From an uncultured Candidatus Rokubacteria bacterium (lineage in GTDB: Bacteria > Methylomirabilota > Methylomirabilia > Rokubacteriales > CSP1-6): a stretch of DNA of 64,000 nucleotides. Made by a program: the position numbers and the translations under genes. Of the stretch, positions 1 through 64,000 are shown piece after piece; the stretch's first letter is position 1; every line of letters begins with the position of its first letter. The notes beneath the pieces were generated by a model, which was not told where the DNA came from, did not search any database, and saw only the letters and a list, made by a program, of their open reading frames with translations. The stretch covers positions 64,001 to 128,000 of the forward strand of contig CAVWWD010000006.1 in NCBI GenBank assembly GCA_963758635.1, read 5' to 3'.

Positions 1-507
1 GCCGCGGCTCGACACGAGCAGCGGGATGCCGATGTCGGAGCCCGGCCCGTGGCCGAGATGCGAGTTCCAGAGCTGGCGCGTCTGGCCGAGCCGGTCCAGC
101 CGGCCGCCGCCCTGGCCCAGGCCGTAGAAGTGCTGCTCGCCCGAGAACGTGAAACGGGCACGGACCCGCGCGCCGCCCGCGCCGGCGCGCTCGACCGTGG
201 TGCCGCCGTCGGGGGGCTCGCGCAGCAGCCACTCGCCGGTGGCGCCGGCGAAGGTCAGCCGCACGGGGTCGGTTGCCACCTCGACTCGCAGGTCGCTGGT
301 GGAGATGCCGGCCGGCTGGCCGCCGGCGAGGTCAAACGCTGCCGGCGCCCACGTCCGCCGGCCCACGAACGAAGTCTCGGCGGGCGGGCTCGCCCCGACG
401 GACACGCGGACGATGCGCGGGGTGCAGACCGTGAGTACGGGCGACGCCGCGCCCGGAAGGTGAACGCTCGCATCACGACGCTCGAGACGGAAATGGTCGG
501 CAGGCAT
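1..507 (-). CDS. Glycoside hydrolase family 31 (alpha-glucosidase/xylosidase-like), N-terminal part, runs off window
   Basis: Manual translation from ATG 507: ...FSGEQHFYGLGQGGGRLDRLGQTRQLWNSH...IGIPLLVSSRG, typical GH31 N-terminal region; absent from ORF track because no stop lies in the window. Confidence 0.75.
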   Translation of the reverse strand, partial: MPADHFRLERRDASVHLPGAASPVLTVCTPRIVRVSVGASPPAETSFVGRRTWAPAAFDLAGGQPAGISTSDLRVEVATDPVRLTFAGATGEWLLREPPDGGTTVERAGAGGARVRARFTFSGEQHFYGLGQGGGRLDRLGQTRQLWNSHLGHGPGSDIGIPLLVSSRG

Positions 508-514
508 GGAGCGC

Positions 515-520
515 AGTATA
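515..520 (-). promoter_or_regulatory. -10 box TATACT 7 nt upstream of GH31 ATG (leaderless-type)
   Basis: Minus strand reads TATACT-gcgctcc-ATG; no SD. Confidence 0.55.
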
Positions 521-585
521 GGCGACGCGCCCCGCACGCAACACCGGGGTCAGACCCCGACGTTGCGAGTTTTCTCTCCCGCTCG

Positions 586-1182
586 CTAGGTCAGGATGAG
601 CGCGATCGACAGCGCGAGGAGCACGCCCATGGCCACGTTGAACGCGCGCCGGCGGCGGGGGCTCCGCAGGAGGCGCTGCGCCCCGGCGCCGAAGGCTAGC
701 CAGACGAAGCCGCTCGGTAGCGCGGCCAGCACGAACAGCCCCGCGAGGAGGCTGGCCTGCGTCGCGGCGCTCCCCGCCCCCGCGTGGAGGAAGGTGCCCG
801 CGGCGCTGGCCGCGACCAGCCACGCCTTCGGGTTGACCCACTGGAGGAAGGCGGCGCCCGCGTACCCGACCGGGCGGCCGGCGCCGGCCGGCTCGTCGCC
901 GCGCGCCGTCGCGATCTTCCAGGCGAGCCAGAGCAGGAACGCGGCGCCGCCCCAGTTGAGGGCCTTGAGCGCCAGCGGGCTCGCGAGCACGAGGCTGCCG
1001 AGGCCCAGCGGCACGAGGAGCATCATGACGCCCATGCCGGTGGCGGCGCCGAGAAGGCAGGGAATCCCGCGGGCCACGCCGACGGCGGCGCCGGTCGCGG
1101 TCAGCATCACGTTGCTGGGCCCAGGGGTGACCGCGGCCACCACGGCGAACAGAAGGAAGGCGACGATCTCTCCGGTAGTCGT
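586..1182 (-). CDS. LysE/RhtB family amino-acid exporter
   Basis: TPGPSN motif, QWVNPKAW, hydrophobic helices; start extended to ACG at 1182 behind GGAGGT (track start GTG 1143). Confidence 0.85.
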   Translation of the reverse strand, partial: TTTGEIVAFLLFAVVAAVTPGPSNVMLTATGAAVGVARGIPCLLGAATGMGVMMLLVPLGLGSLVLASPLALKALNWGGAAFLLWLAWKIATARGDEPAGAGRPVGYAGAAFLQWVNPKAWLVAASAAGTFLHAGAGSAATQASLLAGLFVLAALPSGFVWLAFGAGAQRLLRSPRRRRAFNVAMGVLLALSIALILT

Positions 1183-1367
1183 ACTCTACCTCCACCGAAG
1201 CGGCGCCCCGGGGGCCGCCGCGGGATGGACCCCCATGCACGACAAGGAAGCCAGATCGGGCGGCGTCGGTCTTGAACGATCTTACGACCTCGCGCGACAG
1301 CTCAGGGCCGGCCGGGCGCCACGGAGGCCGGCCCGCGCGACGGCCTCGCGGGAAAGGACCCGCGGCG

Positions 1368-2654
1368 ATGGATGAGTTCGTCATCGAGGGCCGGGCGCCG
1401 CTCCGCGGCGTCGTCACGGCGAGCGGCAACAAGAACGCCGCGTTCCCGCTGATCAGCGCGGCGCTCCTCACCGACGAGCCGGTGCGTCTCCGGAACCTGC
1501 CAGACATCGCGGACGTCCGCACCATGCTGAGCCTGGTGGAGAGCCTGGGCGTGGAGGTCGACCGCCACGACGCCCACACCGTGACGCTCCGCGCCGGCCG
1601 CATCACCACCACCTGCCCCGACGCCGAATTGCTGCGCCGGGTGCGGGGCGGCGTCGTCCTCACCGGGCCCCTGCTCGCGCGCGAGGGCGAGGCGCGGCTC
1701 GGGCACGCCGGGGGCGATCAGATCGGCCGCCGCCGGATCGACACCCACGTGCTCGGCCTTGCCGCGCTGGGCGCGACGGTCTCCGTCGAGGATCAGATCG
1801 TGCTGCGCGGCCGGCCGCTGCGCGGCGCGGACATCCTGCTCGACGAGGCGAGCGTGACCGCCACCGAGAACGTGGTGCTCGCCGCCGTGCTCGCCGAGGG
1901 GACCACGGTGCTGCAGAACGCGGCGTGCGAGCCCCACGTCCAGGAGACGTGCCAGCTCCTCACCGCCATGGGCGCGCGCATCGAGGGCATCGGCTCGAAC
2001 CTGCTCCGCATCCACAGCGTGCCGCGCCTTCACGGCGCCGAGTTCACCCTCGGGCCCGACTTCATGGAGGTCGGGAGCTTCGTGGCGCTGGCCGCCGCGG
2101 TCGGCGGCGAGATCACCATCGCGAAGGCCGGCGTCCCGCACATGCGCATGGCGCTCTCCGTGTTCCGCCGCCTCGGCGTCGAGGTCCGCGCCGACGGCGA
2201 CGACCTGATCGTGCCCGGCGGCCAGACCCTCGCCGTCACCGCCGACTACGGCAACGCCATCCCGCGCATCGACGACGGGCCGTGGCCGGCGTTCCCCGCC
2301 GACCTCATGAGCGTGGCCCTCGTGACCGCCACCCAGGCCGCGGGCACCGTCCTCTTCCACGAGAAGATGTACGAGAGCCGCATGTTCTTCGTGGACCGGC
2401 TCATCGGCATGGGCGCGCGCGTCGTGCTCTGCGACCCGCACCGCGCGCTCGTCCACGGCCCGAGCCGGCTGCACGGCGAGCCGCTCGGCATCCCGAGCCC
2501 CGACATCCGCGCCGGCATCGCGCTGGTCATCGCCGCGCTCTGCGCGGAGGGCCGCACGGTGATCCGGAGCGTGGAGCAGATCGACCGCGGCTACGAGGAC
2601 ATCGACGGCAAGCTCCAGGCCCTGGGCGCGCGCATCCGCCGGGTGCACGCGTAG
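1368..2654 (+). CDS. murA: UDP-N-acetylglucosamine 1-carboxyvinyltransferase (Cys115-to-Asp type)
   Basis: GNKNAA, GGDQIGRRRIDTH, ASVTATEN, AACEPH, PWPAFPADL, PDIRAG, IDRGYE motifs. Confidence 0.95.
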   Translation: MDEFVIEGRAPLRGVVTASGNKNAAFPLISAALLTDEPVRLRNLPDIADVRTMLSLVESLGVEVDRHDAHTVTLRAGRITTTCPDAELLRRVRGGVVLTGPLLAREGEARLGHAGGDQIGRRRIDTHVLGLAALGATVSVEDQIVLRGRPLRGADILLDEASVTATENVVLAAVLAEGTTVLQNAACEPHVQETCQLLTAMGARIEGIGSNLLRIHSVPRLHGAEFTLGPDFMEVGSFVALAAAVGGEITIAKAGVPHMRMALSVFRRLGVEVRADGDDLIVPGGQTLAVTADYGNAIPRIDDGPWPAFPADLMSVALVTATQAAGTVLFHEKMYESRMFFVDRLIGMGARVVLCDPHRALVHGPSRLHGEPLGIPSPDIRAGIALVIAALCAEGRTVIRSVEQIDRGYEDIDGKLQALGARIRRVHA

Positions 2655-2683
2655 CGCCCGGTCCGCTCGGCCCCGCGACGCCC

Positions 2684-3958
2684 GTGTCCGCCCCCGACTC
2701 CCGCGCCGATGCGCCCCGCGCCCGGAGCCTCTGGCGCCATCCGGGGTTCCTGCGCCTCTGGGCGGCGTCCGCGGTGTCGGACGTTGGCTCCCAGGTGACG
2801 ATGGTGGCGCTGCCCCTGGTCGCCGCCCTCTCCCTCGGCGCCACCCCGTGGCAGATGGGCCTCCTCTCCGCCGCGGGGTCCGCGCCGATCCTGCTCGTGG
2901 GGCTCTTCGCCGGCGTGTGGGTCGATCGCCTGCCGCGACGGCCGATCATGGTCGCGGCGGATGTCGGGCGCGCGGCGATCCTCTTGCTGATCCCCGCGGC
3001 CACGCTCACCGGATCGCTCCGGATGGAGCTCCTCTACGTGGTGGCGCTCGGCACCGGCGCCCTCGGCGTGGTCTTCGACGTGGCGTACCTGTCGCTGATG
3101 CCGTCGCTCGTCGCCCGCGAGGAGCTGGTCGAGGCCAACGGCAAGATCGAGACCACCTCCGCGTCGGCGCAGGTGGTGGGGCCCGGGCTCGCCGGCGCGC
3201 TGGTGGGCACGCTCGGCGCGGCGGTGGCCGTGCTCGTGGACGCGCTCTCGTTCCTGGTCTCCGCGCTCTTCCTCCGCGGCATCCGGCTCGCGGAGCGGAC
3301 CGCGCCCGCCTCCGGCGACCGCCCCGGCGTGATGACGGAGATCGCCGAGGGCCTCCGCACGGTGGCCGCCCACCGGGTGCTCCGCGTGCTCGCGGGCTGC
3401 TCGGCCACGACCAACCTGTTCGGCCGCATGTTCCTCGCCGTGTACGTCCTGTTCATGACGCGCGACCTCGGGCTCGACTCGCTCGGCGTGGGCCTCGTGT
3501 TCGCCACCGGCGGCGTGGGCGCGCTCGCCGGCTCGCTCGTGACGGGCCCGGTCACGCGGCGGCTCGGCCCCGGGGCCACCATGATCTGGGCCCAGCTCGT
3601 CTTCGGGGTGACGGGGCTCGCGGTGCCGCTCGCCGTGCTCGTGCCGCGGCTGGCCCTGCCCCTCGTGGTGGGGTCGGAGTTCACCCAGTGGATGGCGATC
3701 GTCGTGTACTACGTCGGCGCGGTGAGCGTGCGCCAGGCGCTGGTGCCCGATCGGCTGCGCGGCCGTGTCAACGCCACCATGCGCGTCGTGGCGGGCGGCG
3801 CGATGCCGATCGGCGCCCTCATGGGCGGCGCCCTCGGCGGGGTGATCGGGCTTCCCCTCACGCTGGTCGTCGCGGAGCTCGGCCTCCTCCTCGGGTTCGT
3901 GTGGCTGGTGCTGTCGCCGGTGCGGCGGCTCTCCGCCCTGCCCCCGAGCGCGCCATGA
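2684..3958 (+). CDS. MFS transporter (DHA3/EntS-like)
   Basis: FLRLWAASAVSDVGSQ, GVWVDRLPRR, VPDRLRGRV and many TM segments; start GTG 2684 within ORF 1925..3958. Confidence 0.85.
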   Translation: MSAPDSRADAPRARSLWRHPGFLRLWAASAVSDVGSQVTMVALPLVAALSLGATPWQMGLLSAAGSAPILLVGLFAGVWVDRLPRRPIMVAADVGRAAILLLIPAATLTGSLRMELLYVVALGTGALGVVFDVAYLSLMPSLVAREELVEANGKIETTSASAQVVGPGLAGALVGTLGAAVAVLVDALSFLVSALFLRGIRLAERTAPASGDRPGVMTEIAEGLRTVAAHRVLRVLAGCSATTNLFGRMFLAVYVLFMTRDLGLDSLGVGLVFATGGVGALAGSLVTGPVTRRLGPGATMIWAQLVFGVTGLAVPLAVLVPRLALPLVVGSEFTQWMAIVVYYVGAVSVRQALVPDRLRGRVNATMRVVAGGAMPIGALMGGALGGVIGLPLTLVVAELGLLLGFVWLVLSPVRRLSALPPSAP

Positions 3959-4112
3959 GCCGATTGCGCTCGCACGCGACGGGAGTCGGGACCGCGCCTC
4001 GCGGGAATTCGCTGGTGACGTCCAGCCCGGGCGCGGGATACCATGCGGCCCGCACGAGACCGGCGCGGATCGCTCGCCGGCCCCCACCACGCAACGCGAA
4101 GGAGACGCTATC

Positions 4113-5347
4113 GTGAGCGACGCGAGCGGGCCAAGGACGGGCGCGGCCCCCGGGACGACGCCGGCGCGGTTCCTCGGGGACGACGCGTACGACTTCTCGG
4201 TGGTCCTCGGCGGGCCGCTGTTCCAGATGATCCGGCGGGCGCATCTCACCGGCGACGCGCTCGAGCTCCTGCGCCGGCGGATCGTCGCGATCTCGATGTT
4301 CGTGTGGCTGCCGCTGCTCGTCCTCTCCGCGCTGAGCGGCAAGGCGTGGGGGGACGCGGTCAGCGTGCCCTTCCTGAAGGACATCGAGCTGCACATCCGC
4401 TTCCTCGTCGTCATCCCGTTCCTCATCGTCGCGGAGCTGGTGGTCCACCAGCGGATGCGCCCCCTCGCCCGGCAGTTCCTGGAGCGCGGGCTCATCGCCG
4501 ACGCGTCCCGGGAGCGCTTCGACGCGGCGGTGGCCTCGACGCTCCGGCTGCGGAACTCGGTGACGGCCGAGGTGATCCTCATCGTCATCGTGTACGCGGT
4601 CGGCATCCTGTACCTCTGGCCGAACTACATCGCGCTCCACGTGTCGGCCTGGTACGGCGCGCCGGGGGACGCCGGCCGCACCCTCACCCCGGCCGGCTGG
4701 TGGTTCCTCTGCGTCAGCATGCCGCTCTTCTACTTCATGCTCATGCGCTGGTACTACCGGCTGGTCCTCTGGATCCGCTTCCTCTGGCTGGTGTCGCGAT
4801 GCGAGCTCCGGCTGGTGCCCACGCACCCCGATCGCGCGGCCGGGCTCGGGTTCCTCTCCGGCACCGTGGTCGCGTTCGCGCCGCTCCTGATGGCCCACGG
4901 GGCGCTCCTCGCGGGGAATCTCGCCAACCGGATCTTCTTCGAGGGCAAGCAGCTCCCGGACTTCAAGGTGGAGATCGCCATCGTCCCCGTGTTCCTCCTG
5001 ATCTTCGTCCTCGGGCCCCTGCTGCTGTTCGTGCCCCGGCTCGCCGCGACCCGGCGCGTCGGCCTGCGCGAGTACGGCGTGCTCGCCCAGCGCTACGTGC
5101 GCGAGTTCGACGACAAGTGGCTCCGCGGCGGCGCCCCGCGCGACGAGGTGTTCGTGGGCAGCGCGGACGTCCAGTCCCTCGCCGACCTCGGGAACAGCTT
5201 CCAGCTCGTCCAGGGCCTGCGCGTGGTGCCGTTCTCGAAGGAGACCGTGGTCCAGCTCGCCGTGATCACGCTCCTGCCCGTCACGCCGCTCCTCCTCACG
5301 ATGGTGTCGCTCGAGGAGCTGGTGAAGCAGCTCCTGCGCATCGTGCT

Positions 5348-5351
<4 letters not shown>
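4113..5351 (+). CDS. Uncharacterised multi-pass membrane protein
   Basis: 412-aa ORF with multiple TM helices, LVPTHPDRAAGLGFL segment; stop overlaps cydA start (GTGA). Confidence 0.75.
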
Positions 5352-6711
<1,360 letters not shown>

Positions 6712-6719
<8 letters not shown>

Positions 6720-7762
6720 GCTCTGGTACGCGATCGCCGCGCTGATCGCTCGCCGCTCTACGTCGTGCTCGACGGCTTCGACCTCGGCGCGGGCAGCCTC
6801 TCGCCTGTTCGTCGCGCACACCGACGGGAGCGCCGGCAGGTGCTGGCGGCCATCGGCCCCTACTGGGACGGCAACGAGGTGTGGCTCCTCGCCGCGGGCG
6901 GCATCCTCTTCGTCGCCTTTCCGCGCGTGCTCGCCTCCGGGTTCTCCGGGTTCTACTTCGCGATCATCCTGGTGCTCTGGTGCCTGCTCGTGCCGCGGCA
7001 TCGCGATCGAGTTCCGGAGCCATCTGCCCGACCCGCTGTGGCGCGCGGCATGGGACTTCGTGTTCGCCACGGCGAGCTCGCTCCTCGCCGTGTTCTTCGG
7101 CGCCGCCTTCGGCAACCTCATGCGCGGCGTCCCGCTGGACGCGCGACGGGTGGTTCAGCCTCGCGCTCTTCACCGACTTCACCGCCCGCGACCCGGTCGG
7201 CATCCTCGACTGGTACACGATCCTCACCGGCGTGTTCGCCCTCGTCGCGCTGGCCGCGCACGGCGCGCTGTTCCTCGCGTGGAAGACCGACGGTCCGGTG
7301 CACGAGCGGAGCCGGCGGGCGGCGCGCCGCCTCTGGGTCGCGGTCGCCGTGCTGTGGCCGGTGGTGACGGCGGCGAGCCACCTCGTGAACCCGTCGCTCT
7401 TCCTCGGCATGGGCCGGCGCGGGCTCGCCGCGCTCGCGGCCGTCCTTGCCGTGGCGGGAGATCGTGACCGTCTTCCTGCGCCTGACGCGCGGGGCCTTCC
7501 TCGGTGCGTTCGCGGGGTCGTGCGTCTTCCTGCTCGGCGTCATCGGAGCGAGCGCCGCCTCGTTCTTCCCGGTCATGCTGCGGGCCACCGGCGGCGACGC
7601 GCTGTCCATCACGGCGTACACGGCCGGCGGCGACGAGGCCGGCCTCCGCATCGCGCTCCGCTGGTTCGTCATCGGGGCCCCGCTCGCCCTCACCTATCTC
7701 GGCGTGGTGCTCTGGCTCCATGGCGGCAAGGCCGTCGCCGCCCGCGACGGCGAAGGATATAA
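6712..7762 (+). CDS. cydB: Cytochrome bd ubiquinol oxidase subunit II, multiply frameshifted
   Basis: MVELWY, LDGFDLGAG, IGPYWDGNEVWL, RGIAIEFR, GAAFGNL; end approximate. Confidence 0.88.
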
Positions 7763-7880
7763 TCTCGGCGGGGGGCTTCGCCCCCCTCCGACGGTAGTCG
7801 CGCGCCTGACGGCGCGCTCCTCCCTGCCTCCCCGCAGGACAGGTTGCGCGGGCGAAGCCCGCGCTCGAAGCTTCGAACTT
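7761..7880. repeat. Multi-hairpin REP/MITE-like intergenic element
   Basis: Stems GGGGGGC-ttc-GCCCCCC, GCGCGCC-tgac-GGCGCGC, GCGCGGGC-gaa-GCCCGCGC and palindrome TCGAAGCTTCGA in 120 bp. Confidence 0.55.
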
Positions 7881-7902
7881 TGCCCGGGAGGCCCTGGAGC
7901 TC

Positions 7903-8390
7903 TCAGCGGGCGCGCGGGCGCGAGAGGCGATCTGCGAGGGCGCGCGGGCCGGGGTTGCCGGGCGAGAGCGCGGCGAGCCGCTCGGCGTAGCGCGCGGCCG
8001 CGCGCGTGTCCCCCCGCTCCTCGAGGTACGCCACGAGCGCGGTGAGCACGTCGCGGCTGGCCGGGCGGCGCCGTTCGGCGCCCTCGAGCACCGTGATCGC
8101 CTTCCGCGGCTCGCCCGTGTCGTGGAGCGCCACCGCGTACACGTACGCGAAGCGCGACGACTCGGGCCGGCCGGCGGCGGCGCGGCGCAGGAGCTCGACG
8201 CCCTCGCCCCGCCGTCCCTGGCGCGTGCGGAGCAGGCCGAGGGCATGGAGGGCCTCCGGGCCGTCGGGCGCCGCCTGGAGCGCGCGGTCCAGGGCCTGCT
8301 CGCCATCGACATCCCGCCCCAGCGCCCGGTACAGGTCGGCCTAATTCACGAGCGCGGGAACGAACCGCGGATCGATCGCGAGCGCGGCTA
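7903..8390 (-). pseudogene. 5'-truncated TPR-protein remnant with in-frame TAG
   Basis: LAIDPRFVPALVN*ADLYRALGRDVDGEQAL...HALGLLRTRQGR...YVYAVALHDTG; no start or N-terminal region upstream. Confidence 0.7.
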
Positions 8391-8565
8391 GCCGTGCGCG
8401 ATGGAGGGGATCAAGCGGTCCGGTGGCGACGGCCTGTCATACCCCCTGGACGAACTCGCGCCACGCCAGGGCTTGCACACCGGGAGCCACGGCCCGCAGG
8501 TGGCGCTCGGCGGCGGATAAGAACCCTAAAGTGTTACTTAAGAATTCTCAATCCCCAAGATCTCA

Positions 8566-8597
8566 GGGCGACGGGTTTGCGAAGCCCGTCGTTGCCC
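8566..8597. other. GC hairpin next to an AT-rich patch, downstream of glk (possible terminator)
   Basis: GGGCGACGGGTTT-gcg-AAGCCCGTCGTTGCCC; no clear U-tract. Confidence 0.35.
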
Positions 8598-8653
8598 GCT
8601 TCGACCTGCCGCACGCCAGCAAGCGACGGTGGCTCGGCGCGCGCGGCGCGAGC

Positions 8654-9676
8654 TTACAGGGCGCCGGGAGCGAGGAGGCCGTCGCGCACGGCGGCGCAGC
8701 GGGCGGCCCCGAAAAGCGCGGTGCGGTCGTTGACGATCACGCGGACGGAGATGGCGGCGAGGAGGTCGGCGAGCCGGCCCTTGGCCGTGAACGCCTCCAT
8801 GAAGGTCCCCGCGGTGATCCGCGCGATGATCTTCGGCGCGATGCCGCCGCCGACGTAGAGGCCGGCCGTGGCCATGACCTTGAGCGCGAGGTTCCCCGCC
8901 TCCGCGCCGTAGGCGGAGACGAACAGGTCGAGCGCGCGGTCGCACAGCTCGCTCCGTCCGGCGAGGGCCGCCTCGGCGATGGCCGCGGACGGATCGCCCG
9001 CCGCCATGGCCTCCCGCAGCCACGGCGGCTCGGACCCGCGCCCCGTGTCCCGCATGAACTCGTAGATGTTCAGCAGGCCCGGCCCGGAGACCACCCGCTC
9101 CCAGCTCACGTGGGCGCCGAAGCGCGCGCGGAGGTGGCGGAGCAGGTCGATCTCGACGTCGGAGTGGGGCGCGTAGTCCGCGTGCCCGCCCTCGCAGGCG
9201 AACGGATGATGGTGACGCCCGTCCCAGTACATCCCCGCCTCGCCGAGTCCCGTGCCCGCGGAGATGATCCCCGCGTTGCCCCGCGCGCCCGCGTCGCCCG
9301 GGTTGAGCACGACCCAGTCCTCGGGCGTGAGGGTGAAGATGCCGTGGGAGTTGGCCTCGAGGTCGTTGATCAGGTCCACGCGGGCCAGGCCCAGCTCGCG
9401 CGCGAGGGTGTCGGCGTCCACGTCCCACGCCAGGTTCGGCGTCTCCACGTGACGGCCGATGACCGGGCCGGCCACGCCGACGCACGCACGCTCCACGGCG
9501 TGGCCGTGCGCGTCGAGGAAGCGCCGGACGATGGGCGCCAGGCCGGCGTGCTCCCGGCTCGCGAACCGCTCGCCGGCCACGAGGCTCAGGCGTCCGCCCG
9601 TCACCTCGAAGAGGCCGAGCCGGGTCGAGGTCCCCCCGATGTCCCCGGCCAGGAACACGCCGCGGCCCGCCGTCAT
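8654..9676 (-). CDS. glk: Glucokinase
   Basis: GDIGGTSTRL, LINDLEA, AGTGLGEA, EGGH, GGGIAPKI. Confidence 0.93.
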   Translation of the reverse strand: MTAGRGVFLAGDIGGTSTRLGLFEVTGGRLSLVAGERFASREHAGLAPIVRRFLDAHGHAVERACVGVAGPVIGRHVETPNLAWDVDADTLARELGLARVDLINDLEANSHGIFTLTPEDWVVLNPGDAGARGNAGIISAGTGLGEAGMYWDGRHHHPFACEGGHADYAPHSDVEIDLLRHLRARFGAHVSWERVVSGPGLLNIYEFMRDTGRGSEPPWLREAMAAGDPSAAIAEAALAGRSELCDRALDLFVSAYGAEAGNLALKVMATAGLYVGGGIAPKIIARITAGTFMEAFTAKGRLADLLAAISVRVIVNDRTALFGAARCAAVRDGLLAPGAL

Positions 9677-9680
9677 GCGA

Positions 9681-11322
9681 TCAGGAGGATCGGGCGCGGC
9701 CCGCGCGGTAGCGGCGGATCAGGGCGTTGGTCGAGCTGTCGTGGCCCAGGCGATCGGCGGCGCCGGCCTCGAGCTCGCCGGCGATGCGGCCGGCGAGCGC
9801 CTTGCCCAGCTCGACGCCCCACTGGTCGAAGGAGTTGATGCTCCAGAGCGCGCCCTGGACGAACACGCTGTGCTCGTAGAGGGCCACGAGCGCGCCGAGG
9901 GCCGCCGGCGTCAGGCGGTCGAGCAGGATCGTGTTCGACGGCCGGTTGCCCGGGAACACGCGGTGCGGGACCAGCCGCGCCGGCGTGCCCTCGGCCTCGA
10001 CCTCCTCGCGCGTCTTGCCGAAGGCGAGCGCCTCGGCCTGGGCGAACACGTTGGCCATCAGGAGGTCGTGGTGACGGCCGAGCGGGTTCAGGCTCCGGGC
10101 GAAGCCGATGAAGTCGCACGGGACGAGCCGCGTGCCCTGGTGGATGAGCTGGTAGAACGAGTGCTGGCCGTTGGTGCCGGGCTCGCCCCAGTAGATGGCG
10201 CCGGTGTCGTGGTCGACGGGCGCCCCGTCGACGGTCACGCGCTTGCCGTTGGACTCCATCGTGAGCTGCTGGAGGTACGCGGGGAAGCGCTTGAGGTACT
10301 GGTCGTACGGCAGCACCGCCACCGTCTCCGCCCCGAAGAAGTCCGTGTACCAGAGGGCGAGGAGCCCCATGATCACGGGCAGGTTCCGGTCGAACGGCGC
10401 GGCGCGGAAGTGCTCGTCCATCGCGCGGAAGCCCGCGAGCATGTCGCGGAACGCGTCGGGCCCGACGGCGATCATCGTCGACAGGCCGATCGCCGAGTCC
10501 ATGGAATAGCGGCCGCCCACCCAGTCCCAGAACCCGAACATGTTCGCGGGATCGATCCCGAACTTCGTCACCTCGCCGGCGTTGGTGGACACGGCCACGA
10601 AGTGCCGGGCCGTGGCCCGCGGGTCGCCGAGCGCGGCGAGGCACCAGTCGCGCGCGCTCTGCGCGTTGGTCATGGTCTCGATCGTGGTGAACGTCTTCGA
10701 GGCCACGATGAACAGCGTCTCGGCGGGATCGAGGTCGCGCACGGCCTCGGCGAGGTCGGTGGCGTCCACGTTCGAGACGAACCGGAAGGTCATGCTCCGC
10801 TCGCTGTGATGACGGAGCGCCTCGTAGGCCATGACCGGGCCCAGGTCGGATCCGCCGATCCCGATGTTGACGACGTTCCGGATCCGCCGCCCCGTGTGCC
10901 CCGTCCACGCGCCGCTGCGCACGCGGGCGGAGAAGTCCGCCATCCGGTCGAGGACCTCGTGGACGTCCGGCACGACGTCGCGCCCGTCCACCACGATGGA
11001 CTCGCCGCGCGGGGCGCGGAGCGCCACGTGGAGCACGGCGCGGTCCTCGGTGACGTTGATGCGGTCGCCGCGGAACATGGCGTCGATCCGCGCGCGGAGC
11101 CCCACCGCCTCGGCGAGGGCGCGCAGGAGGCGCAGGGTCTCGTCGGTGACGCGGTTCTTCGAGTAGTCCAGGTAGACGCCGGCCGGCCTCGGCGACGAGC
11201 CGCTCGCCGCGCGTGCCGTCCTGGGCGAAGAGCTCGCGGAGGTGGACGTGGCGGAGCTTCTCGTGGTGCGCGCGGAGCGCGCTCCACTCCGGCCGCGCGG
11301 TGAGCCCGGTGGCGCCCGACAC
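9681..11322 (-). CDS. pgi: Glucose-6-phosphate isomerase, one frameshift near 11185
   Basis: [43 protein letters not shown]-terminus (LRELFAQD) lies in another frame. Confidence 0.93.
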
Positions 11323-11324
11323 GG

Positions 11325-13394
11325 TCAGCGCCCCGTGGCGGCCCGGGCCACCTGCGCCCGCGCCGCGGCGGCGACGGCCTCCGGCGTGAAGCCGAACTTC
11401 TTCTGGAGCTCCTTGAGGGGCGCCGAGGCCCCGAACGTCTCGATGCCGATCCGCGTCCCGTCGCGGCCGGTGTAGCGCTCCCAGCCGAAGGTGGACGCCT
11501 GCTCCACCGACACGCGCGCGGCGACCGCGGGGGGCAGCACCTCGTCGCGGTAGGCCGGGCTCTGCCGCTCGAACAGCTCCCACGAGGGCATGCTCACCAC
11601 GCGCGCGCGCACGCCCTCCGCGGCCAGCCGCTCGAACGCGGCGAGGCAGAGCGCCACCTCGCTGCCCGTGCCGAGCAGCAGCACCTGGGGCGCGCCTCCC
11701 GGCGCGTCGGCGACGACATACGCGCCGCGGCTGACGCCCGCGGCGCTGCCGTACTTCGCGCGGTCGATGGTGGGCAGCGCCTGGCGGCTCAGGACCAGCG
11801 CCACCGGCTCGTGCTGGAGCGGCATGATGACGCGCCAGGCCTCCGCGACCTCGGACGCGTCGGCGGGACGGATCACGATCAGGTGCGGCATCGCGCGCAG
11901 CGAGGCGAGCTGCTCGACGGGCTGGTGGGTGGGCCCGTCCTCGCCGAGGCCGATGGAGTCGTGGGTGAACACGTGGATCACCGGCAGCTCCATCAGGGCG
12001 CCGAGCCGGATGGCGCCGCGCGCGTAGTCGCTGAAGATCAGGAACCCGGCGCCGTACGGCCGCACCTTCGAGACCGACATGCCGTTGAGCACGGCGGCCA
12101 TGGCGTGCTCGCGGACGCCGAAGTGCACGTTGCGCCCGCCGGGAGCGCCGGCCTCGAGGTCGCCCGCGCCGGCGAAGGTGAGCCGCGTCTTGGTGGACGG
12201 CGTCAGGTCGGCCGCGCCGCCGACGAGCCAGGGCACGCGCGGGGCGATGGCGTTCAGCACGCGCCCCGAGGAGTCGCGCGTGGCCAGCCCCTTCGCGTCG
12301 GCGGGGAAGACCGGCACGTCCGTGTCCCAGTCCGGCGGCAGCTCGCGATGCTGCATCATCAGCAGGTGCTCGGCCGCCTCCGGATGCTTTCGCCGGTAGT
12401 CCTCGTAGAGGCGCATCCACGCCGCGCGGGCCTCGCCGCCGCGACGCCCCACCCCGGCCTGGAAGTGCTCGCGCACGCCGTCGGGCACGAGGAACTTCGC
12501 GTCCTCGGGCCAGCCGTAGTTCTTCTTGGTGAGGCGGATCTCCTCCTCGCCGAGCGGCTCGCCGTGGGCCGCCGACGTGTCCTGCTTGCGCGGCGCCCCG
12601 TAGGCGATGTGGCTGTCCACGATGACGAGGGTCGGCCGGTCATCTGTCGCCTTGAAGGTGCGGAAGGCCCGGTCGAGCATCTCCAGGTCGTTGGCGTCGC
12701 CCACGCGGGTCACGTTCCAGCCGTGGCCGATGAAGCGGGTGGCGACGTCGTCGCTGAACGCGAGCGCGGTGTTGCCCTCGATCGTGATGCGGTTGTTGTC
12801 GTAGATCCAGCACAGGTTGGCGAGCCCCAGGTGCCCGGCGAGCGACGCCGCCTCGCTGGTGACGCCTTCCATGAGGCAGCCGTCGCCGGCGAGCGCGTAC
12901 ACGTCGTAGTCGAACATCGGGAAGTCCGGGCGGTTGAAGTGCTCGGCCAGCCAGCGGCCGGCGATGGCCATGCCCACGCTGGTGGCCGTGCCCTGGCCGA
13001 GCGGTCCCGTGGTGGTCTCCACGCCGGAGGTCCAGCGGTACTCGGGGTGCCCGGGGCACTTGGAATCGAGCTGGCGGAACCGCTTGATGTCGTCGAGCGT
13101 CACCGACAGCTCGCCGAGCCGCTCGTACTGCGGGTTCACGGCGCGGACGCCGGCCAGGTGGAGCATCGAGTAGAGGAGCATCGAGGCGTGGCCCGCGGAG
13201 AGCACGAAGCGGTCCCGATTCGGCCAGATGGGATCGGCGGGATCGAAGCGGAGCCACCGTTGCCACAGGCAGTAGGCCACGGGGGCCATGGCCATCGGCG
13301 TCCCGGGATGGCCCGAGTCCGCCTGCTGGACCGCGTCCATCGACAGGGTCCGGATCGTGTTGATGCCGAGCTGGTCGAGCCGCGCGTCCGTCAT
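11325..13394 (-). CDS. tkt: Transketolase
   Basis: SGHPG, RDRFVLSAGHAS, TTGPLGQG, GDGCLMEG, THDSIGLGEDGPTHQP; SD AGGGAGG. Confidence 0.96.
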   Translation of the reverse strand: MTDARLDQLGINTIRTLSMDAVQQADSGHPGTPMAMAPVAYCLWQRWLRFDPADPIWPNRDRFVLSAGHASMLLYSMLHLAGVRAVNPQYERLGELSVTLDDIKRFRQLDSKCPGHPEYRWTSGVETTTGPLGQGTATSVGMAIAGRWLAEHFNRPDFPMFDYDVYALAGDGCLMEGVTSEAASLAGHLGLANLCWIYDNNRITIEGNTALAFSDDVATRFIGHGWNVTRVGDANDLEMLDRAFRTFKATDDRPTLVIVDSHIAYGAPRKQDTSAAHGEPLGEEEIRLTKKNYGWPEDAKFLVPDGVREHFQAGVGRRGGEARAAWMRLYEDYRRKHPEAAEHLLMMQHRELPPDWDTDVPVFPADAKGLATRDSSGRVLNAIAPRVPWLVGGAADLTPSTKTRLTFAGAGDLEAGAPGGRNVHFGVREHAMAAVLNGMSVSKVRPYGAGFLIFSDYARGAIRLGALMELPVIHVFTHDSIGLGEDGPTHQPVEQLASLRAMPHLIVIRPADASEVAEAWRVIMPLQHEPVALVLSRQALPTIDRAKYGSAAGVSRGAYVVADAPGGAPQVLLLGTGSEVALCLAAFERLAAEGVRARVVSMPSWELFERQSPAYRDEVLPPAVAARVSVEQASTFGWERYTGRDGTRIGIETFGASAPLKELQKKFGFTPEAVAAAARAQVARAATGR

Positions 13395-13556
13395 CGCATG
13401 TCCTCCCTGAGAGACCGCTGCGCCGTCGCGCGCCGAGCCGGCCACCGCGTCACGGCCCCGGCGGGAAGTGTCCCACAAACCTCCACGCGACCGCCGAAGC
13501 CGTGCGTCGGCCGCCGAGCGCTGCCGATCTATCCGGATGCATGTGGGAGCGATTAC

Positions 13557-13574
13557 CTAGGACCAAGGTCTCAT
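13557..13574. promoter_or_regulatory. Palindromic operator-like motif copy A (ATGAGACCTTGGTCCTAG on minus strand)
   Basis: Intergenic between divergent tkt and FixJ-like regulator; similar copies at 20810, 25338, 25896. Confidence 0.6.
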
Positions 13575-13677
13575 AGGCTCGCGCTTTCCCAGGCGGTCAT
13601 CATGATGCCGGCCGGCGACACCCAGATCACGAGGCGGGGCTCGCTCCAGGCGGCGGGCCGGCCCGACCGGAGCGGAC

Positions 13678-14322
13678 ATGCGCGGTGACGAGGTCGTGTA
13701 CATCGTGGACGACGACGAGCGGGTCCGCCGCTCGCTCGCGCGCGTTGTGGACGCCGCCGGCATGAACGCCGAGACCTTCGATTCCGCGCAGTCCTTCCTC
13801 GACCACCGGAGCCCCCGCGCTCCCTCGTGCCTCGTCCTCGACGTGCGGCTCCCCGGACTGAGCGGGCTCGATCTCCAGGTGAAGCTCGGCGAGCGGCAGG
13901 AGACGGTGCCGATCGTCTTCATCACCGGCCGCGGCGACATCCCCACGAGCGTGCAGGCGATGAAGCAGGGTGCGGTGGACTTCCTGCCGAAGCCCGTGGA
14001 GGCCGATGCCCTGCTGAGCTCGATCGAGCGCGCCCTCGCCCGGAGCCGCGAGGGGCTCGCGCGACAGGCGGAGCACTCGGAGGTGGCGCGCCGGCTCGCG
14101 CGGCTCACGCCCCGGGAGCGCGAGGTGCTCACGCTGGTGCTGACGGGCTTGCTGAACAAGCAGATCGCCGCCGAGCTGGGCGCGGCCGAGAAGACCGTGA
14201 AGGTCCACCGCGGCCGCGTGATGCGGAAGATGCAGGCCGAGTCGGTGGCGCAGCTCGTGCGGATGATGCAGCGCGTGGGCGCCGATCCGGGGGCGCGATC
14301 CCCCAGCATCCCCGTCGCCTAG
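13678..14322 (+). CDS. FixJ/NodW-family response regulator (REC + LuxR HTH)
   Basis: VDDD, LDVRLPG, FITG, DFLPKP, LTPRERE...LNKQIA...EKTVKVHRGRVM. Confidence 0.93.
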   Translation: MRGDEVVYIVDDDERVRRSLARVVDAAGMNAETFDSAQSFLDHRSPRAPSCLVLDVRLPGLSGLDLQVKLGERQETVPIVFITGRGDIPTSVQAMKQGAVDFLPKPVEADALLSSIERALARSREGLARQAEHSEVARRLARLTPREREVLTLVLTGLLNKQIAAELGAAEKTVKVHRGRVMRKMQAESVAQLVRMMQRVGADPGARSPSIPVA

Positions 14323-14378
14323 CGCCGCGGCTCCCTCCCCGCGCCCCTGCTCTCGCGGCTCGCCCTCGCGCGTGGGCG

Positions 14379-14522
14379 GGGCGGCGGGGAGGGACCTGGG
14401 ATCGTGGGACCACGCCGCACGCGTCCGCTGCCCCGCTGGGACTGGGCTCCATCCGGGCGCGCGGGGTCCGTTGACCGATGGAGGGGAAGGGCCCCACGAC
14501 CCCAGGTCCCTCCCCACCGCCC
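14379..14522. repeat. 33-bp imperfect inverted repeat (arms 14379-14411 and 14490-14522)
   Basis: GGGCGGCGGGGAGGGACCTGGGATCGTGGGACC vs reverse complement GGGCGGTGGGGAGGGACCTGGGGTCGTGGGGCC (30/33 identical). Confidence 0.75.
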
Positions 14523-14752
14523 CCCTACGCTCCGCTGTTGACTGCCGGGCTGACTGCTCGGCACGACCGCTCGCACTGACTGCGGTCTGACCGATTCCTG
14601 GGGGCTAGGCTGAAGGACCTATTGCGTTACGTCGCGGGTCTGCTCGAAAATCGCGTGGTCATGGTGGAACGGGGAGCCACACGAGCCAGAGCAAGCGACC
14701 ACCAGCGCGTCGAGAACGAGACCACACGCCGGCAGGGAGGATACGACCCCTC

Positions 14753-15343
14753 ATGCACACGACGATTCGAGCGACGGCACATGTCATGTGCCTCCTCGCC
14801 CTCACGCTCATGATCACGGGCTGTCCGAAGCGCCCGCTCGTTCCGACGGCCGCCGCTCCGGCGCCCGCGGCGCCCGCTCCCACGCCGGCGCCACCGCCCA
14901 CGGCCGCCGCCCCGCCGGCGCCGGCGCCCGCTCCGGCTCCGACGCCCGCCGCGCCCCCCGCGGCGCCGGCCGCCACGCCGCCGCCACCCGCCGAGTTCGC
15001 GGCCAGCGACAACCTCAGGGACGTGTTCTACGCGTTCGACAAGGCCGAGATCCGGCCGGGCGACGCGAAGACGCTGGACGCCGGCGCCGCGTACCTCAAG
15101 ACCAACCCCCGGTTGCTGGTGCTGGTCGAAGGACACTGCGACGAGCGCGGGACCGAGGAGTACAACATCGCGCTCGGGGAACGGCGCGCCGCCTCCGCCC
15201 TCAACTACCTGGTGGCCCAGGGGATCGAGGCGGGTCGGTTCACCCGCATCTCCTACGGGGAGTCTCGTCCGTCGTGCGCCGAGCACAGGGAATCGTGCTG
15301 GGTGAAGAACCGGCGCGCCCGGTTCATGGTGAAGCCGCAATGA
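14753..15343 (+). CDS. Pal/OmpA-like peptidoglycan-binding lipoprotein with Pro/Ala linker
   Basis: Lipobox MITGC, FAFDK-like segment, EGHCDERGTEEYNIALGERRA, ISYGE, NRRA. Confidence 0.88.
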   Translation: MHTTIRATAHVMCLLALTLMITGCPKRPLVPTAAAPAPAAPAPTPAPPPTAAAPPAPAPAPAPTPAAPPAAPAATPPPPAEFAASDNLRDVFYAFDKAEIRPGDAKTLDAGAAYLKTNPRLLVLVEGHCDERGTEEYNIALGERRAASALNYLVAQGIEAGRFTRISYGESRPSCAEHRESCWVKNRRARFMVKPQ

Positions 15344-15813
15344 CGCCGGCCCGGGAACGCGCGCGTTTCCTGGACCCGGTCGCCATGCGCGTCGCCGCCC
15401 TCCTCGTGGCCGTGGCCACCCTGGCCGCGTGCGCGTCGTCCTCAACGTCCACGTCCACGTCGTCGGCCCCGGCGACGGCCGTCCCCATCACCGAGATCAA
15501 GATGGTGGCGGGCAAGTGGGCGGGCAACGTGAGAGGCCTCGCCGGACCGCGCGACGACGCCGGCGATTGGGTCCAGATGACCATCGCCGAGAGCGGCGCC
15601 TACGAGTTCTCCATCGCCCGCACGATCGGCGTGTTCAGCGGCAAGGGCATGTTCAGCGTCAAGGACGGCAAGCTCGCGATGGAGGGGGAGCGTGGCAGCG
15701 GCACCTTCACGCTCTTCGAGCGAGACGGCCGGCGGTTCCTCCGCGGCGGCGGGACGATCGGATCGGGCTCGGGCACGCCGCTGTCCGGGGAACTCAGACC
15801 GGCCACGCGCTAG
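15340..15813 (+). CDS. Hypothetical lipoprotein
   Basis: LAAC lipobox, Ser/Thr linker, beta-rich domain; ATGA overlap with upstream gene. Confidence 0.7.
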   Translation: MTPARERARFLDPVAMRVAALLVAVATLAACASSSTSTSTSSAPATAVPITEIKMVAGKWAGNVRGLAGPRDDAGDWVQMTIAESGAYEFSIARTIGVFSGKGMFSVKDGKLAMEGERGSGTFTLFERDGRRFLRGGGTIGSGSGTPLSGELRPATR

Positions 15814-15832
15814 CCTCCCGCGACGGCGCGGC

Positions 15833-16075
15833 GTGACGCGCGAAGGGCGTCGATGGATCCCCCTCGCCGCCGCCTCCGTCCTGCTGCTGGCCGCGGGCGG
15901 CTGCACGCCGTTCGTCGGCGTCGCCACCGTCTCCCCGCAGGGTTACGCGCGCGAGGCGAACGCGCTCAACGGGGACCGCCTCAGCACGGCGTCCCGCAAC
16001 AACCGCGGAGGCCCGTGGCGGGCCGCTCTGCCCCCAACGGCCTGTGCTACCGTTCTCCCCGGGGCGATCGGTTGA
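15833..16075 (+). pseudogene. Short lipoprotein, probably N-terminal remnant of an alpha/beta-hydrolase lipoprotein
   Basis: Lipobox AGGC then PFVGVATVSP...ANALNGDRLSTASRN, resembling the start of the 30841 protein; degenerates after ~16000. Confidence 0.4.
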
Positions 16076-18654
16076 TGCGTCAGGACGAAGGACACGTGCC
16101 CTCGGCCCGGGCAGTAGCGTGCGCGGCGCTCGCCGTCTGCGTCGGCTACTTCATCGGCGCGAACATCGGATTCATCCTCCGCCTGCCGCCCGCGACCCCG
16201 TCGGTGCTGTGGCCGCCCAACTCGATCCTCACCGCCACGCTCCTGCTGGCGCCGCCGCGCCGGTGGTGGATCTACCTCGCCGCCGCGCTCCCCGCGCACC
16301 TGGTCGCCGAGCTGCCGGTGATCTCGCCGGCGTCGCTCGTGCTCACCCTCTACGCCACCAACTGCCTGGAGGCCGTGGTCGGGGCGGCGGCCGTGCGCAT
16401 CCTGAGCGACGCTCCGGCCCGTTTCGACACCCTGCCCCGCGTGTCCGCCTTCGTGCTGGGCGCCGGCATCCTGGGACCGTTCGTGTCCTCGTTCGTGGAC
16501 GCCGCCGCGGTGACGACGCTCCGCCAGGAGCCGTACTGGCTCGTGCTCCAGACGCGGCTCTTCTCGAACGTCCTCACCGAGCTCGTGCTCGTGCCCGCCA
16601 TCGTGTTCGTGGCCCGGGACGGGTGGACGCGGGTGGCGCGGGCGCGCCCGGTCCGACGCTTCGAGGCGCTCCTCCTCGCCGCCGCGCTGGGGGGCGTGGC
16701 CCTGTTCTTCGCCGTCGGCCCGCACCCCGGGGCGGGCCCCGCGATGGGCTCGCTCGAGACGCCGGTGGCGTTCTTCATCCCGTTCATCCTGTGGGGGACG
16801 GTGAGCTTCGGTCCCGCGGGCGCGTCGCTGGTCATGGTCGTGTCGTCGCTCATGATCATCTGGGGCGCGACCCACGGCCAGGCGGGATTCGCCTCGCCGC
16901 CCACGCGCGAGAGCATCCTCGTGCTGCAGATCTCCCTCGCCGTGAGCACGATCCCGATCCTCGCCCTCGCCGGCCTCCTCCAGGAGCGGTGGCGCGACCG
17001 CCAGGCCCTCGCCGAGCGCCTGCGGTTCGAGGAGATGCTCGCGCGGCTCTCCGGCGCCTTCGTCCACCTGCCGTCGAACCGCATGGACGAGGCCTTCCAC
17101 ACGTGGCTCGAGCGTCTGGGCCGCTTCCTGGAAGTGGACCGGGTGATGCTCCTGCATCGCGCCGACGAGGCGCCGCGCCTGGCGATCAGCCACGGGTGGG
17201 CCGCGCCCGGCCTGCCCGACATGCCCACGCCCGAGGTGGGCGCGCTCTTGCCGTGGTCGGTCGGACAGCTCGTCCAGGAGCGGGCCGTCACCTTCCGCGA
17301 CCCCGGCCAGCTCCCCGAGGAGGCGGCACGCGATCGCATCTTCCTGGGCGTGCTCGGCATCGCCTCCGCGCTCGCCCTGCCCCTCGTGGCGGGAGGCCGG
17401 GTCATCGGCGGCCTCGTGCTCGCCACCGTCGGACGCGAGCAGGGCTGGTCCGAGGAGGCCGCCGCGCGCGTGAAGCTCGTGGCCGAGGTCCTGGCCAGCG
17501 CGCTCGCGCGCAAGGAGAACGAGGACGCGCTCCGCGCGAGCGAGCTGATGAAGTCGGCCATCCTGGCCTCGCTGAACTCCAGCGTGGCCGTGCTCGACGG
17601 CCGCGGTCAGGTCATCGAGATCAACCGCGTGTGGGAGCGGTTCACGCCCGACTTCAGCCAGGGCGCGCACCGGGAGATCGGCATCGGCCAGAACTACCTC
17701 GAGGTCTGCCGTGACGCGGCGGGGCGGGGCGAGCCGCACGCCGCCGACGCCGTGGCGGGGATCGAGTCCGTCCTCACCGGGGCGCAGGCCTGGTTCTCGC
17801 TGGAGTACGCGAGCGCCGACGAGCGCTGGTACGCGATGTCCGTGGTTCCCCTGCACCGACCCGAGGGCGGCGCGGTGGTGTCGAACACCGACGTGACCGA
17901 GCGCAAGCGCGCCGAGCTGGAGGCGCAGCGGAGCCGGCAGGAGCTCGCCCACGTGACCCGCGTGACGACCATGGGCGAGCTGACCGCGTCCCTCGCCCAC
18001 GAGCTCAACCAGCCGCTGACCGGCATCCTCAGCAACGCCCAGGCCGCGCAGCGCATCGTGGACGGGAACCCGCCCGACCTCGCGGCCGTGCGCGCCATCC
18101 TGCGCGACATCGTCGAGGACGACCGCCGCGCCGCCGACGTGATCGAGCGGCTGCGCGGCCTCCTTCGCAAGGGCGAGTCCGAGATGTATCACCTGGACCT
18201 GAACGCGATCGTGCGCGCGGTGGTGAAGCTCCTCGCCAGCGACACCGTCATCCGCAACGTCACCGTGGTCATGGACCTCGACGCCGCCGCCCGGCCCGTG
18301 AACGCCGACCGCGTGCAGCTCGAGCAGGTGCTCCTGAACCTCCTCCTGAACGCCATGGAGGCGATCGCCGAGCAGGTGGGCGGTGACCGGACGGTCATCG
18401 TGCGGACGCGCGCGGAGAGCGACGCGGCGGTGGTGACATCCGTGGAGGACTGCGGCCCCGGCCTCCGGCGGGGCACCCAGCAGATGGTGTTCGAGCCCTT
18501 CTACACCACGAAGAAGACGGGCATGGGCATGGGCCTCGCCATCGCGCGGACGATCATCGAGGCGCACCGGGGCAAGATCTGGGCGGAGGCGAACAGCCGC
18601 GGCGGGGCGACCTTCCACTTCCGGCTCCCCGCGGCCGCGGCGCACCTGCGATGA
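16075..18654 (+). CDS. Sensor histidine kinase: MASE1, GAF, PAS, HisKA, HATPase
   Basis: LWPPNS MASE1 motif, LAHELNQPL, EQVLLNLLLNA, DCGPG, FYTTK..GMGMGL. Confidence 0.92.
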   Translation: MRQDEGHVPSARAVACAALAVCVGYFIGANIGFILRLPPATPSVLWPPNSILTATLLLAPPRRWWIYLAAALPAHLVAELPVISPASLVLTLYATNCLEAVVGAAAVRILSDAPARFDTLPRVSAFVLGAGILGPFVSSFVDAAAVTTLRQEPYWLVLQTRLFSNVLTELVLVPAIVFVARDGWTRVARARPVRRFEALLLAAALGGVALFFAVGPHPGAGPAMGSLETPVAFFIPFILWGTVSFGPAGASLVMVVSSLMIIWGATHGQAGFASPPTRESILVLQISLAVSTIPILALAGLLQERWRDRQALAERLRFEEMLARLSGAFVHLPSNRMDEAFHTWLERLGRFLEVDRVMLLHRADEAPRLAISHGWAAPGLPDMPTPEVGALLPWSVGQLVQERAVTFRDPGQLPEEAARDRIFLGVLGIASALALPLVAGGRVIGGLVLATVGREQGWSEEAAARVKLVAEVLASALARKENEDALRASELMKSAILASLNSSVAVLDGRGQVIEINRVWERFTPDFSQGAHREIGIGQNYLEVCRDAAGRGEPHAADAVAGIESVLTGAQAWFSLEYASADERWYAMSVVPLHRPEGGAVVSNTDVTERKRAELEAQRSRQELAHVTRVTTMGELTASLAHELNQPLTGILSNAQAAQRIVDGNPPDLAAVRAILRDIVEDDRRAADVIERLRGLLRKGESEMYHLDLNAIVRAVVKLLASDTVIRNVTVVMDLDAAARPVNADRVQLEQVLLNLLLNAMEAIAEQVGGDRTVIVRTRAESDAAVVTSVEDCGPGLRRGTQQMVFEPFYTTKKTGMGMGLAIARTIIEAHRGKIWAEANSRGGATFHFRLPAAAAHLR

Positions 18655-19070
18655 CGGCCGTCGAGCCCATCGTGTTCCTGGTGGACGACGATCCGTCCGT
18701 GCGCCGCGGGCTCGACCGCCTGCTGCGCGCGGCCGGCCACCGCGTGGAGACGTTCACCTCGGCGAAGGAGTTCCTCGAGCGGTCCGAGCACGACGGGCCC
18801 CAGTGCGTCGTCCTCGACGTGCGCATGCTCGGGCAAGGCGGCATCGAGCTCCACGAGCACCTCGTGGCATCGGGCCGGGACATCCCGGTCATCTTCATCA
18901 CCGGGCACGCCAACGTCCCCACTGCCGTCCGCGCGATGAAGGCCGGGGCCGTGGACTTCCTCTCCAAGCCTGTCGACGACGTCGAGCTGCTCGGGGCCAC
19001 CGGCCTCGCTCTCGAGCGCGACCGCCGCCGCTGGGAGGCCGAGCGCTCCCTGCGCGACGGCGGCGCCTGA
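18651..19070 (+). CDS. Stand-alone FixJ-like receiver domain
   Basis: VDDD, LDVRM, FITGH, DFLSKP; no HTH. Confidence 0.88.
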   Translation: MTAVEPIVFLVDDDPSVRRGLDRLLRAAGHRVETFTSAKEFLERSEHDGPQCVVLDVRMLGQGGIELHEHLVASGRDIPVIFITGHANVPTAVRAMKAGAVDFLSKPVDDVELLGATGLALERDRRRWEAERSLRDGGA

Positions 19071-19163
19071 CGGGGTCAAGCACGTGCGCAACGCGCCACC
19101 GGCCCGCGCGCTGTCCGCTACGCCGGACGCGGGCTCCCGCGCCTCACGATTGCGGGCCGGCCG

Positions 19164-20771
19164 TCACCGGCTCGCCACGGGGGCGATCTGCGCGGGCGGC
19201 GCGAAGGCCGTCCCCGCCGCGGCCACGATGTCCATGAACCCGAGGCACAGCTCCTCGCGCGCGGCGACGAACCTCTCGTAGTCGGTGGTGCGGAGGTACG
19301 CGAAGACCTCCACCTGCAGCGCGTCGCTCCCGAACCCCACGAGCCGGACCCGCGCCGGATCCGGGTCCACCAGCGGGTGGGCGGAGAGGGCGTCCCGGAT
19401 CCGGGCCAGCACCGCCCGGAGCTGATCCGGCGTGGTCTCGTAGCGCAGCCGGAGCCTGGTCTCGAAGAGCAGGCGGTCGCGTCGCTGCAGGTTGTCCACG
19501 TGCAGGGTGAAGAACTGCGCGTTCGGCACCGAGACCACCGAGCGCTCGAGGGTGCGGATGCGCGTGGACCAGAGCCCGATCCGCTCCACCGTACCCTGCC
19601 GCTCGCCGATGCGGCAGAAGTCGCCCACCCGGACGGGCTGGTCGCCGATCACCACGAGCCCGCCGAAGAGGTTCTCGACCGTCCGCTGGGCGGCCAGCGC
19701 GATGCCGATGCTGCCCACCCCCACCGCGGCGATCAGCGTGGTCGGCTGGACCCCGACCGCCTCGAACAGGAGCAGCGCGGACAGGGTGACGACGAGGATC
19801 CGCGCCGCGCGCTGGATGAGGTCGATCAGCGTGGGGCTGTCGCCGCGGCCGATCGCGCGATGACGGGCGTGGAGGGTCGTCACCTCGACGAAGCGCAGCA
19901 CCATCCAGGTCAACGCGACGACGAGCAGGATCTGCTGCGCGGCCGACACCACGGGCAGGACCAGCACCGGGAGCGACAGCGCGGGCTGGCCGATGCGGAA
20001 GATGGCCAGGGCGAGCAGCGTCCGGAGGGGCCCGACCGCCTTGCCCAACGCCGGGTCGTCGGTGGGGGCGAATCGCGTGAGCGAGAGGAAACGTCGCGTG
20101 AGGGGCAGCCCCGGCCGCACCACCGCCCAGGCGATCAGCAGCGACACGCCGGCCAGCACCAGCAGCCCGATCCACTGCCAGAGCGCGAGCCCCAGGATCC
20201 GCGTCTCGACGAAGACGGGAGGCAGCCAGCGCCCGACCAGACCGTAGCTGAAGCGCCAGTGGAGGTTGGGAACGTGCCGGAGGGTCTCCCGCGAGAACTG
20301 CCAGATGAGGAGGCCGTCGTCGCGCGGCACCCGCTCGAGCTGGATCGACATCGTCGCGTTGTCCAGCTCGACCCGGCTCACCGTCTGCACGCCGCCCCGC
20401 ATGCCCGCTTCCCGGCGGCCCTCGGGCTCGTCGGCCAGGGCGGCCAGGTCGATGCGCGTGTTGTCGAGGATGACCCGGAGCTGGCGCGCCATCTCCGGTC
20501 CCTTCGCGATGTCGGCCAGCGGCCGGCCGCGGAGGTCGAGGTACCGGGCCGCGCGCGCGTAGTCGTAGGTCGCGGTGGCCTGGAGGAAACCCTGCACGGT
20601 CCCACGCGGGCTGCCGCGGCCGAGCTCGTCTGGCGCCACGCTCTCGGGCGGGCGCTCCGCGGGGGCGCCGGCGGAGGGTGCCGAGGGCGGGCTGGACATC
20701 GGGGGGGCGGCGAGCGACGCCGCCGGACCGACGAGCATCAGGATCGCGAACACGACGAGGATCCGCGTCAT
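19164..20771 (-). CDS. MscS-family mechanosensitive channel with periplasmic N-terminal domain
   Basis: Signal peptide, LGRGSPRGTV, ALAAQRTVENLFGG, VRVGD, GTVERIGL.STRIRT, VPN. Confidence 0.9.
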   Translation of the reverse strand: MTRILVVFAILMLVGPAASLAAPPMSSPPSAPSAGAPAERPPESVAPDELGRGSPRGTVQGFLQATATYDYARAARYLDLRGRPLADIAKGPEMARQLRVILDNTRIDLAALADEPEGRREAGMRGGVQTVSRVELDNATMSIQLERVPRDDGLLIWQFSRETLRHVPNLHWRFSYGLVGRWLPPVFVETRILGLALWQWIGLLVLAGVSLLIAWAVVRPGLPLTRRFLSLTRFAPTDDPALGKAVGPLRTLLALAIFRIGQPALSLPVLVLPVVSAAQQILLVVALTWMVLRFVEVTTLHARHRAIGRGDSPTLIDLIQRAARILVVTLSALLLFEAVGVQPTTLIAAVGVGSIGIALAAQRTVENLFGGLVVIGDQPVRVGDFCRIGERQGTVERIGLWSTRIRTLERSVVSVPNAQFFTLHVDNLQRRDRLLFETRLRLRYETTPDQLRAVLARIRDALSAHPLVDPDPARVRLVGFGSDALQVEVFAYLRTTDYERFVAAREELCLGFMDIVAAAGTAFAPPAQIAPVASR

Positions 20772-20809
20772 GCCGACCTCACCGTCGCCTCAGGATGGAC
20801 CAGCAAGCC

Positions 20810-20827
20810 ATGGGACGAAGGTCTCAT
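20810..20827. promoter_or_regulatory. Operator-like motif copy B (ATGAGACCTTCGTCCCAT on minus strand)
   Basis: Between divergent mscS and aspT remnant. Confidence 0.6.
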
Positions 20828-20891
20828 GGTCGGCGGCGATGATTCCGGCATTCTGCCGTCGTCGAGCCATCTCCTGGGCCCAGGAGGACAC

Positions 20892-21070
20892 ATGAACTGG
20901 ATCGCCACCGTCCGGGGGCAGCGTCCCGGGCTCGCCCTCTTCCTCACGCTCGCCATCGGCTACGCGCTCGGAAGGATCCGGATCGGCAGCGTGCAGCTCG
21001 GCGCCGTGACCGGGTGCTGCTGGTCGCCCTGTGGGGAACGGTCGTGCTGATCCTGATGGCGCGCGCTGAC
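20892..21070 (+). pseudogene. Aspartate:alanine antiporter (AspT/YidE) remnant with large internal deletion
   Basis: SD AGGAGG; N-terminus ...LALFLTLAIGYALGRIRIGSVQLGAVTG joined out of frame to C-terminal-like VLLVALWGTVVLILM. Confidence 0.6.
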
Positions 21071-21142
21071 GCTTCGTGCTCCGCCGCGCCCCGCCGACGT
21101 CGTCGATGACGACGGGCGCGAGTTCGCCTATCATCGGCGCGT

Positions 21143-21431
21143 CAGCAGATCGGCGAGCTCGAGGCCATCGTCCCGGACAAGAAGACCGTCGGGGTCGCCA
21201 TGCTCCGGCACACCGACGCCAAGTGGGCGGCGGACCTGAGCGACCTGCCCCCGGCCTGCAAGGCGGAGCCGGAGCCCAGAGACCGTCCGGGACGTGCGCG
21301 AGCGCATCGCCGAGATCCCGACACGGCTCCTCCTGCAGTCGGAATGCGACCGCCAGCTCCTCACGACGGCGGCGACCAAGCTGGTCAACGAGCACCGCGG
21401 CACGATCCTGGAGTTCATGAACCAAAAATAG
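21143..21431 (+). pseudogene. C-terminal gene remnant, possibly patatin-like
   Basis: Coding-like tail ...VRERIAEIPTRLLLQSECDRQLLTTAATKLV...EFMNQK* with a frameshift and no start. Confidence 0.35.
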
Positions 21432-21457
21432 CGGCAGCCTGAGAGGGAGGACAGACG

Positions 21458-21937
21458 ATGCGACGTGGATCAGTGGGCGCCCTGGCGATCGCGGCACTGC
21501 TCGCCGGCATGCTCGGCGGGCCGGCCGCGGCCCAGGACAAGCCGGCCGACAACATGGAGCTGCTCCGTGAGAAGGCGCGAACGGACAAGAAGGTCGTGGT
21601 CGCCTCGGTGCTCGAGCTGACGGAGGGCGAGGCCAAGGGGTTCTGGCCCGTCTACAACGCGTACCAGAGCGACATGGTCACCCACTACGACCGCATGTTG
21701 AAGCTCATCGACGACTACACGAAGGCGTATGGCACCATGAGCGACGAGACGGCGGCGAAGCTCCTCGGCGACTACCTGTCCATGGAGTCCTCGTACGTCT
21801 CCATGCTGAAGGCCTACCTGCCGCGCTTCCAGAAGGTGCTGCCCGCCACGAAGGTGGCGCGGCTGTACCAGGTCGAGAACAAGCTCCGGGCCCTCCTGAA
21901 CTACGACCTGGCCCGCACCATCCCCCTGGCCAGATAA
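21458..21937 (+). CDS. Uncharacterised secreted helical protein
   Basis: SD GGAGG, signal peptide ending AAA-Q, LTEGEAKGFWPVY. Confidence 0.8.
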   Translation: MRRGSVGALAIAALLAGMLGGPAAAQDKPADNMELLREKARTDKKVVVASVLELTEGEAKGFWPVYNAYQSDMVTHYDRMLKLIDDYTKAYGTMSDETAAKLLGDYLSMESSYVSMLKAYLPRFQKVLPATKVARLYQVENKLRALLNYDLARTIPLAR

Positions 21938-21945
21938 AGGAGCCC

Positions 21946-22509
21946 ATGATGCGCGGCACACGTCTCGGAGCTGGTCTCGTCCTTGTGCTCGCGGTCCTGG
22001 TGGCCACGCCGTTGTCCGCGACGCCCGTGCTCGCCGCGTCCGCGGCGGAGATCAACCGCGACGCCGAGGCCGCCGTCGCCCGGCTGGTCGCCGCCGTGCC
22101 CAGCGCACGCGAGCTCGCGCAGAAGGCAAAGGCCGTCCTCGTGTTCCCGAATATCGTCAAGGCCGGGTTCATGTTCGGCGCCCAGTACGGCGACGGGGCG
22201 CTCCGGCGCCAGGGCAAGACGGTGGGCTACTACAACACGGTGGCCGCGTCCTACGGCCTGCAGGCCGGCGTGCAGTCCTTCGGCTACGCCCTGCTCTTCA
22301 TGAACGACGCGGCGCTGGCGCAGCTGGACAAGACCGGGGGGTTCGAGCTCGGCGTGGGGCCCAGCATCGTGATCCTGGACGAGGGGAAGGCCAAGGCCGT
22401 CACGACCACCACCGTTCACGAGGACATCTACGCGTTCATCTTCGGCCAGAAGGGCCTGATGGCGGGCATGGGGTTGCAGGGTTCGAAGATCAGCAAGATC
22501 GCGCGCTGA
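21946..22509 (+). CDS. Ysc84/SYLF lipid-binding domain secreted protein
   Basis: AKAVLVFP..VKAGFMFG..YG.G, SYGLQAG, GLMAG..LQGSKI. Confidence 0.85.
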   Translation: MMRGTRLGAGLVLVLAVLVATPLSATPVLAASAAEINRDAEAAVARLVAAVPSARELAQKAKAVLVFPNIVKAGFMFGAQYGDGALRRQGKTVGYYNTVAASYGLQAGVQSFGYALLFMNDAALAQLDKTGGFELGVGPSIVILDEGKAKAVTTTTVHEDIYAFIFGQKGLMAGMGLQGSKISKIAR

Positions 22510-22603
22510 GCCGTCCCGACACTGCGACGGGACGGAGGGCGGGATCGCGAGCGGCGGGGCAGGACCCGGGGCGCACGGGGCCCGAATCCGGAAGGAGGAG
22601 TCC

Positions 22604-23162
22604 ATGGCGCGCATGGCGGCGGTGCTGGTGACACTGATGCTCGTCGGCGGAACGATGCTCACGGCCGCGCCAGGGGCGCACGGTGAGGAGGCGACGGCCC
22701 GTCTCGTCTCCGCCGTTCGTGGCCAGGGGTTCTTCTTCGAGATCGGCGAGCGCCGGGCCCTCGTCATGGGCGCGCTGCAGGGCACGCTCTACGTCGAGTC
22801 GGGCGCGGACGCCCTCGACGGGACGTGGATGGTCTGCCCGAGCAGCTTCACGATCGATCCGCTCGCGCAGTCCTTCGAGGCCGAGGGCTACTGCACGATC
22901 GCCCGGGGCGAGGAGCACAAGATCTACGGGCGCTGGACCTGCGCGGGCGTCCTCACCAAGGGGTGCCGGGGACGCTTCACGATCACGGGGGGCACCGGCC
23001 GGTTCGCGGGCGTGAGCCGGTGAGAGCGAGATCTTCATGCGCACGCACTTGACTGACGTCACCGCCCCCGAGAAGGGTATCCCGCGCTCGCCGATCGGCG
23101 CCGCCCAGGAGACGGGGGTCGGGCTCATCACCTTCACCGCCCTGCGCTACCGGACGCCGTGA
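22604..23162 (+). CDS. Hypothetical secreted protein, frameshift near 23020
   Basis: SD GGAGGAG, signal peptide, four Cys, ITGGTGRFAGV continuing in shifted frame GESEIFMR...LRYRTP*. Confidence 0.65.
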
Positions 23163-23208
23163 CGGCGGGCGCAGCACGCCCGGCCCGTCACCAGCGGCCG
23201 GCGACCGG

Positions 23209-24060
23209 TCACTCGGGGAGGCTGTTGATCAGGAACATGGCGCCGATGACCGGGCCCGCCGTGGTGATCGACTCGAACCACCGCTCGTAGATCCCCGCGA
23301 CCTCCCCCGAGCGGTACAGCGCGGCCAGCGCGCGGTTGACGGACAGTCGGAAGGCCGCGTCGTTCCTCCGCATCATGAGCCCGTAGGGCTCGTAGGAGAA
23401 CAGCTCGGTGTTGAGCGTGAGCTTCTCCGGGCTCTTCGAGGTCCGCCCGATCCCGATCAGGATAACGCGGTCGGACGCGTAGGCGTCGGCGGCGTTACTG
23501 TCGAGGGCGGCCACGCCGGCGTCGTGGTCCTTTACGGGCACCACCGTGGCCGTGACAGAGAGCTTCTTCATGGCCGTGTTGAGGCTGGTCTCCGTGGTCG
23601 TGCCGGGGATGACGGCGACCCGCTTGCCCCCGAGCGTCCCCACGCCGCGCACCCCCGAGGCCTCCACGATCAGGAGGCTCCCGCCGTCGATGAAGGTCAG
23701 CAGGCTGAAGTCCACCTGCTCCTGACGGGACAGCGAGGCGGTGGTCGAGCCGCACTCGAGGTCGATCGCGCCGTTGACGACGGACGGGATCCGGTTCTGC
23801 ACCGTGACCTTCGCCCACTTGACCTGGAGCGACGGCAGCGCGAGCTGCTTGCCGATGGCGGCGGCGACCCGGGTGCACAGGTCCACCGAGTAGCCGGTGG
23901 GCCGGCCGCCGTCGCCGGCGAACGAGAACGGGCGCGACGCCTCCCGATAGCCGAGCGTGATCGTGTTGGTGCGCTTGATCTTCTGCAGGGTGTCCTCCGC
24001 CGCTCCCGCCGGGGCGGCGAGGAACAGCGACATCGACAGCAGCACGAGCCATGGGATCAC
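23209..24060 (-). CDS. Amino-acid ABC transporter substrate-binding protein (GltI-like), orphan
   Basis: LGYRE.SRPFSF, GYSVDLC, DLECGSTT..LSRQ, GTTTE, YASDR, EPYGLM; SD AGGAG. Confidence 0.88.
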   Translation of the reverse strand: MIPWLVLLSMSLFLAAPAGAAEDTLQKIKRTNTITLGYREASRPFSFAGDGGRPTGYSVDLCTRVAAAIGKQLALPSLQVKWAKVTVQNRIPSVVNGAIDLECGSTTASLSRQEQVDFSLLTFIDGGSLLIVEASGVRGVGTLGGKRVAVIPGTTTETSLNTAMKKLSVTATVVPVKDHDAGVAALDSNAADAYASDRVILIGIGRTSKSPEKLTLNTELFSYEPYGLMMRRNDAAFRLSVNRALAALYRSGEVAGIYERWFESITTAGPVIGAMFLINSLPE

Positions 24061-24122
24061 GGAAGTCTCCTCTGGTTGTGAGAGCGCGCCGGATGGGCCC
24101 GGGCTCGCGCCCGGGGCCGGCG

Positions 24123-25178
24123 TCAAGGGACGCGGCCGGACAGCTCCAGCACCTGGCCGGCGCGCAGGATCTCGACCTTGAAGGGGGAGCCGGGGGGTAT
24201 CCGGTTCAGCGCGTCCCGGATCTTCCCGAGGTTGGGCGCGCTCGCGGCCATCCCCTCGACGGTCAGGATGATGTCGCCGCCCAGCGGCACCTCCTGCCCG
24301 GCGATGTTCACGAGCATCGTGCCGCCGCGGAGGCCGATCTGGTCGGCCGGGGAGTCCTTCGCCACTGTCTTGACCATGAATCCGCTCGTCCGGGGCGGGA
24401 GGTTCAGGAGATCGGACACCTGGTTGCTGAGCACCACCCCTTCGAGCCCCGACCAGAACGAACGCTTCTCGAGCAGGAGCTGCTTGGCCGTGTTGAGGGT
24501 GACGACGAAGCCGAGGCCCTCGCTCCCCCCGCCCTTGGAGATGTTGTGGCTCACGATACCGACGACCTCTCCGTTCATGCCGAAGAGCGGCCCGCCCGAG
24601 TTGCCGGTGTTGATGACGGCGTCGGTCTGGAAGAACTCGGCCAGGGGCATGGTCTTGTACACGGTGTTCGGGGCCCAGCGCGCGCTGATGTAGCCCACGC
24701 TCAGGGAATAGGAGAGCCCGTACGGCGCGCCGACCACGATGACCTGGTCGCCCACCTGGACGGTGTCCGAGTCCGCCATCCTGGCCACCTTGGCCCCCGA
24801 GGGCACGCGCTCGAGCTGCAGCAGCGAGAGGTCGGCCGCGGGCTCCGACGCAATCACCCGCGCCGCGACCGTCTCGCCGCCGAGGAAGTCCACGGAGATC
24901 TCGTCCATCAGGTGCACGACGTGCGCCGCCGTCATGACCTTGCCGTCCGCGGAGATGAGGACGCCGGATCCCGTCTCGAGGAACCGCGTCTGGCCGGCCG
25001 CCGTCACGTCGCCGCCCCGGGCGCGGATCACGACCACGGAGGGCGTGACGGAGCGGAAGACGTCGCGCACGGTCTGCGCCGTGGCCGGGGGCGCGGCCAC
25101 GCCCATGACGCCCGCGGCCAGCGAGCCGCCCAGCAGCACACCGGCGACCGCTCGCCGGATCGATCCCGGCTCCCTCAT
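24123..25178 (-). CDS. HtrA/DegP-like serine protease with PDZ domain
   Basis: TAAHVV, ADLSLL, QTDAVINTGNSGGPL, SPA...GLRGG; SD GAGGAGG. Confidence 0.9.
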   Translation of the reverse strand: MREPGSIRRAVAGVLLGGSLAAGVMGVAAPPATAQTVRDVFRSVTPSVVVIRARGGDVTAAGQTRFLETGSGVLISADGKVMTAAHVVHLMDEISVDFLGGETVAARVIASEPAADLSLLQLERVPSGAKVARMADSDTVQVGDQVIVVGAPYGLSYSLSVGYISARWAPNTVYKTMPLAEFFQTDAVINTGNSGGPLFGMNGEVVGIVSHNISKGGGSEGLGFVVTLNTAKQLLLEKRSFWSGLEGVVLSNQVSDLLNLPPRTSGFMVKTVAKDSPADQIGLRGGTMLVNIAGQEVPLGGDIILTVEGMAASAPNLGKIRDALNRIPPGSPFKVEILRAGQVLELSGRVP

Positions 25179-25209
25179 GACCCTCCTCTCGATGGATCCT
25201 CGCGAGTAC

Positions 25210-25238
25210 GCCATAGCGCGAGCCCGGCGGCATGTCAA
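25210..25238 (-). promoter_or_regulatory. sigma70-like promoter for HtrA gene
   Basis: TTGACA-N17-TATGGC (weak -10). Confidence 0.4.
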
Positions 25239-25337
25239 TGCCGCGGTCGCGGACGGCGCTGCCGCTCCGCAACTCCGCCTCGGAGATCTTGCCGTCCTCC
25301 GGGCCCATGATGCTGCCGCCCGTGGCGGGGTCGTCCT

Positions 25338-25355
25338 ATGGGACCTTGGCCGTAC
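25338..25355. promoter_or_regulatory. Operator-like motif copy C (ATGGGACCTTGGCCGTAC)
   Basis: Intergenic, ~100 bp upstream of the HtrA promoter. Confidence 0.5.
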
Positions 25356-25371
25356 GCCGCGCGGCCGTCGG

Positions 25372-25758
25372 TCAGGAGGCGGGGTAGGAGCAGGGACCCA
25401 GGGCGCGATCGATGGCCTCGAGCAGCTCCCCGTCGTCGAACGGCTTCGAGAGGAAGGCCACCGCGCCCGTCTCGATCATCTGACGCCGGAGCCCCTCGTC
25501 GCCGTGGGCGGTGATCGCGACGACGCGCAGATCGGGCTCCGCCACGGCGAGGCGCCGCTGCAGCTCGGGGCCGCTCATGCCGGGCAGGCGCACGTCGAGC
25601 ACGAGGCACGCGGGCCGGCGCGAGTGGTCCGAGGCGAGGAAGTCGGGCGCGGTCTCCGAGGCCGCCGCGTCGAAGCCCGCGGCCCGGATCAGCCGGACCA
25701 GGGCCCGACGCACCGAAGGATCGTCGTCGACGACGTAGACGATGGGACGCTGGTCCAC
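25372..25758 (-). CDS. Stand-alone receiver-domain response regulator
   Basis: VDDD, LDVRLPG, ITAH, FLSKPF. Confidence 0.88.
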   Translation of the reverse strand: MDQRPIVYVVDDDPSVRRALVRLIRAAGFDAAASETAPDFLASDHSRRPACLVLDVRLPGMSGPELQRRLAVAEPDLRVVAITAHGDEGLRRQMIETGAVAFLSKPFDDGELLEAIDRALGPCSYPAS

Positions 25759-25895
25759 GGGACCTCGATGGAGGAGAGCCTTCCGGTCACGGCCGCGAGG
25801 CCCTCGATCCGGACGGGGTTCCCCGCCGGTCTGTCCTGCACGGCGCCGGCGGGTCCCGTCACGGACGATTCAACCGGCGCGGGGAGAGACGGTCA

Positions 25896-25929
25896 ATGAG
25901 ACCTTGGTCGTGTGGGACCTTCACCCTAG
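25896..25929. promoter_or_regulatory. Tandem operator-like motif copies D/E
   Basis: ATGAGACCTTGGTCGTGT overlapping GTGGGACCTTCACCCTAG, between the two regulator genes. Confidence 0.55.
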
Positions 25930-25970
25930 AACGGATTCCGGCGACCGATAGGACACACTCCGAGCGACGT

Positions 25971-26609
25971 TCAGCGTTCGGGAGCCGCGTCGGGAGGGAT
26001 GCCCGCCTTCTCGGCGAGCCGGACCAGCTCGGCCAGCGAGCCGGCCCTCATCTTGTGCATGACGCGACCGCGGTGGACCTTGATCGTCTTTTCGCTGGCG
26101 CCCAGCTCCGCGCCGATCTGCTTGTTGAGCAGGCCGACGACGACCAGGGCGAGGACCTGGCGCTCGCGCGGCGTCAACGAGTCCACGCGCGCGCGAATGA
26201 TGTCGTGCTCGGCCCGCTCGGACCGCGCCTGACGGTCGCGGTCCAGGGCGCGCCGGATCGTGCTCAGGAGCACGTCGTCGGACGCGGGCTTCTGCAGGAA
26301 GTCCGCGGCGCCGCTCTTCATCGCCCGCACGCTCGTGACGACGTCGCCGTGCCCGGTGAGGAAGATGATGGGGATCTCGCGGTCGGCCTGACGCAGGGCG
26401 TCCTGGAGCTCGGGACCACTCTGGCCGGGCATGCGCACGTCGAGCACGACGCACGCGGGCTGGTCCCGGAGCTTCGCGGCGAGGAAAGCCTCCGCGGACG
26501 CAAAGGCTTCCACGTCGAATCCCGCCGAGCGCACGAGCCGGGTCAGGGCCCGGCGCACGGAGTCGTCGTCGTCGACGAGGTAGACGATCTCGTCGGCGGC
26601 CACGCTCAC
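25971..26609 (-). CDS. FixJ/NodW-family response regulator (REC + LuxR HTH)
   Basis: Close paralogue of 13678..14322; LNKQIG..LG.SEKTIKVHRGRVM. Confidence 0.93.
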   Translation of the reverse strand: MSVAADEIVYLVDDDDSVRRALTRLVRSAGFDVEAFASAEAFLAAKLRDQPACVVLDVRMPGQSGPELQDALRQADREIPIIFLTGHGDVVTSVRAMKSGAADFLQKPASDDVLLSTIRRALDRDRQARSERAEHDIIRARVDSLTPRERQVLALVVVGLLNKQIGAELGASEKTIKVHRGRVMHKMRAGSLAELVRLAEKAGIPPDAAPER

Positions 26610-26621
26610 CGGTGCACCGCG

Positions 26622-28348
26622 TCAGACCGCCCGCTGACAGAGGACGTTCAGCACCGCGGGCCGCCCGTCCCGCACCGCGGCCAGCCCGCGCTTGAGCGCG
26701 CCCGGCAGCTCGGCCGGGGTCTCCACGCGCTCGCCGTGGCCATCGACCGTGCGGACGATCTCCTCGAAGCGCGGCGAGGGCGTGAGGTCGCTGAGCGGGA
26801 AGCGGCCGCGCGTCTTCGCCACGCCGTCCGGATGCACGGCGAGGGCGCCCGACTTCACCGCCTCCCATCGCTGGTTGTTGAAGATCACCGTGAGCACGGG
26901 AAGATCGTGCGCGCGCTGGACGAACAGGCACGAGAGCGGCTCGCCGAAGAAGTACGCGCCGTCGCCCACGGTGGCGATCACGGTGGCCTCGGGCCGGCCG
27001 AGCTTCACGCCGAGGGCGGCGCCCGAGCCCGAAGCCGAGACCGCTCGAGTGCGGCGACGCGAAGTACGTGCCGGGCCGGGTGAAGGCGGCGAAGCGGCGG
27101 TCGAGCGGGTACTCGTTCACGACGACGGTGCTCTCGTCCATGAGGTCGCCGATGCAGCGCGCGGCCCACGCGAAGCCGATGGTCGGCTTCGCCGACTGGT
27201 CGAGCGCGGTTCGGTCCCACGCGGCGCGGCCGCGCGGCGTGCTCCGCGGCCACCCGCGCGGCTCGCCGCTCCGTCGCGCCGCGGCCGGCATGCCGGCGGA
27301 CGGCCTCGGCGAGGAGCGGCAGCGCCGCGGCGGGCGTGGCCGCGATCGGCACGTCGCACGGGTAGCTCCGCATCGGGTAGCGCGAGAAGAACGGGTCCAC
27401 GCCGAGGTGGATGACGGGCGCGCCCGCCGCGGGCTTGGCGAGCGCCGGATACCACGGCACGTCGGCCTCGATGACGACAATGGCGTCGGCCCCGGCCAGC
27501 GCGGGGTTCGCCGTGCCCGACTGGTTATAGCCGAGGTGCAGCGGGTGGTCGTGGGGGAAGTTCAGGTAGATCGGATCGGCCTCGACCACGGCGATTCCGC
27601 CCGCCTCCGCGAGGTCGACCAGCGCCGCCACCGCGCGAGGATCCAGCCCGGCCGCGGACACGAGGCAGAGCGGCGCCTCGGCGCGCGCGAGGATCCGCGC
27701 CGCCTCGTCGATGCGCGCCGGGTCGGGGAAGCGCTCGCTCCGCACCTGCCGGCGCGCCGGCGAGGTGATGGTGACGGCGTCGTGGCGCATCGCGAGTACC
27801 TCGCGCGGCAGCGTGAGGTACACGGGCCCGCGGGGCTCGGCGAGCATCAGCTCGAGCGCGCGGTCCACCACCGACTCGAGCTGCACCGGCGTGCGCAGCT
27901 CGTAGTCCCACTTCACGTACTCGCGCACCATCGCGGCCTGGTCGAAGCTCTCCTGCGCCCAGTGGATGTGGAGGTCGCGCGCGCCCGGCAGCCCTTCCTC
28001 CGTGATGGGCGTCCGCCCGGCCGACATGAGGATGGGCACGTTGGCGCGCGAGGCGCTGATGAGCGCGGTCGACGCGTTGCCCGTGCCGACCGTCACGTGG
28101 ACCATGGCGGTGGCGGGCCGGCCGGCGCCCAGGTAGTAGCCGTGGGCCATGGAGACGGCGACGAACTCGTGGGGGACCACGAGGGGGCGTGGCGCCGGAT
28201 GTCCCTCCGCCTCGGCCCGCGCGAATCCCTCGACGAGCGAGGCGAAGTCCGTCCCCGCGTTGCCCAGGAACACGTCGATGCCGCGGTCCTTCAGGAGCTC
28301 CAGGTACACCTCGGCCGTCGTCGCGGAGCGAATTGTTCGCGTCGCCAT
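26622..28348 (-). CDS. ThDP-dependent enzyme (acetolactate synthase/benzoylformate decarboxylase-like), frameshifts ~27010-27240
   Basis: GNAGTDF, PHEFVAVSMAHG, HVTVGT, PRGPVYLTLP, GDG...NN ThDP motif. Confidence 0.88.
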
Positions 28349-28541
28349 CGCTCGTCTCCTTGCCTCGGGAATGCGCGCGGAACGGCTCGCGCGGCGCCCA
28401 CATGGTACCGCGCCCCGGGCCTCCCGGTGCGGCCGCTCGCCGGGCGTGCCATGATTGGGCCCTCGACGGTCCACCGGGTGGAGGGGCCGGATCGAACCTC
28501 GCGGGAGGCGCGGCATGAGCGGGACGGCGGGCGGCACGGCC

Positions 28542-28643
28542 ATGGCCCACTACCGCAGCGAGTTCAAGGACGACGAGTCACGGAAGCGCCACCTGATCCG
28601 GCTCTGGTTCCGCGCGGCCGGCCGCCGCTCCTACGACGGCTGA
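28542..28643 (+). pseudogene. C-terminal remnant of a TauD/TfdA-like 2OG-Fe(II) dioxygenase
   Basis: HYRSEFKDDESRKRHLIRLW resembles the H-x-R...RHLxRLW terminal motif of the family. Confidence 0.5.
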
Positions 28644-28680
28644 CCCTCGCCGTCCCGATCATCAGCTCGAGGAGGACACG

Positions 28681-29517
28681 ATGAGCGCGATCGACACCGA
28701 GCGCGAAGAGACGATCAGCACCCGCGTGGGGAACAAGCTCAAGGGCCGCGTGGCCTTCGTCACCGGCGGCACCCGGGGCATCGGCGCGGCGATCTGCCGG
28801 AGCCTCGCCAGCCAGGGGGCGACCCTCGCCGCGGGCTACGCCGGCAACGACGCCGCGGCCGAGAAGTTCCGCGGCGAGTTCGCGTCCACCTACCTGACGC
28901 CCGTCAGCATCCACAAGGGCAACGTGGGCGAGCCGGCCGACTGCCGCCGCACCATCGACGAGGTGATCACCGCGCACGGCCGGCTCGACATCCTGGTCAA
29001 CAACGCCGGCATCACCGTCGACCGCACGGTGCTTCGCATGTCCGACGAGGACTGGTTCAAGGTCCTCAACGTGAACCTCTCCGGCGCGTTCTTCCTGTCA
29101 CAGGCCGCGCTCCGCCACATGGCCGAGCGCGGGAGCGGACGCATCGTCAACGTGTCGAGCGTGATCGGCGAGATGGGCAACATCGGCCAGGCCAACTACG
29201 CGGCGTCCAAGTCGGGCCTGTTCGGCCTCACCAAGACCCTGGCCCGCGAGGCCGCCTTCCTCCTCGCCAAGGCGGGCAAGCTCACCGACCCCGACGGCAT
29301 CGGCCTCACCGTGAACACGGTCACGCCGGGCTTCGTCGCCACCGAGATGCTCGAGCACGTGCCGCCCAAGGTGATCGAGAAGATCATCGGCCAGATCCCG
29401 GTGGGCCGCCTCGGCAAGCCCGAGGAGATCGCCCGCGTCGTCCACTTCCTCTCCGCCGACGCCTCCTCCTACGTCACCGGCCAGGTCTGGGGCGTCAACG
29501 GCGGCCTCGACATGTAA
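28681..29517 (+). CDS. SDR, acetoacetyl-CoA/3-oxoacyl-ACP reductase (PhaB/FabG-like)
   Basis: TGGTRGIG, NNAGIT, GNIGQANYAASK, IPVGRLG.PEEIA. Confidence 0.9.
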   Translation: MSAIDTEREETISTRVGNKLKGRVAFVTGGTRGIGAAICRSLASQGATLAAGYAGNDAAAEKFRGEFASTYLTPVSIHKGNVGEPADCRRTIDEVITAHGRLDILVNNAGITVDRTVLRMSDEDWFKVLNVNLSGAFFLSQAALRHMAERGSGRIVNVSSVIGEMGNIGQANYAASKSGLFGLTKTLAREAAFLLAKAGKLTDPDGIGLTVNTVTPGFVATEMLEHVPPKVIEKIIGQIPVGRLGKPEEIARVVHFLSADASSYVTGQVWGVNGGLDM

Positions 29518-29748
29518 CTCGCGCGCGATTCGGTAGGATCGCGTCCTCATCGTCGCCACGAGCGCTCCCCGGCCGTCTGCTCCACGCCCACACCCTCTCC
29601 GGCGCCCCTGGATTCCCTCCCGCCCGAACGTGCGGGGTCGCGGAGTGTGTTAGCCTTCCTCAACCATGCCCCGTGTCTATAGGCCGGTGACGTCCGCCAC
29701 CCTCATGCTGCCGAACCAGGCGAAGACCGTCGAAGGGGTGGAGCCGCG

Positions 29749-30777
29749 GTGAGGGCGCGCCGAACGGGACGATTCGTCGGACTGCTGGTGATCGGCTTGG
29801 TCGTCGCCGTCGCGACGGCCTGGAGCGCCGGTGTCGTCTTCTTCGCCGGTCCGGGCAGTCCGCGGGCTCGCGCGGCGCTGGCCGCGACCGTGGGCGTCAT
29901 CGGCCTCGCCGTCCTCGTGTCGCTATTCGTCCGCCGCTGGCGCTGGGCGGCCGTGGTGGGTTTCGCGGGGGCGCTGGCGCTGGTCACCGGGTGGTGGTCG
30001 ACGATCCGACCCTCCAACGACCGCGTGTGGCAGCCCGAGGTGGCCGTGCTCTCCTCGGCGACGATCGACGGCGACCTGGTCACCGTCCACAACATCCGGA
30101 ACTTCGACTACCGGTCCGAGAACGACTTCACGCCGCGCTACTACGACCGGACGTTCGACCTTCGCCGGCTCGACGAGGTCGACCTTGTCGCCGTGTACTG
30201 GATGGGGCCGGCCATCGCCCACGTGTTCTTGACGTTCGGGTTCGGCGCCGACTACCTCGCCATCTCCATCGAGGCGCGCAAGGAGCGGGGCGAGGGCTAC
30301 TCGACCCTCGGGGGCTTCTTCCGGCAGTACGAGCTCGTCTACATCGTGGCGGACGAGCGCGACGTGATCCGCGTCCGAACGAACTATCGGAAGGATCCGC
30401 CCGAGGATGTCTATGTCTTCCGCACCCAGGGACCGATCGAGAATGGGCGCCGTGTCTTTCTGGAGTACATGCGCGCGATCAACGGCCTCCAGAAGCAGCC
30501 GGAGTTCTACAACACGCTGACGACCAACTGCACGAACGTGATCCTCGCGCACACCCAGGTGAATCCGGGTCACCTTCCGTTCTCGTGGAAGATCCTGCTG
30601 AGCGGCTACGCGCCCGAGTACGTGTACGAGTCCGGGCGGTTCGGTCGCGACCTCCCCTTCGACGAGCTCAAGAAGCGGTCGCACGTCAACGCCGCCGCCC
30701 GCGCTGCCGACCACGCGCCAGACTTTTCTCAGCGCATCCGAGCGGGGCTGCCGAGTCGCCCCACCGCAGTGCGATAG
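29749..30777 (+). CDS. DUF4105 (Lnb N-terminal-like) membrane protein
   Basis: N-terminal TMs, PSNDR.W, HNIRNFDY, AHVFLTFGF, SIEARKE, YNTLTTNCT. Confidence 0.85.
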   Translation: MRARRTGRFVGLLVIGLVVAVATAWSAGVVFFAGPGSPRARAALAATVGVIGLAVLVSLFVRRWRWAAVVGFAGALALVTGWWSTIRPSNDRVWQPEVAVLSSATIDGDLVTVHNIRNFDYRSENDFTPRYYDRTFDLRRLDEVDLVAVYWMGPAIAHVFLTFGFGADYLAISIEARKERGEGYSTLGGFFRQYELVYIVADERDVIRVRTNYRKDPPEDVYVFRTQGPIENGRRVFLEYMRAINGLQKQPEFYNTLTTNCTNVILAHTQVNPGHLPFSWKILLSGYAPEYVYESGRFGRDLPFDELKKRSHVNAAARAADHAPDFSQRIRAGLPSRPTAVR

Positions 30778-30840
30778 GCCCTCTTGGAGCGCGGTTCTGA
30801 TGGTTGGCGCGGTGCACCCACGAGCTCACGAGGCCACCCC

Positions 30841-32682
30841 ATGAAGACGACACGACACCTGCGCATCGTCGTTCTCGCCGCATTCGGCATGGCCCTGGCC
30901 GCCTGCGCGGGCACGGTGAGCGCCGCGCGCGTCGATGCGAAGGTCGTCCAGGCCGACCTCGCCCGGAGCGCCGTCACGACGGGTGAGCCGAGCTGGGAGA
31001 CGCGCAACGTGCTCTACGAGCAGGGGCTCTTCGATGCCTTCGGGGCGCGCCCGGAGGAGGCCCTGGCCGAGCTGCACGGGACCATGCGGCGCACAGGTGG
31101 CGATCCCGACCTGCTCTTCGCCCTCGCCGAGCTGGCCTTCCTCCACGGGCAGGCCGCCGCCAGGCCCGAGTACAAGCTCGCCGCCGCCATCTACGCCTAC
31201 GCGTTCCTGTTCCCCGAAGGCGCAGGGGAAGGGCCAGGGCGCTTCGACCCGCGCCTGCGGCTCGCGGCGGACCTGTACAACTGGGCGCTCGCGGGAGGGC
31301 TTGCGTCGGAGGACGGCGCGGAGTTCGCGCCGCGCGGGGGGGCGTTCACGCTGCCGTTCGGGCCCATGGAGGTGGCCTTCGACCGCGCCGCCCTGCGGGC
31401 GGGAAACCGGGAGCTGTATGGGTTTATTCCGATCGCGGAGCTGAAGGTAGAAGGCATGGCGATGCGGTACCGCTGGCCCGGCCTCGGGACCCCGCTCGCC
31501 GCGTCGACCCGGCTCATCGATCCCTCCAGGCCGGGCGACCTCGTGGCGCCGCGGCTGAAGGTTTCGGCGACCGCCCTCCTCCGCATCCCCGAGGCTCGCC
31601 AGGCCCTCGTGCAGGGACGGCCGCTCACGGCCGCGCTCGAGCTCCACCTGGCCTGGGACGCGGAGTCGGTCTCGATCGCCGGCGAGCGGGTGCCGCTCGA
31701 GAGCGAGCCGACGGCCGCCCTGGCCTACACCTTCACTGGCATACCGATCTTCCAGATCGAGACGTTCGGGTTCCTGGGTCGGCTCGCCGGCTATGAGCGG
31801 CCGCCGCTGGTTTCCACGACCCCGTACAAGCCCGGGCTCATCCCGGTGGTCTTCGTGCACGGCACGCAGTCGAGCGTGGTCCGTTGGGCCGAGATGTTCA
31901 ACCGTCTCCTGGCCGACCCCGAGATCCGGGCCCGCTATCAGTTCTGGTTCTTTCAGTACGAGTCCGGCGCCCCCGTCGCGCTGTCGGCGATGCTGCTGCG
32001 CGAGACGCTGACCGGAGCGCTGGCGCACCTCGACCCCGAGGGCAAGGACCCGGCCCTTCGCCGGATGGTGCTGATCGGGCACAGCCAGGGCGGCCTCCTG
32101 GTCAAGATGCAGGCCATCAGCAGCGGCGATCGGATCTGGAACGCCATCGCGCGCAAGCCGCTCGCGGAGTTGCAGCTGTCCGACGCGAGCCGCGATCTCC
32201 TGCAGCGGGGGCTGTTCGTCGAGCCCCTTCACGGGGTCTCCCGCGTGGTGTTCATCTGCACCCCGCACCGGGGGAGCTTCATCGCAGCACGCCAGGTCAT
32301 CACCAACGTCATCCGATGGCTCGTGACGCTGCCGACCGCCCTCACCGGGATTCAGGCGGACCTCATCCGGAATGCGAATGCCGTGAGGGGGCCCGCGATA
32401 GTTCCGTCGGCCGTCGACAACATGTCGCCGCGCAACAACTTCATCCAGGGCCTGCAGGAGATCCGCGTGGCGCCCTCCATCAAAGCTCACTCGATCATCG
32501 CGGTGCAGGGGGACGGGCCCCTCGAGAAGCTCGATGATGGCGTCGTGGCGTACTCGAGCGCCCATATCGAGGAAGTCGAGTCCGAGCTCGTCGTGCGTCC
32601 GTCGAGCCACTCCACCCAGGGCCATCCTCGGACCATCGAGGAGGTGCGCCGCATCCTGCGGCTACACGTGGGTGTGAGGTGA
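30841..32682 (+). CDS. Alpha/beta-hydrolase (lipase/esterase) lipoprotein
   Basis: Lipobox LAAC, PVVFVHG, GHSQGG nucleophile elbow, TPHRGS, DGVV, distal His. Confidence 0.88.
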   Translation: MKTTRHLRIVVLAAFGMALAACAGTVSAARVDAKVVQADLARSAVTTGEPSWETRNVLYEQGLFDAFGARPEEALAELHGTMRRTGGDPDLLFALAELAFLHGQAAARPEYKLAAAIYAYAFLFPEGAGEGPGRFDPRLRLAADLYNWALAGGLASEDGAEFAPRGGAFTLPFGPMEVAFDRAALRAGNRELYGFIPIAELKVEGMAMRYRWPGLGTPLAASTRLIDPSRPGDLVAPRLKVSATALLRIPEARQALVQGRPLTAALELHLAWDAESVSIAGERVPLESEPTAALAYTFTGIPIFQIETFGFLGRLAGYERPPLVSTTPYKPGLIPVVFVHGTQSSVVRWAEMFNRLLADPEIRARYQFWFFQYESGAPVALSAMLLRETLTGALAHLDPEGKDPALRRMVLIGHSQGGLLVKMQAISSGDRIWNAIARKPLAELQLSDASRDLLQRGLFVEPLHGVSRVVFICTPHRGSFIAARQVITNVIRWLVTLPTALTGIQADLIRNANAVRGPAIVPSAVDNMSPRNNFIQGLQEIRVAPSIKAHSIIAVQGDGPLEKLDDGVVAYSSAHIEEVESELVVRPSSHSTQGHPRTIEEVRRILRLHVGVR

Positions 32683-32843
32683 CAGGGGCGGGCGACGCGT
32701 GAACGCGCCGGCGAGGCGCGGCCTCGGGAGGTTTCAGGCCACGCCCAGAATCAGTGATCAGATCCGAGTACGTACGACCGAGCTAAGACCGGGGCGCGCT
32801 ACGCCGAGCGGTGGGACGCGGCCGAGCGGGGTCGGCGAAGCAC

Positions 32844-32955
32844 GTGTCATCGTCGTCGGGGATGGACAACCCCGGCCATGGCAACTACGCCGCGGCCAAC
32901 GCGTTCATGACGCGCTGGCCCCTCACCGGCGTCGCGCACGGCCTGCCCGCCCTCT
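32844..32955 (+). pseudogene. Decayed fragment of a type I PKS ketoreductase domain
   Basis: SSSSGMDNPGHGNYAAANAF / DALA / AHGLPAL with small indels, matching the KR signature GQxNYAAANAFLDALA...GLPA. Confidence 0.6.
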
Positions 32956-34287
32956 GCGCCGCGTCCGCGAGCCCGGACCGGAGCGCTCGGAGCCCGCCCC
33001 CGTCGCGCGCCCCTGAACCGGTCCGTCGAGGCCCATGGCGCGGCGGTAGGCGGCGCGGATCTCCTCGGGCTGGCCGGTCAGGAAGGGGAACTCGCGGCCG
33101 AGGGCGAGCCCGGGCGTGCGCTCGCGGCGCTTGTGCTCCTCGACGGCGGAGTAGCCGTTGACGAAGGCCTCGCGGCCGATGATGGGCAGCCGCACGCACG
33201 CGTTCGCCGCGGGGTCGCGGATCAGCGCCTTGGGCTCGCCGCCCCGCGCCACGTGCTCGGCCTCCGCGAGGAGCTTCCGGCGCATCATGATGATCCCCCG
33301 GTCGCTCTCGCCGAGATGCTCCTGCGTGCGGTCCGCGATCGCCCCCTGGCCCACCCACGCCGTGAAGTCCTGGTTCATCACGTGCGTGGTGATCCAGCGG
33401 CCGGTGCGCGGATCGGTGATGGGGCTGGTCCAGTACGGGATGCGCTCCTGCGTGAAGGGCTCCATCTCGTTGGGCACGCGGTCGAAGAACCAGCCCACGC
33501 TGAGCATGCGCTCGTCGTCGATCGGCACGCGCCACTCGAAGTGCCCGCCCGTGAAGAGACAGTTCGGCCAGAGGCACGTGCGTCCCACCGTCCACAGCTC
33601 GTCGCCCTCGGCCTGGCCCTCCAGCACGCGCCGGTAGACGAAGCCGTACTCGAACTCGTCGAAGCCCACGCGCAGGTGCCGCGGCGGCGGCGCCCCGCTC
33701 GTCTGCTTGAGGACGCGGGACCAGTTCGAGTGGAGCCACTCGAAGTGCACCGGGTCGATCGAGTTCTCCTGGCACTGGAGCCAGTTGCACGGGACCTCCG
33801 TGAACACGATCTGCACGAAGCCGTTGGTCCACGTGAACGGCTCCCACGTGGGCACGAGCGGCGCGGGCGTCGGCCCCATGTACGCCCACACCAGGCCGGC
33901 CTTGGCCTCGGCGGCGTAGGCCGTGATGCGCACGCGGTCCTTGAAGCGCGCCTCGGGATGCGCGGCCTCCTCGAACGGCTGCTCGCGGCACCGCCCGTCG
34001 CGATCCCAGAGCCAGCCGTGGTAGTGGCAGCGCAGCCCGCAGTCCTCGACCCAGCCGTAGGAGAGGTCCGCGCGTCGATGCGGGCAGTGCCGGTCCACGA
34101 GGCCGTACCGGCCCGACCGGTCGCGGTAGAGCACGAGGTCCTCGCCCATCAGGCGGACGGGCTTGACCGGATGGTCCTCCAGCTCGGCGACCGCGGCGAC
34201 CGGCATCCAGTAGCGCCGGAGCAGCTCGCCCATGGGCGTGCCGGCGCCCACCTGGGTGAGCGTCCGGTTCTGTTCGGGACTCAGCAC
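32923..34287 (-). CDS. Rieske non-heme iron oxygenase alpha subunit (phthalate 4,5-dioxygenase/VanA-like)
   Basis: GTPMGELLRRYW, CPH...C.YHGW Rieske motif, ENSIDPVHFEWLH, QD, EHLG.SD; 3' tail may be spurious. Confidence 0.9.
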   Translation of the reverse strand: MLSPEQNRTLTQVGAGTPMGELLRRYWMPVAAVAELEDHPVKPVRLMGEDLVLYRDRSGRYGLVDRHCPHRRADLSYGWVEDCGLRCHYHGWLWDRDGRCREQPFEEAAHPEARFKDRVRITAYAAEAKAGLVWAYMGPTPAPLVPTWEPFTWTNGFVQIVFTEVPCNWLQCQENSIDPVHFEWLHSNWSRVLKQTSGAPPPRHLRVGFDEFEYGFVYRRVLEGQAEGDELWTVGRTCLWPNCLFTGGHFEWRVPIDDERMLSVGWFFDRVPNEMEPFTQERIPYWTSPITDPRTGRWITTHVMNQDFTAWVGQGAIADRTQEHLGESDRGIIMMRRKLLAEAEHVARGGEPKALIRDPAANACVRLPIIGREAFVNGYSAVEEHKRRERTPGLALGREFPFLTGQPEEIRAAYRRAMGLDGPVQGRATGAGSERSGPGSRTRRRGRAGRARRR

Positions 34288-34439
34288 TGGCCTGGCCTTC
34301 CGCGGGCGATCTTACCCCACATCGGCGCTGTCACACGGCGCCGCCGCGAGGTCTCCTGCCTCGTCGCCGATCTGGAGCCCGGCGCCGCCGCGGGGTAGCA
34401 TGGTCGCCGTATCGCACGACGCATCGAGGAGGCGACGGC

Positions 34440-35403
34440 ATGGCGGTGATCCTGGGGACGGGCGCGTACCGCTACGAGGTGGTGGACGACTGGGCGAAGC
34501 TGCCGCCGGGCCGCGAGTTCAACGCCGACGTGGCCGCGGTGGGCGTCGACCGGCAGGACCGCGTGTACGCGTTCAACCGCGGCCAGCATCCGGTGGCCGT
34601 GTTCGACCGCGACGGCAACTTCCTCCGCTCGTGGGGCGAGGGCGTGTTCCATCGCGCTCACGGCATCCACATGGCGCCCGACGACACCGCGTGGCTGACC
34701 GACGACGGCGACCACACCGTGCGGCACTGCACCCTCGACGGCAAGGTGCTCCTCACGATCGGCATCCCGGGCAAGCCGGCGCCGTACATGAGCGGCCAGC
34801 CCTTCCACCGCTGCACGCACACCGCGCTCTCGCCCCAGGGCGACCTCTACGTCTCCGACGGGTACGGCAACTCGCGGGTCCACAAGTACTCGCCCGACGG
34901 GAAGCTGCTCTTCTCCTGGGGGGAGCCCGGGCACCGACCCCGGGCAGTTCAACATCGCCCACAACATCTGCTGCGACGCCGACGGCCGCGTGTACGTCGC
35001 CGACCGCGAGAACCACCGCGTGCAGGTCTTCGACGGCAACGGGCGGTTCGAGGGCCAGTGGAGCAACATGCACCGGCCGTCCGGCCTCTTCCTCGAGCCC
35101 GGCGCGCCGGGCCGGTTCTACGTGGGCGAGATCGGCGGCGGGATGGGCGTGAACTACGACATGCCCAACATCGGCCCGCGGGTCAGCATCTACAGCCACG
35201 CCGGCGAGATGCTGGCGCGGCTGGGCGCCCGTCCCGCCGGCCTCGAGCCCGGGCAGTTCATGTCGCCCCACGGGCTCGCGGTGGACTCGCGCGGCGACAT
35301 CTACGTGGGCGAGGTCTCGTTCACGAACTGGAAGAACCGCTACCGGGACACCCCGCAGCCGCCGGGACTGCGCAGCCTGCAGAAGCTGGTCAGGATCGCC
35401 TGA
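34440..35403 (+). CDS. NHL-repeat beta-propeller (peptidyl-alpha-hydroxyglycine lyase-like), frameshift near 34930
   Basis: YVSDGYGNSRVHK, GQFNIAH, YVADRENHRVQVFD, PHGLAVDSRGDIYVGEV. Confidence 0.85.
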
Positions 35404-35435
35404 CCGGGCCGAACGAGAAAGGAGGAGACCGACGC

Positions 35436-35837
35436 ATGCCCCGACGGAACATCCAGCCCGAATCGCTCGCCAAGCGCGTGGTCGGCGGCCGCGTGCTCTA
35501 CTCCCACGTGGTCGTGGTGGAGGGCCGCCGCACCATCTTCGTGTCCGGCCAGCTCGCCCGTGACCGCGAGGGCAACGTGGTGGGCGCGGGCGACATGCGC
35601 GCGCAGATGCGCCAGGTCGGCGAGAACGTCAAGGCCGCGCTGGAGGCGGCGGGCGCCTCGCTCGCCGATATCGTCAAGTCGAACACCTACGTGACCGACA
35701 TCGAGGAGTTCTTCAAGCACGTCGACGTGCGCATGGAGTACTTCGGCGCGCTGCCCACCAGCACCACCGTCGAGGTTCGCCGCCTCGCCCATCCCGACCT
35801 CCTGGTCGAGGTCGAGGTCATCGCCGTCGTCGATTGA
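35436..35837 (+). CDS. RidA/YjgF family protein
   Basis: FVSGQ, ALEAAGASL.DIVK, PTSTTVEV..L...LLVEVE; SD GGAGGAG. Confidence 0.88.
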   Translation: MPRRNIQPESLAKRVVGGRVLYSHVVVVEGRRTIFVSGQLARDREGNVVGAGDMRAQMRQVGENVKAALEAAGASLADIVKSNTYVTDIEEFFKHVDVRMEYFGALPTSTTVEVRRLAHPDLLVEVEVIAVVD

Positions 35838-35844
35838 CCCGGCC

Positions 35845-37020
35845 ATGAGCGATCCGGTCGGCGCGTTCGTCCCCGGCACCGCGGTCCGCATCAAGGGGAA
35901 GGCCGGGGGCCCGCTCGCCGGCCTCACCTTCGCCGCCAAGGACCTCTTCGACGTGGCGGGCCACGTCACGGGCGGCGGCAATCCCGACTGGCCCCGCGAC
36001 CGCCCCGTGCCCGAGCGGCACGCGTGGGCGGTGGCGCGGCTCCTCGACGCCGGCGCCACGCTGATCGGCAAGACCATCACCGACGAGGTGTCGCTCGGGA
36101 TCCTCGGCGAGAACCCGTTCCACGGCACGCCGGAAAACCCGCGCGCGCCGGGCCGCGTGCCCGGCGGATCGTCGTCCGGCTCGGCCTCCGCGGTGGCCGC
36201 CGGCCTCTGCGACACCGCGCTCGGCACCGACACCGGCGGCTCGGTGCGGGTGCCCGCGAGCTTCTGCGGCCTCTTCGGGATCCGGCCCACGCACGGCCGC
36301 CTGCCGCTGGACGGGATGCTCCCGCAGGCGCCGCGCTCGGACACCACGGGCTGGTTCGCGCGCGACGCCGAGACGTTCGCCCGCGTGTCGAGCGCGATGC
36401 TCGGCGAGGCCATCGCCGCCGCCCGGCCCGCGCGTCTCGTGGTGGCGACCGATGCGTTCGGGTTCGCCGACCCCGGTGTCACCGCCGCGCTGCGCCCCAT
36501 GGTGGAGCGACTCGGGAAGCTCGCCGGAGACGTCCGCGAGGACGTCATCGCGCCGCCCGGGCTGTCGGTGTGGGCGCGCGCCCAGCGCACGCTCCAGCCC
36601 TGGGAGGCCTGGCAGACGTTCCGCGAGTGGCTCGATCGCGTGAACCCGCGCGTCGCCTTCGGTGTGGCGCGCGGTCTCGTGATGGGCTCGATGATCCCGG
36701 AGAGCGAGCGCGCGTGGGCAGAGCTGATGCGTCAGGAAGCGCGGGCGCGCATGGCGCATCTCCTACGCGCGGGGACCGTCCTCTGCATGCCCACCACACC
36801 GTGCCCGGCGCCACTCCGCGGCCAGGCGATCTCGGCGCTCGCGCCGGTGCGGGATCGCATCCTCTGCCTCTGCGCCCACGGCGGGCTCACCGGCGTGCCC
36901 CAGGTGAGCCTGCCCGGCGCCACCGTCGACGGCCTGCCCGTGGGGCTGTCGATCGTGGGCGGCGCGGGCACGGATGCGCTGCTCGTCGGGATCGCCCTGG
37001 CGATGGCGGACGCGCGATGA
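35845..37020 (+). CDS. Amidase-signature family enzyme
   Basis: KDLFD, PGGSSSGS, LGTDTGGSVRVPAS. Confidence 0.92.
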   Translation: MSDPVGAFVPGTAVRIKGKAGGPLAGLTFAAKDLFDVAGHVTGGGNPDWPRDRPVPERHAWAVARLLDAGATLIGKTITDEVSLGILGENPFHGTPENPRAPGRVPGGSSSGSASAVAAGLCDTALGTDTGGSVRVPASFCGLFGIRPTHGRLPLDGMLPQAPRSDTTGWFARDAETFARVSSAMLGEAIAAARPARLVVATDAFGFADPGVTAALRPMVERLGKLAGDVREDVIAPPGLSVWARAQRTLQPWEAWQTFREWLDRVNPRVAFGVARGLVMGSMIPESERAWAELMRQEARARMAHLLRAGTVLCMPTTPCPAPLRGQAISALAPVRDRILCLCAHGGLTGVPQVSLPGATVDGLPVGLSIVGGAGTDALLVGIALAMADAR

Positions 37021-37054
37021 CCAGCCGACGTGCGAAGGCAATGGGAGAGGCGCG

Positions 37055-37459
37055 ATGACCGATCTGACCCCGAACATCCCCGAGGTCGTGGCCGAGGTAC
37101 GCGCGCTGTTCGAGCGCTACGAGCAGGCTCTCGTGGACAAGGACGTGGCCGTGCTCGACCGCACCTTCTGGCAGAGCCCGCACACAATCCGCTACGCCTT
37201 CAACGAGCACGGCTACGGCTTCGACCAGATCCACGCCCATCGCGTGCGCCGCCCGCCCGGGCCCGGTACCAAGGAATCGCGCCGCCGTCTCGAGATCCTC
37301 ACGCTCGGCCGAGACGTCGCCACCGTGAACCTGGAGTTCAAGGTGCGCGGCCAGGACCGGATCGGCCGCCAGAGCCAGACCTGGGTGCGCTTTCCCGACG
37401 TGGGCTGGAAGGTGATCAGCGCCCACGTCTCCGCGATCGACGCGTCAGCCCTGAGCTGA
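37055..37459 (+). CDS. AtzH/HpxZ-like (DUF3225) protein
   Basis: FERYEQALV..DV..LD..FW, TIRY, GRQSQTWVRF...WKVISAHVS. Confidence 0.85.
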   Translation: MTDLTPNIPEVVAEVRALFERYEQALVDKDVAVLDRTFWQSPHTIRYAFNEHGYGFDQIHAHRVRRPPGPGTKESRRRLEILTLGRDVATVNLEFKVRGQDRIGRQSQTWVRFPDVGWKVISAHVSAIDASALS

Positions 37460-37488
37460 TCGGTTCGGGCGCCGGACGTCTCCACGCC

Positions 37489-37517
37489 TTGACACGCCCG
37501 GCGGCGGTCGGCAATGT
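37489..37517 (+). promoter_or_regulatory. sigma70-like promoter, leaderless geometry
   Basis: TTGACA-N17-CAATGT-N7-ATG(37525). Confidence 0.6.
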
Positions 37518-37524
37518 GTGGGCC

Positions 37525-37773
37525 ATGAGGACGAAGCCCGCGACGCGACCGGTCAGGATCACGGGTTGGACGAAGCCCAGCACGATCGCCCGCGTGCTCG
37601 GCGTCCCGGCCGCGGAACAGCGAGCGATCCACGCCGCCGTCGAGGCGTTCATCCGAGAGTACGGGCTCAAGCGCATGTACGGTGTCAAGACAAGCTCGGC
37701 CAAGGCTCGGCGCGGCCGTGCCACCGCGCGAAAGAGCAAGGCGCCCGCCAAGCGCCGCACGCGCAAATCCTGA
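37525..37773 (+). CDS. Small basic protein (82 aa), HTH-like core with Lys/Arg tail
   Basis: STIARVLGV segment, tail KARRGRATARKSKAPAKRRTRKS; promoter directly upstream. Confidence 0.6.
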   Translation: MRTKPATRPVRITGWTKPSTIARVLGVPAAEQRAIHAAVEAFIREYGLKRMYGVKTSSAKARRGRATARKSKAPAKRRTRKS

Positions 37774-38368
37774 TCCCCTGATCCGTCTTCAGGTCTTCCT
37801 CAACGTCCCGTACGACCGCCCATACGAGCCCCTGTTCCTGGCGGCGATCGCCGGCACCTGCGGCCAAGGGCTCGAGCCCCGCACGGCGCTCGAGCTCCCA
37901 GCCCAGCAGGGCCGACTCGACCGCATCCTCCAGCTGATCCGCCGGTGCCGGTACTCGATCCACGACCTGAGCAGCGTCCGGCTGGTCAAGGGCGTCCCCC
38001 GGTTCAACATGCCGTTCGAGCTCGGCCTCGCCGTCGCGACCCGGTCCGCGGCACGCCACGATTGGTGGATCCTCGAGGCGCGCCGGTATCGGCTTCAGCG
38101 CTCCTTGAGCGATCTCGCGGGCTTCGATCCTCAGATCCACAATGGACGGCCGCTCCGGATGCTCCAGATCATCGATGACATGTTCTCGCGTCCGGGGAAG
38201 CGCGCGGTCCCGCTCGTCGCGGTGCTGGACCTGCTTGAGAGGCAAGCCCCCGCCGTCCGACGGCGGTACGGCAGCCTGTACACGAAGGGGGGATTCCGCA
38301 GCCTCGTGTTCACCGCGACGACCTTCTGCGACCAGCTCAGGAAGAGCCCGGTCGAGCCCGAGGGATAG
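37718..38368 (+). CDS. Uncharacterised TIR/nucleoside-deoxyribosyltransferase-like protein
   Basis: VFLNVPYD, RLDRILQLIRRCRYSIHDLS, PRFNMPFELGLA, SLSDLAGFD; start uncertain (GTG 37718 or 37682). Confidence 0.7.
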   Translation: MPPRERARRPPSAARANPDPLIRLQVFLNVPYDRPYEPLFLAAIAGTCGQGLEPRTALELPAQQGRLDRILQLIRRCRYSIHDLSSVRLVKGVPRFNMPFELGLAVATRSAARHDWWILEARRYRLQRSLSDLAGFDPQIHNGRPLRMLQIIDDMFSRPGKRAVPLVAVLDLLERQAPAVRRRYGSLYTKGGFRSLVFTATTFCDQLRKSPVEPEG

Positions 38369-38374
38369 GCGGCC

Positions 38375-41215
38375 TCACCCCGCGCCGCGGAGCGCGCGCC
38401 ACACGCGCTCGGGGGTCAGCGGCAGCTCGGTGAGGCGCACGCCGGCCAGGCGCGCGAGCGCGTTGGCCACGGCGGGGCTCACGGGAATCAGGCTGCCCTC
38501 GCCCGCGCCCTTGGCCCCGAACGGGCCGGCGCCGTCGCCGTTCTCCACGAAGCGGCATGACATGCGCGGCGGGACGTCGCCGGCGCGCGGCACGCGGTAG
38601 TCGGCGAGGTTGCCGTTCAGGAGCTGTCCGCCCTCGTAGACCATCTCCTCGTAGAGCGTGTGGCCGATACCCTGCATCACCGCGCCCTCGTCCTGGCCCT
38701 CGCACAGGAGCGGGTTGATGCGCCGGCCCACGTCGGCCACCGAGACGTAGTGCTCCACGGTCACCGCGCCCGTCTCGCGGTCCAGGCTCACCTCCGCCGC
38801 GCCCACCGCCATCTCCCAGAACGGCGTGCTCCCGCCGAGCGGCGCGCCGGTGCGGCCGGGGGCGACGATCCCGCGCCCGATCAGCTCGCCGCCGGCCATG
38901 CCGAAGCGATCGCGGAAGAGGTCCGGATACCCGGCGCGCGCGGTCCCGTCGGCCGTGACCACGTGGCCGTCCTCCAGCCGGAGGGCGGCCGCCGCCGCGC
39001 CGAGCCGCGCCGCGCCCAGCCGGAGGAGCTGCTGGCCGACCTCCTCCGCGGCCTCCATCACCGCGCGGCCCGTCATCGTCGTGGAGCGGCTCGACGTGGT
39101 GCTCTGGTCGTACGGCGTGATCGCGGTGTCCGGCGCGGCCACGTGCACGCGGGCGAGCGGCACCGCGAGCACCTCGGCGGCGATCTGCGCCATCACCGTG
39201 CGCGCGCCCTGGCCCATCTCCACCGTGCTCGCGAGGACGGTGACGCTGCCGTCGGCGAAGAGCCGCACGATGGCCTCGGACACCGACGGGGCGATCGAGG
39301 CCTTCATCATCATGGCCACGCCGCGCCCGCGGTCGGCGGCGGCGGCCTGCGTCCAGGCGATGGCGCGGGCGGCGCGCGACAGGCTCTCCTCGAACTTGCC
39401 GTCGATGGGCGTCTCACCCGGGGCGAACTCCTCGCCGTGGGCGAGCAGGTTCTGGCGCCTGAGCTCCACCGGGTCGTGGTCGAGCCGCCGCGCCGCCTCG
39501 TCCACGAGCGACTCCACCGCCCACGCGAGCTGGGGCACGCCGAAGCCGCGGAAGGCGCCGCCCGGCGTCGTGTTCGTGTACACCGCGTTGCCGTGCAGCA
39601 GCACGTGCGGCACCCGGTACGGCCCGGTGACGGTGTACGTGCCCTTCTGGACCACGCGGGGGCCGATGTCGGCGTAGGCGCCCACGTCGAAGTCGGCGAG
39701 GCAGCTCGCCGCCACCATCGAGCCGTCGCGGCGGAAGCCCAGGCGCACGGTCACGCGCGCGTCGCAGCGGCGGACGGTGCGGAACGCGTCGTCCGCGGAC
39801 ACGGCGAGGCGCACCGGCCGCGCGGTGATTCGCGCCGCCGCGCTCACCAGCGGCTCCAGCTTGGCGTAGGCCTTGCCGCCGAAGCCGCCGCCGATGAGCG
39901 GCACGACGATGCGGATCCGGCTCTGGGGCACGTCGAACATCTTCGCCAGCTCGACCCGCACCGAGTACGGGTTCTGCGTGCCCGCCCACACGGTGAGGCC
40001 GCCCTCGTCGTCCCAGGCGGCGATGGCGCAGTGGGGCTCCATCGAGTAGTGCTGCACGCGAGGGAAGCGGTACGTGCCCTCCACGATCACGGCGGCCTCG
40101 TCGAAGCCGGCGGCCCCGCGCCCGCGCTCCCAGTCGAACTGGTGGCAGACGTTCGAGCCCGGGATCGGGCGCAGGCTCGACAGGTCGGCGAAGTGGCCGG
40201 CCAGCGGCGTGCCGGTGTGGACGAGCGGCGCGCCCGGGGCGAGCGCCTCCTCGAGGCCGGTCACGGCGGCGAGCGGCTCCCACTCCACGTCGATGGCCTC
40301 GCGCGCGGCCTCCGCGAGCTCGAGCGTGTCGGCGACGACCGCGGCCACGGGCTCGCCCTCGTAGCGCGCGACGTCCACGGCCAGGATCGGACGGTCGCGG
40401 AACGCGGGGCCGTAGTAGGGATCGCAGAACCCGAGGTCTGCTGCGGTGATGACGGCGCGGACGCCGGGGAGCGCGCGGGCCGCCGCCGAGTCGACGCGCA
40501 CGATGCGCGCGTGGGCGTGGGGCGAGCGGAGCACGGCCATGTGGAGCATGCCGGGCAGCACGAGGTCGCTCACGTAGCGCGCGCGTCCCGTGACCTTGTC
40601 CACGCCGTCGAGCCGGGGCACGGACCGGCCCACGACGCGGAGCGGCTCCACCGAGGCGGGCTCGACCTCATCCTCCGGCGGTGAAGGCCGGCCCCCGCTG
40701 TCGCCGGTTCGGCCATCGCCGGCCCCTTGCGCCCCGCCGGTCCCGCAGGCGAGGACGGCCTCGAGGATCTTCTTGTAGCCCGTGCACCGGCAGAGGCTGC
40801 CGCGCAGCCAGTGCGCCACGCGCTCGCCGGTCGGCGCGGGGTCCTCGTCGAGCAGCGCCTTGGCGCTCAGCAGCATCCCCGCGGTGCAGAACCCGCACTG
40901 GAGCCCGCCGTGATCGATCAGCGCGGACTGGAGCGGATGGAGCGCGCCGGGCGATCCGAGCCCTTCCACGGTGAGGATCTCCCGGCCCGCCGCCTCCACG
41001 GCGAGGTACGTGCACGCGCTCACGGGGTCGCCGTCCACCAGCACGGTGCACGCGCCGCACACCTGGAGGTCGCAGGAGCGCTTGGCGCCCTTGAGGTCGA
41101 GCTGGTCGCGCAGCACGTCCAGCAGCAGCGCGTGCGCGGGCGCCGCAAGCTCCACCGGGCGCCCGTTGACGGTGCAGGCGGTGGTCGCGGCCCCTGGCGC
41201 GTCCCGCTCGCTCAC
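38375..41215 (-). CDS. Xanthine-dehydrogenase-family enzyme, fused 2Fe-2S and molybdopterin subunits
   Basis: C...CGACTV, QCGFC, CRCTGY, then MEPH, GGGFGGK, AFRGFG, EMGQG, GAKGAGE. Confidence 0.92.
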   Translation of the reverse strand: MSERDAPGAATTACTVNGRPVELAAPAHALLLDVLRDQLDLKGAKRSCDLQVCGACTVLVDGDPVSACTYLAVEAAGREILTVEGLGSPGALHPLQSALIDHGGLQCGFCTAGMLLSAKALLDEDPAPTGERVAHWLRGSLCRCTGYKKILEAVLACGTGGAQGAGDGRTGDSGGRPSPPEDEVEPASVEPLRVVGRSVPRLDGVDKVTGRARYVSDLVLPGMLHMAVLRSPHAHARIVRVDSAAARALPGVRAVITAADLGFCDPYYGPAFRDRPILAVDVARYEGEPVAAVVADTLELAEAAREAIDVEWEPLAAVTGLEEALAPGAPLVHTGTPLAGHFADLSSLRPIPGSNVCHQFDWERGRGAAGFDEAAVIVEGTYRFPRVQHYSMEPHCAIAAWDDEGGLTVWAGTQNPYSVRVELAKMFDVPQSRIRIVVPLIGGGFGGKAYAKLEPLVSAAARITARPVRLAVSADDAFRTVRRCDARVTVRLGFRRDGSMVAASCLADFDVGAYADIGPRVVQKGTYTVTGPYRVPHVLLHGNAVYTNTTPGGAFRGFGVPQLAWAVESLVDEAARRLDHDPVELRRQNLLAHGEEFAPGETPIDGKFEESLSRAARAIAWTQAAAADRGRGVAMMMKASIAPSVSEAIVRLFADGSVTVLASTVEMGQGARTVMAQIAAEVLAVPLARVHVAAPDTAITPYDQSTTSSRSTTMTGRAVMEAAEEVGQQLLRLGAARLGAAAAALRLEDGHVVTADGTARAGYPDLFRDRFGMAGGELIGRGIVAPGRTGAPLGGSTPFWEMAVGAAEVSLDRETGAVTVEHYVSVADVGRRINPLLCEGQDEGAVMQGIGHTLYEEMVYEGGQLLNGNLADYRVPRAGDVPPRMSCRFVENGDGAGPFGAKGAGEGSLIPVSPAVANALARLAGVRLTELPLTPERVWRALRGAG

Positions 41216-41243
41216 GAGTGGCCTCCGCTCACGGCCGACCCCG

Positions 41244-42155
41244 TCAGACGACGACCGCGTGAGGGTAGTGGACGCGTGGGCCCTGGCCCTGCGCGCGCGC
41301 GGCGGCCAGCGCGAGGGCGCGCCCGACGAACACCCGCGTCATCGCGCGCTTGTACTCGGCCGACCCGTGGAGGTCGTCGACCGGCCGCACCGGCTCGGCG
41401 GCGAGCGCGCCGAGGTCGGCGGCGCGACGCTCGACCTCGCCGGCGGTCAGGCCGCGGATCGCCGACTCGACGGCGCCGAGGCGCTCCGGCCGCGGGCCCA
41501 CGCAGCCCACCGCCACCCGCGCGTCCTGGATGCGGCCGGCGGCGTCGGGCACGAGCGCCACGCCGACGCCCAGGGTGGGCCGCTCGTGCACGCCGAACTT
41601 CAGGTACGCGCCGGTCGCCCCGGACGGCCAGGGACGCAGGCGCACCGTGGTCAGGATCTCGTCGTCGCCGCGCGCCGTCTCGTAGGGCCCCACCACGAAG
41701 TCGGCGAGCGGCAGCTCGCGGATCGCCGCGCCAGCCTGGAGCCGGACGCGCGCGTCGAAGAGCAGGAACAGCGTGGCGAGGTCGCTGTGCGGATCGGCGA
41801 AGGCCAGGTTGCCGCCCACCGTGCCCACGCTGCGCACGCGGACGTTCGCCACGTGCCGGGCCACGTCCGCCACGAGCGGGCACGCCGCGCGGACCGCCGC
41901 CGACCGCTCGACGTCGCGATGACGGGTGACGGCGCCGATCGCGAGCTCGCCGTCCTCGGCGACGATGGCGGCAAGGTTGGGAATGCGCTTCACGTCGATG
42001 AGCCGCCGCGGCCGCGCGAGGCCCGCCTTCATCAGCAGGAGCAGCTCGGTGCCGCCCGCGTACGGCACCGCCTCGCCGGCGTGCTCGGTGAGGAGACGGC
42101 TCGCCTCCTCGACGCTCGCGGGCCGGTGCAGGACGAACGGGGGCAGCCCGCTCAC
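41244..42155 (-). CDS. FAD-binding subunit of XDH-family enzyme (CoxM-like)
   Basis: YAGGTEL, VRSVGTVGGNL, DDLHGSAEYKR; start GTG 42155. Confidence 0.9.
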   Translation of the reverse strand: MSGLPPFVLHRPASVEEASRLLTEHAGEAVPYAGGTELLLLMKAGLARPRRLIDVKRIPNLAAIVAEDGELAIGAVTRHRDVERSAAVRAACPLVADVARHVANVRVRSVGTVGGNLAFADPHSDLATLFLLFDARVRLQAGAAIRELPLADFVVGPYETARGDDEILTTVRLRPWPSGATGAYLKFGVHERPTLGVGVALVPDAAGRIQDARVAVGCVGPRPERLGAVESAIRGLTAGEVERRAADLGALAAEPVRPVDDLHGSAEYKRAMTRVFVGRALALAAARAQGQGPRVHYPHAVVV

Positions 42156-42598
42156 GCCGTCACCGCGCGGCGCGCGCGGGCCGCGAACTCGTCGATTGCC
42201 TCCTCGCCTTTCCGCTGGATGACGCCGTGCCCGAGCGCGCCGAGCTTGCCCAGCACCTGGCCGTCGGCCTCGATGCGGAGCGCCGCGCCCTCCGGGCCGG
42301 GCGCGCAGTCGAGCGTCACGCGCATCACGATCTCGGCGCCCACCAGGCGATCGCGGCCAGTGGCGCGGAGCACGAGGCGCCGCGGCGCCGCGGCCTCGAC
42401 GATCTCCACGTCCAGCGGCACGTCGAGGCTGATCGGGCCGACGCGCTGCTTCATGCGCGCGGCGTAGCGGCGCTGCGCCTCGACCTCCCGGGCCTCCACG
42501 CAGCCGGGCACGCAGCTCACCACGCGCGGCACGTCCCACAGGAAGGTCCAGACCGCCGCGGGCGATGCGGCCATGGCGACCTCGCGGACGACGCGCAC
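42152..42598 (-). CDS. CoxG/SRPBCC family protein
   Basis: VWTFLWD...V.SCVPG, VGPI, GKLGALG. Confidence 0.85.
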   Translation of the reverse strand: MRVVREVAMAASPAAVWTFLWDVPRVVSCVPGCVEAREVEAQRRYAARMKQRVGPISLDVPLDVEIVEAAAPRRLVLRATGRDRLVGAEIVMRVTLDCAPGPEGAALRIEADGQVLGKLGALGHGVIQRKGEEAIDEFAARARRAVTA

Positions 42599-42679
42599 GT
42601 CATGCGCTCCCGGCCGGGCGCGCGCTCATGCGTCGACATCGGGCTCGAGGTGAGCCGCCGGCTGCCACGGCGGCCGCGC

Positions 42680-43687
42680 TCAGGCGAGGGCTCCGGCGGG
42701 CCGGAGCACCTCGTCGGCGATCATCTGGAGGTAGTCGATCCGCGCACGCGCTTCGCGCGGCAGGCTGTAGATGGTCACGCCGATGCGGTCCAGGCCCATC
42801 TCGGCGCCGCGGCGGATCGTCTCGACGCAGTCCTGCGGCGAGCCGTTGATGGTCCAGTCGTCGAGCGACCGGTCGAAGTCGAGCTGGAGCTCCACCATGC
42901 TCCGCTCCTGCATCTGCCAGGTCCGGTACATGGCGAACGTGCGCTCCAGGTACGCGCGCGCCGCGGCGTGCGCCTCCTCCCGGGAGCGTCCGACGATGAG
43001 GCTCCGCGACGCGCCCACGAAGCCCGGCGTGGCCACGCCCGCGGTGGCGCGGGCGTCCCGGAACACCTGGGCAAGCTTGCCCACGTCCCGCCACGCGACC
43101 TGGGGGCCGAAGAACACGCCGTCGGTGATGCGCGCCGCGCGCTCGGTCGCGCCCATGCTCTGCGCGCCCATCTCGAGCGGCGGATGCGGGCGCTGGTACG
43201 GCGGAAACCCCATGCGCCCCGCCGTGAGCCTGGTGTAGCGTCCCGCGAACGTGACCTCCTCGCCCGTCCAGAGCCGTTTCATCAGCTCGATGGACTCGGT
43301 GAGCTTGGCCACGCGGTCGCTCCGCGCGAGGCCCGCCGCCTCCAGCTCGCGCTCGCGGTAGCCGATGGCCACGCCCACATCGAGGCGGCCGTGGCAGATG
43401 TGGTCGAGCGTGGCCACGCTCTCCGCCGTCTCCACCGCGTTCAGGATGGGGAGCAGCAGCACGGAGGTCTTGAGCCGCATGGCCCCGGTCTCGGGGGCCA
43501 GCCGCGCGAGCATCGGGAACGGCTGCGGCCACACGGTGGGATGCGAGACCCAGTGCTGGCCGATCGACACCCAGCCGTAGCCCATGCGGGAGGCCGCCGC
43601 GACCACCTCGACGGCCTCGTCGATGATGCGCGTGGGCCCACGGTCGGTCGGGCTCCAGAACGGCGTGAGGTGGAAGCCTACCTTCAC
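42680..43687 (-). CDS. LLM-class flavin-dependent oxidoreductase
   Basis: AESVATLDHICHGRLDVGVAIGYR, PYQRPHPPL; start GTG 43687. Confidence 0.88.
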   Translation of the reverse strand: MKVGFHLTPFWSPTDRGPTRIIDEAVEVVAAASRMGYGWVSIGQHWVSHPTVWPQPFPMLARLAPETGAMRLKTSVLLLPILNAVETAESVATLDHICHGRLDVGVAIGYRERELEAAGLARSDRVAKLTESIELMKRLWTGEEVTFAGRYTRLTAGRMGFPPYQRPHPPLEMGAQSMGATERAARITDGVFFGPQVAWRDVGKLAQVFRDARATAGVATPGFVGASRSLIVGRSREEAHAAARAYLERTFAMYRTWQMQERSMVELQLDFDRSLDDWTINGSPQDCVETIRRGAEMGLDRIGVTIYSLPREARARIDYLQMIADEVLRPAGALA

Positions 43688-44496
43688 CGCGCGTCCCGCG
43701 CCGCGTCCATGAGCGGCTTCTGCTGCCCGCCGTCGATCTCGATCATGGAGCCGTTCACGAAGTGCGCGAGCGGGGACGCGAGGTACGCGACGAGGTTCGC
43801 CACCTCCTCGACCTCGGCGATGCGCCCGAGCGGGATGCTCCGCGGGGCGAGCTGGTCGGCATCCTCGTAGGAGAGCTTCATGTCGCGGGCCATCGCGCGG
43901 ACGAGCCCCTCCCAGCGCTCGGTGCGCACGGGACCGGGGTTCACCGCGACGAACGTGATGCCGTGGCGACCGTACTGGCCGGCGAGGGCCTTGGTGAGGT
44001 TCTGCCCGGCGGCGTTCGCCGCGCCGGGCACGATCTCCCAGTACGACTCCTTCACGCCGTCGTTGCCGATGAGGTTCACCACGCGGCCGCCGCCCTGCGC
44101 CCGCATGATGGGCAGCGCCACCTTCAGGCAGCGCACGTAGCCCATGAACTTGAGCTGGAGCCCCTGGATCCACGCGTCCTCCGGGAGGACCTCGAGCACG
44201 CCGCCGGCGGCGGACCCCGCGTTGTTCACGAGGATGTCGACGCGGCCGAGCTCCGCGGCCGCGCCCGTCACGAACCGCTCGGCATCCTCCGTGCGCGTGA
44301 GGTCGGCGGCAATCGCCACGACCTTGCGCCCCGTCTCGGCGCGGATCTCCGCGGCCGCCGCCTCCAGCACGTCGCGGCGACGCGCGCAGATGGCCACGTC
44401 CGCGCCCTCGCGGGCCAGCGCCCGCGCGATGCCCTTGCCGATCCCCGCGCTCCCGCCCGTCACGAGCGCGGCCTTGCCCGTCAGTCCGAGGTCCAT
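43684..44496 (-). CDS. Short-chain dehydrogenase/reductase
   Basis: TGGSAGIG, NNAG, NPGPVRTER, IPLGR, IDGG. Confidence 0.9.
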   Translation of the reverse strand: MDLGLTGKAALVTGGSAGIGKGIARALAREGADVAICARRRDVLEAAAAEIRAETGRKVVAIAADLTRTEDAERFVTGAAAELGRVDILVNNAGSAAGGVLEVLPEDAWIQGLQLKFMGYVRCLKVALPIMRAQGGGRVVNLIGNDGVKESYWEIVPGAANAAGQNLTKALAGQYGRHGITFVAVNPGPVRTERWEGLVRAMARDMKLSYEDADQLAPRSIPLGRIAEVEEVANLVAYLASPLAHFVNGSMIEIDGGQQKPLMDAARDAR

Positions 44497-44692
44497 GCCG
44501 ATCTCCCTGTCGGCCTGGCGCGCGCGATCGCCCGCGGTGGGTCGCGGTCCGCCACGCCGGAGCCGTCGACGGGGTTATAGCACGCCGCCGCGGGTCCCCG
44601 CCCCGAGCCCTGATGACCCTCGCAGAATGCGGGAACCGCCACGGGCCTCTACAGTCCCACTGCTCGGCATTGGTCCGATGCGCGGGGCTCGA

Positions 44693-46255
44693 CTAATTGG
44701 AGATGCTGACGTTCCAGCCCTTCGGGTACGTGAGGTCGGGACGCGTCCCCGCCCTTTCCATGTCCCGCTGGATGGCGCCGAGACGGTCGATCCATTCCTG
44801 CATCACGGCGCGGCCCCGAGGGTCCAGCGCGAGGGACGGGACGCTGGCGGTGAGGAGCATGTTGTACGGCTTCCAGGTCCCGATGATGGTGGCGACGAGG
44901 TCGAACGCGCGCCGGCAGTCCATCGGCGCGCCCGACTCGGGCGCCACCGTGGGGATGATCCAGCCGATCGTGGAGTAGTCCCACACGAGGTTGTTCAGGA
45001 CATCGTGCTCGGCGACCGACAGGTGGAGCAGCGTCGCGCAGAGCCGCGCGAGCCAGTCCCGGGAGAGGCCGTCGGCGGGCCGGCGCACGCCGTTCGGGAG
45101 GAGCCGCTCGAGCTCGTCGGCCCATTCGCCCACCTCGCGGTCCGCGCGCACCGCCGCGTCGCCGTCGTAGTAGACGCGCAGGTACGCGTCGGTGTACGCG
45201 CGCGTGGCCTCCCACACCTGCAGCACGTTGTCGCGGTACGGGTAGTCGAAGGGCGTGGTGGTCGTGCCGCGGCGGGCGAACTGCGCGGGCGGCTCGAAGT
45301 CCCACACGTCGAAGCGAGCCAGGTAGTCGTTGGCCATCCGCGCCAGCACGGCAGCGTCGTGCGAGAAGATCGTGGCCGAGAAGCCCTTCGACCCCGAGAG
45401 CTGGAACTCCGCAACCTCGCGGTTGCCGATCAGCACCGTGTGAAAGGCATGGTGCAGCAGCCGCCGCACCGGGTGGGCCGGCCCCAGCCGGTTGTTCGAC
45501 GCCAGCGCGAACGCGGTCAGCGTCGACAGGTGCGTGGAGAGATTGTGCCGGAACGTGGTCAGGTCCTCGTTGATGCCGGCCAGGAAGGCGGCCCGCGCCC
45601 GGAGGTAGTCGGGCGCGCCCGGACGGGCGACCTGGCCCGCGCCGCGATGGATGGCCATCGTCTCGAGCGCGCGGCCGCGAACGTCCAGGACCGCGGTACC
45701 GCCGGGCGGCATGAGGCCAGGCTGCGCGGGATAGGCGAGCAGCCAGGAGAGGTCGAGGAGGTACTGGTCCGTCGAGGCCGCCCGCTGCGCCTGGACGTTG
45801 TCCCCGGTGGCGCGGCGCAGGTACGAGGCGAAGGGCCCCCGGACGGCGATCTCCGCGACGACGTTGGCGCCCGGGGCGACGAGCGCACGCGGCGCGCAGG
45901 GCGGCCGGGGCCACGCCTTCCGGAAGTAGGCCGGGTAGACCACGTCGAGGAAGGCCGCCTCGTCCTGGGGGACGGGGGGCGTCGTGGCCGGGGCCATGGC
46001 CTCGGCGGTGGCGAACAGCTTGTGCGCGCGCTTCATCCGCTTGAGCCGCGGCGCAGGATCGTCGGACGCCGGGAAGTCCTCGGCGTCGTAGAGCCGGGCG
46101 ATCGGCATATCCGGAAAGGCCGTGGCGTATGGCCGGAAGCGTACCGCGCCCGGCACCGGCGCCTCGAGCGGGTACACCTTCTGGTCGCGGAAGCCGAGCC
46201 AGGTGAAGAAGGCGACGGTCTGCCGGTACATCGAGAAGCGCGTGTCGTCGAGCAT
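44693..46255 (-). CDS. Lipoxygenase-like non-heme iron dioxygenase (compact, no recognisable PLAT domain)
   Basis: H-x4-H (RHNLSTHL), LGPAHPVRRLL, FDYPYRDN, H-x3-N (EHDVLN), C-terminal VSISN; SD GAGGAGG. Confidence 0.8.
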   Translation of the reverse strand: MLDDTRFSMYRQTVAFFTWLGFRDQKVYPLEAPVPGAVRFRPYATAFPDMPIARLYDAEDFPASDDPAPRLKRMKRAHKLFATAEAMAPATTPPVPQDEAAFLDVVYPAYFRKAWPRPPCAPRALVAPGANVVAEIAVRGPFASYLRRATGDNVQAQRAASTDQYLLDLSWLLAYPAQPGLMPPGGTAVLDVRGRALETMAIHRGAGQVARPGAPDYLRARAAFLAGINEDLTTFRHNLSTHLSTLTAFALASNNRLGPAHPVRRLLHHAFHTVLIGNREVAEFQLSGSKGFSATIFSHDAAVLARMANDYLARFDVWDFEPPAQFARRGTTTTPFDYPYRDNVLQVWEATRAYTDAYLRVYYDGDAAVRADREVGEWADELERLLPNGVRRPADGLSRDWLARLCATLLHLSVAEHDVLNNLVWDYSTIGWIIPTVAPESGAPMDCRRAFDLVATIIGTWKPYNMLLTASVPSLALDPRGRAVMQEWIDRLGAIQRDMERAGTRPDLTYPKGWNVSISN

Positions 46256-46268
46256 GCGCCCCTCCTCG

Positions 46269-49114
46269 CTACTTCTCGCGGAAGGCAGGATCGGTCTCGG
46301 CGCCCTTCCGCGGCTTCCACTCGAGCGTGTAGTATTCGCCGCGGTCGCGGCCCCACGGGTCGAACGCGTTGACGACGGAGGCGAGCTCCGGCGCCAGCTC
46401 GGGAACCGTGCGCAGGAGGACGCGCTTGAGCGGCGAGACCTCCATCTCGTGGCCGTTCGGCCGGCCCCGCTCCATCACCGTGCCGTCGGGCCCGTTGTCG
46501 GTGACCCACCGGACGCCCAGGTGGCTGTAGAACTCGGGCCGGAAGCTCGACGTGAAGAACCGGTCGCTGAAGAGGCGCCGCGAGGCGTTGAGGATGAACA
46601 CCTGGAACTGCGTCTCGGAGATGGCGAAGCCGTGGGGCCGCGCGAACTCGGAGAGCCAGCCCACCACCGTGTCGACGTCCTCGACGTTGTCGACCAGGCT
46701 GCCGTCGGGCCGCCCGAGGCAGTCGTTGATCGGCGTGCCGTCCGGGTTCCGCTGGGCGGCCGTGATCACCTTCGAGGCGTCGCACCGATGCTGCCCGTAG
46801 ACCTCGCGGAGGATCCCGACCAGCCGCTCCTGCTCCGCGCGCTCCGGCGTTCCCCGGGCCAGGCGCGGATCGATGAAGTCGTCGAACGAGGTCAGCTGCT
46901 GGAGCCCGTACTGGCGGCGGAACTCGTTGAAGCGCGGGACGCCGCGCTCGCGGTCGCGGATGAGGTCGAGGGCGACGACGTCGATCTTTCCCGTCGCGCT
47001 CTGAAGGCGCGGCAGCTCCAGGCTCTGCAGGAAGTGCGGATGGTTCTGCAGCGTGAGGAGGCCCAGGCGCTGGCGTCCCATGGACAGCGCCCAGCTCGCC
47101 AGCCCCCGCTCCCGCATGGCGCCGGTGGCCCGCCCGCGGAACGTGTCCACCACCGGCACCTTGTGGCGGATCAGGTTGGGGTCGTCGTCCCAGCGGCGCA
47201 GCTCGATGAGGTCGGGCACCATCGTATGCAGCCGGTACACGGTGACGAACTCCTCGGGGAAGTTGAATGGCGAGCCGAAGTGGTTGATGCCGCCGTTGAC
47301 GTGGTCGAGGTTCTCGATGGTCCAGCGGTCGGCCTTCGCCGGGTCGTAGGTCGGCGAAGACGGCGTCCTCCTCGTAGACCCGGCTGCCGAGGCCGAAGAT
47401 CCCGGCCCCGGAGGCGAAGACCGAGTACCACTGGCCGGCCTTCTTGGCGTCGGTGGACGTGCCGAAGTTCTGGACGGTGATCTTCTCCAGAACCGCCTTC
47501 ACCCGGTCCTTGCCCTGGACGAGGCCGTGCCAGTTGGCGTTCATGCCGAGGTAGAGGGGCTCGTCGTAGAGCAGCTGCGGCGTCCACTCCGTCGTGTGGA
47601 TCTTGGCGATCTCCGCCGAGACGACGAGGCGCGCCACCTCGAAGAGCTCGTCCGCCGTGACGTCGCGGTAGCGGATGACGCTCCCGCGGCCGCGCCGGGT
47701 TGCGCAGGCCGGAGTCGGCGTCGGGCGTCGCCGCCGCCTGCGCGCGGAAGGCCTCGACGAACCGGTTGTGCTCGCGCGCGAAGACGGTGTGGTAGAAGCT
47801 CATCCCGATCGACCAGTTGTCGGGGAAGGCGGCCGCCTCCTGGCCCGCCCACTGGGGATTCATCGGGTCCGACGCGTCGAGCACGGGCAGGTAGCCGAGC
47901 CGCTCGCCCGCCCCGGCGCGCTGACCGGCGGGCACCATCAGGAACCTGGCGCGGTCGTCCGGCGCGCGCTTGACGCGGCGGCGAGACGTGTCGTCGTGGC
48001 CGTAGAGCTGCGAGGCATCCCACCACGCGGTCACGTTGTTGCTGGACGTCTTGTACGCGCGGGCGAGGTGGGTCCGGCCGCCGGCGGTGAACGTGGGGGG
48101 CGGCCCGTCCTCGGCGACGGAGGCGCGGTCGATGCGGTCGTCGGGCCGGCAGCCGAGCTGGCCGGCGACGGCCGGCGGACATCCCACCGGCATCATCTCC
48201 GGCGCGTTGGCGCCCTCCCGCAGATGGGAGAACCAGTCGTGGGTCATGAACTGGATCCAGAAGGCGGCGAGCACGTTGAAGAAGGGCGCCTTCTTGTAGT
48301 CGCAGCGCGCGTCGGGCGAGGAGCCGGGCAGGCCGCGGCCGTCGTGGCAGGTGTCGGGTCCGGCCTGGGCGCGCGTGAAGAGCTTCCTGCTGATGACCTG
48401 GGGATCGGGCGCGAGCAGGCTGAGGCGCTCGCCGTGCCGGTTGCGGGCCAGCTCGTCCCGGCCGAGCTCGGGGAACGTCGCCGCGAACTCCACGTTGCGG
48501 GCGAACGGCGTCCCGGAGGATCCCATGCGCGGGTTCTTGATGTCGTTGCAGATGCCGGTCAGCGTGCGGAAGCGGATCAGGTCGCCCTGGCAGCGCTGCT
48601 CGCCGTCTCCGCCGACCGACGCGTAGTCCGGATGGCCGCTCGGCAGGCGCATCTCGCTCCACACCTTCAGCGCGCGGCCGTCCACGCCGGCCCGCCCGCT
48701 CACGTAGTCCTGGTAGCTCCCGCTGTTGTCGAAGAGGTTGAACTTGATCAGCTCGATCCGCTGGTACTCGAGGTCGAGCAGCGCGCCGTCGATGCCCCGC
48801 CCGTTGGGGCCCAGGTGGCCACCGCGCACGCTCCAGCCGGGCACGAGGCTCGCCGTGTCGGCCGTCGCCCAGTAGTTCTGCCAGTCCGTCCACGGGGTGG
48901 CGCGCCACGCGACGGCACGGTCTCCGCCCCGGCAGCGCGCGGTCGCCTCGTGCACCTTGCCGAGGAAGCGCTCCGCGCGATCGGTGGCGATGGGGCGGAG
49001 CCCGCCCGCCACCACGTCCAGGCACGCGGACGCGTCGTCGCGCCCCGTCGTCGCGCAACCAGTGAGCAGCAGGACGAGCGAGCCGGCGAGCAGGTACCGG
49101 GAGACGTGTGACAT
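46269..49114 (-). CDS. Heme fatty-acid alpha-dioxygenase-like lipoprotein (peroxidase-cyclooxygenase superfamily), frameshifts near 47690 and 47350
   Basis: Lipobox LTGC; WIQFMTHDW, TAWWDASQLYG, AKIHTTEWT, EEFVTVYRLH, RDRERGVPRFNEFRR, GFAISETQF..FILNASRRL..DRFFT. Confidence 0.85.
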
Positions 49115-49376
49115 GGGGGGCCCTTTCCGCGCATGGGAGGAGATCGCCAGGGGCACGGTGCCGCGCTCGGACACGGTCGTCGGCTGGATGCTTCGCCGCT
49201 TCATCGCCCACGTCCTCCGCGCGCCGGAGTCGGATGCGCGGTGGCAGGTCGGGCGACCGCCACCGCGGAACTAGCTTACAGTAGCCGCGGTGACCGCGGT
49301 CGTCGGGAACGCGTGGGCATCGGGTGCTTCGTGGAGTCGAGCGGCGCCGCGGCCCGGCGTGCCGCGGGCCTAGCCG

Positions 49377-50378
49377 ATGCCCATCGACGTTCACGCCCAC
49401 TACATGCCGCCGGCCCTGGTGGAGCGGCTCCGGACGGAAGGCGCCCGCCTCGGCATCGCGGTGGTCGACGGCGACGCCCCCTGCCCGGCGCTGCGTTTTT
49501 CCCACGGCCTGGCCGTCCGGCCGTTCTTTCCGAAGCTCGTCGAGGACCCGACCGCGCGCATGGACGGGATGGCGCGGGCGGGGATCGATCGCCAGATCCT
49601 CTCGGCGTGGACGGACATCTTCGCCCACGGGCTCCCACCGGAGGCGGGCGCGGCCTGGCACCGTCTCCTCAACGAATCGCTGGCGGAGGTGTGCCGGCGC
49701 CATCCCGACCGGTTCTCGCTCCTCGCCTCCGGCCCGCTGCCCGACGCGGCGCGCGCGGCGCGCGAGCTCGACCACGCCGTGCGCCAGCTCGGCGCCGTCG
49801 GCGCGGTGGCGGCGACCAACGTCGAGGGCACGAACCTCGGCGAGCTGGCGATCGACGAGTACTGGGCGGCCGCGGTCGAGCTCGGCGTGCCCGTGTTCCT
49901 GCATCCCGCGCAGCCGAACCCCACGCCGCGCACGCGCCGCTTCGCCCTCAACCAGGTCGTCCAGTACCCCTTCGACACCACGCTGGCGGTGGGCTCGCTC
50001 GTGGGAAGCGGCGTGCTCGACCGGTTCCCCGCGCTCACGCTGATCCTCGCCCACGGGGGCGGGGCCGTGCCGTACCTCGTCGGCCGCTTCGACTGCATGC
50101 ACGAGCGCAGCGACCGCGCGGCCACCGGCATCGCCGCGGCGGCCCCGCCGTCCACCTACCTCCGGCGCATGTACTACGACACCCTCGTGCACGACCCCGC
50201 CGCGCTCCATTACTTGGAGCGGCGCGTGGGGATCGACCGGCTCCTGATCGGCAGCGACGACTCGTTCCCGCCCGCCGACCACGACCCGCTCGGGAGCCTC
50301 CGGCGCGCCGGCTTCGGCGCCGAGGAGATGCACCGGATCGGGGAGCTGAATCCGCGCGCGATCTTCCGCCTCGGCTGA
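49377..50378 (+). CDS. Amidohydrolase_2 family (ACMSD/decarboxylase-like)
   Basis: IDVHAH, VFLHP, AHGGG, YYDT, GSD. Confidence 0.88.
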   Translation: MPIDVHAHYMPPALVERLRTEGARLGIAVVDGDAPCPALRFSHGLAVRPFFPKLVEDPTARMDGMARAGIDRQILSAWTDIFAHGLPPEAGAAWHRLLNESLAEVCRRHPDRFSLLASGPLPDAARAARELDHAVRQLGAVGAVAATNVEGTNLGELAIDEYWAAAVELGVPVFLHPAQPNPTPRTRRFALNQVVQYPFDTTLAVGSLVGSGVLDRFPALTLILAHGGGAVPYLVGRFDCMHERSDRAATGIAAAAPPSTYLRRMYYDTLVHDPAALHYLERRVGIDRLLIGSDDSFPPADHDPLGSLRRAGFGAEEMHRIGELNPRAIFRLG

Positions 50379-50515
50379 GCGCCGGCGCCCGGGGGGCCGG
50401 GGCCCGGTCCCGCTCCTGTAAATGCTCGGTCCGCCGAGAGCGTCCTACGCGGTGAAGAGAGGAAGTGAACCAGACGCCTTCGGTCGCACGGAGCGCCTTC
50501 ACAGCGGAGGATGCC

Positions 50516-50863
50516 ATGAAAAAGACACTGATCGGGCTGGTAGCGCTCGGCGGAGTGGGTCTGGTGGGCGGCCTCGCGACCAACGCCACGGCCGACGCGC
50601 GGTTCGACCGGATCGACCAGCGGCAGCACGTCCAGCAGGAGCAGATCCGGCGCGGCCTCGCCGTGGGCCGGCTGACCCGCGAGGAGCTCCGGGTCCTGAC
50701 GCGCGAGCAGCACCAGATCGCGCGCCTGGAAGCCCGCGCCGAGGCCGACGGCCGCGTCACCGGCGTGGAGCGCTACCGGATCGAGCGCGCCCAGGACGCG
50801 GCCGCCCGCAACATCCAGCACTTCGTGCGCAACGACGACGACCGCGGCCGCTACCACCGGTAG
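50516..50863 (+). CDS. Small secreted helical protein of unknown function
   Basis: SD GGAGG, MKK signal peptide, GRLTREE...DGRVT..ER pattern. Confidence 0.75.
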   Translation: MKKTLIGLVALGGVGLVGGLATNATADARFDRIDQRQHVQQEQIRRGLAVGRLTREELRVLTREQHQIARLEARAEADGRVTGVERYRIERAQDAAARNIQHFVRNDDDRGRYHR

Positions 50864-51039
50864 CCGGACGCCGCGGTCATCCGGCCACCCCTCCGGGCGC
50901 CGGCCACCGGCGCCCGGATTCCGTTCGACGCCCATCCCCGGCCCGGCGCCATTCGGCCGAATCGCGACGACCTGAAATCCGGGCGACGCGTTTTGACGTT
51001 GTACTCCATGCATGATGGCCTCTGGATACGTCCGAGCCG

Positions 51040-51762
51040 ATGAGCAACGGCTGGGCGCCCGGCGGTCACCTCGTTGACGGCCTCGACGAGCGCTGGCATG
51101 CTCGCGGCGTGGCCGCGGACACGCCTTCTCACGAGAATCTGCCCGATGACGAGGCCACGACGCTCGGCGACCTGTTGTACGCGGACCGGAGCCAACCGGC
51201 GGTCGCCGAAGGCGAATGGGTCACGCTCGTCCAGGCCGTCGCCACCGGTGACCAGCGCGCGCTTCATGCGCTGTACGAGCGCTCGCATCGCATCGTCTTC
51301 ACCGTGATGCTCCGGATGACGCGGAGCCGTCAGACCGCCGAGGAGCTGACGGTCGACGTTTTTCACGACGTGTGGCGACGCGCGCCGACGTACGACCGGG
51401 CCGACGGGACCGTCCTCGGCTGGATCATGAATCAGGCTCGGTCCAGAGCCATCGACCGGCTCCGGTTCGACCAGCGGAAGAAGCGCGTCTCTCCGGAGGG
51501 GGACGCCGCGCTTCCCGGCCGTTCCGAGACGAGCCCCCTGGAGGCGCTCGATCTCAAGGACCAGGGGCGCCTGTTGCGAGATGCATTGAGGGTGCTCACC
51601 CCGGACGAGCGGGCGGCGATCGAGATGGCGTTCTTCTCGGATGTGACCTATTCCGAAGCGGCGGTACGGCTGAACCAGCCGCTCGGAACGGTCAAGACGC
51701 GGATCAGGTCGGGGCTCGCGAAGCTCCGGCAGGCGCTCGGCGAGAAAGCAGGACAAGCATGA
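51040..51762 (+). CDS. ECF RNA polymerase sigma factor
   Basis: GDQRALHALY, AEEL..DVF..VW, RSRAIDRLR, PLGTVKTRIR; start may be downstream. Confidence 0.9.
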   Translation: MSNGWAPGGHLVDGLDERWHARGVAADTPSHENLPDDEATTLGDLLYADRSQPAVAEGEWVTLVQAVATGDQRALHALYERSHRIVFTVMLRMTRSRQTAEELTVDVFHDVWRRAPTYDRADGTVLGWIMNQARSRAIDRLRFDQRKKRVSPEGDAALPGRSETSPLEALDLKDQGRLLRDALRVLTPDERAAIEMAFFSDVTYSEAAVRLNQPLGTVKTRIRSGLAKLRQALGEKAGQA

Positions 51763-52340
51763 CGTCACCATCGCCCCACCATGGCATGGACCATTCGGAT
51801 CGCGTGCTGCTATATGCGTTGCGTGCCCTGCCCCCGGACGAGACGCGCGTCGCCGAGACGCAGCTGACCGGCTGTCCGGAGTGCGCGAACGAGCTCGACG
51901 TGCTGCGCCCGGTCGTCGAGTCCTTCGTCTCCTGGCCGACCGACGTGCTGCGGCCGACGGCGTCGCTGTGGGAGCGCATCACGCAACGGGTCGCCGCGGA
52001 GACCGGCGCCGAGCCGCTCCTCCCCGCTCCCCGCCGGCCCGAGAGCCCGGAATGGAAGAACGTGGCGCCCGGAATCGCCTGCAAGCTGCTCGCGACCGAC
52101 GAGGAGAGGAACCGCGTCAGCATGCTGGTGCGGCTCATGCCCGGCAGCGACTATCCGCCGCACCGGCATGGCGGGGTGGAAGAGCTTCACATGCTCGACG
52201 GTGAGCTGATCGTCGATGAGCACACGTTTCGCCCGGGCGACTACCGCCGGGTGGAAGCCGGTACCGTCGATCGTCGCGTGTGGAGCGAGACGGGATGCAC
52301 GTGCTTGCTCATCACGTCCATCCGTGACGCCATGCTCTGA
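51759..52340 (+). CDS. ChrR-like anti-sigma factor (ZAS-like region + cupin)
   Basis: CPEC, PPHRHGGVEEL..LDG cupin; ATGA overlap with sigma gene. Confidence 0.85.
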   Translation: MTSPSPHHGMDHSDRVLLYALRALPPDETRVAETQLTGCPECANELDVLRPVVESFVSWPTDVLRPTASLWERITQRVAAETGAEPLLPAPRRPESPEWKNVAPGIACKLLATDEERNRVSMLVRLMPGSDYPPHRHGGVEELHMLDGELIVDEHTFRPGDYRRVEAGTVDRRVWSETGCTCLLITSIRDAML

Positions 52341-52369
52341 AGACACGCCACGACCTCAGAGATGACGAC

Positions 52370-53778
52370 ATGAGCGACGAGACCACGCTCGCGCGCCAGA
52401 TCAAGGAGGGCGTCCGACGTCACGACCATCTCTGTCTCGTCTATGACGATCCGCGGGAGCGGGTCCGCGCCACCGTCCCCTACTTCGTCGACGGCCTCGA
52501 GCGCGGAGAATGGTGCATCGCGGTCGGCGACCGTGACTTCACGGAGAGCGTCGAGGAGGGTCTCGAGGCGGCGGGCATCGATCTGGATCGGTATCGCGAC
52601 GCCGGGGCCTTCGCGGTCGCGACCGGTCGCGAGACTTACCTGACGTCGGGGGCGAACCGGGAACGTTCAGTCCGACGGCCATGCTGGGCATCTGGCGGAC
52701 CCTGGCCCGCTACGCGTCGCGGAGCGGGTTCGCCGGCAGCCGCATGGCGGGAGAGCCGACGTGGGCCCTGGACTCCGGGCACTCGCTCCAGGCGCTGCTC
52801 GCCTACGAGGCGCTCGTCAACGACTTCTTCGCGTCGGGTCCGGCCAGCGGCCTCTGCCTCTATCGCAAAGGGCAGTGGCCGGCGAACGTGATCATCCACG
52901 TGCTCCGGACCCACAAGATGGTGGTGGTCGGTGAATCGCTCTGTCCGCACAACGTGTTCTACGAGGGCGCCGCAGTCGTGCAGGACGGGCGGTCCGATAC
53001 GGAGCGAATGCTCGGGATGCTGGATCGCGTGCGCGAGGCGACGGCCCGTGAGAACGCCCTCAGGGACGCGCGAGACGCGGCCGTTGCCGCCGATCGCACG
53101 AAGGACGCCTTCCTCGCCGCGCTGTCACACGAGCTGCGGACCCCTCTCTCGTCGATCGTCGGCTGGGCCTCCATGCTCACGCGGGCCGAGTTGCCGCCCG
53201 AGCCCGCCCGGGAAGCGCTCCTGAGCATCGCGCGGAACGGCAACGCGATGACGCGCATCGTCGACGACATGCTCGACATGTCCGCCATGCTCGCCGGCAC
53301 CCTGTCGGTCGCGCGGGAGCGCATCGACGTCCGGGCCGTCGTGAGGGAGGCGGTCGACACGATCCGGCCGAGCGCGACCGAGCGCCGCCTCGCGCTCGAG
53401 TCGCACGAGCCGGCCGAGCCGGTGTTCGTCCACGCGGACCCCGACCGCCTCCGGCAGTGCGTCCTGAATCTTCTGAACAATGCCGTCAAGTACACCCCCG
53501 CCGACGGCGCCATCGCCGTGCACGTCGAGCGGCAAGACGCCACCGCCGCCATCCACGTCTCGGACACCGGGATCGGTATCGCCGGTGACCGCCTCCCGCG
53601 GATCTTCGACCGATTCTGGCGCGGCGCCGATTCGCCGACGGGCTCTCGCGGTGGCCTCGGCCTGGGACTGTCCATCACGCGGCAGCTGGTGGAGCTGCAT
53701 GGCGGACGCGTGAGGGTCGCGAGCGCCGGCGAGGGCAAAGGCGCCACCGTGACCATCGAGATCCCAACCACGACCTGA
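52370..53778 (+). CDS. MEDS-domain sensor histidine kinase, frameshift near 52660
   Basis: HDHLCLVY...YFVDGLERGE, LCLY, LSHELRTPL, NAVKYT, DTGIG, GLGLGL. Confidence 0.85.
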
Positions 53779-53878
53779 TCGACTCGAGCCGGTCGTGGCC
53801 CGACCCGGGCCCGCGGCGCCACGCCGATTGCTGACCGCGCGCGCACGATCGGTCGCCTGCCCTGCCGCCACGCAACGG

Positions 53879-54307
53879 TCAGCGGAGCGGATCGACCCAG
53901 CGCAGGCTGCGGAAGCGCGCGAAATCGGCGTCGTTCGAGTGCACCTCGCCCTGATGCTCGATGGCCAGCGCGGCGAGCTGCACGTCCGTCGTGAGGCCGC
54001 CGGCTGCGCCCAGCTCCCGGAGCAGGCCGAACGTGATCTCGAGATGGCGGGGGCCCGGGAGGGCGAAGCGAACGTGCGGCCGGGACAGCCACTCCTCGAC
54101 ACGCTCCAGCGCGTCGGCCACCGGAAGCGGGCGGTCGAAGACGCGCGGACTGGTTACGAGACGAACGAACCCAAACAGGGCGGGAGCGCCGATGGCCACC
54201 TCGCGATCGCCGTTCAGGAGGCCTTCCCACCATCGGCGCGCCCGACCGTGCTCGGCGAACCCCTCGACATGCGCGTAGAGGAGGAGGTTGACGTCGGGCA
54301 CGATCAC
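53879..54307 (-). CDS. vapC: PIN-domain toxin
   Basis: MIVPDVNLLLYA, GFVRLVT, DVQLAALAIEH, SNDADF. Confidence 0.9.
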   Translation of the reverse strand: MIVPDVNLLLYAHVEGFAEHGRARRWWEGLLNGDREVAIGAPALFGFVRLVTSPRVFDRPLPVADALERVEEWLSRPHVRFALPGPRHLEITFGLLRELGAAGGLTTDVQLAALAIEHQGEVHSNDADFARFRSLRWVDPLR

Positions 54308-54576
54308 GGGCGCCGGCCGGCGCGAAGCTTCGCGACGACCGCGCCGTCGTCGAGGTCATCCGCCAGAGCGTTGAGCTTGCCCCGGTCGAGCCCGGGCCGC
54401 AGTCGGGCCGCATGGGGTCGGACTCGATAGGCAGGAGGGCGCGCCCGGGTTGCGCGAGGCGCCAGGCCGCGGCGCAAGGCGTCGTTGACGACCTGCTTGA
54501 CGGCCTTTCGCTGGCGGTGCGCCTCGTCGGCGACCATCCGGGCGACGTCCGGATCCAGCGTCAGCGTCGTTCTCAT
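54304..54576 (-). CDS. vapB: RHH-type antitoxin
   Basis: MRTTLTLDPDV...VVNDALRRGL; stop overlaps vapC start. Confidence 0.85.
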   Translation of the reverse strand: MRTTLTLDPDVARMVADEAHRQRKAVKQVVNDALRRGLAPRATRARPPAYRVRPHAARLRPGLDRGKLNALADDLDDGAVVAKLRAGRRP

Positions 54577-54577
54577 G

Positions 54578-54611
54578 GAGGCATCATGATGCCTCGCAAT
54601 CAGGCTGTCAA
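54578..54611 (-). promoter_or_regulatory. vapBC promoter with perfect 18-bp operator palindrome
   Basis: TTGACA-N17-CATGAT-N6-ATG; GAGGCATCATGATGCCTC (54578-54595) covers the -10. Confidence 0.8.
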
Positions 54612-54743
54612 GATGCGCCACCGGCTCGACGACGCGTCCGGCCGCTCGTATTCGGTCACCGAGGAACATGGTCGCGGCCTGGTTCAGTGGCCCTTCCCGA
54701 TCCGGCGCCTCCGCGCGTCGCTGGCGCGCCGGTCGACGCGCTC

Positions 54744-56783
54744 CTACGAGGTCGTGCCCAGGACGCCGGAGTGGACGGCGCGGATCTCGACCTCAGCGCC
54801 CTCGTCGAGGGCCAGCATGCGAAGCGCGATGGGCGGCACCTCGGCGACGCTGCCGTTGCCCGGGCGCAGCTCGGACACCCACGCGCGGAGCGGCGCCCCG
54901 CGAGGGTTCACGAGCTCCACCACCGCGCCCGCGCCGACGGCGAGGCGCGCGGCCGTGTCCGTGTCGAGCCGGAGCGCGCGCCCACGCTCGGTGTCGAGGT
55001 CGGACGCCACGGCCAGGCGCACGCGCGGGCGCGCCGCGGCGAGCTCGGCGCGCTTGCGCGCGCTGGCCGCCGCATCCATGACGCCGTCGCGCAGGACCAC
55101 GCCGTAGACCGCCTCCGCCGCCGCCGGCGTCACGTAGCCCTGGGCGAGGTCGGCGGCCAGCGCGTCGAGCGAGCGCGTGAGCGGGTCGCCGAAGCCGCCG
55201 CCGCCCGAGCTGTCCATGATCAGGACGTCGTCGGCCTCGAGGGGGAAGCCGCCCACCTTGCCGGGCAGCGGCGACGGCTCGATCGGCCGGTCGCCCCGGC
55301 GCACCCAGAAATGGTTGGTCGCGCCCGCGGCCCCGCCGCTCACGCCGAACGGCGGCAGCACGGACTTCTCGGCGAGCACGGACAGCCGCGTGCCGGACGC
55401 CTGGATCCGCACCTGGCGCGAGAGGCCGAGCCCGCCGCGGAACCGGCCGGGCCCGCCCGAGTCCTCGCGCATCTCCGTGCGCTCCACGCGGACGGGATAG
55501 AGCTGCTCCACCGCCTCGATGGGCTGGAGCGTGGTCATGTCGCTCTCCGTCCACGCGCGCACCGTGTTGTTGCCGTCGCCCTCCGCGTGGGCGCCCGTGC
55601 CGCCCGCCGGGTACTCGTAGAAGATGAACGTCTCGCCGGTGCGCGGGTCGGGCCCGCCCACGTAGCAGTGGTTGCCGCCGCCCTTCAGGTCGCCGGTCAC
55701 GCGGCCGTCGAGGGCCTGGGCGAGCGCCCCCATCACCGCCGTCTCCACGCAGTACTTCACCTCGACCATGCCGCCGCACGGCGCGGGCGGATCGGCGTTC
55801 ACGATCGTCCCGCGCGGGGTGATCACGGTGAGGGGACGGAAGGCGCCCGAGTTCACGTCGGAGCCGGGATCGAGGAACGACTTCACGATCGTGAAGGCCC
55901 CGGTGGGCGCCATGGCGGGCCCGACGTTGGTGGGCCCCAGGGTCTGGGGCGAGGTGCCGGTGAGGTCCACGGTGATGGTATCGCCCGCCACCGTGACGAG
56001 CGCGCGCACGGTGAGCGGCTCGAGCCGCTCGCGCCCGCTCTCCAGGTGCGCCTCGTACGCGTAGGCGCCGTCGGGCAGGAGCGCGATGGCCTGGCGCATG
56101 CGCGCCTCGGCGCGGTCCATCAGCTCGGCCACCGCCTCGCGCATCGTCGCCGCGCCGTACCGCGCGGCCAGCTCCTCGATGCGCTCCGCCGCCTTCCGGC
56201 ACGTGCCCACCATGGCGTCGAAGTCGCCCTTGCGCTCGCGGAGCCCGCGCATGTTGGCGAACATCAGGTCCAGCGCGGCGTCGTTGGGCCGGCCGCGGTC
56301 GACGATCCGGATGGGCGGGATGCGCACGCCTTCCTGGAAGATCTCCGTGGCGCTGCCGGAGAGGCTGCCCGGGCTCATGCCGCCCACGTCGCCCCAGTGC
56401 GCGCGCACCACGGGAAAGACGAAGAGCTCCGGCCGGCCGCCCCGCCCCGGGGCGAACAGCGGGGAGATCATGGCCACGTCGTTCAGGTGGGTGCCGCCGG
56501 TGTACGGATCGTTGTGCAGGAAGACGTCGCCGGGGTGCACGTCGTCGCCGAACTTCTCGCGCACCGCGCGCATGGACCAGGCGATCGGCACGATGTGCAG
56601 CGGATGGTCCTGGCCCTTGGACATGGCGACGATCTGGGCGTCGCCGTCCATGAGCACGCAGGAGAAGTCCTCGCCCTCGTAGAGGATCGACGAGTACGCG
56701 GTGCGCACCAGCGTGATCCGCATCTCGCGCACGATCGAGACGAACGCCTCGCGGAGGACCTCGAGGGTGATGGGGTCGATCAT
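54744..56783 (-). CDS. Hydantoinase B/5-oxoprolinase subunit with C-terminal extension
   Basis: IDPITLEV, NDPYTGGTHLND, HWGDVGG, QEGVRIPP, DSGGPGRFRGG, GGGGFGDP. Confidence 0.92.
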   Translation of the reverse strand: MIDPITLEVLREAFVSIVREMRITLVRTAYSSILYEGEDFSCVLMDGDAQIVAMSKGQDHPLHIVPIAWSMRAVREKFGDDVHPGDVFLHNDPYTGGTHLNDVAMISPLFAPGRGGRPELFVFPVVRAHWGDVGGMSPGSLSGSATEIFQEGVRIPPIRIVDRGRPNDAALDLMFANMRGLRERKGDFDAMVGTCRKAAERIEELAARYGAATMREAVAELMDRAEARMRQAIALLPDGAYAYEAHLESGRERLEPLTVRALVTVAGDTITVDLTGTSPQTLGPTNVGPAMAPTGAFTIVKSFLDPGSDVNSGAFRPLTVITPRGTIVNADPPAPCGGMVEVKYCVETAVMGALAQALDGRVTGDLKGGGNHCYVGGPDPRTGETFIFYEYPAGGTGAHAEGDGNNTVRAWTESDMTTLQPIEAVEQLYPVRVERTEMREDSGGPGRFRGGLGLSRQVRIQASGTRLSVLAEKSVLPPFGVSGGAAGATNHFWVRRGDRPIEPSPLPGKVGGFPLEADDVLIMDSSGGGGFGDPLTRSLDALAADLAQGYVTPAAAEAVYGVVLRDGVMDAAASARKRAELAAARPRVRLAVASDLDTERGRALRLDTDTAARLAVGAGAVVELVNPRGAPLRAWVSELRPGNGSVAEVPPIALRMLALDEGAEVEIRAVHSGVLGTTS

Positions 56784-56887
56784 GTCGCCGGGCTCCGCTC
56801 CACCGGCGGTGAAGAGATGCCGATGTCGACTTCGCCGTGCGGGCACACATCGCGCTTCTGCGTACACACGCGGAGCTGCCTCCTCAT
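56780..56887 (-). CDS. Possible 35-aa micro-ORF between hydantoinase A and B
   Basis: MRRQLRVCTQKRDVCPHGEVDIGISSPPVERSPAT*, stop overlaps next ATG (ATGA); GAGGAGG precedes an in-frame GTG. Confidence 0.3.
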   Translation of the reverse strand: MRRQLRVCTQKRDVCPHGEVDIGISSPPVERSPAT

Positions 56888-56891
56888 TCCC

Positions 56892-58928
56892 TCACGAATG
56901 TTCGAGCCGCAGGTTGCCGTGCTCGTCGAGGGCCGCCGTCCAGCCCGGCGGCAGGACGGTGGTGGCGCCGAACTCCTCGACGATGGCCGGCCCGGCCAGG
57001 CGCGCGCCCTCGGGCAGCCGGTCGCGCTCCCACACCGGGCAGTCCAGCGCGTCCCCCCGGAATCGCACGGGCCGCCGCTCGACCAGCGCGTCGTCGAGGG
57101 CGACGGCGGCGCTCCGGTACCGGTCGGTGGCCGGCTTGGCCACGAGGCCGAACGCGGTGAGCCGCGCGTTCACCAGCTCCACGGTGGCCGCACGGTTCTC
57201 GTGGCCGTAGACGGCGCGGTGCTCGCGGTGGAACGCGTCCTCGACGGCGACGAGCGCGGCGGGCCCTCCGAGCCCGGCCCCGACGGTCAGGTTCAGCTCG
57301 AACGCCTGCCCGCGATAGCGGAGGTCGAGCGTGCGCAGCAGACGCTGCGCGGTCGGGTCGAAGCCCTCGCGCTCGAGCTGGCCGCGGGCCAGGGTCTCCA
57401 TCTCGTCGTAGACGGCCGCGAGCACGGCGCCCTGCTCGCGGAGCGCGCCGAGGCGGGTCCGGACGTGGTCGTGCTTGATGTCCGAGGCGAGGAGCCCCAG
57501 CGCGGAGAAGTTCCCGGGGTGGCGGGGCACGAGGACGCGGGGGATCGCGATCTCCTCGGCGAGGGCCACCGCGTGCATCGGTCCCGCGCCGCCGAAGGCG
57601 ACGAGCGTGAAGTCGCGCGGGTCGTGGCCGCGCTGGATCGAGATCTCGCGGATGGCCGAGGTCATGCGGGCCACCGCGATCCGCACGATGCCCTCGGCGA
57701 GCTCCTCCACGCCCATCCCGCCGAGCCGCGCGGCGAGGCCGGCCACCGCCTCCCGCGCCCGTGGGGGATCAATCACGATGCTGCCGCCGAGCCGCCGGCG
57801 CCCGCCGATCCGGCCGAGGACGATGTTGGCGTCGGTGACGGTCGGCTCCGTCCCGCCGAGGCCGTAGGCGGCGGGGCCGGGCGACGCCCCGGCGCTGCGC
57901 GGCCCCACCTGGAGGCTCCCGTCCACGTCGAGCCACGCGATCGAGCCCCCGCCCGCGCCGACCGTGTGCATGTCGATCTGCGGCACCTTCACCGGGAAGG
58001 CCCCGACCATGCTGTCCAACGTCATGATCGGCCGCAGGTCCTTGACCAGGCACACGTCGGTGGAGGTGCCGCCCATGTCGTACGTGATCACGTTCGGGGT
58101 GCCCGCCGCGGCGCCGACGTGACAGGCCTGGCTCACGCCACCCGCGGGGCCGGAGAAGATCGTGCGGATGGGCAGGCGCCGCGCGGTATCGGTGGTCATC
58201 ATGCCGCCGGAGGAGCCCACGGTGAGGATGCCGTGCGTGTAGCCGGCGGCGAGGAGCCGGTCCTCGAGGCCGCCGAGGTAGGCGTCCATGAGGGGCTGGA
58301 GGTAGGCGTTGAGCACCGTGGTGGAGAAGCGCTCGAACTCGCGGTACTCCGCCACCACGTCCGCCGAGCAGGACACGGGCCAGCCGGGGCGCTTGCCCTT
58401 GGCGAGATCGGCCACCGCGTGCTCGTGCGCGGGGTTCAGGTACGCGTGGAGGAGGCAGACGGCGACCGCCTCCGCGCCGGCGTCGAGGGCGGCGTCCAGC
58501 GCGCGGTCGACGCTGGCGGGGTCGAGCGGCACGAGCACCGAGCCGTCGGCGGCGAGGCGCTCCGCCACCTCGAAGCGGTGGCGTCGCTCCACCACGGGCT
58601 TGGGCCGCACGAACGTCGGCACGAACAAGGCGGGGATGTTGCGCTTGGTGCGCCCGATCTCGATGAGGTCGCGGAAGCCGGCGGTGGTGAGGACGGCGAC
58701 GCGCGCGCCGCGCCGCTCGAGCACGGCGTTGGTGCCCACGGTAGTGCCGTGGACCACACGCCGCACGTCGGCGCTCGCGATGTGAAGCGCGGCGAGGCCG
58801 GCGAGGACCGCGCCCGCCTCGCGCTGCCGCTGGGACGGGACCTTGGTGACGACGACCCGGCCCGTCGTCTCGTCGATCGCGGTCAGGTCGGTGAAGGTGC
58901 CACCAACGTCGATGCCGATGAGGAACAC
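56892..58928 (-). CDS. Hydantoinase A/5-oxoprolinase subunit
   Basis: GIDVGGTFTD, HGTTVGTN, SGPAGG, DMGGTSTD, GAGGGSIA, AFGGAGP. Confidence 0.93.
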   Translation of the reverse strand: MFLIGIDVGGTFTDLTAIDETTGRVVVTKVPSQRQREAGAVLAGLAALHIASADVRRVVHGTTVGTNAVLERRGARVAVLTTAGFRDLIEIGRTKRNIPALFVPTFVRPKPVVERRHRFEVAERLAADGSVLVPLDPASVDRALDAALDAGAEAVAVCLLHAYLNPAHEHAVADLAKGKRPGWPVSCSADVVAEYREFERFSTTVLNAYLQPLMDAYLGGLEDRLLAAGYTHGILTVGSSGGMMTTDTARRLPIRTIFSGPAGGVSQACHVGAAAGTPNVITYDMGGTSTDVCLVKDLRPIMTLDSMVGAFPVKVPQIDMHTVGAGGGSIAWLDVDGSLQVGPRSAGASPGPAAYGLGGTEPTVTDANIVLGRIGGRRRLGGSIVIDPPRAREAVAGLAARLGGMGVEELAEGIVRIAVARMTSAIREISIQRGHDPRDFTLVAFGGAGPMHAVALAEEIAIPRVLVPRHPGNFSALGLLASDIKHDHVRTRLGALREQGAVLAAVYDEMETLARGQLEREGFDPTAQRLLRTLDLRYRGQAFELNLTVGAGLGGPAALVAVEDAFHREHRAVYGHENRAATVELVNARLTAFGLVAKPATDRYRSAAVALDDALVERRPVRFRGDALDCPVWERDRLPEGARLAGPAIVEEFGATTVLPPGWTAALDEHGNLRLEHS

Positions 58929-58937
58929 GGTTCAGCG

Positions 58938-58946
58938 ATGATAGCA
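58938..58946 (-). promoter_or_regulatory. Extended -10 promoter, near-leaderless
   Basis: TGcTATCAT 9 nt upstream of GTG 58928, no SD. Confidence 0.5.
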
Positions 58947-59040
58947 GACGCGCGCGGCGCCGCCCGTCGCGGAGGCGCCGCCGCCGCGGCCGGCGAGCGC
59001 GGAGCGCCGTCGCGAGGACGGGCGCAGCGGCCGGCCGGCG

Positions 59041-61338
59041 TCAGGCCGGTCGCCAGGTCGGGCCGTCCAGGTCGGGGAAGGTGACCTTGCACATGCCGGG
59101 GTCGATCCCGTCGACGCGGGCGCGCCCCTTCATGTCGAGCCGTCCCTCCGCGAGCGTGGTGCCGTCGGGGAGCGTGATGCGATAGTGCTCGCCGGCGACC
59201 GGCTTCCCCTGCTCGTCGATCAGCTCGATCTCGATCCAGTGCGGCTTCTTCTTCGCGTCCGGCGACTCCGGATCGTGCCACGGCGCGTTCTTGGCGTTGA
59301 GCTCCGCCGCGGTCATGGCCTCCCGCTGGCGGCGGTACGACTCGTCCATGCTCCCGGGCTCGGCGTTGTCGGCGATCTCCGCCACCAGCGGGGCCATCGG
59401 GCCCATGGGCGGGACGGGCGTGGGTGGCAGTGGCGCTCCCCCGCTGTTGATGAGGACCGTGGGGCCCACGATCTGCACGCCGGCGGGAGAGAGGGTGATG
59501 AAGCTCCCCCCGCACGAGATGGTCAGCCCTACCGTCCCCTGGAGGACCGCCTGCATCGCCTGGAGCGTGTAGTTGCCGGTCACCTGCTCGTGGTGGTTCG
59601 CCTTGAACGCCTCCCCGACGTCCATCGTGACGGTGAAGGAATGCGTGCCCGTGACGCTGACCGCCTGGTCGCCGCCCACCTTCAGGTTGTGGGCGCGCTT
59701 GACCTCCTCGATGAGGTCGCGCTTCACCACGATGTGCTCGTCGCGGGTCACCTCCTCGACCTTGTCGCGCTTCACCACGAGGTGCCGGTCGTTGCCGATC
59801 CACTCGCGGCGGTCGTTCTTGATCCGCACGTCGAGGTCCTTCTCGCCGTGCACGAACACCTGCTCCTCGCCCTTCTTGTCCTCGATGCGCATCTCGTTGA
59901 AGCCGTTGCCGCCGAGGCTCGAGTTCGACTTGAAGATGACCGTCTTGGTCTTGTGCTCGGCGAGGGGATACGGGGGCATCTCGAGGCCGTTGTACACCGC
60001 CCCGATGACGATGGGCCGGTCAGGATCGCCCTCGAGGAAGTCGACGATGACCTCCTGGCCGATCCGCGGGATGAACACCATGCCCCAGCGTTTGCCCGAG
60101 AGGTTCTGGGACACGCGGATCCAGCACGAGCTGTTCTCGTCGCCCTTGCCGTAGCGGTCCCAGTGGAAGAGCACCTTGATGCGCCCGTACTTGTCGCAGT
60201 AGATCTCCTCGCCGTCCGGCCCCACCACCATCGCGGTCTGGGTGCCCTTCACGGTGGGGCGGGGGGTGAGGCGCGCGGGCCGGAACTGCTGCTTGCTCTG
60301 GAGCGCGTTGAAGCCGCAGAAGAACGTCACCGCCTCCTCGGACGTGGTCTCGTACGCGTTGTCCCGCATGTCCCACCGCGCGCTCACGATCAGGTACTCC
60401 CGGGCCTGGTCCTCGCGGGGGGCGTTGGTGAGCGTGAAGAGGTGGCCCACCACGACGTCGCGGACGTTGCACTCGGCCTCGGCACGGTCGAACTGCGTGT
60501 GGAACTCGTCGATCCGCGTCTTGACGTAGTGCTCACCGTCCGCCATCTCGTAGTACTCGCCGGGCCAGTCGTACACCTCGTAGCGGGCGCGCTCGTGCGG
60601 CTGGGCGAGGCGCGCCTTCACCTCGAGCTCCACCTTCGGCCTGGTGAAGTCGTAGTCGTCGGTGACGGCCTCCCCGGGCTGCAACTCCTCCGTGGGCACC
60701 CAGTGGTGGATGTACTCGGGGTCGACCCGCACCTGCCGGCCCGGGGGATAGAACGCGATGGTCGGCCGGCCGGGAATCGCCACGTGGGCGGCGGAGGCGT
60801 CCACGATCTTGAGCACGTGCTGGTCGGCCTGGTGCTCGAAGTGGTAGTACATCCCCTCCTCCTCCATGAGGCGGCTCACGAAGGCGAAGTCGGTCTCGCG
60901 GTACTGGACGCAGTACTCGCGCTTGGCGTAGGTCCCGGTGAGCGACTCCTCGTACACCGCCACGTCCTTGTGGTCGGCGAAGACGTCCTTGATGATCTCG
61001 ATCGGCGTCTTGTCCTGGAAGATCCGGCAGTCCGCCGTGCGGGTGAGGAACCACAGCCACGGCTGCACCCGCATGCGGTACTCGTAGTAGCGCCCGACCA
61101 TCGCGCCCGCGGCGAACCGCGTGACGTACCCGTGAATGTGCCGGCGCTCGCCGTTGGCCAGCTCCACCGACACCGAGACGTCGCGGCCGAGCAGCTTGCC
61201 CGGGGCGATGGCGGGATCCGTGGACAGCGCGAGGAGGTCGTACTCGAACAGCCGCGACAGCTCCTCGCGGCCGCGCAGGGCGCGGAACAGCAGCACGTCC
61301 TTGCCGAGCGGCGTCGTCAGCTCGAAGACGCGGGCCAT
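59041..61338 (-). CDS. vgrG: Type VI secretion spike protein VgrG with C-terminal extension
   Basis: EELSRLF, CVQYRETDFAFVSRLMEEEG, DKYGRIKV.FHWDR, PRIGQEVIV.FLEGDPDRP, NEMRIEDKKG.EQ. Confidence 0.95.
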   Translation of the reverse strand: MARVFELTTPLGKDVLLFRALRGREELSRLFEYDLLALSTDPAIAPGKLLGRDVSVSVELANGERRHIHGYVTRFAAGAMVGRYYEYRMRVQPWLWFLTRTADCRIFQDKTPIEIIKDVFADHKDVAVYEESLTGTYAKREYCVQYRETDFAFVSRLMEEEGMYYHFEHQADQHVLKIVDASAAHVAIPGRPTIAFYPPGRQVRVDPEYIHHWVPTEELQPGEAVTDDYDFTRPKVELEVKARLAQPHERARYEVYDWPGEYYEMADGEHYVKTRIDEFHTQFDRAEAECNVRDVVVGHLFTLTNAPREDQAREYLIVSARWDMRDNAYETTSEEAVTFFCGFNALQSKQQFRPARLTPRPTVKGTQTAMVVGPDGEEIYCDKYGRIKVLFHWDRYGKGDENSSCWIRVSQNLSGKRWGMVFIPRIGQEVIVDFLEGDPDRPIVIGAVYNGLEMPPYPLAEHKTKTVIFKSNSSLGGNGFNEMRIEDKKGEEQVFVHGEKDLDVRIKNDRREWIGNDRHLVVKRDKVEEVTRDEHIVVKRDLIEEVKRAHNLKVGGDQAVSVTGTHSFTVTMDVGEAFKANHHEQVTGNYTLQAMQAVLQGTVGLTISCGGSFITLSPAGVQIVGPTVLINSGGAPLPPTPVPPMGPMAPLVAEIADNAEPGSMDESYRRQREAMTAAELNAKNAPWHDPESPDAKKKPHWIEIELIDEQGKPVAGEHYRITLPDGTTLAEGRLDMKGRARVDGIDPGMCKVTFPDLDGPTWRPA

Positions 61339-61371
61339 GGCCGCCTCAGGCCGCCCGATCGCGGGAGGACG

Positions 61372-61794
61372 TCATCCCGCGGCCTGCGCGCACCCGTCCG
61401 CGCGCGCCAGGAGCTCGTCCACCGCCGCCGCCAGCTCCTTCAGGTCGAGCGGCTTGTGGACGAGCCGGCCCACGCCCGTGCGGATGCGGGAGAACATCGC
61501 GAGCGAGGCCTGGTCGAGGACGTCCGCGCCGCCCGCCGACACCACGATCACGGGAACGTCGGGCTGGGACCGCTTGAGGCTCGCCAGCACCTCGAGCCCG
61601 CTCATCCGGGGCATGAAGATGTCGAGGATGATCAGGTCGGGCCGGCGCTCGTTGCTCAGGCGAAGGCCCTCCTCGCCGTCGCCCGCCGTGGTCACGTCGT
61701 AGCCGCGCTCGCGGAACAGGTGCTGGAGCATGCCGCGGATGTCGGGGTCGTCGTCGATCACCATCAGCGATCGGTTGGCGGTGCCTGTCGTCAT
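61372..61794 (-). CDS. Stand-alone receiver-domain response regulator
   Basis: IDDD, PDLIILDIFMP.MSG, VSA, KP. Confidence 0.88.
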   Translation of the reverse strand: MTTGTANRSLMVIDDDPDIRGMLQHLFRERGYDVTTAGDGEEGLRLSNERRPDLIILDIFMPRMSGLEVLASLKRSQPDVPVIVVSAGGADVLDQASLAMFSRIRTGVGRLVHKPLDLKELAAAVDELLARADGCAQAAG

Positions 61795-61942
61795 GTCCGT
61801 CTCCGACCCGAGGGGAAGATGCCCGATCCGTGACCGTCACGCCACGAAGGGCATTCTGGGCCGCGAGACGCGGCGGCGTCAAGGGCGCCGCGCCCGCGGC
61901 GCGGCAGCGATCCGTGAGACCATCGGTGAGCGGGCGCGCCCG

Positions 61943-63283
61943 ATGGGACGCAAGCGAGCGAAGAGACCCGGCACTCCGGCGGCGCCTCCCGGCGACCCCG
62001 ACGCCCTCGCGCGCGCCATCGATCATCACCGCGCGGGCCGGCTCGACGAGGCCGAGGACGTCTACCGGCGCGTCCTCGTCGCGCGGCCGCGCGACCCCGA
62101 CGCGCTCCACTACCTGGGCGTCCTGAGCCACCAGCGCGGCCGGGGCGAGGAGGCGGTCGCGCTCATCCGCCGGGCCGTCGGGGCCGCGCCGGACTACGCC
62201 GACGCGCACACCAACCTCGGCAACGTGCTCAAGGAGCTGGGCCGCCTCGAAGAGGCCGCCGCGTCCTACCGGCGCGCGCTCGAGCTGTCCCCGCATCACG
62301 CTCCGACCATCAGCAATCTCGGGGCCACGCTCCGGGCCCTGGGCCGGCTCGACGAGGCGGTGGCCCAGCATCGCCGCGCGCTCGAGCTGGCGCCGCGGTC
62401 GGCCACCGCACACCTGAACCTCGGCAACGCGCTGCGCGAGCGGGGTGACCTGGACGGGGCGATCGCCGCCTTCTTCGCGGCCGTCGAGATCCAGCCGAGC
62501 ATCGGCGCGTACCAGGGGCTCGGCCGCGCCCTCTACCGCGCCGGACGGAGCGCCGAGGCCATTGGCGTCTTCCAGGCGTGGCTCCAGCAGGAGCCAGGCA
62601 ACCCGATCGCGCTCCATATGCTCGCGGCGTGCTCGGGGCACGACGTGCCGGCGCGCGCGTCCGACGGCTACGTGCAGCGGATCTTCGACGACATGGCGGA
62701 GGGTTACGACGATCACCTGCGCGATCTCGGGTATCGCGGACCCGAGCTCGCCCGCCAGGCCCTCGCCACCGCCGCCGGATCCCCTCGCCGGGCGCTCGAC
62801 GTGCTCGATGCCGGATGCGGCACCGGCCTGTGCGGCGCGGTCCTCCGGCCGTATGCCCGCCGCCTCGCGGGCGTGGACCTGTCCGATTCCATGCTGGCCC
62901 GGGCCCGCGGCCGCGGCGTGTACGACGAGCTCGTGGCGGCGGAGCTCACCGCGTACCTCGCCGGCCACGCGCGGGCCTTCGACCTCGTCCTGGTCGCCGA
63001 TACCCTGGTCTACTTCGGCGACCTCGCTCCCGTGCTCGCGGCCGCCGCTGGGGCGCTGCGGCCCGACGGCCTCCTCGTGTTCACGGTGGAGAGCGCGGAC
63101 GAGGAGGGCGATGCCCCGCCCGAGGGCTACCGGCTGAACGTGCACGGGCGCTACAGCCACGCGGCGGCCTATCTGCGCGAAGCGCTCGCCGCCTTCACGG
63201 CCGTCTCGATCCTTCCCGCCACCCTCCGGCACGAGGTCGGACGGCCGGTGGCGGGCTATGTGGTGACGGCCCGCGCCGCCTGA
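61943..63283 (+). CDS. TPR-repeat + class I SAM methyltransferase
   Basis: Several TPRs (HYLG, NLGN), then LDAGCGTG, GVDLS..ML, DTLVYFGDL. Confidence 0.9.
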   Translation: MGRKRAKRPGTPAAPPGDPDALARAIDHHRAGRLDEAEDVYRRVLVARPRDPDALHYLGVLSHQRGRGEEAVALIRRAVGAAPDYADAHTNLGNVLKELGRLEEAAASYRRALELSPHHAPTISNLGATLRALGRLDEAVAQHRRALELAPRSATAHLNLGNALRERGDLDGAIAAFFAAVEIQPSIGAYQGLGRALYRAGRSAEAIGVFQAWLQQEPGNPIALHMLAACSGHDVPARASDGYVQRIFDDMAEGYDDHLRDLGYRGPELARQALATAAGSPRRALDVLDAGCGTGLCGAVLRPYARRLAGVDLSDSMLARARGRGVYDELVAAELTAYLAGHARAFDLVLVADTLVYFGDLAPVLAAAAGALRPDGLLVFTVESADEEGDAPPEGYRLNVHGRYSHAAAYLREALAAFTAVSILPATLRHEVGRPVAGYVVTARAA

Positions 63284-63475
63284 CCCGTGACGGCGGCGCC
63301 ATGCCCGGATCGGGCTCGCTGGACTTCCGGCATTCTTCCGCCGCACGGGATCCTTCCTGACCGGGCTCTCCCGAGATTCGCTGGTTTCGGCGCCGGCGCA
63401 GTGGCCCGCGGCCCGGCACCCGCGATGCATGCGTGAAGGGCCCAGCGGGCCCTATGTGTGCAGAAATCTGCGCCC

Positions 63476-63505
63476 TTGACAGGGTAGGGCCCCGGGGGAT
63501 AGCTT
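63476..63505 (+). promoter_or_regulatory. sigma70-like promoter for tssA
   Basis: TTGACA-N18-TAGCTT. Confidence 0.5.
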
Positions 63506-63540
63506 CGGCGAGCGGGTCTTAGCGGGTTGTTACCGAGGGG

Positions 63541-64000
63541 ACGGCCATCGTCAACCTAGATACGCTTTTGCAGGAAGCCAGCGAAGCACCCCCCTGTGGG
63601 CCGAACCTCGAGCACGACCTCTCGTTCTTCGAGCTCGAGGAGGCGGCGCGGGCCAAGCCCGAGCAGAGCATCGGCGACGCCGTCAAGCCGGGCGAGGAGC
63701 CGAAGTGGTCCCAGGTCGTCGAGCTCTCGCAGGCGATTCTCGGGCGCAGCAAGGATCTCCGCGCAGCCATCTACCTGACGCGAGGTCTCGTGCGGACCGA
63801 GGGCATCACCGGGCTCACCGTTGGGCTCGGGCTCGTCCACGGGCTGCTCGAGCGCTACTGGGACAATGTCCATCCGCTGCTCGAGGCGGAGATGGACAAC
63901 GACCCCACCGAGCGCCTCAACGCGCTCACTCCCCTGGCCGACGTTCGAGACCCTCGTCAAGGACATCCGCGACAGCGACCTCGTGAGCTCGCGCGTGCAC
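63541..64000 (+). CDS. tssA: T6SS TssA (ImpA N-terminal domain), partial; non-canonical start; frameshift near 63945
   Basis: Manual translation: NLDTLLQEASEAPPCGPNLEHD...PKWSQV...SKDLR...LLERYWDNVHPLL...ERLNAL; missing from ORF track. Confidence 0.88.

Follow-up and report, generated by a model that had tools for sequence, protein, structure and literature searches.

A 64,000-nucleotide stretch of DNA (the window) from an uncultured Candidatus Rokubacteria bacterium of soil (phylum Methylomirabilota) carries two adjacent genes, termed gene A and gene B, for which a first-pass annotation proposed an alpha-dioxygenase and a lipoxygenase forming a dedicated operon. The locus raises the question of whether these family assignments hold and whether the two enzymes act together on fatty acids. 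Bacterial alpha-dioxygenases are described mainly as flavour-aldehyde biocatalysts, and bacterial lipoxygenases as rare and of little known role (PMC8720084, PMC6612559). No description of this alpha-dioxygenase–lipoxygenase pair was found in the literature searched.

Table 1. Features of the two-gene locus (positions in the window)
Feature	Position	Strand	Evidence
Gene A, alpha-dioxygenase-like haem protein of the long lipoprotein subfamily; start ATG 49114, stop TAG 46269	46269..49114	-	PF03098, PDB matches, tiling on P0405
Predicted lipoprotein signal peptide, lipobox LLTG-C20	49055..49114	-	Motif conserved in long homologues
Frameshift 1 of gene A, one extra base in the assembly	47678..47684		Contig comparison
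AKIHTTEWT, equivalents of His311, Trp315, Thr316	47581..47607	-	Alignment and cited residue roles
Frameshift 2 of gene A, one extra base at 47353	47345..47355		Contig comparison
EEFVTVYRLH, equivalents of rice Phe375, catalytic Tyr379, proximal His382	47226..47255	-	Alignment and residue roles given in PMC8720084
GFAISETQFQVFILNASRR, equivalents of Phe549, Phe552, Ala556, Arg559	46575..46631	-	Alignment and cited residue roles
13-bp spacer between the genes with Shine-Dalgarno GAGGAGG	46256..46268	-	Sequence; contigs of X1, X4, X5 bridge the spacer
Gene B, 520-aa single-domain lipoxygenase of a divergent clade; start ATG 46255, stop TAA 44693	44693..46255	-	PF00305, fold, conservation

Gene A encodes an alpha-dioxygenase-type haem protein

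Gene A is split over three frames, and the pieces tile the intact 947-aa homologue P0405 at 89, 89 and 93% identity. Intact homologues of this length are known at 86-90% identity, in agreement with the earlier estimate of ~950 aa once two indels are repaired. Near-identical contigs from sequencing runs of four studies (X1, X4, X5 and X13) were compared at both positions, with runs having small word shares left out. At frameshift 1 the contigs of X1, X5 and X13 have one base fewer and X4 gives no cover (3/4), and at frameshift 2 the extra base is missing from the contigs of all four runs (4/4). Both indels, which had been flagged for checking in reads, look like assembly errors. Contigs of the RNA run X13 overlap parts of genes A and B, contig cover being no measure of transcription.

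All three pieces match PF03098 in a profile search, the short middle piece with E 0.002 in one search and above the cut-off in another. The best PDB matches of P0122, a gene A homologue, are the alpha-dioxygenases of rice and Arabidopsis (E 2e-55 to 5e-51), which make up the top three of five matches, with the next at E 3e-6. The whole motif series named in the first-pass annotation is found in the window, with WIQFMTHDW at 48259-48233, WWDASQLYG at 48025-47999, RDRERGVPRFNEFRR at 46958-46914 and GFAISET at 46631 in addition to those in Table 1. Motifs and alignments place Tyr379 with Phe375 and Phe552, the proximal His382 and the distal His157 all in gene A, and the carboxylate clamp of His311, Thr316 and Arg559 lies within AKIHTTEWT and ASRR. 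The roles given for His311, Trp315 and Thr316 in PMC8720084 are carboxylate binding and positioning of the alpha-carbon. Gene A retains the full set of catalytic and substrate-binding residues given for alpha-dioxygenases. Across 75 aligned dioxygenases, including those fused to a lipoxygenase, His311, Tyr379, His382 and Arg559 are kept in all 75 and Thr316 in 74, so the haem partner stays an oxygenase.

Judged by its sequence, gene A encodes an alpha-dioxygenase-type haem protein, as first proposed. The product appears not to be a cyclooxygenase-like 10S-dioxygenase, since the alpha-dioxygenase clamp is present and no cyclooxygenase occurs among the PDB matches of P0122 (E up to 0.001). A search of NCBIfam gave no family for the protein of either gene. 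Loss of the distal His (11/45 linked compared with 0/19 unlinked dioxygenases at first count) was considered as a mark of linkage to a lipoxygenase and rejected, as 5 of 24 further unlinked enzymes also have Arg.

A motif test for a lipobox following a hydrophobic stretch identifies LLTG-C20 (49072-49055) near the start of gene A. Cys20 is present in all 115 long homologues and a lipobox-like motif in 110, with ten further cysteines kept in 114-115 of the 115; the predicted product in this host is an envelope lipoprotein with disulphide bonds. The exported, membrane-anchored form suggested earlier stands for gene A but is peculiar to its own subfamily, not a general trait; most partners of the gene B-type lipoxygenase are shorter alpha-dioxygenases lacking a lipobox.

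Gene B encodes a small lipoxygenase

The gene B protein matches PF00305 (E 7e-13), and its AF2 model (pLDDT 92.9) finds lipoxygenases exclusively in Foldseek and VIA-align (Z 26-31.6), bearing out the proposed family and fold (best Z about 31). The iron ligands follow the predicted spacing, H237-x4-H242 and H417-x3-N421, and are conserved in 118 close homologues (H237 118/118, H242 117/118, H417 118/118, N421 117/118). The SIS-type C-terminus proposed with them needs correcting. The protein ends NVSISN with Asn520 as its last residue, a terminal Asn being found in 109/118 close homologues, whereas the last residue of usual lipoxygenases is Ile. Residue 520 aligns with the final residue of solved lipoxygenases, whose terminal carboxylate serves as the fifth iron ligand, residues 518-520 having pLDDT <50. 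Further differences in the iron site are Thr233, which replaces the second-sphere Gln/Glu in 115/118, and Asn238 beside the first His; in a sister lipoxygenase subfamily Gly takes the place of the Asn ligand.

The arched-helix residues look ordinary, with Ala/Gly/Ser at position 282 in 117/118 and Leu286 in 98/118, an assignment that rests on alignments and on a one-residue insertion placed according to CspLOX2. A gap-free alignment with PA-LOX had placed Val at the stereo site and Gln where the clamp Leu is expected, and was rejected in favor of Ala282 and Leu286 on the CspLOX2 alignment and conservation. No signal peptide is apparent by eye, and the product is predicted to be cytoplasmic in the host, on the opposite side of the inner membrane from the gene A product. 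Gene B encodes a lipoxygenase-fold iron protein that forms a separate clade in the tree.

Linkage and fusion of the two genes

The genes are co-oriented on the minus strand and separated by 13 bp with a strong Shine-Dalgarno sequence, as had been noted at first. Searches for a sigma-70 promoter and a terminator gave no match, and a repeat downstream has no Rfam match. Across genomes, an alpha-dioxygenase gene lies beside a gene B-type lipoxygenase in 22/27 loci, 21 of them within 600 bp, and among metagenome loci whose upstream flank reaches 800 bp or more, 24/26 have a linked dioxygenase. By comparison, such a dioxygenase occurs anywhere in the genome in 14/400 sampled Actinomycetota. Within the host phylum all eight lipoxygenases of the gene B clade lie within 12.5 kb of an alpha-dioxygenase, six being adjacent. 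The linked dioxygenases fall in at least three deep clades of the tree, and the pairing is found with both lipoxygenase subfamilies, which are about 28% identical to each other. The pairing is no accident, and the conserved association proposed for these genes is strengthened by the fusions described below. The term operon is too narrow, since 16 of the 22 linked genome loci are divergently transcribed. The remaining five of the 27 show no dioxygenase in the available flank; the closest lipoxygenase locus with a long flank in the set compared (L028, 74% identical) has none there. The link is one-way, as only 7/22 long dioxygenases of the host phylum have the lipoxygenase and 15/22 do not. Cultured carriers are Pseudonocardia charpentierae, Nocardioides agariphilus and Mumia xiangluensis.

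Six fusion proteins from separate 50%-identity clusters join a dioxygenase and a lipoxygenase, the dioxygenase being N-terminal in all, and one of them (P0266) was recovered full-length in JGI, ENA and Logan. In all six fusions, as in the window, the haem partner belongs to PF03098 and not to a catalase family. Two candidate fusions within the subfamily present in the window (P0241 and P0019) were rejected as proof, each being a single sequence and an 84% identical relative of P0019 (L032) being split.

A patatin lipase joins the pair in 9/27 genome loci. In the host genome a TIGR03607/DUF3376-type patatin was not found by a search whose control matched nowhere either; the genome has four further patatins and two desaturase-family genes at other sites, and one query for a catalase-like gene gave no match. 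Other partners of the lipoxygenase clade are also haem enzymes, a P450 together with a patatin (L002) and a fused DyP (P0284). The same long dioxygenase of a sister family within the host order is instead flanked by a catalase-like gene and a DyP. Dioxygenases lacking a lipoxygenase often adjoin flavin oxidases of the GMC or ALO type, which could supply H2O2 to lone dioxygenases. Such genes occur in none of the lipoxygenase-bearing loci, nor beside 13 unlinked actinobacterial dioxygenases, which have mixed neighbours.

A proposed route and its alternatives

Recurrent linkage and occasional fusion point to a likely unstudied two-step fatty-acid oxidation route, and genes A and B likely work as one unit with the lipoxygenase acting first. 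Our preferred reading, with a probability of roughly 0.45, is that the lipoxygenase hydroperoxide charges the dioxygenase haem and the dioxygenase then shortens fatty acids to aldehydes. From the family identities, retained catalytic residues, linkage and fusions we infer the following steps. A lipase, the linked patatin in many hosts and an unlinked one in this genome, would free fatty acids, some of them probably derived from soil lipids of plants or fungi. The lipoxygenase would turn a polyunsaturated acid into a hydroperoxide, of S configuration should Ala282 set the stereochemistry, and this hydroperoxide would oxidise the dioxygenase haem, itself being reduced, to give the catalytic tyrosyl radical. 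The dioxygenase would then introduce O2 at the C2 position of a fatty acid, possibly also of the lipoxygenase product, and the resulting 2-hydroperoxides would decay to one-carbon-shorter aldehydes. With an envelope dioxygenase and a cytoplasmic lipoxygenase, the intermediate would have to diffuse across the membrane instead of being passed on within a complex. Formation of the tyrosyl radical is described as needing a peroxide (PMC9305512, PMC13049297). The haem-enzyme nature of the alternative lipoxygenase partners, and the flavin oxidases often found beside dioxygenases that lack a lipoxygenase, also speak for this reading.

Several points count against the lipoxygenase-first reading, namely the many long host-phylum dioxygenases lacking a lipoxygenase, the predicted opposite membrane sides, the atypical lipoxygenase iron site, the lack of a known polyunsaturated substrate in the hosts, the loci (L028 included) whose available flank shows no dioxygenase, and the mixed neighbours, free of GMC- and ALO-type oxidases, of the 13 unlinked actinobacterial dioxygenases. 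Inserts in plant alpha-dioxygenases restrict haem access for large peroxides. According to a review the initiator is H2O2 and not a lipid hydroperoxide, and cyanobacterial CalDOX is reported to be active alone in E. coli (PMC8720084). It is rather unlikely, if well within reach, that the two are parallel co-regulated enzymes with no chemical hand-over, which jointly detoxify or start the breakdown of lipase-released free fatty acids, the dioxygenase shortening saturated and mono-unsaturated acids and the lipoxygenase oxidising polyunsaturated ones. The frequent divergent arrangement fits co-regulation, the patatin would supply a shared substrate pool, each enzyme also occurs alone and the predicted compartments differ in this genome; against this, an intermediate passed between the enzymes gives a simpler account of repeated fusion and of the replacement of the partner by a P450 or DyP.

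The reverse order, in which a lipoxygenase-fold protein processes the dioxygenase 2-hydroperoxide by reduction, isomerisation or cleavage, or is merely primed by it, is unlikely. The polar, non-canonical iron site would suit this order, as would the N-terminal dioxygenase of the fusions, arranged as in the fungal DOX-P450 proteins described in PMC13049297, and the parallel with other haem dioxygenases, whose partners are catalase-like proteins or P450s; a catalase-like gene and DyP flank the same long dioxygenase in the sister family. The ordinary arched helix argues the other way, the DyP fusion and P450 neighbour place the lipoxygenase on the producing side, and 2-hydroperoxides are described as decaying by themselves. 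It is highly improbable that gene A is degenerating into a pseudogene in this genome or that the genes adjoin by chance. The two frameshifts and the dioxygenase-free L028 locus would fit this explanation, which is already largely refuted by the contigs of four studies, the intact homologues and linkage far above background.

Beyond the lipoxygenase-first reading, a bolder proposal, tentative and somewhat doubtful, is an undescribed oxylipin pathway, widespread among bacteria, whose two enzymes, separate or fused, prime each other with their hydroperoxides and act serially on one fatty acid. If so, doubly oxygenated, one-carbon-shortened aldehydes would serve soil bacteria as signals or weapons, the lipoxygenase iron site would have been rebuilt and the fused proteins would represent a new type of enzyme combining two dioxygenases. 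The pair gives bacterial alpha-dioxygenases and lipoxygenases a natural context. It makes testable which peroxide switches on alpha-dioxygenase in cells and what lipoxygenases do in bacteria that probably make few polyunsaturated acids, and the natural fusions and cultured carriers make such testing easy. The iron chemistry known for lipoxygenases would be broadened by a member that ends in Asn and by a sister group in which Gly replaces the Asn ligand, and a self-priming fusion could serve aldehyde biocatalysis.

Comparison with known systems

Gene A shares all listed catalytic, haem-ligand and carboxylate-binding residues with the alpha-dioxygenases of rice (PDB codes 4KVJ/4KVK) and Arabidopsis (PDB code 4HHR) and with CalDOX/LepDOX, the bacterial enzymes already characterised in cyanobacteria (PMC8720084). 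It differs from these in its lipoxygenase neighbour, in about 360 additional residues and in carrying a lipobox along with ten extra cysteines that are conserved. A Calothrix PCC 6303 protein (locus L147), encoded close to genes for a GMC oxidoreductase and a patatin, matches 16/16 residue numbers given for CalDOX; its identity is 52% with the dioxygenase portion of P0266 and 29% with the long type. The alpha-dioxygenase survey in PMC8720084 dropped sequences >1000 aa, so fusions could not be seen there.

Gene B shares the fold of the canonical lipoxygenases (Pseudomonas PA-LOX, PDB code 4G32; Cyanothece CspLOX2, PDB code 5MED; coral 8R-LOX) with an rmsd of about 3 Å over about 460 residues, together with the three His and the Asn ligands and a last residue aligned to the terminal ligand. 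It differs in that it is only 14-21% identical to them and 520 aa long, ends in Asn, has Thr where they carry a second-sphere Gln/Glu and Asn next to the first His, and forms a separate clade.

The coral and cyanobacterial fusions of catalase-related allene oxide synthase and lipoxygenase (PDB code 3DY5) likewise join an N-terminal haem enzyme to a C-terminal lipoxygenase, and a similar flow of hydroperoxide from lipoxygenase to haem is proposed here, whereas the haem domain in the present pair belongs to the peroxidase-cyclooxygenase superfamily and keeps its own oxygenase site. The Nostoc 10S-dioxygenase with its catalase-related lyase and the fungal DOX-P450 proteins, as described in PMC13049297, likewise combine a tyrosyl-radical haem dioxygenase with a second fatty-acid enzyme. 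Those enzymes are cyclooxygenase-like, oxygenate C8-C10 and have a partner that consumes the hydroperoxide, whereas the partner in the present pair comes from a second dioxygenase family.

Results

The two co-oriented genes, gene A (an alpha-dioxygenase-type haem protein) and gene B (a lipoxygenase), are both found where the first-pass annotation had placed them, with the strong Shine-Dalgarno element ahead of the second. Near relatives of the two proteins carry the name Candidatus Rokuibacteriota (P0098 and P0404), and the host therefore probably belongs there. The three pieces of gene A tile an intact 947-aa homologue (P0405) with 89-93% identity, and the gene span less two bases is exactly 947 codons. 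The host assembly (6.17 Mb, 12 contigs) was compared with contigs from 4 of the 23 listed sequencing runs (X1, X4, X5, and X13, from four studies). In these runs, which represent near-identical strains of unproven identity with the source strain, there is one base fewer at 47353 in all four and one base fewer at 47678-47684 in the three with cover there (X1, X5, and X13; X4 lacks it). By far the most probable explanation of the frameshifts is an error in the assembly, and the earlier treatment of the indels as repairable is supported. The junction of the two genes is bridged by contigs of X1, X4, and X5.

Features of the pair and of related loci (L, locus; other positions are those of the window)
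Feature	Position	Strand	Remarks
Gene A	49114-46269	minus	three reading frames
Spacer gene A/gene B		minus	13 bp, contains GAGGAGG
Gene B	46255-44693	minus	single 520-aa frame
~80-bp repeat	44613-44690		directly after lipoxygenase stop codon; 173 blastn matches in genome
Downstream genes	38375-44496	minus	short-chain dehydrogenase, luciferase-like monooxygenase, CoxG; apparent xanthine-dehydrogenase-type set, 946-aa 2Fe-2S/molybdopterin fusion (read by eye)
Three-gene run	L040:1030-6064		sister-type lipoxygenase, dioxygenase, -ISN lipoxygenase
Lipoxygenase and neighbours	L002:8001-14319		then P450 with two cNMP-binding domains in the same chain, and NTE-type patatin that also has cNMP domains
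CalDOX-matching gene	L147:5992-13740		Calothrix sp. PCC 6303 plasmid; near GMC oxidoreductase and patatin

The downstream genes are not conserved beside the pair at other loci. The repeat is REP- or MITE-like with no Rfam match; some copies are tandem, they are often flanked by CTAG/CTAA-like ends, and depth over the repeat is very high in all four runs X1, X4, X5, and X13.

A profile search places gene A in PF03098, and the best solved relatives of its homologue P0122 are the rice and Arabidopsis alpha-dioxygenases. All eight key residues named in PMC8720084 (His157, His311, Thr316, Phe375, Tyr379, His382, Phe552, and Arg559, rice numbering) are found in gene A, in agreement with its original assignment. 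Across 75 aligned dioxygenases, His311, Tyr379, His382, and Arg559 are invariant and His157 is kept in 64. A Calothrix PCC 6303 plasmid protein is taken as the characterised CalDOX because 16 of 16 published residue numbers agree. Its identity is 29% with the long type represented by gene A, 39-55% with the short partners, and 52% with the fused dioxygenase domain of P0266. The lipobox noted earlier recurs in the long type, with Cys20 following it in 115/115 homologues together with ten more near-invariant cysteines, a pattern that fits a predicted exported, disulphide-bonded lipoprotein.

Gene B matches PF00305 (E 7e-13), and its AF2 model (pLDDT 92.9) returns only lipoxygenases among the structural matches listed (Z 26-31.6, identity 14-21%), so that the proposed lipoxygenase identity is supported by both the family match and the predicted fold. 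Residue 520 aligns structurally with the terminal ligand of solved lipoxygenases. Among 118 close homologues (120 listed minus two shorter than 440 aa), the four side-chain iron ligands are kept in 117-118; the ligand spacing seen earlier stands, and the SIS-type C terminus is corrected in that gene B ends in NVSISN. The last residue is Asn in 109 of the 118. In 115, Thr occupies the second-sphere Gln/Glu position of lipoxygenases. Alignment with CspLOX2 places Ala282 at the stereo determinant and Leu286 at the clamp Leu. A sister subfamily, ~28% identical to the -ISN type of gene B, ends in -INA with Gly replacing the Asn ligand. Both belong to a broader clade that is separate from the small number of canonical -I/-V sequences included in the tree (FastTree, midpoint root). 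A wide set of divergent lipoxygenases (P0255-P0391) has the non-canonical ends -SS, -ST, -NA, and -NS; in many of them a signal peptide is apparent and Gly stands in place of the Asn ligand.

An alpha-dioxygenase gene lies upstream of the lipoxygenase at 22/27 genome loci (21 within 600 bp; 16 divergent, 6 co-oriented), 26 of these 27 genomes being Actinomycetota, whose kinship inflates the count. By comparison, a strong dioxygenase match occurs anywhere in 14 of 400 sampled Actinomycetota genomes (12/398 without the unpublished G675 and G891), and the lipoxygenase is absent from all 400. Metagenome loci, several from the same species, carry the dioxygenase in 26/44 cases, and in 24/26 where at least 800 bp upstream is present. 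The lipoxygenase profile is matched in 10/251 genomes of the host phylum, with eight strong lipoxygenases all within 12.5 kb of a dioxygenase (six adjacent) and two weak matches outside the clade and unlinked. The partners are drawn from at least three well-supported clades, and the link was therefore formed or kept across deep divergence. The combination of long dioxygenase and -ISN lipoxygenase also occurs in the compared runs and probably in two relatives, P0392/P0405 (92,950) and P0006/P0156 (5,183), judged solely by equal-sized contigs; other host-family genomes pair the same long dioxygenase with an -INA lipoxygenase. The alpha-dioxygenase-lipoxygenase pair is real and conserved. The idea of a dedicated pair is supported from the lipoxygenase side (22/27); from the dioxygenase side the link is optional (7/22 long dioxygenases in the host phylum).

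Among 25 long or unusual matches taken from the 150 representatives listed, six proteins have PF03098 followed by PF00305 (P0266, P0296, P0298, P0307, P0315, and P0333), four with a long hydrophobic linker, and P0352 is a partial seventh. The fusions are mutually related and may derive from two or three events; P0266 is present at full length in three sources. In P0284 a DyP peroxidase is joined to a lipoxygenase of the -INA type. Gly/Ala-rich hydrophobic linkers of ~320-590 aa, probably multi-pass membrane segments, precede the lipoxygenase domain in P0296, P0298, P0313, P0315, and P0333.

A TIGR03607 patatin occurs at 9/27 genome loci and not in the window. In the sister family within the host order, the long dioxygenase lies beside GMC oxidoreductase, DyP-like, catalase-like, and di-haem genes, the catalase-like call being an Atlas lead in which 11-17% of the members of the cluster carry the catalase family. 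The conserved cluster (L127-L134; G230, G232, G233, G236, G237, G238, G242, and G243) comprises these genes, the di-haem one cytochrome c peroxidase-like, an M48 peptidase, and two proteins of 143 and 433 aa without assigned family. Short alpha-dioxygenases, some of them extended by ~300 aa at the N terminus, often adjoin ALO-type FAD oxidases (L138-L141, L144, and L150), of which one is a tandem duplicate. None of the GMC, DyP-like, catalase-like, di-haem, or ALO-type genes was found in lipoxygenase-bearing loci, and unlinked actinobacterial dioxygenases have no uniform neighbour, only mixed genes, in 1.5-kb flanks.

Discussion

The tyrosyl radical of haem dioxygenases is formed by peroxide oxidation of the haem, according to PMC9305512 and PMC13049297. 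This requirement favors a tentative order (probability about 0.45) in which the lipoxygenase would act first, its hydroperoxide charging the dioxygenase haem, and the dioxygenase would then shorten fatty acids, perhaps also the lipoxygenase product, to aldehydes. The other partners of the lipoxygenase are haem enzymes and unlinked dioxygenases are often near a possible H2O2 source, both of which support the lipoxygenase acting first. Against it, a review names H2O2 as the initiator, CalDOX works alone in Escherichia coli (PMC8720084), and the two enzymes are predicted in different compartments in this genome.

Parallel action of the two enzymes is somewhat unlikely and the reverse order, dioxygenase before lipoxygenase, is doubtful. 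That gene A is a pseudogene, or the two genes chance neighbors, is highly improbable: the two frameshifts in the assembly would suit it, and the shorter reading in the compared runs and the recurrent linkage argue against it.

Bacterial alpha-dioxygenases have been reported in five phyla, with sequences >1000 aa discarded (PMC8720084); the main text of that study lacks the word lipoxygenase, and its supplements may name further bacterial members. No paper describing the pair or fusion was found among titles and abstract starts, most subscription papers being outside reach. The pair is a variant among known two-enzyme oxylipin systems, apparently undescribed as such, and differs from the known haem-enzyme/lipoxygenase fusions (3DY5), in which the haem part is a catalase-like domain.
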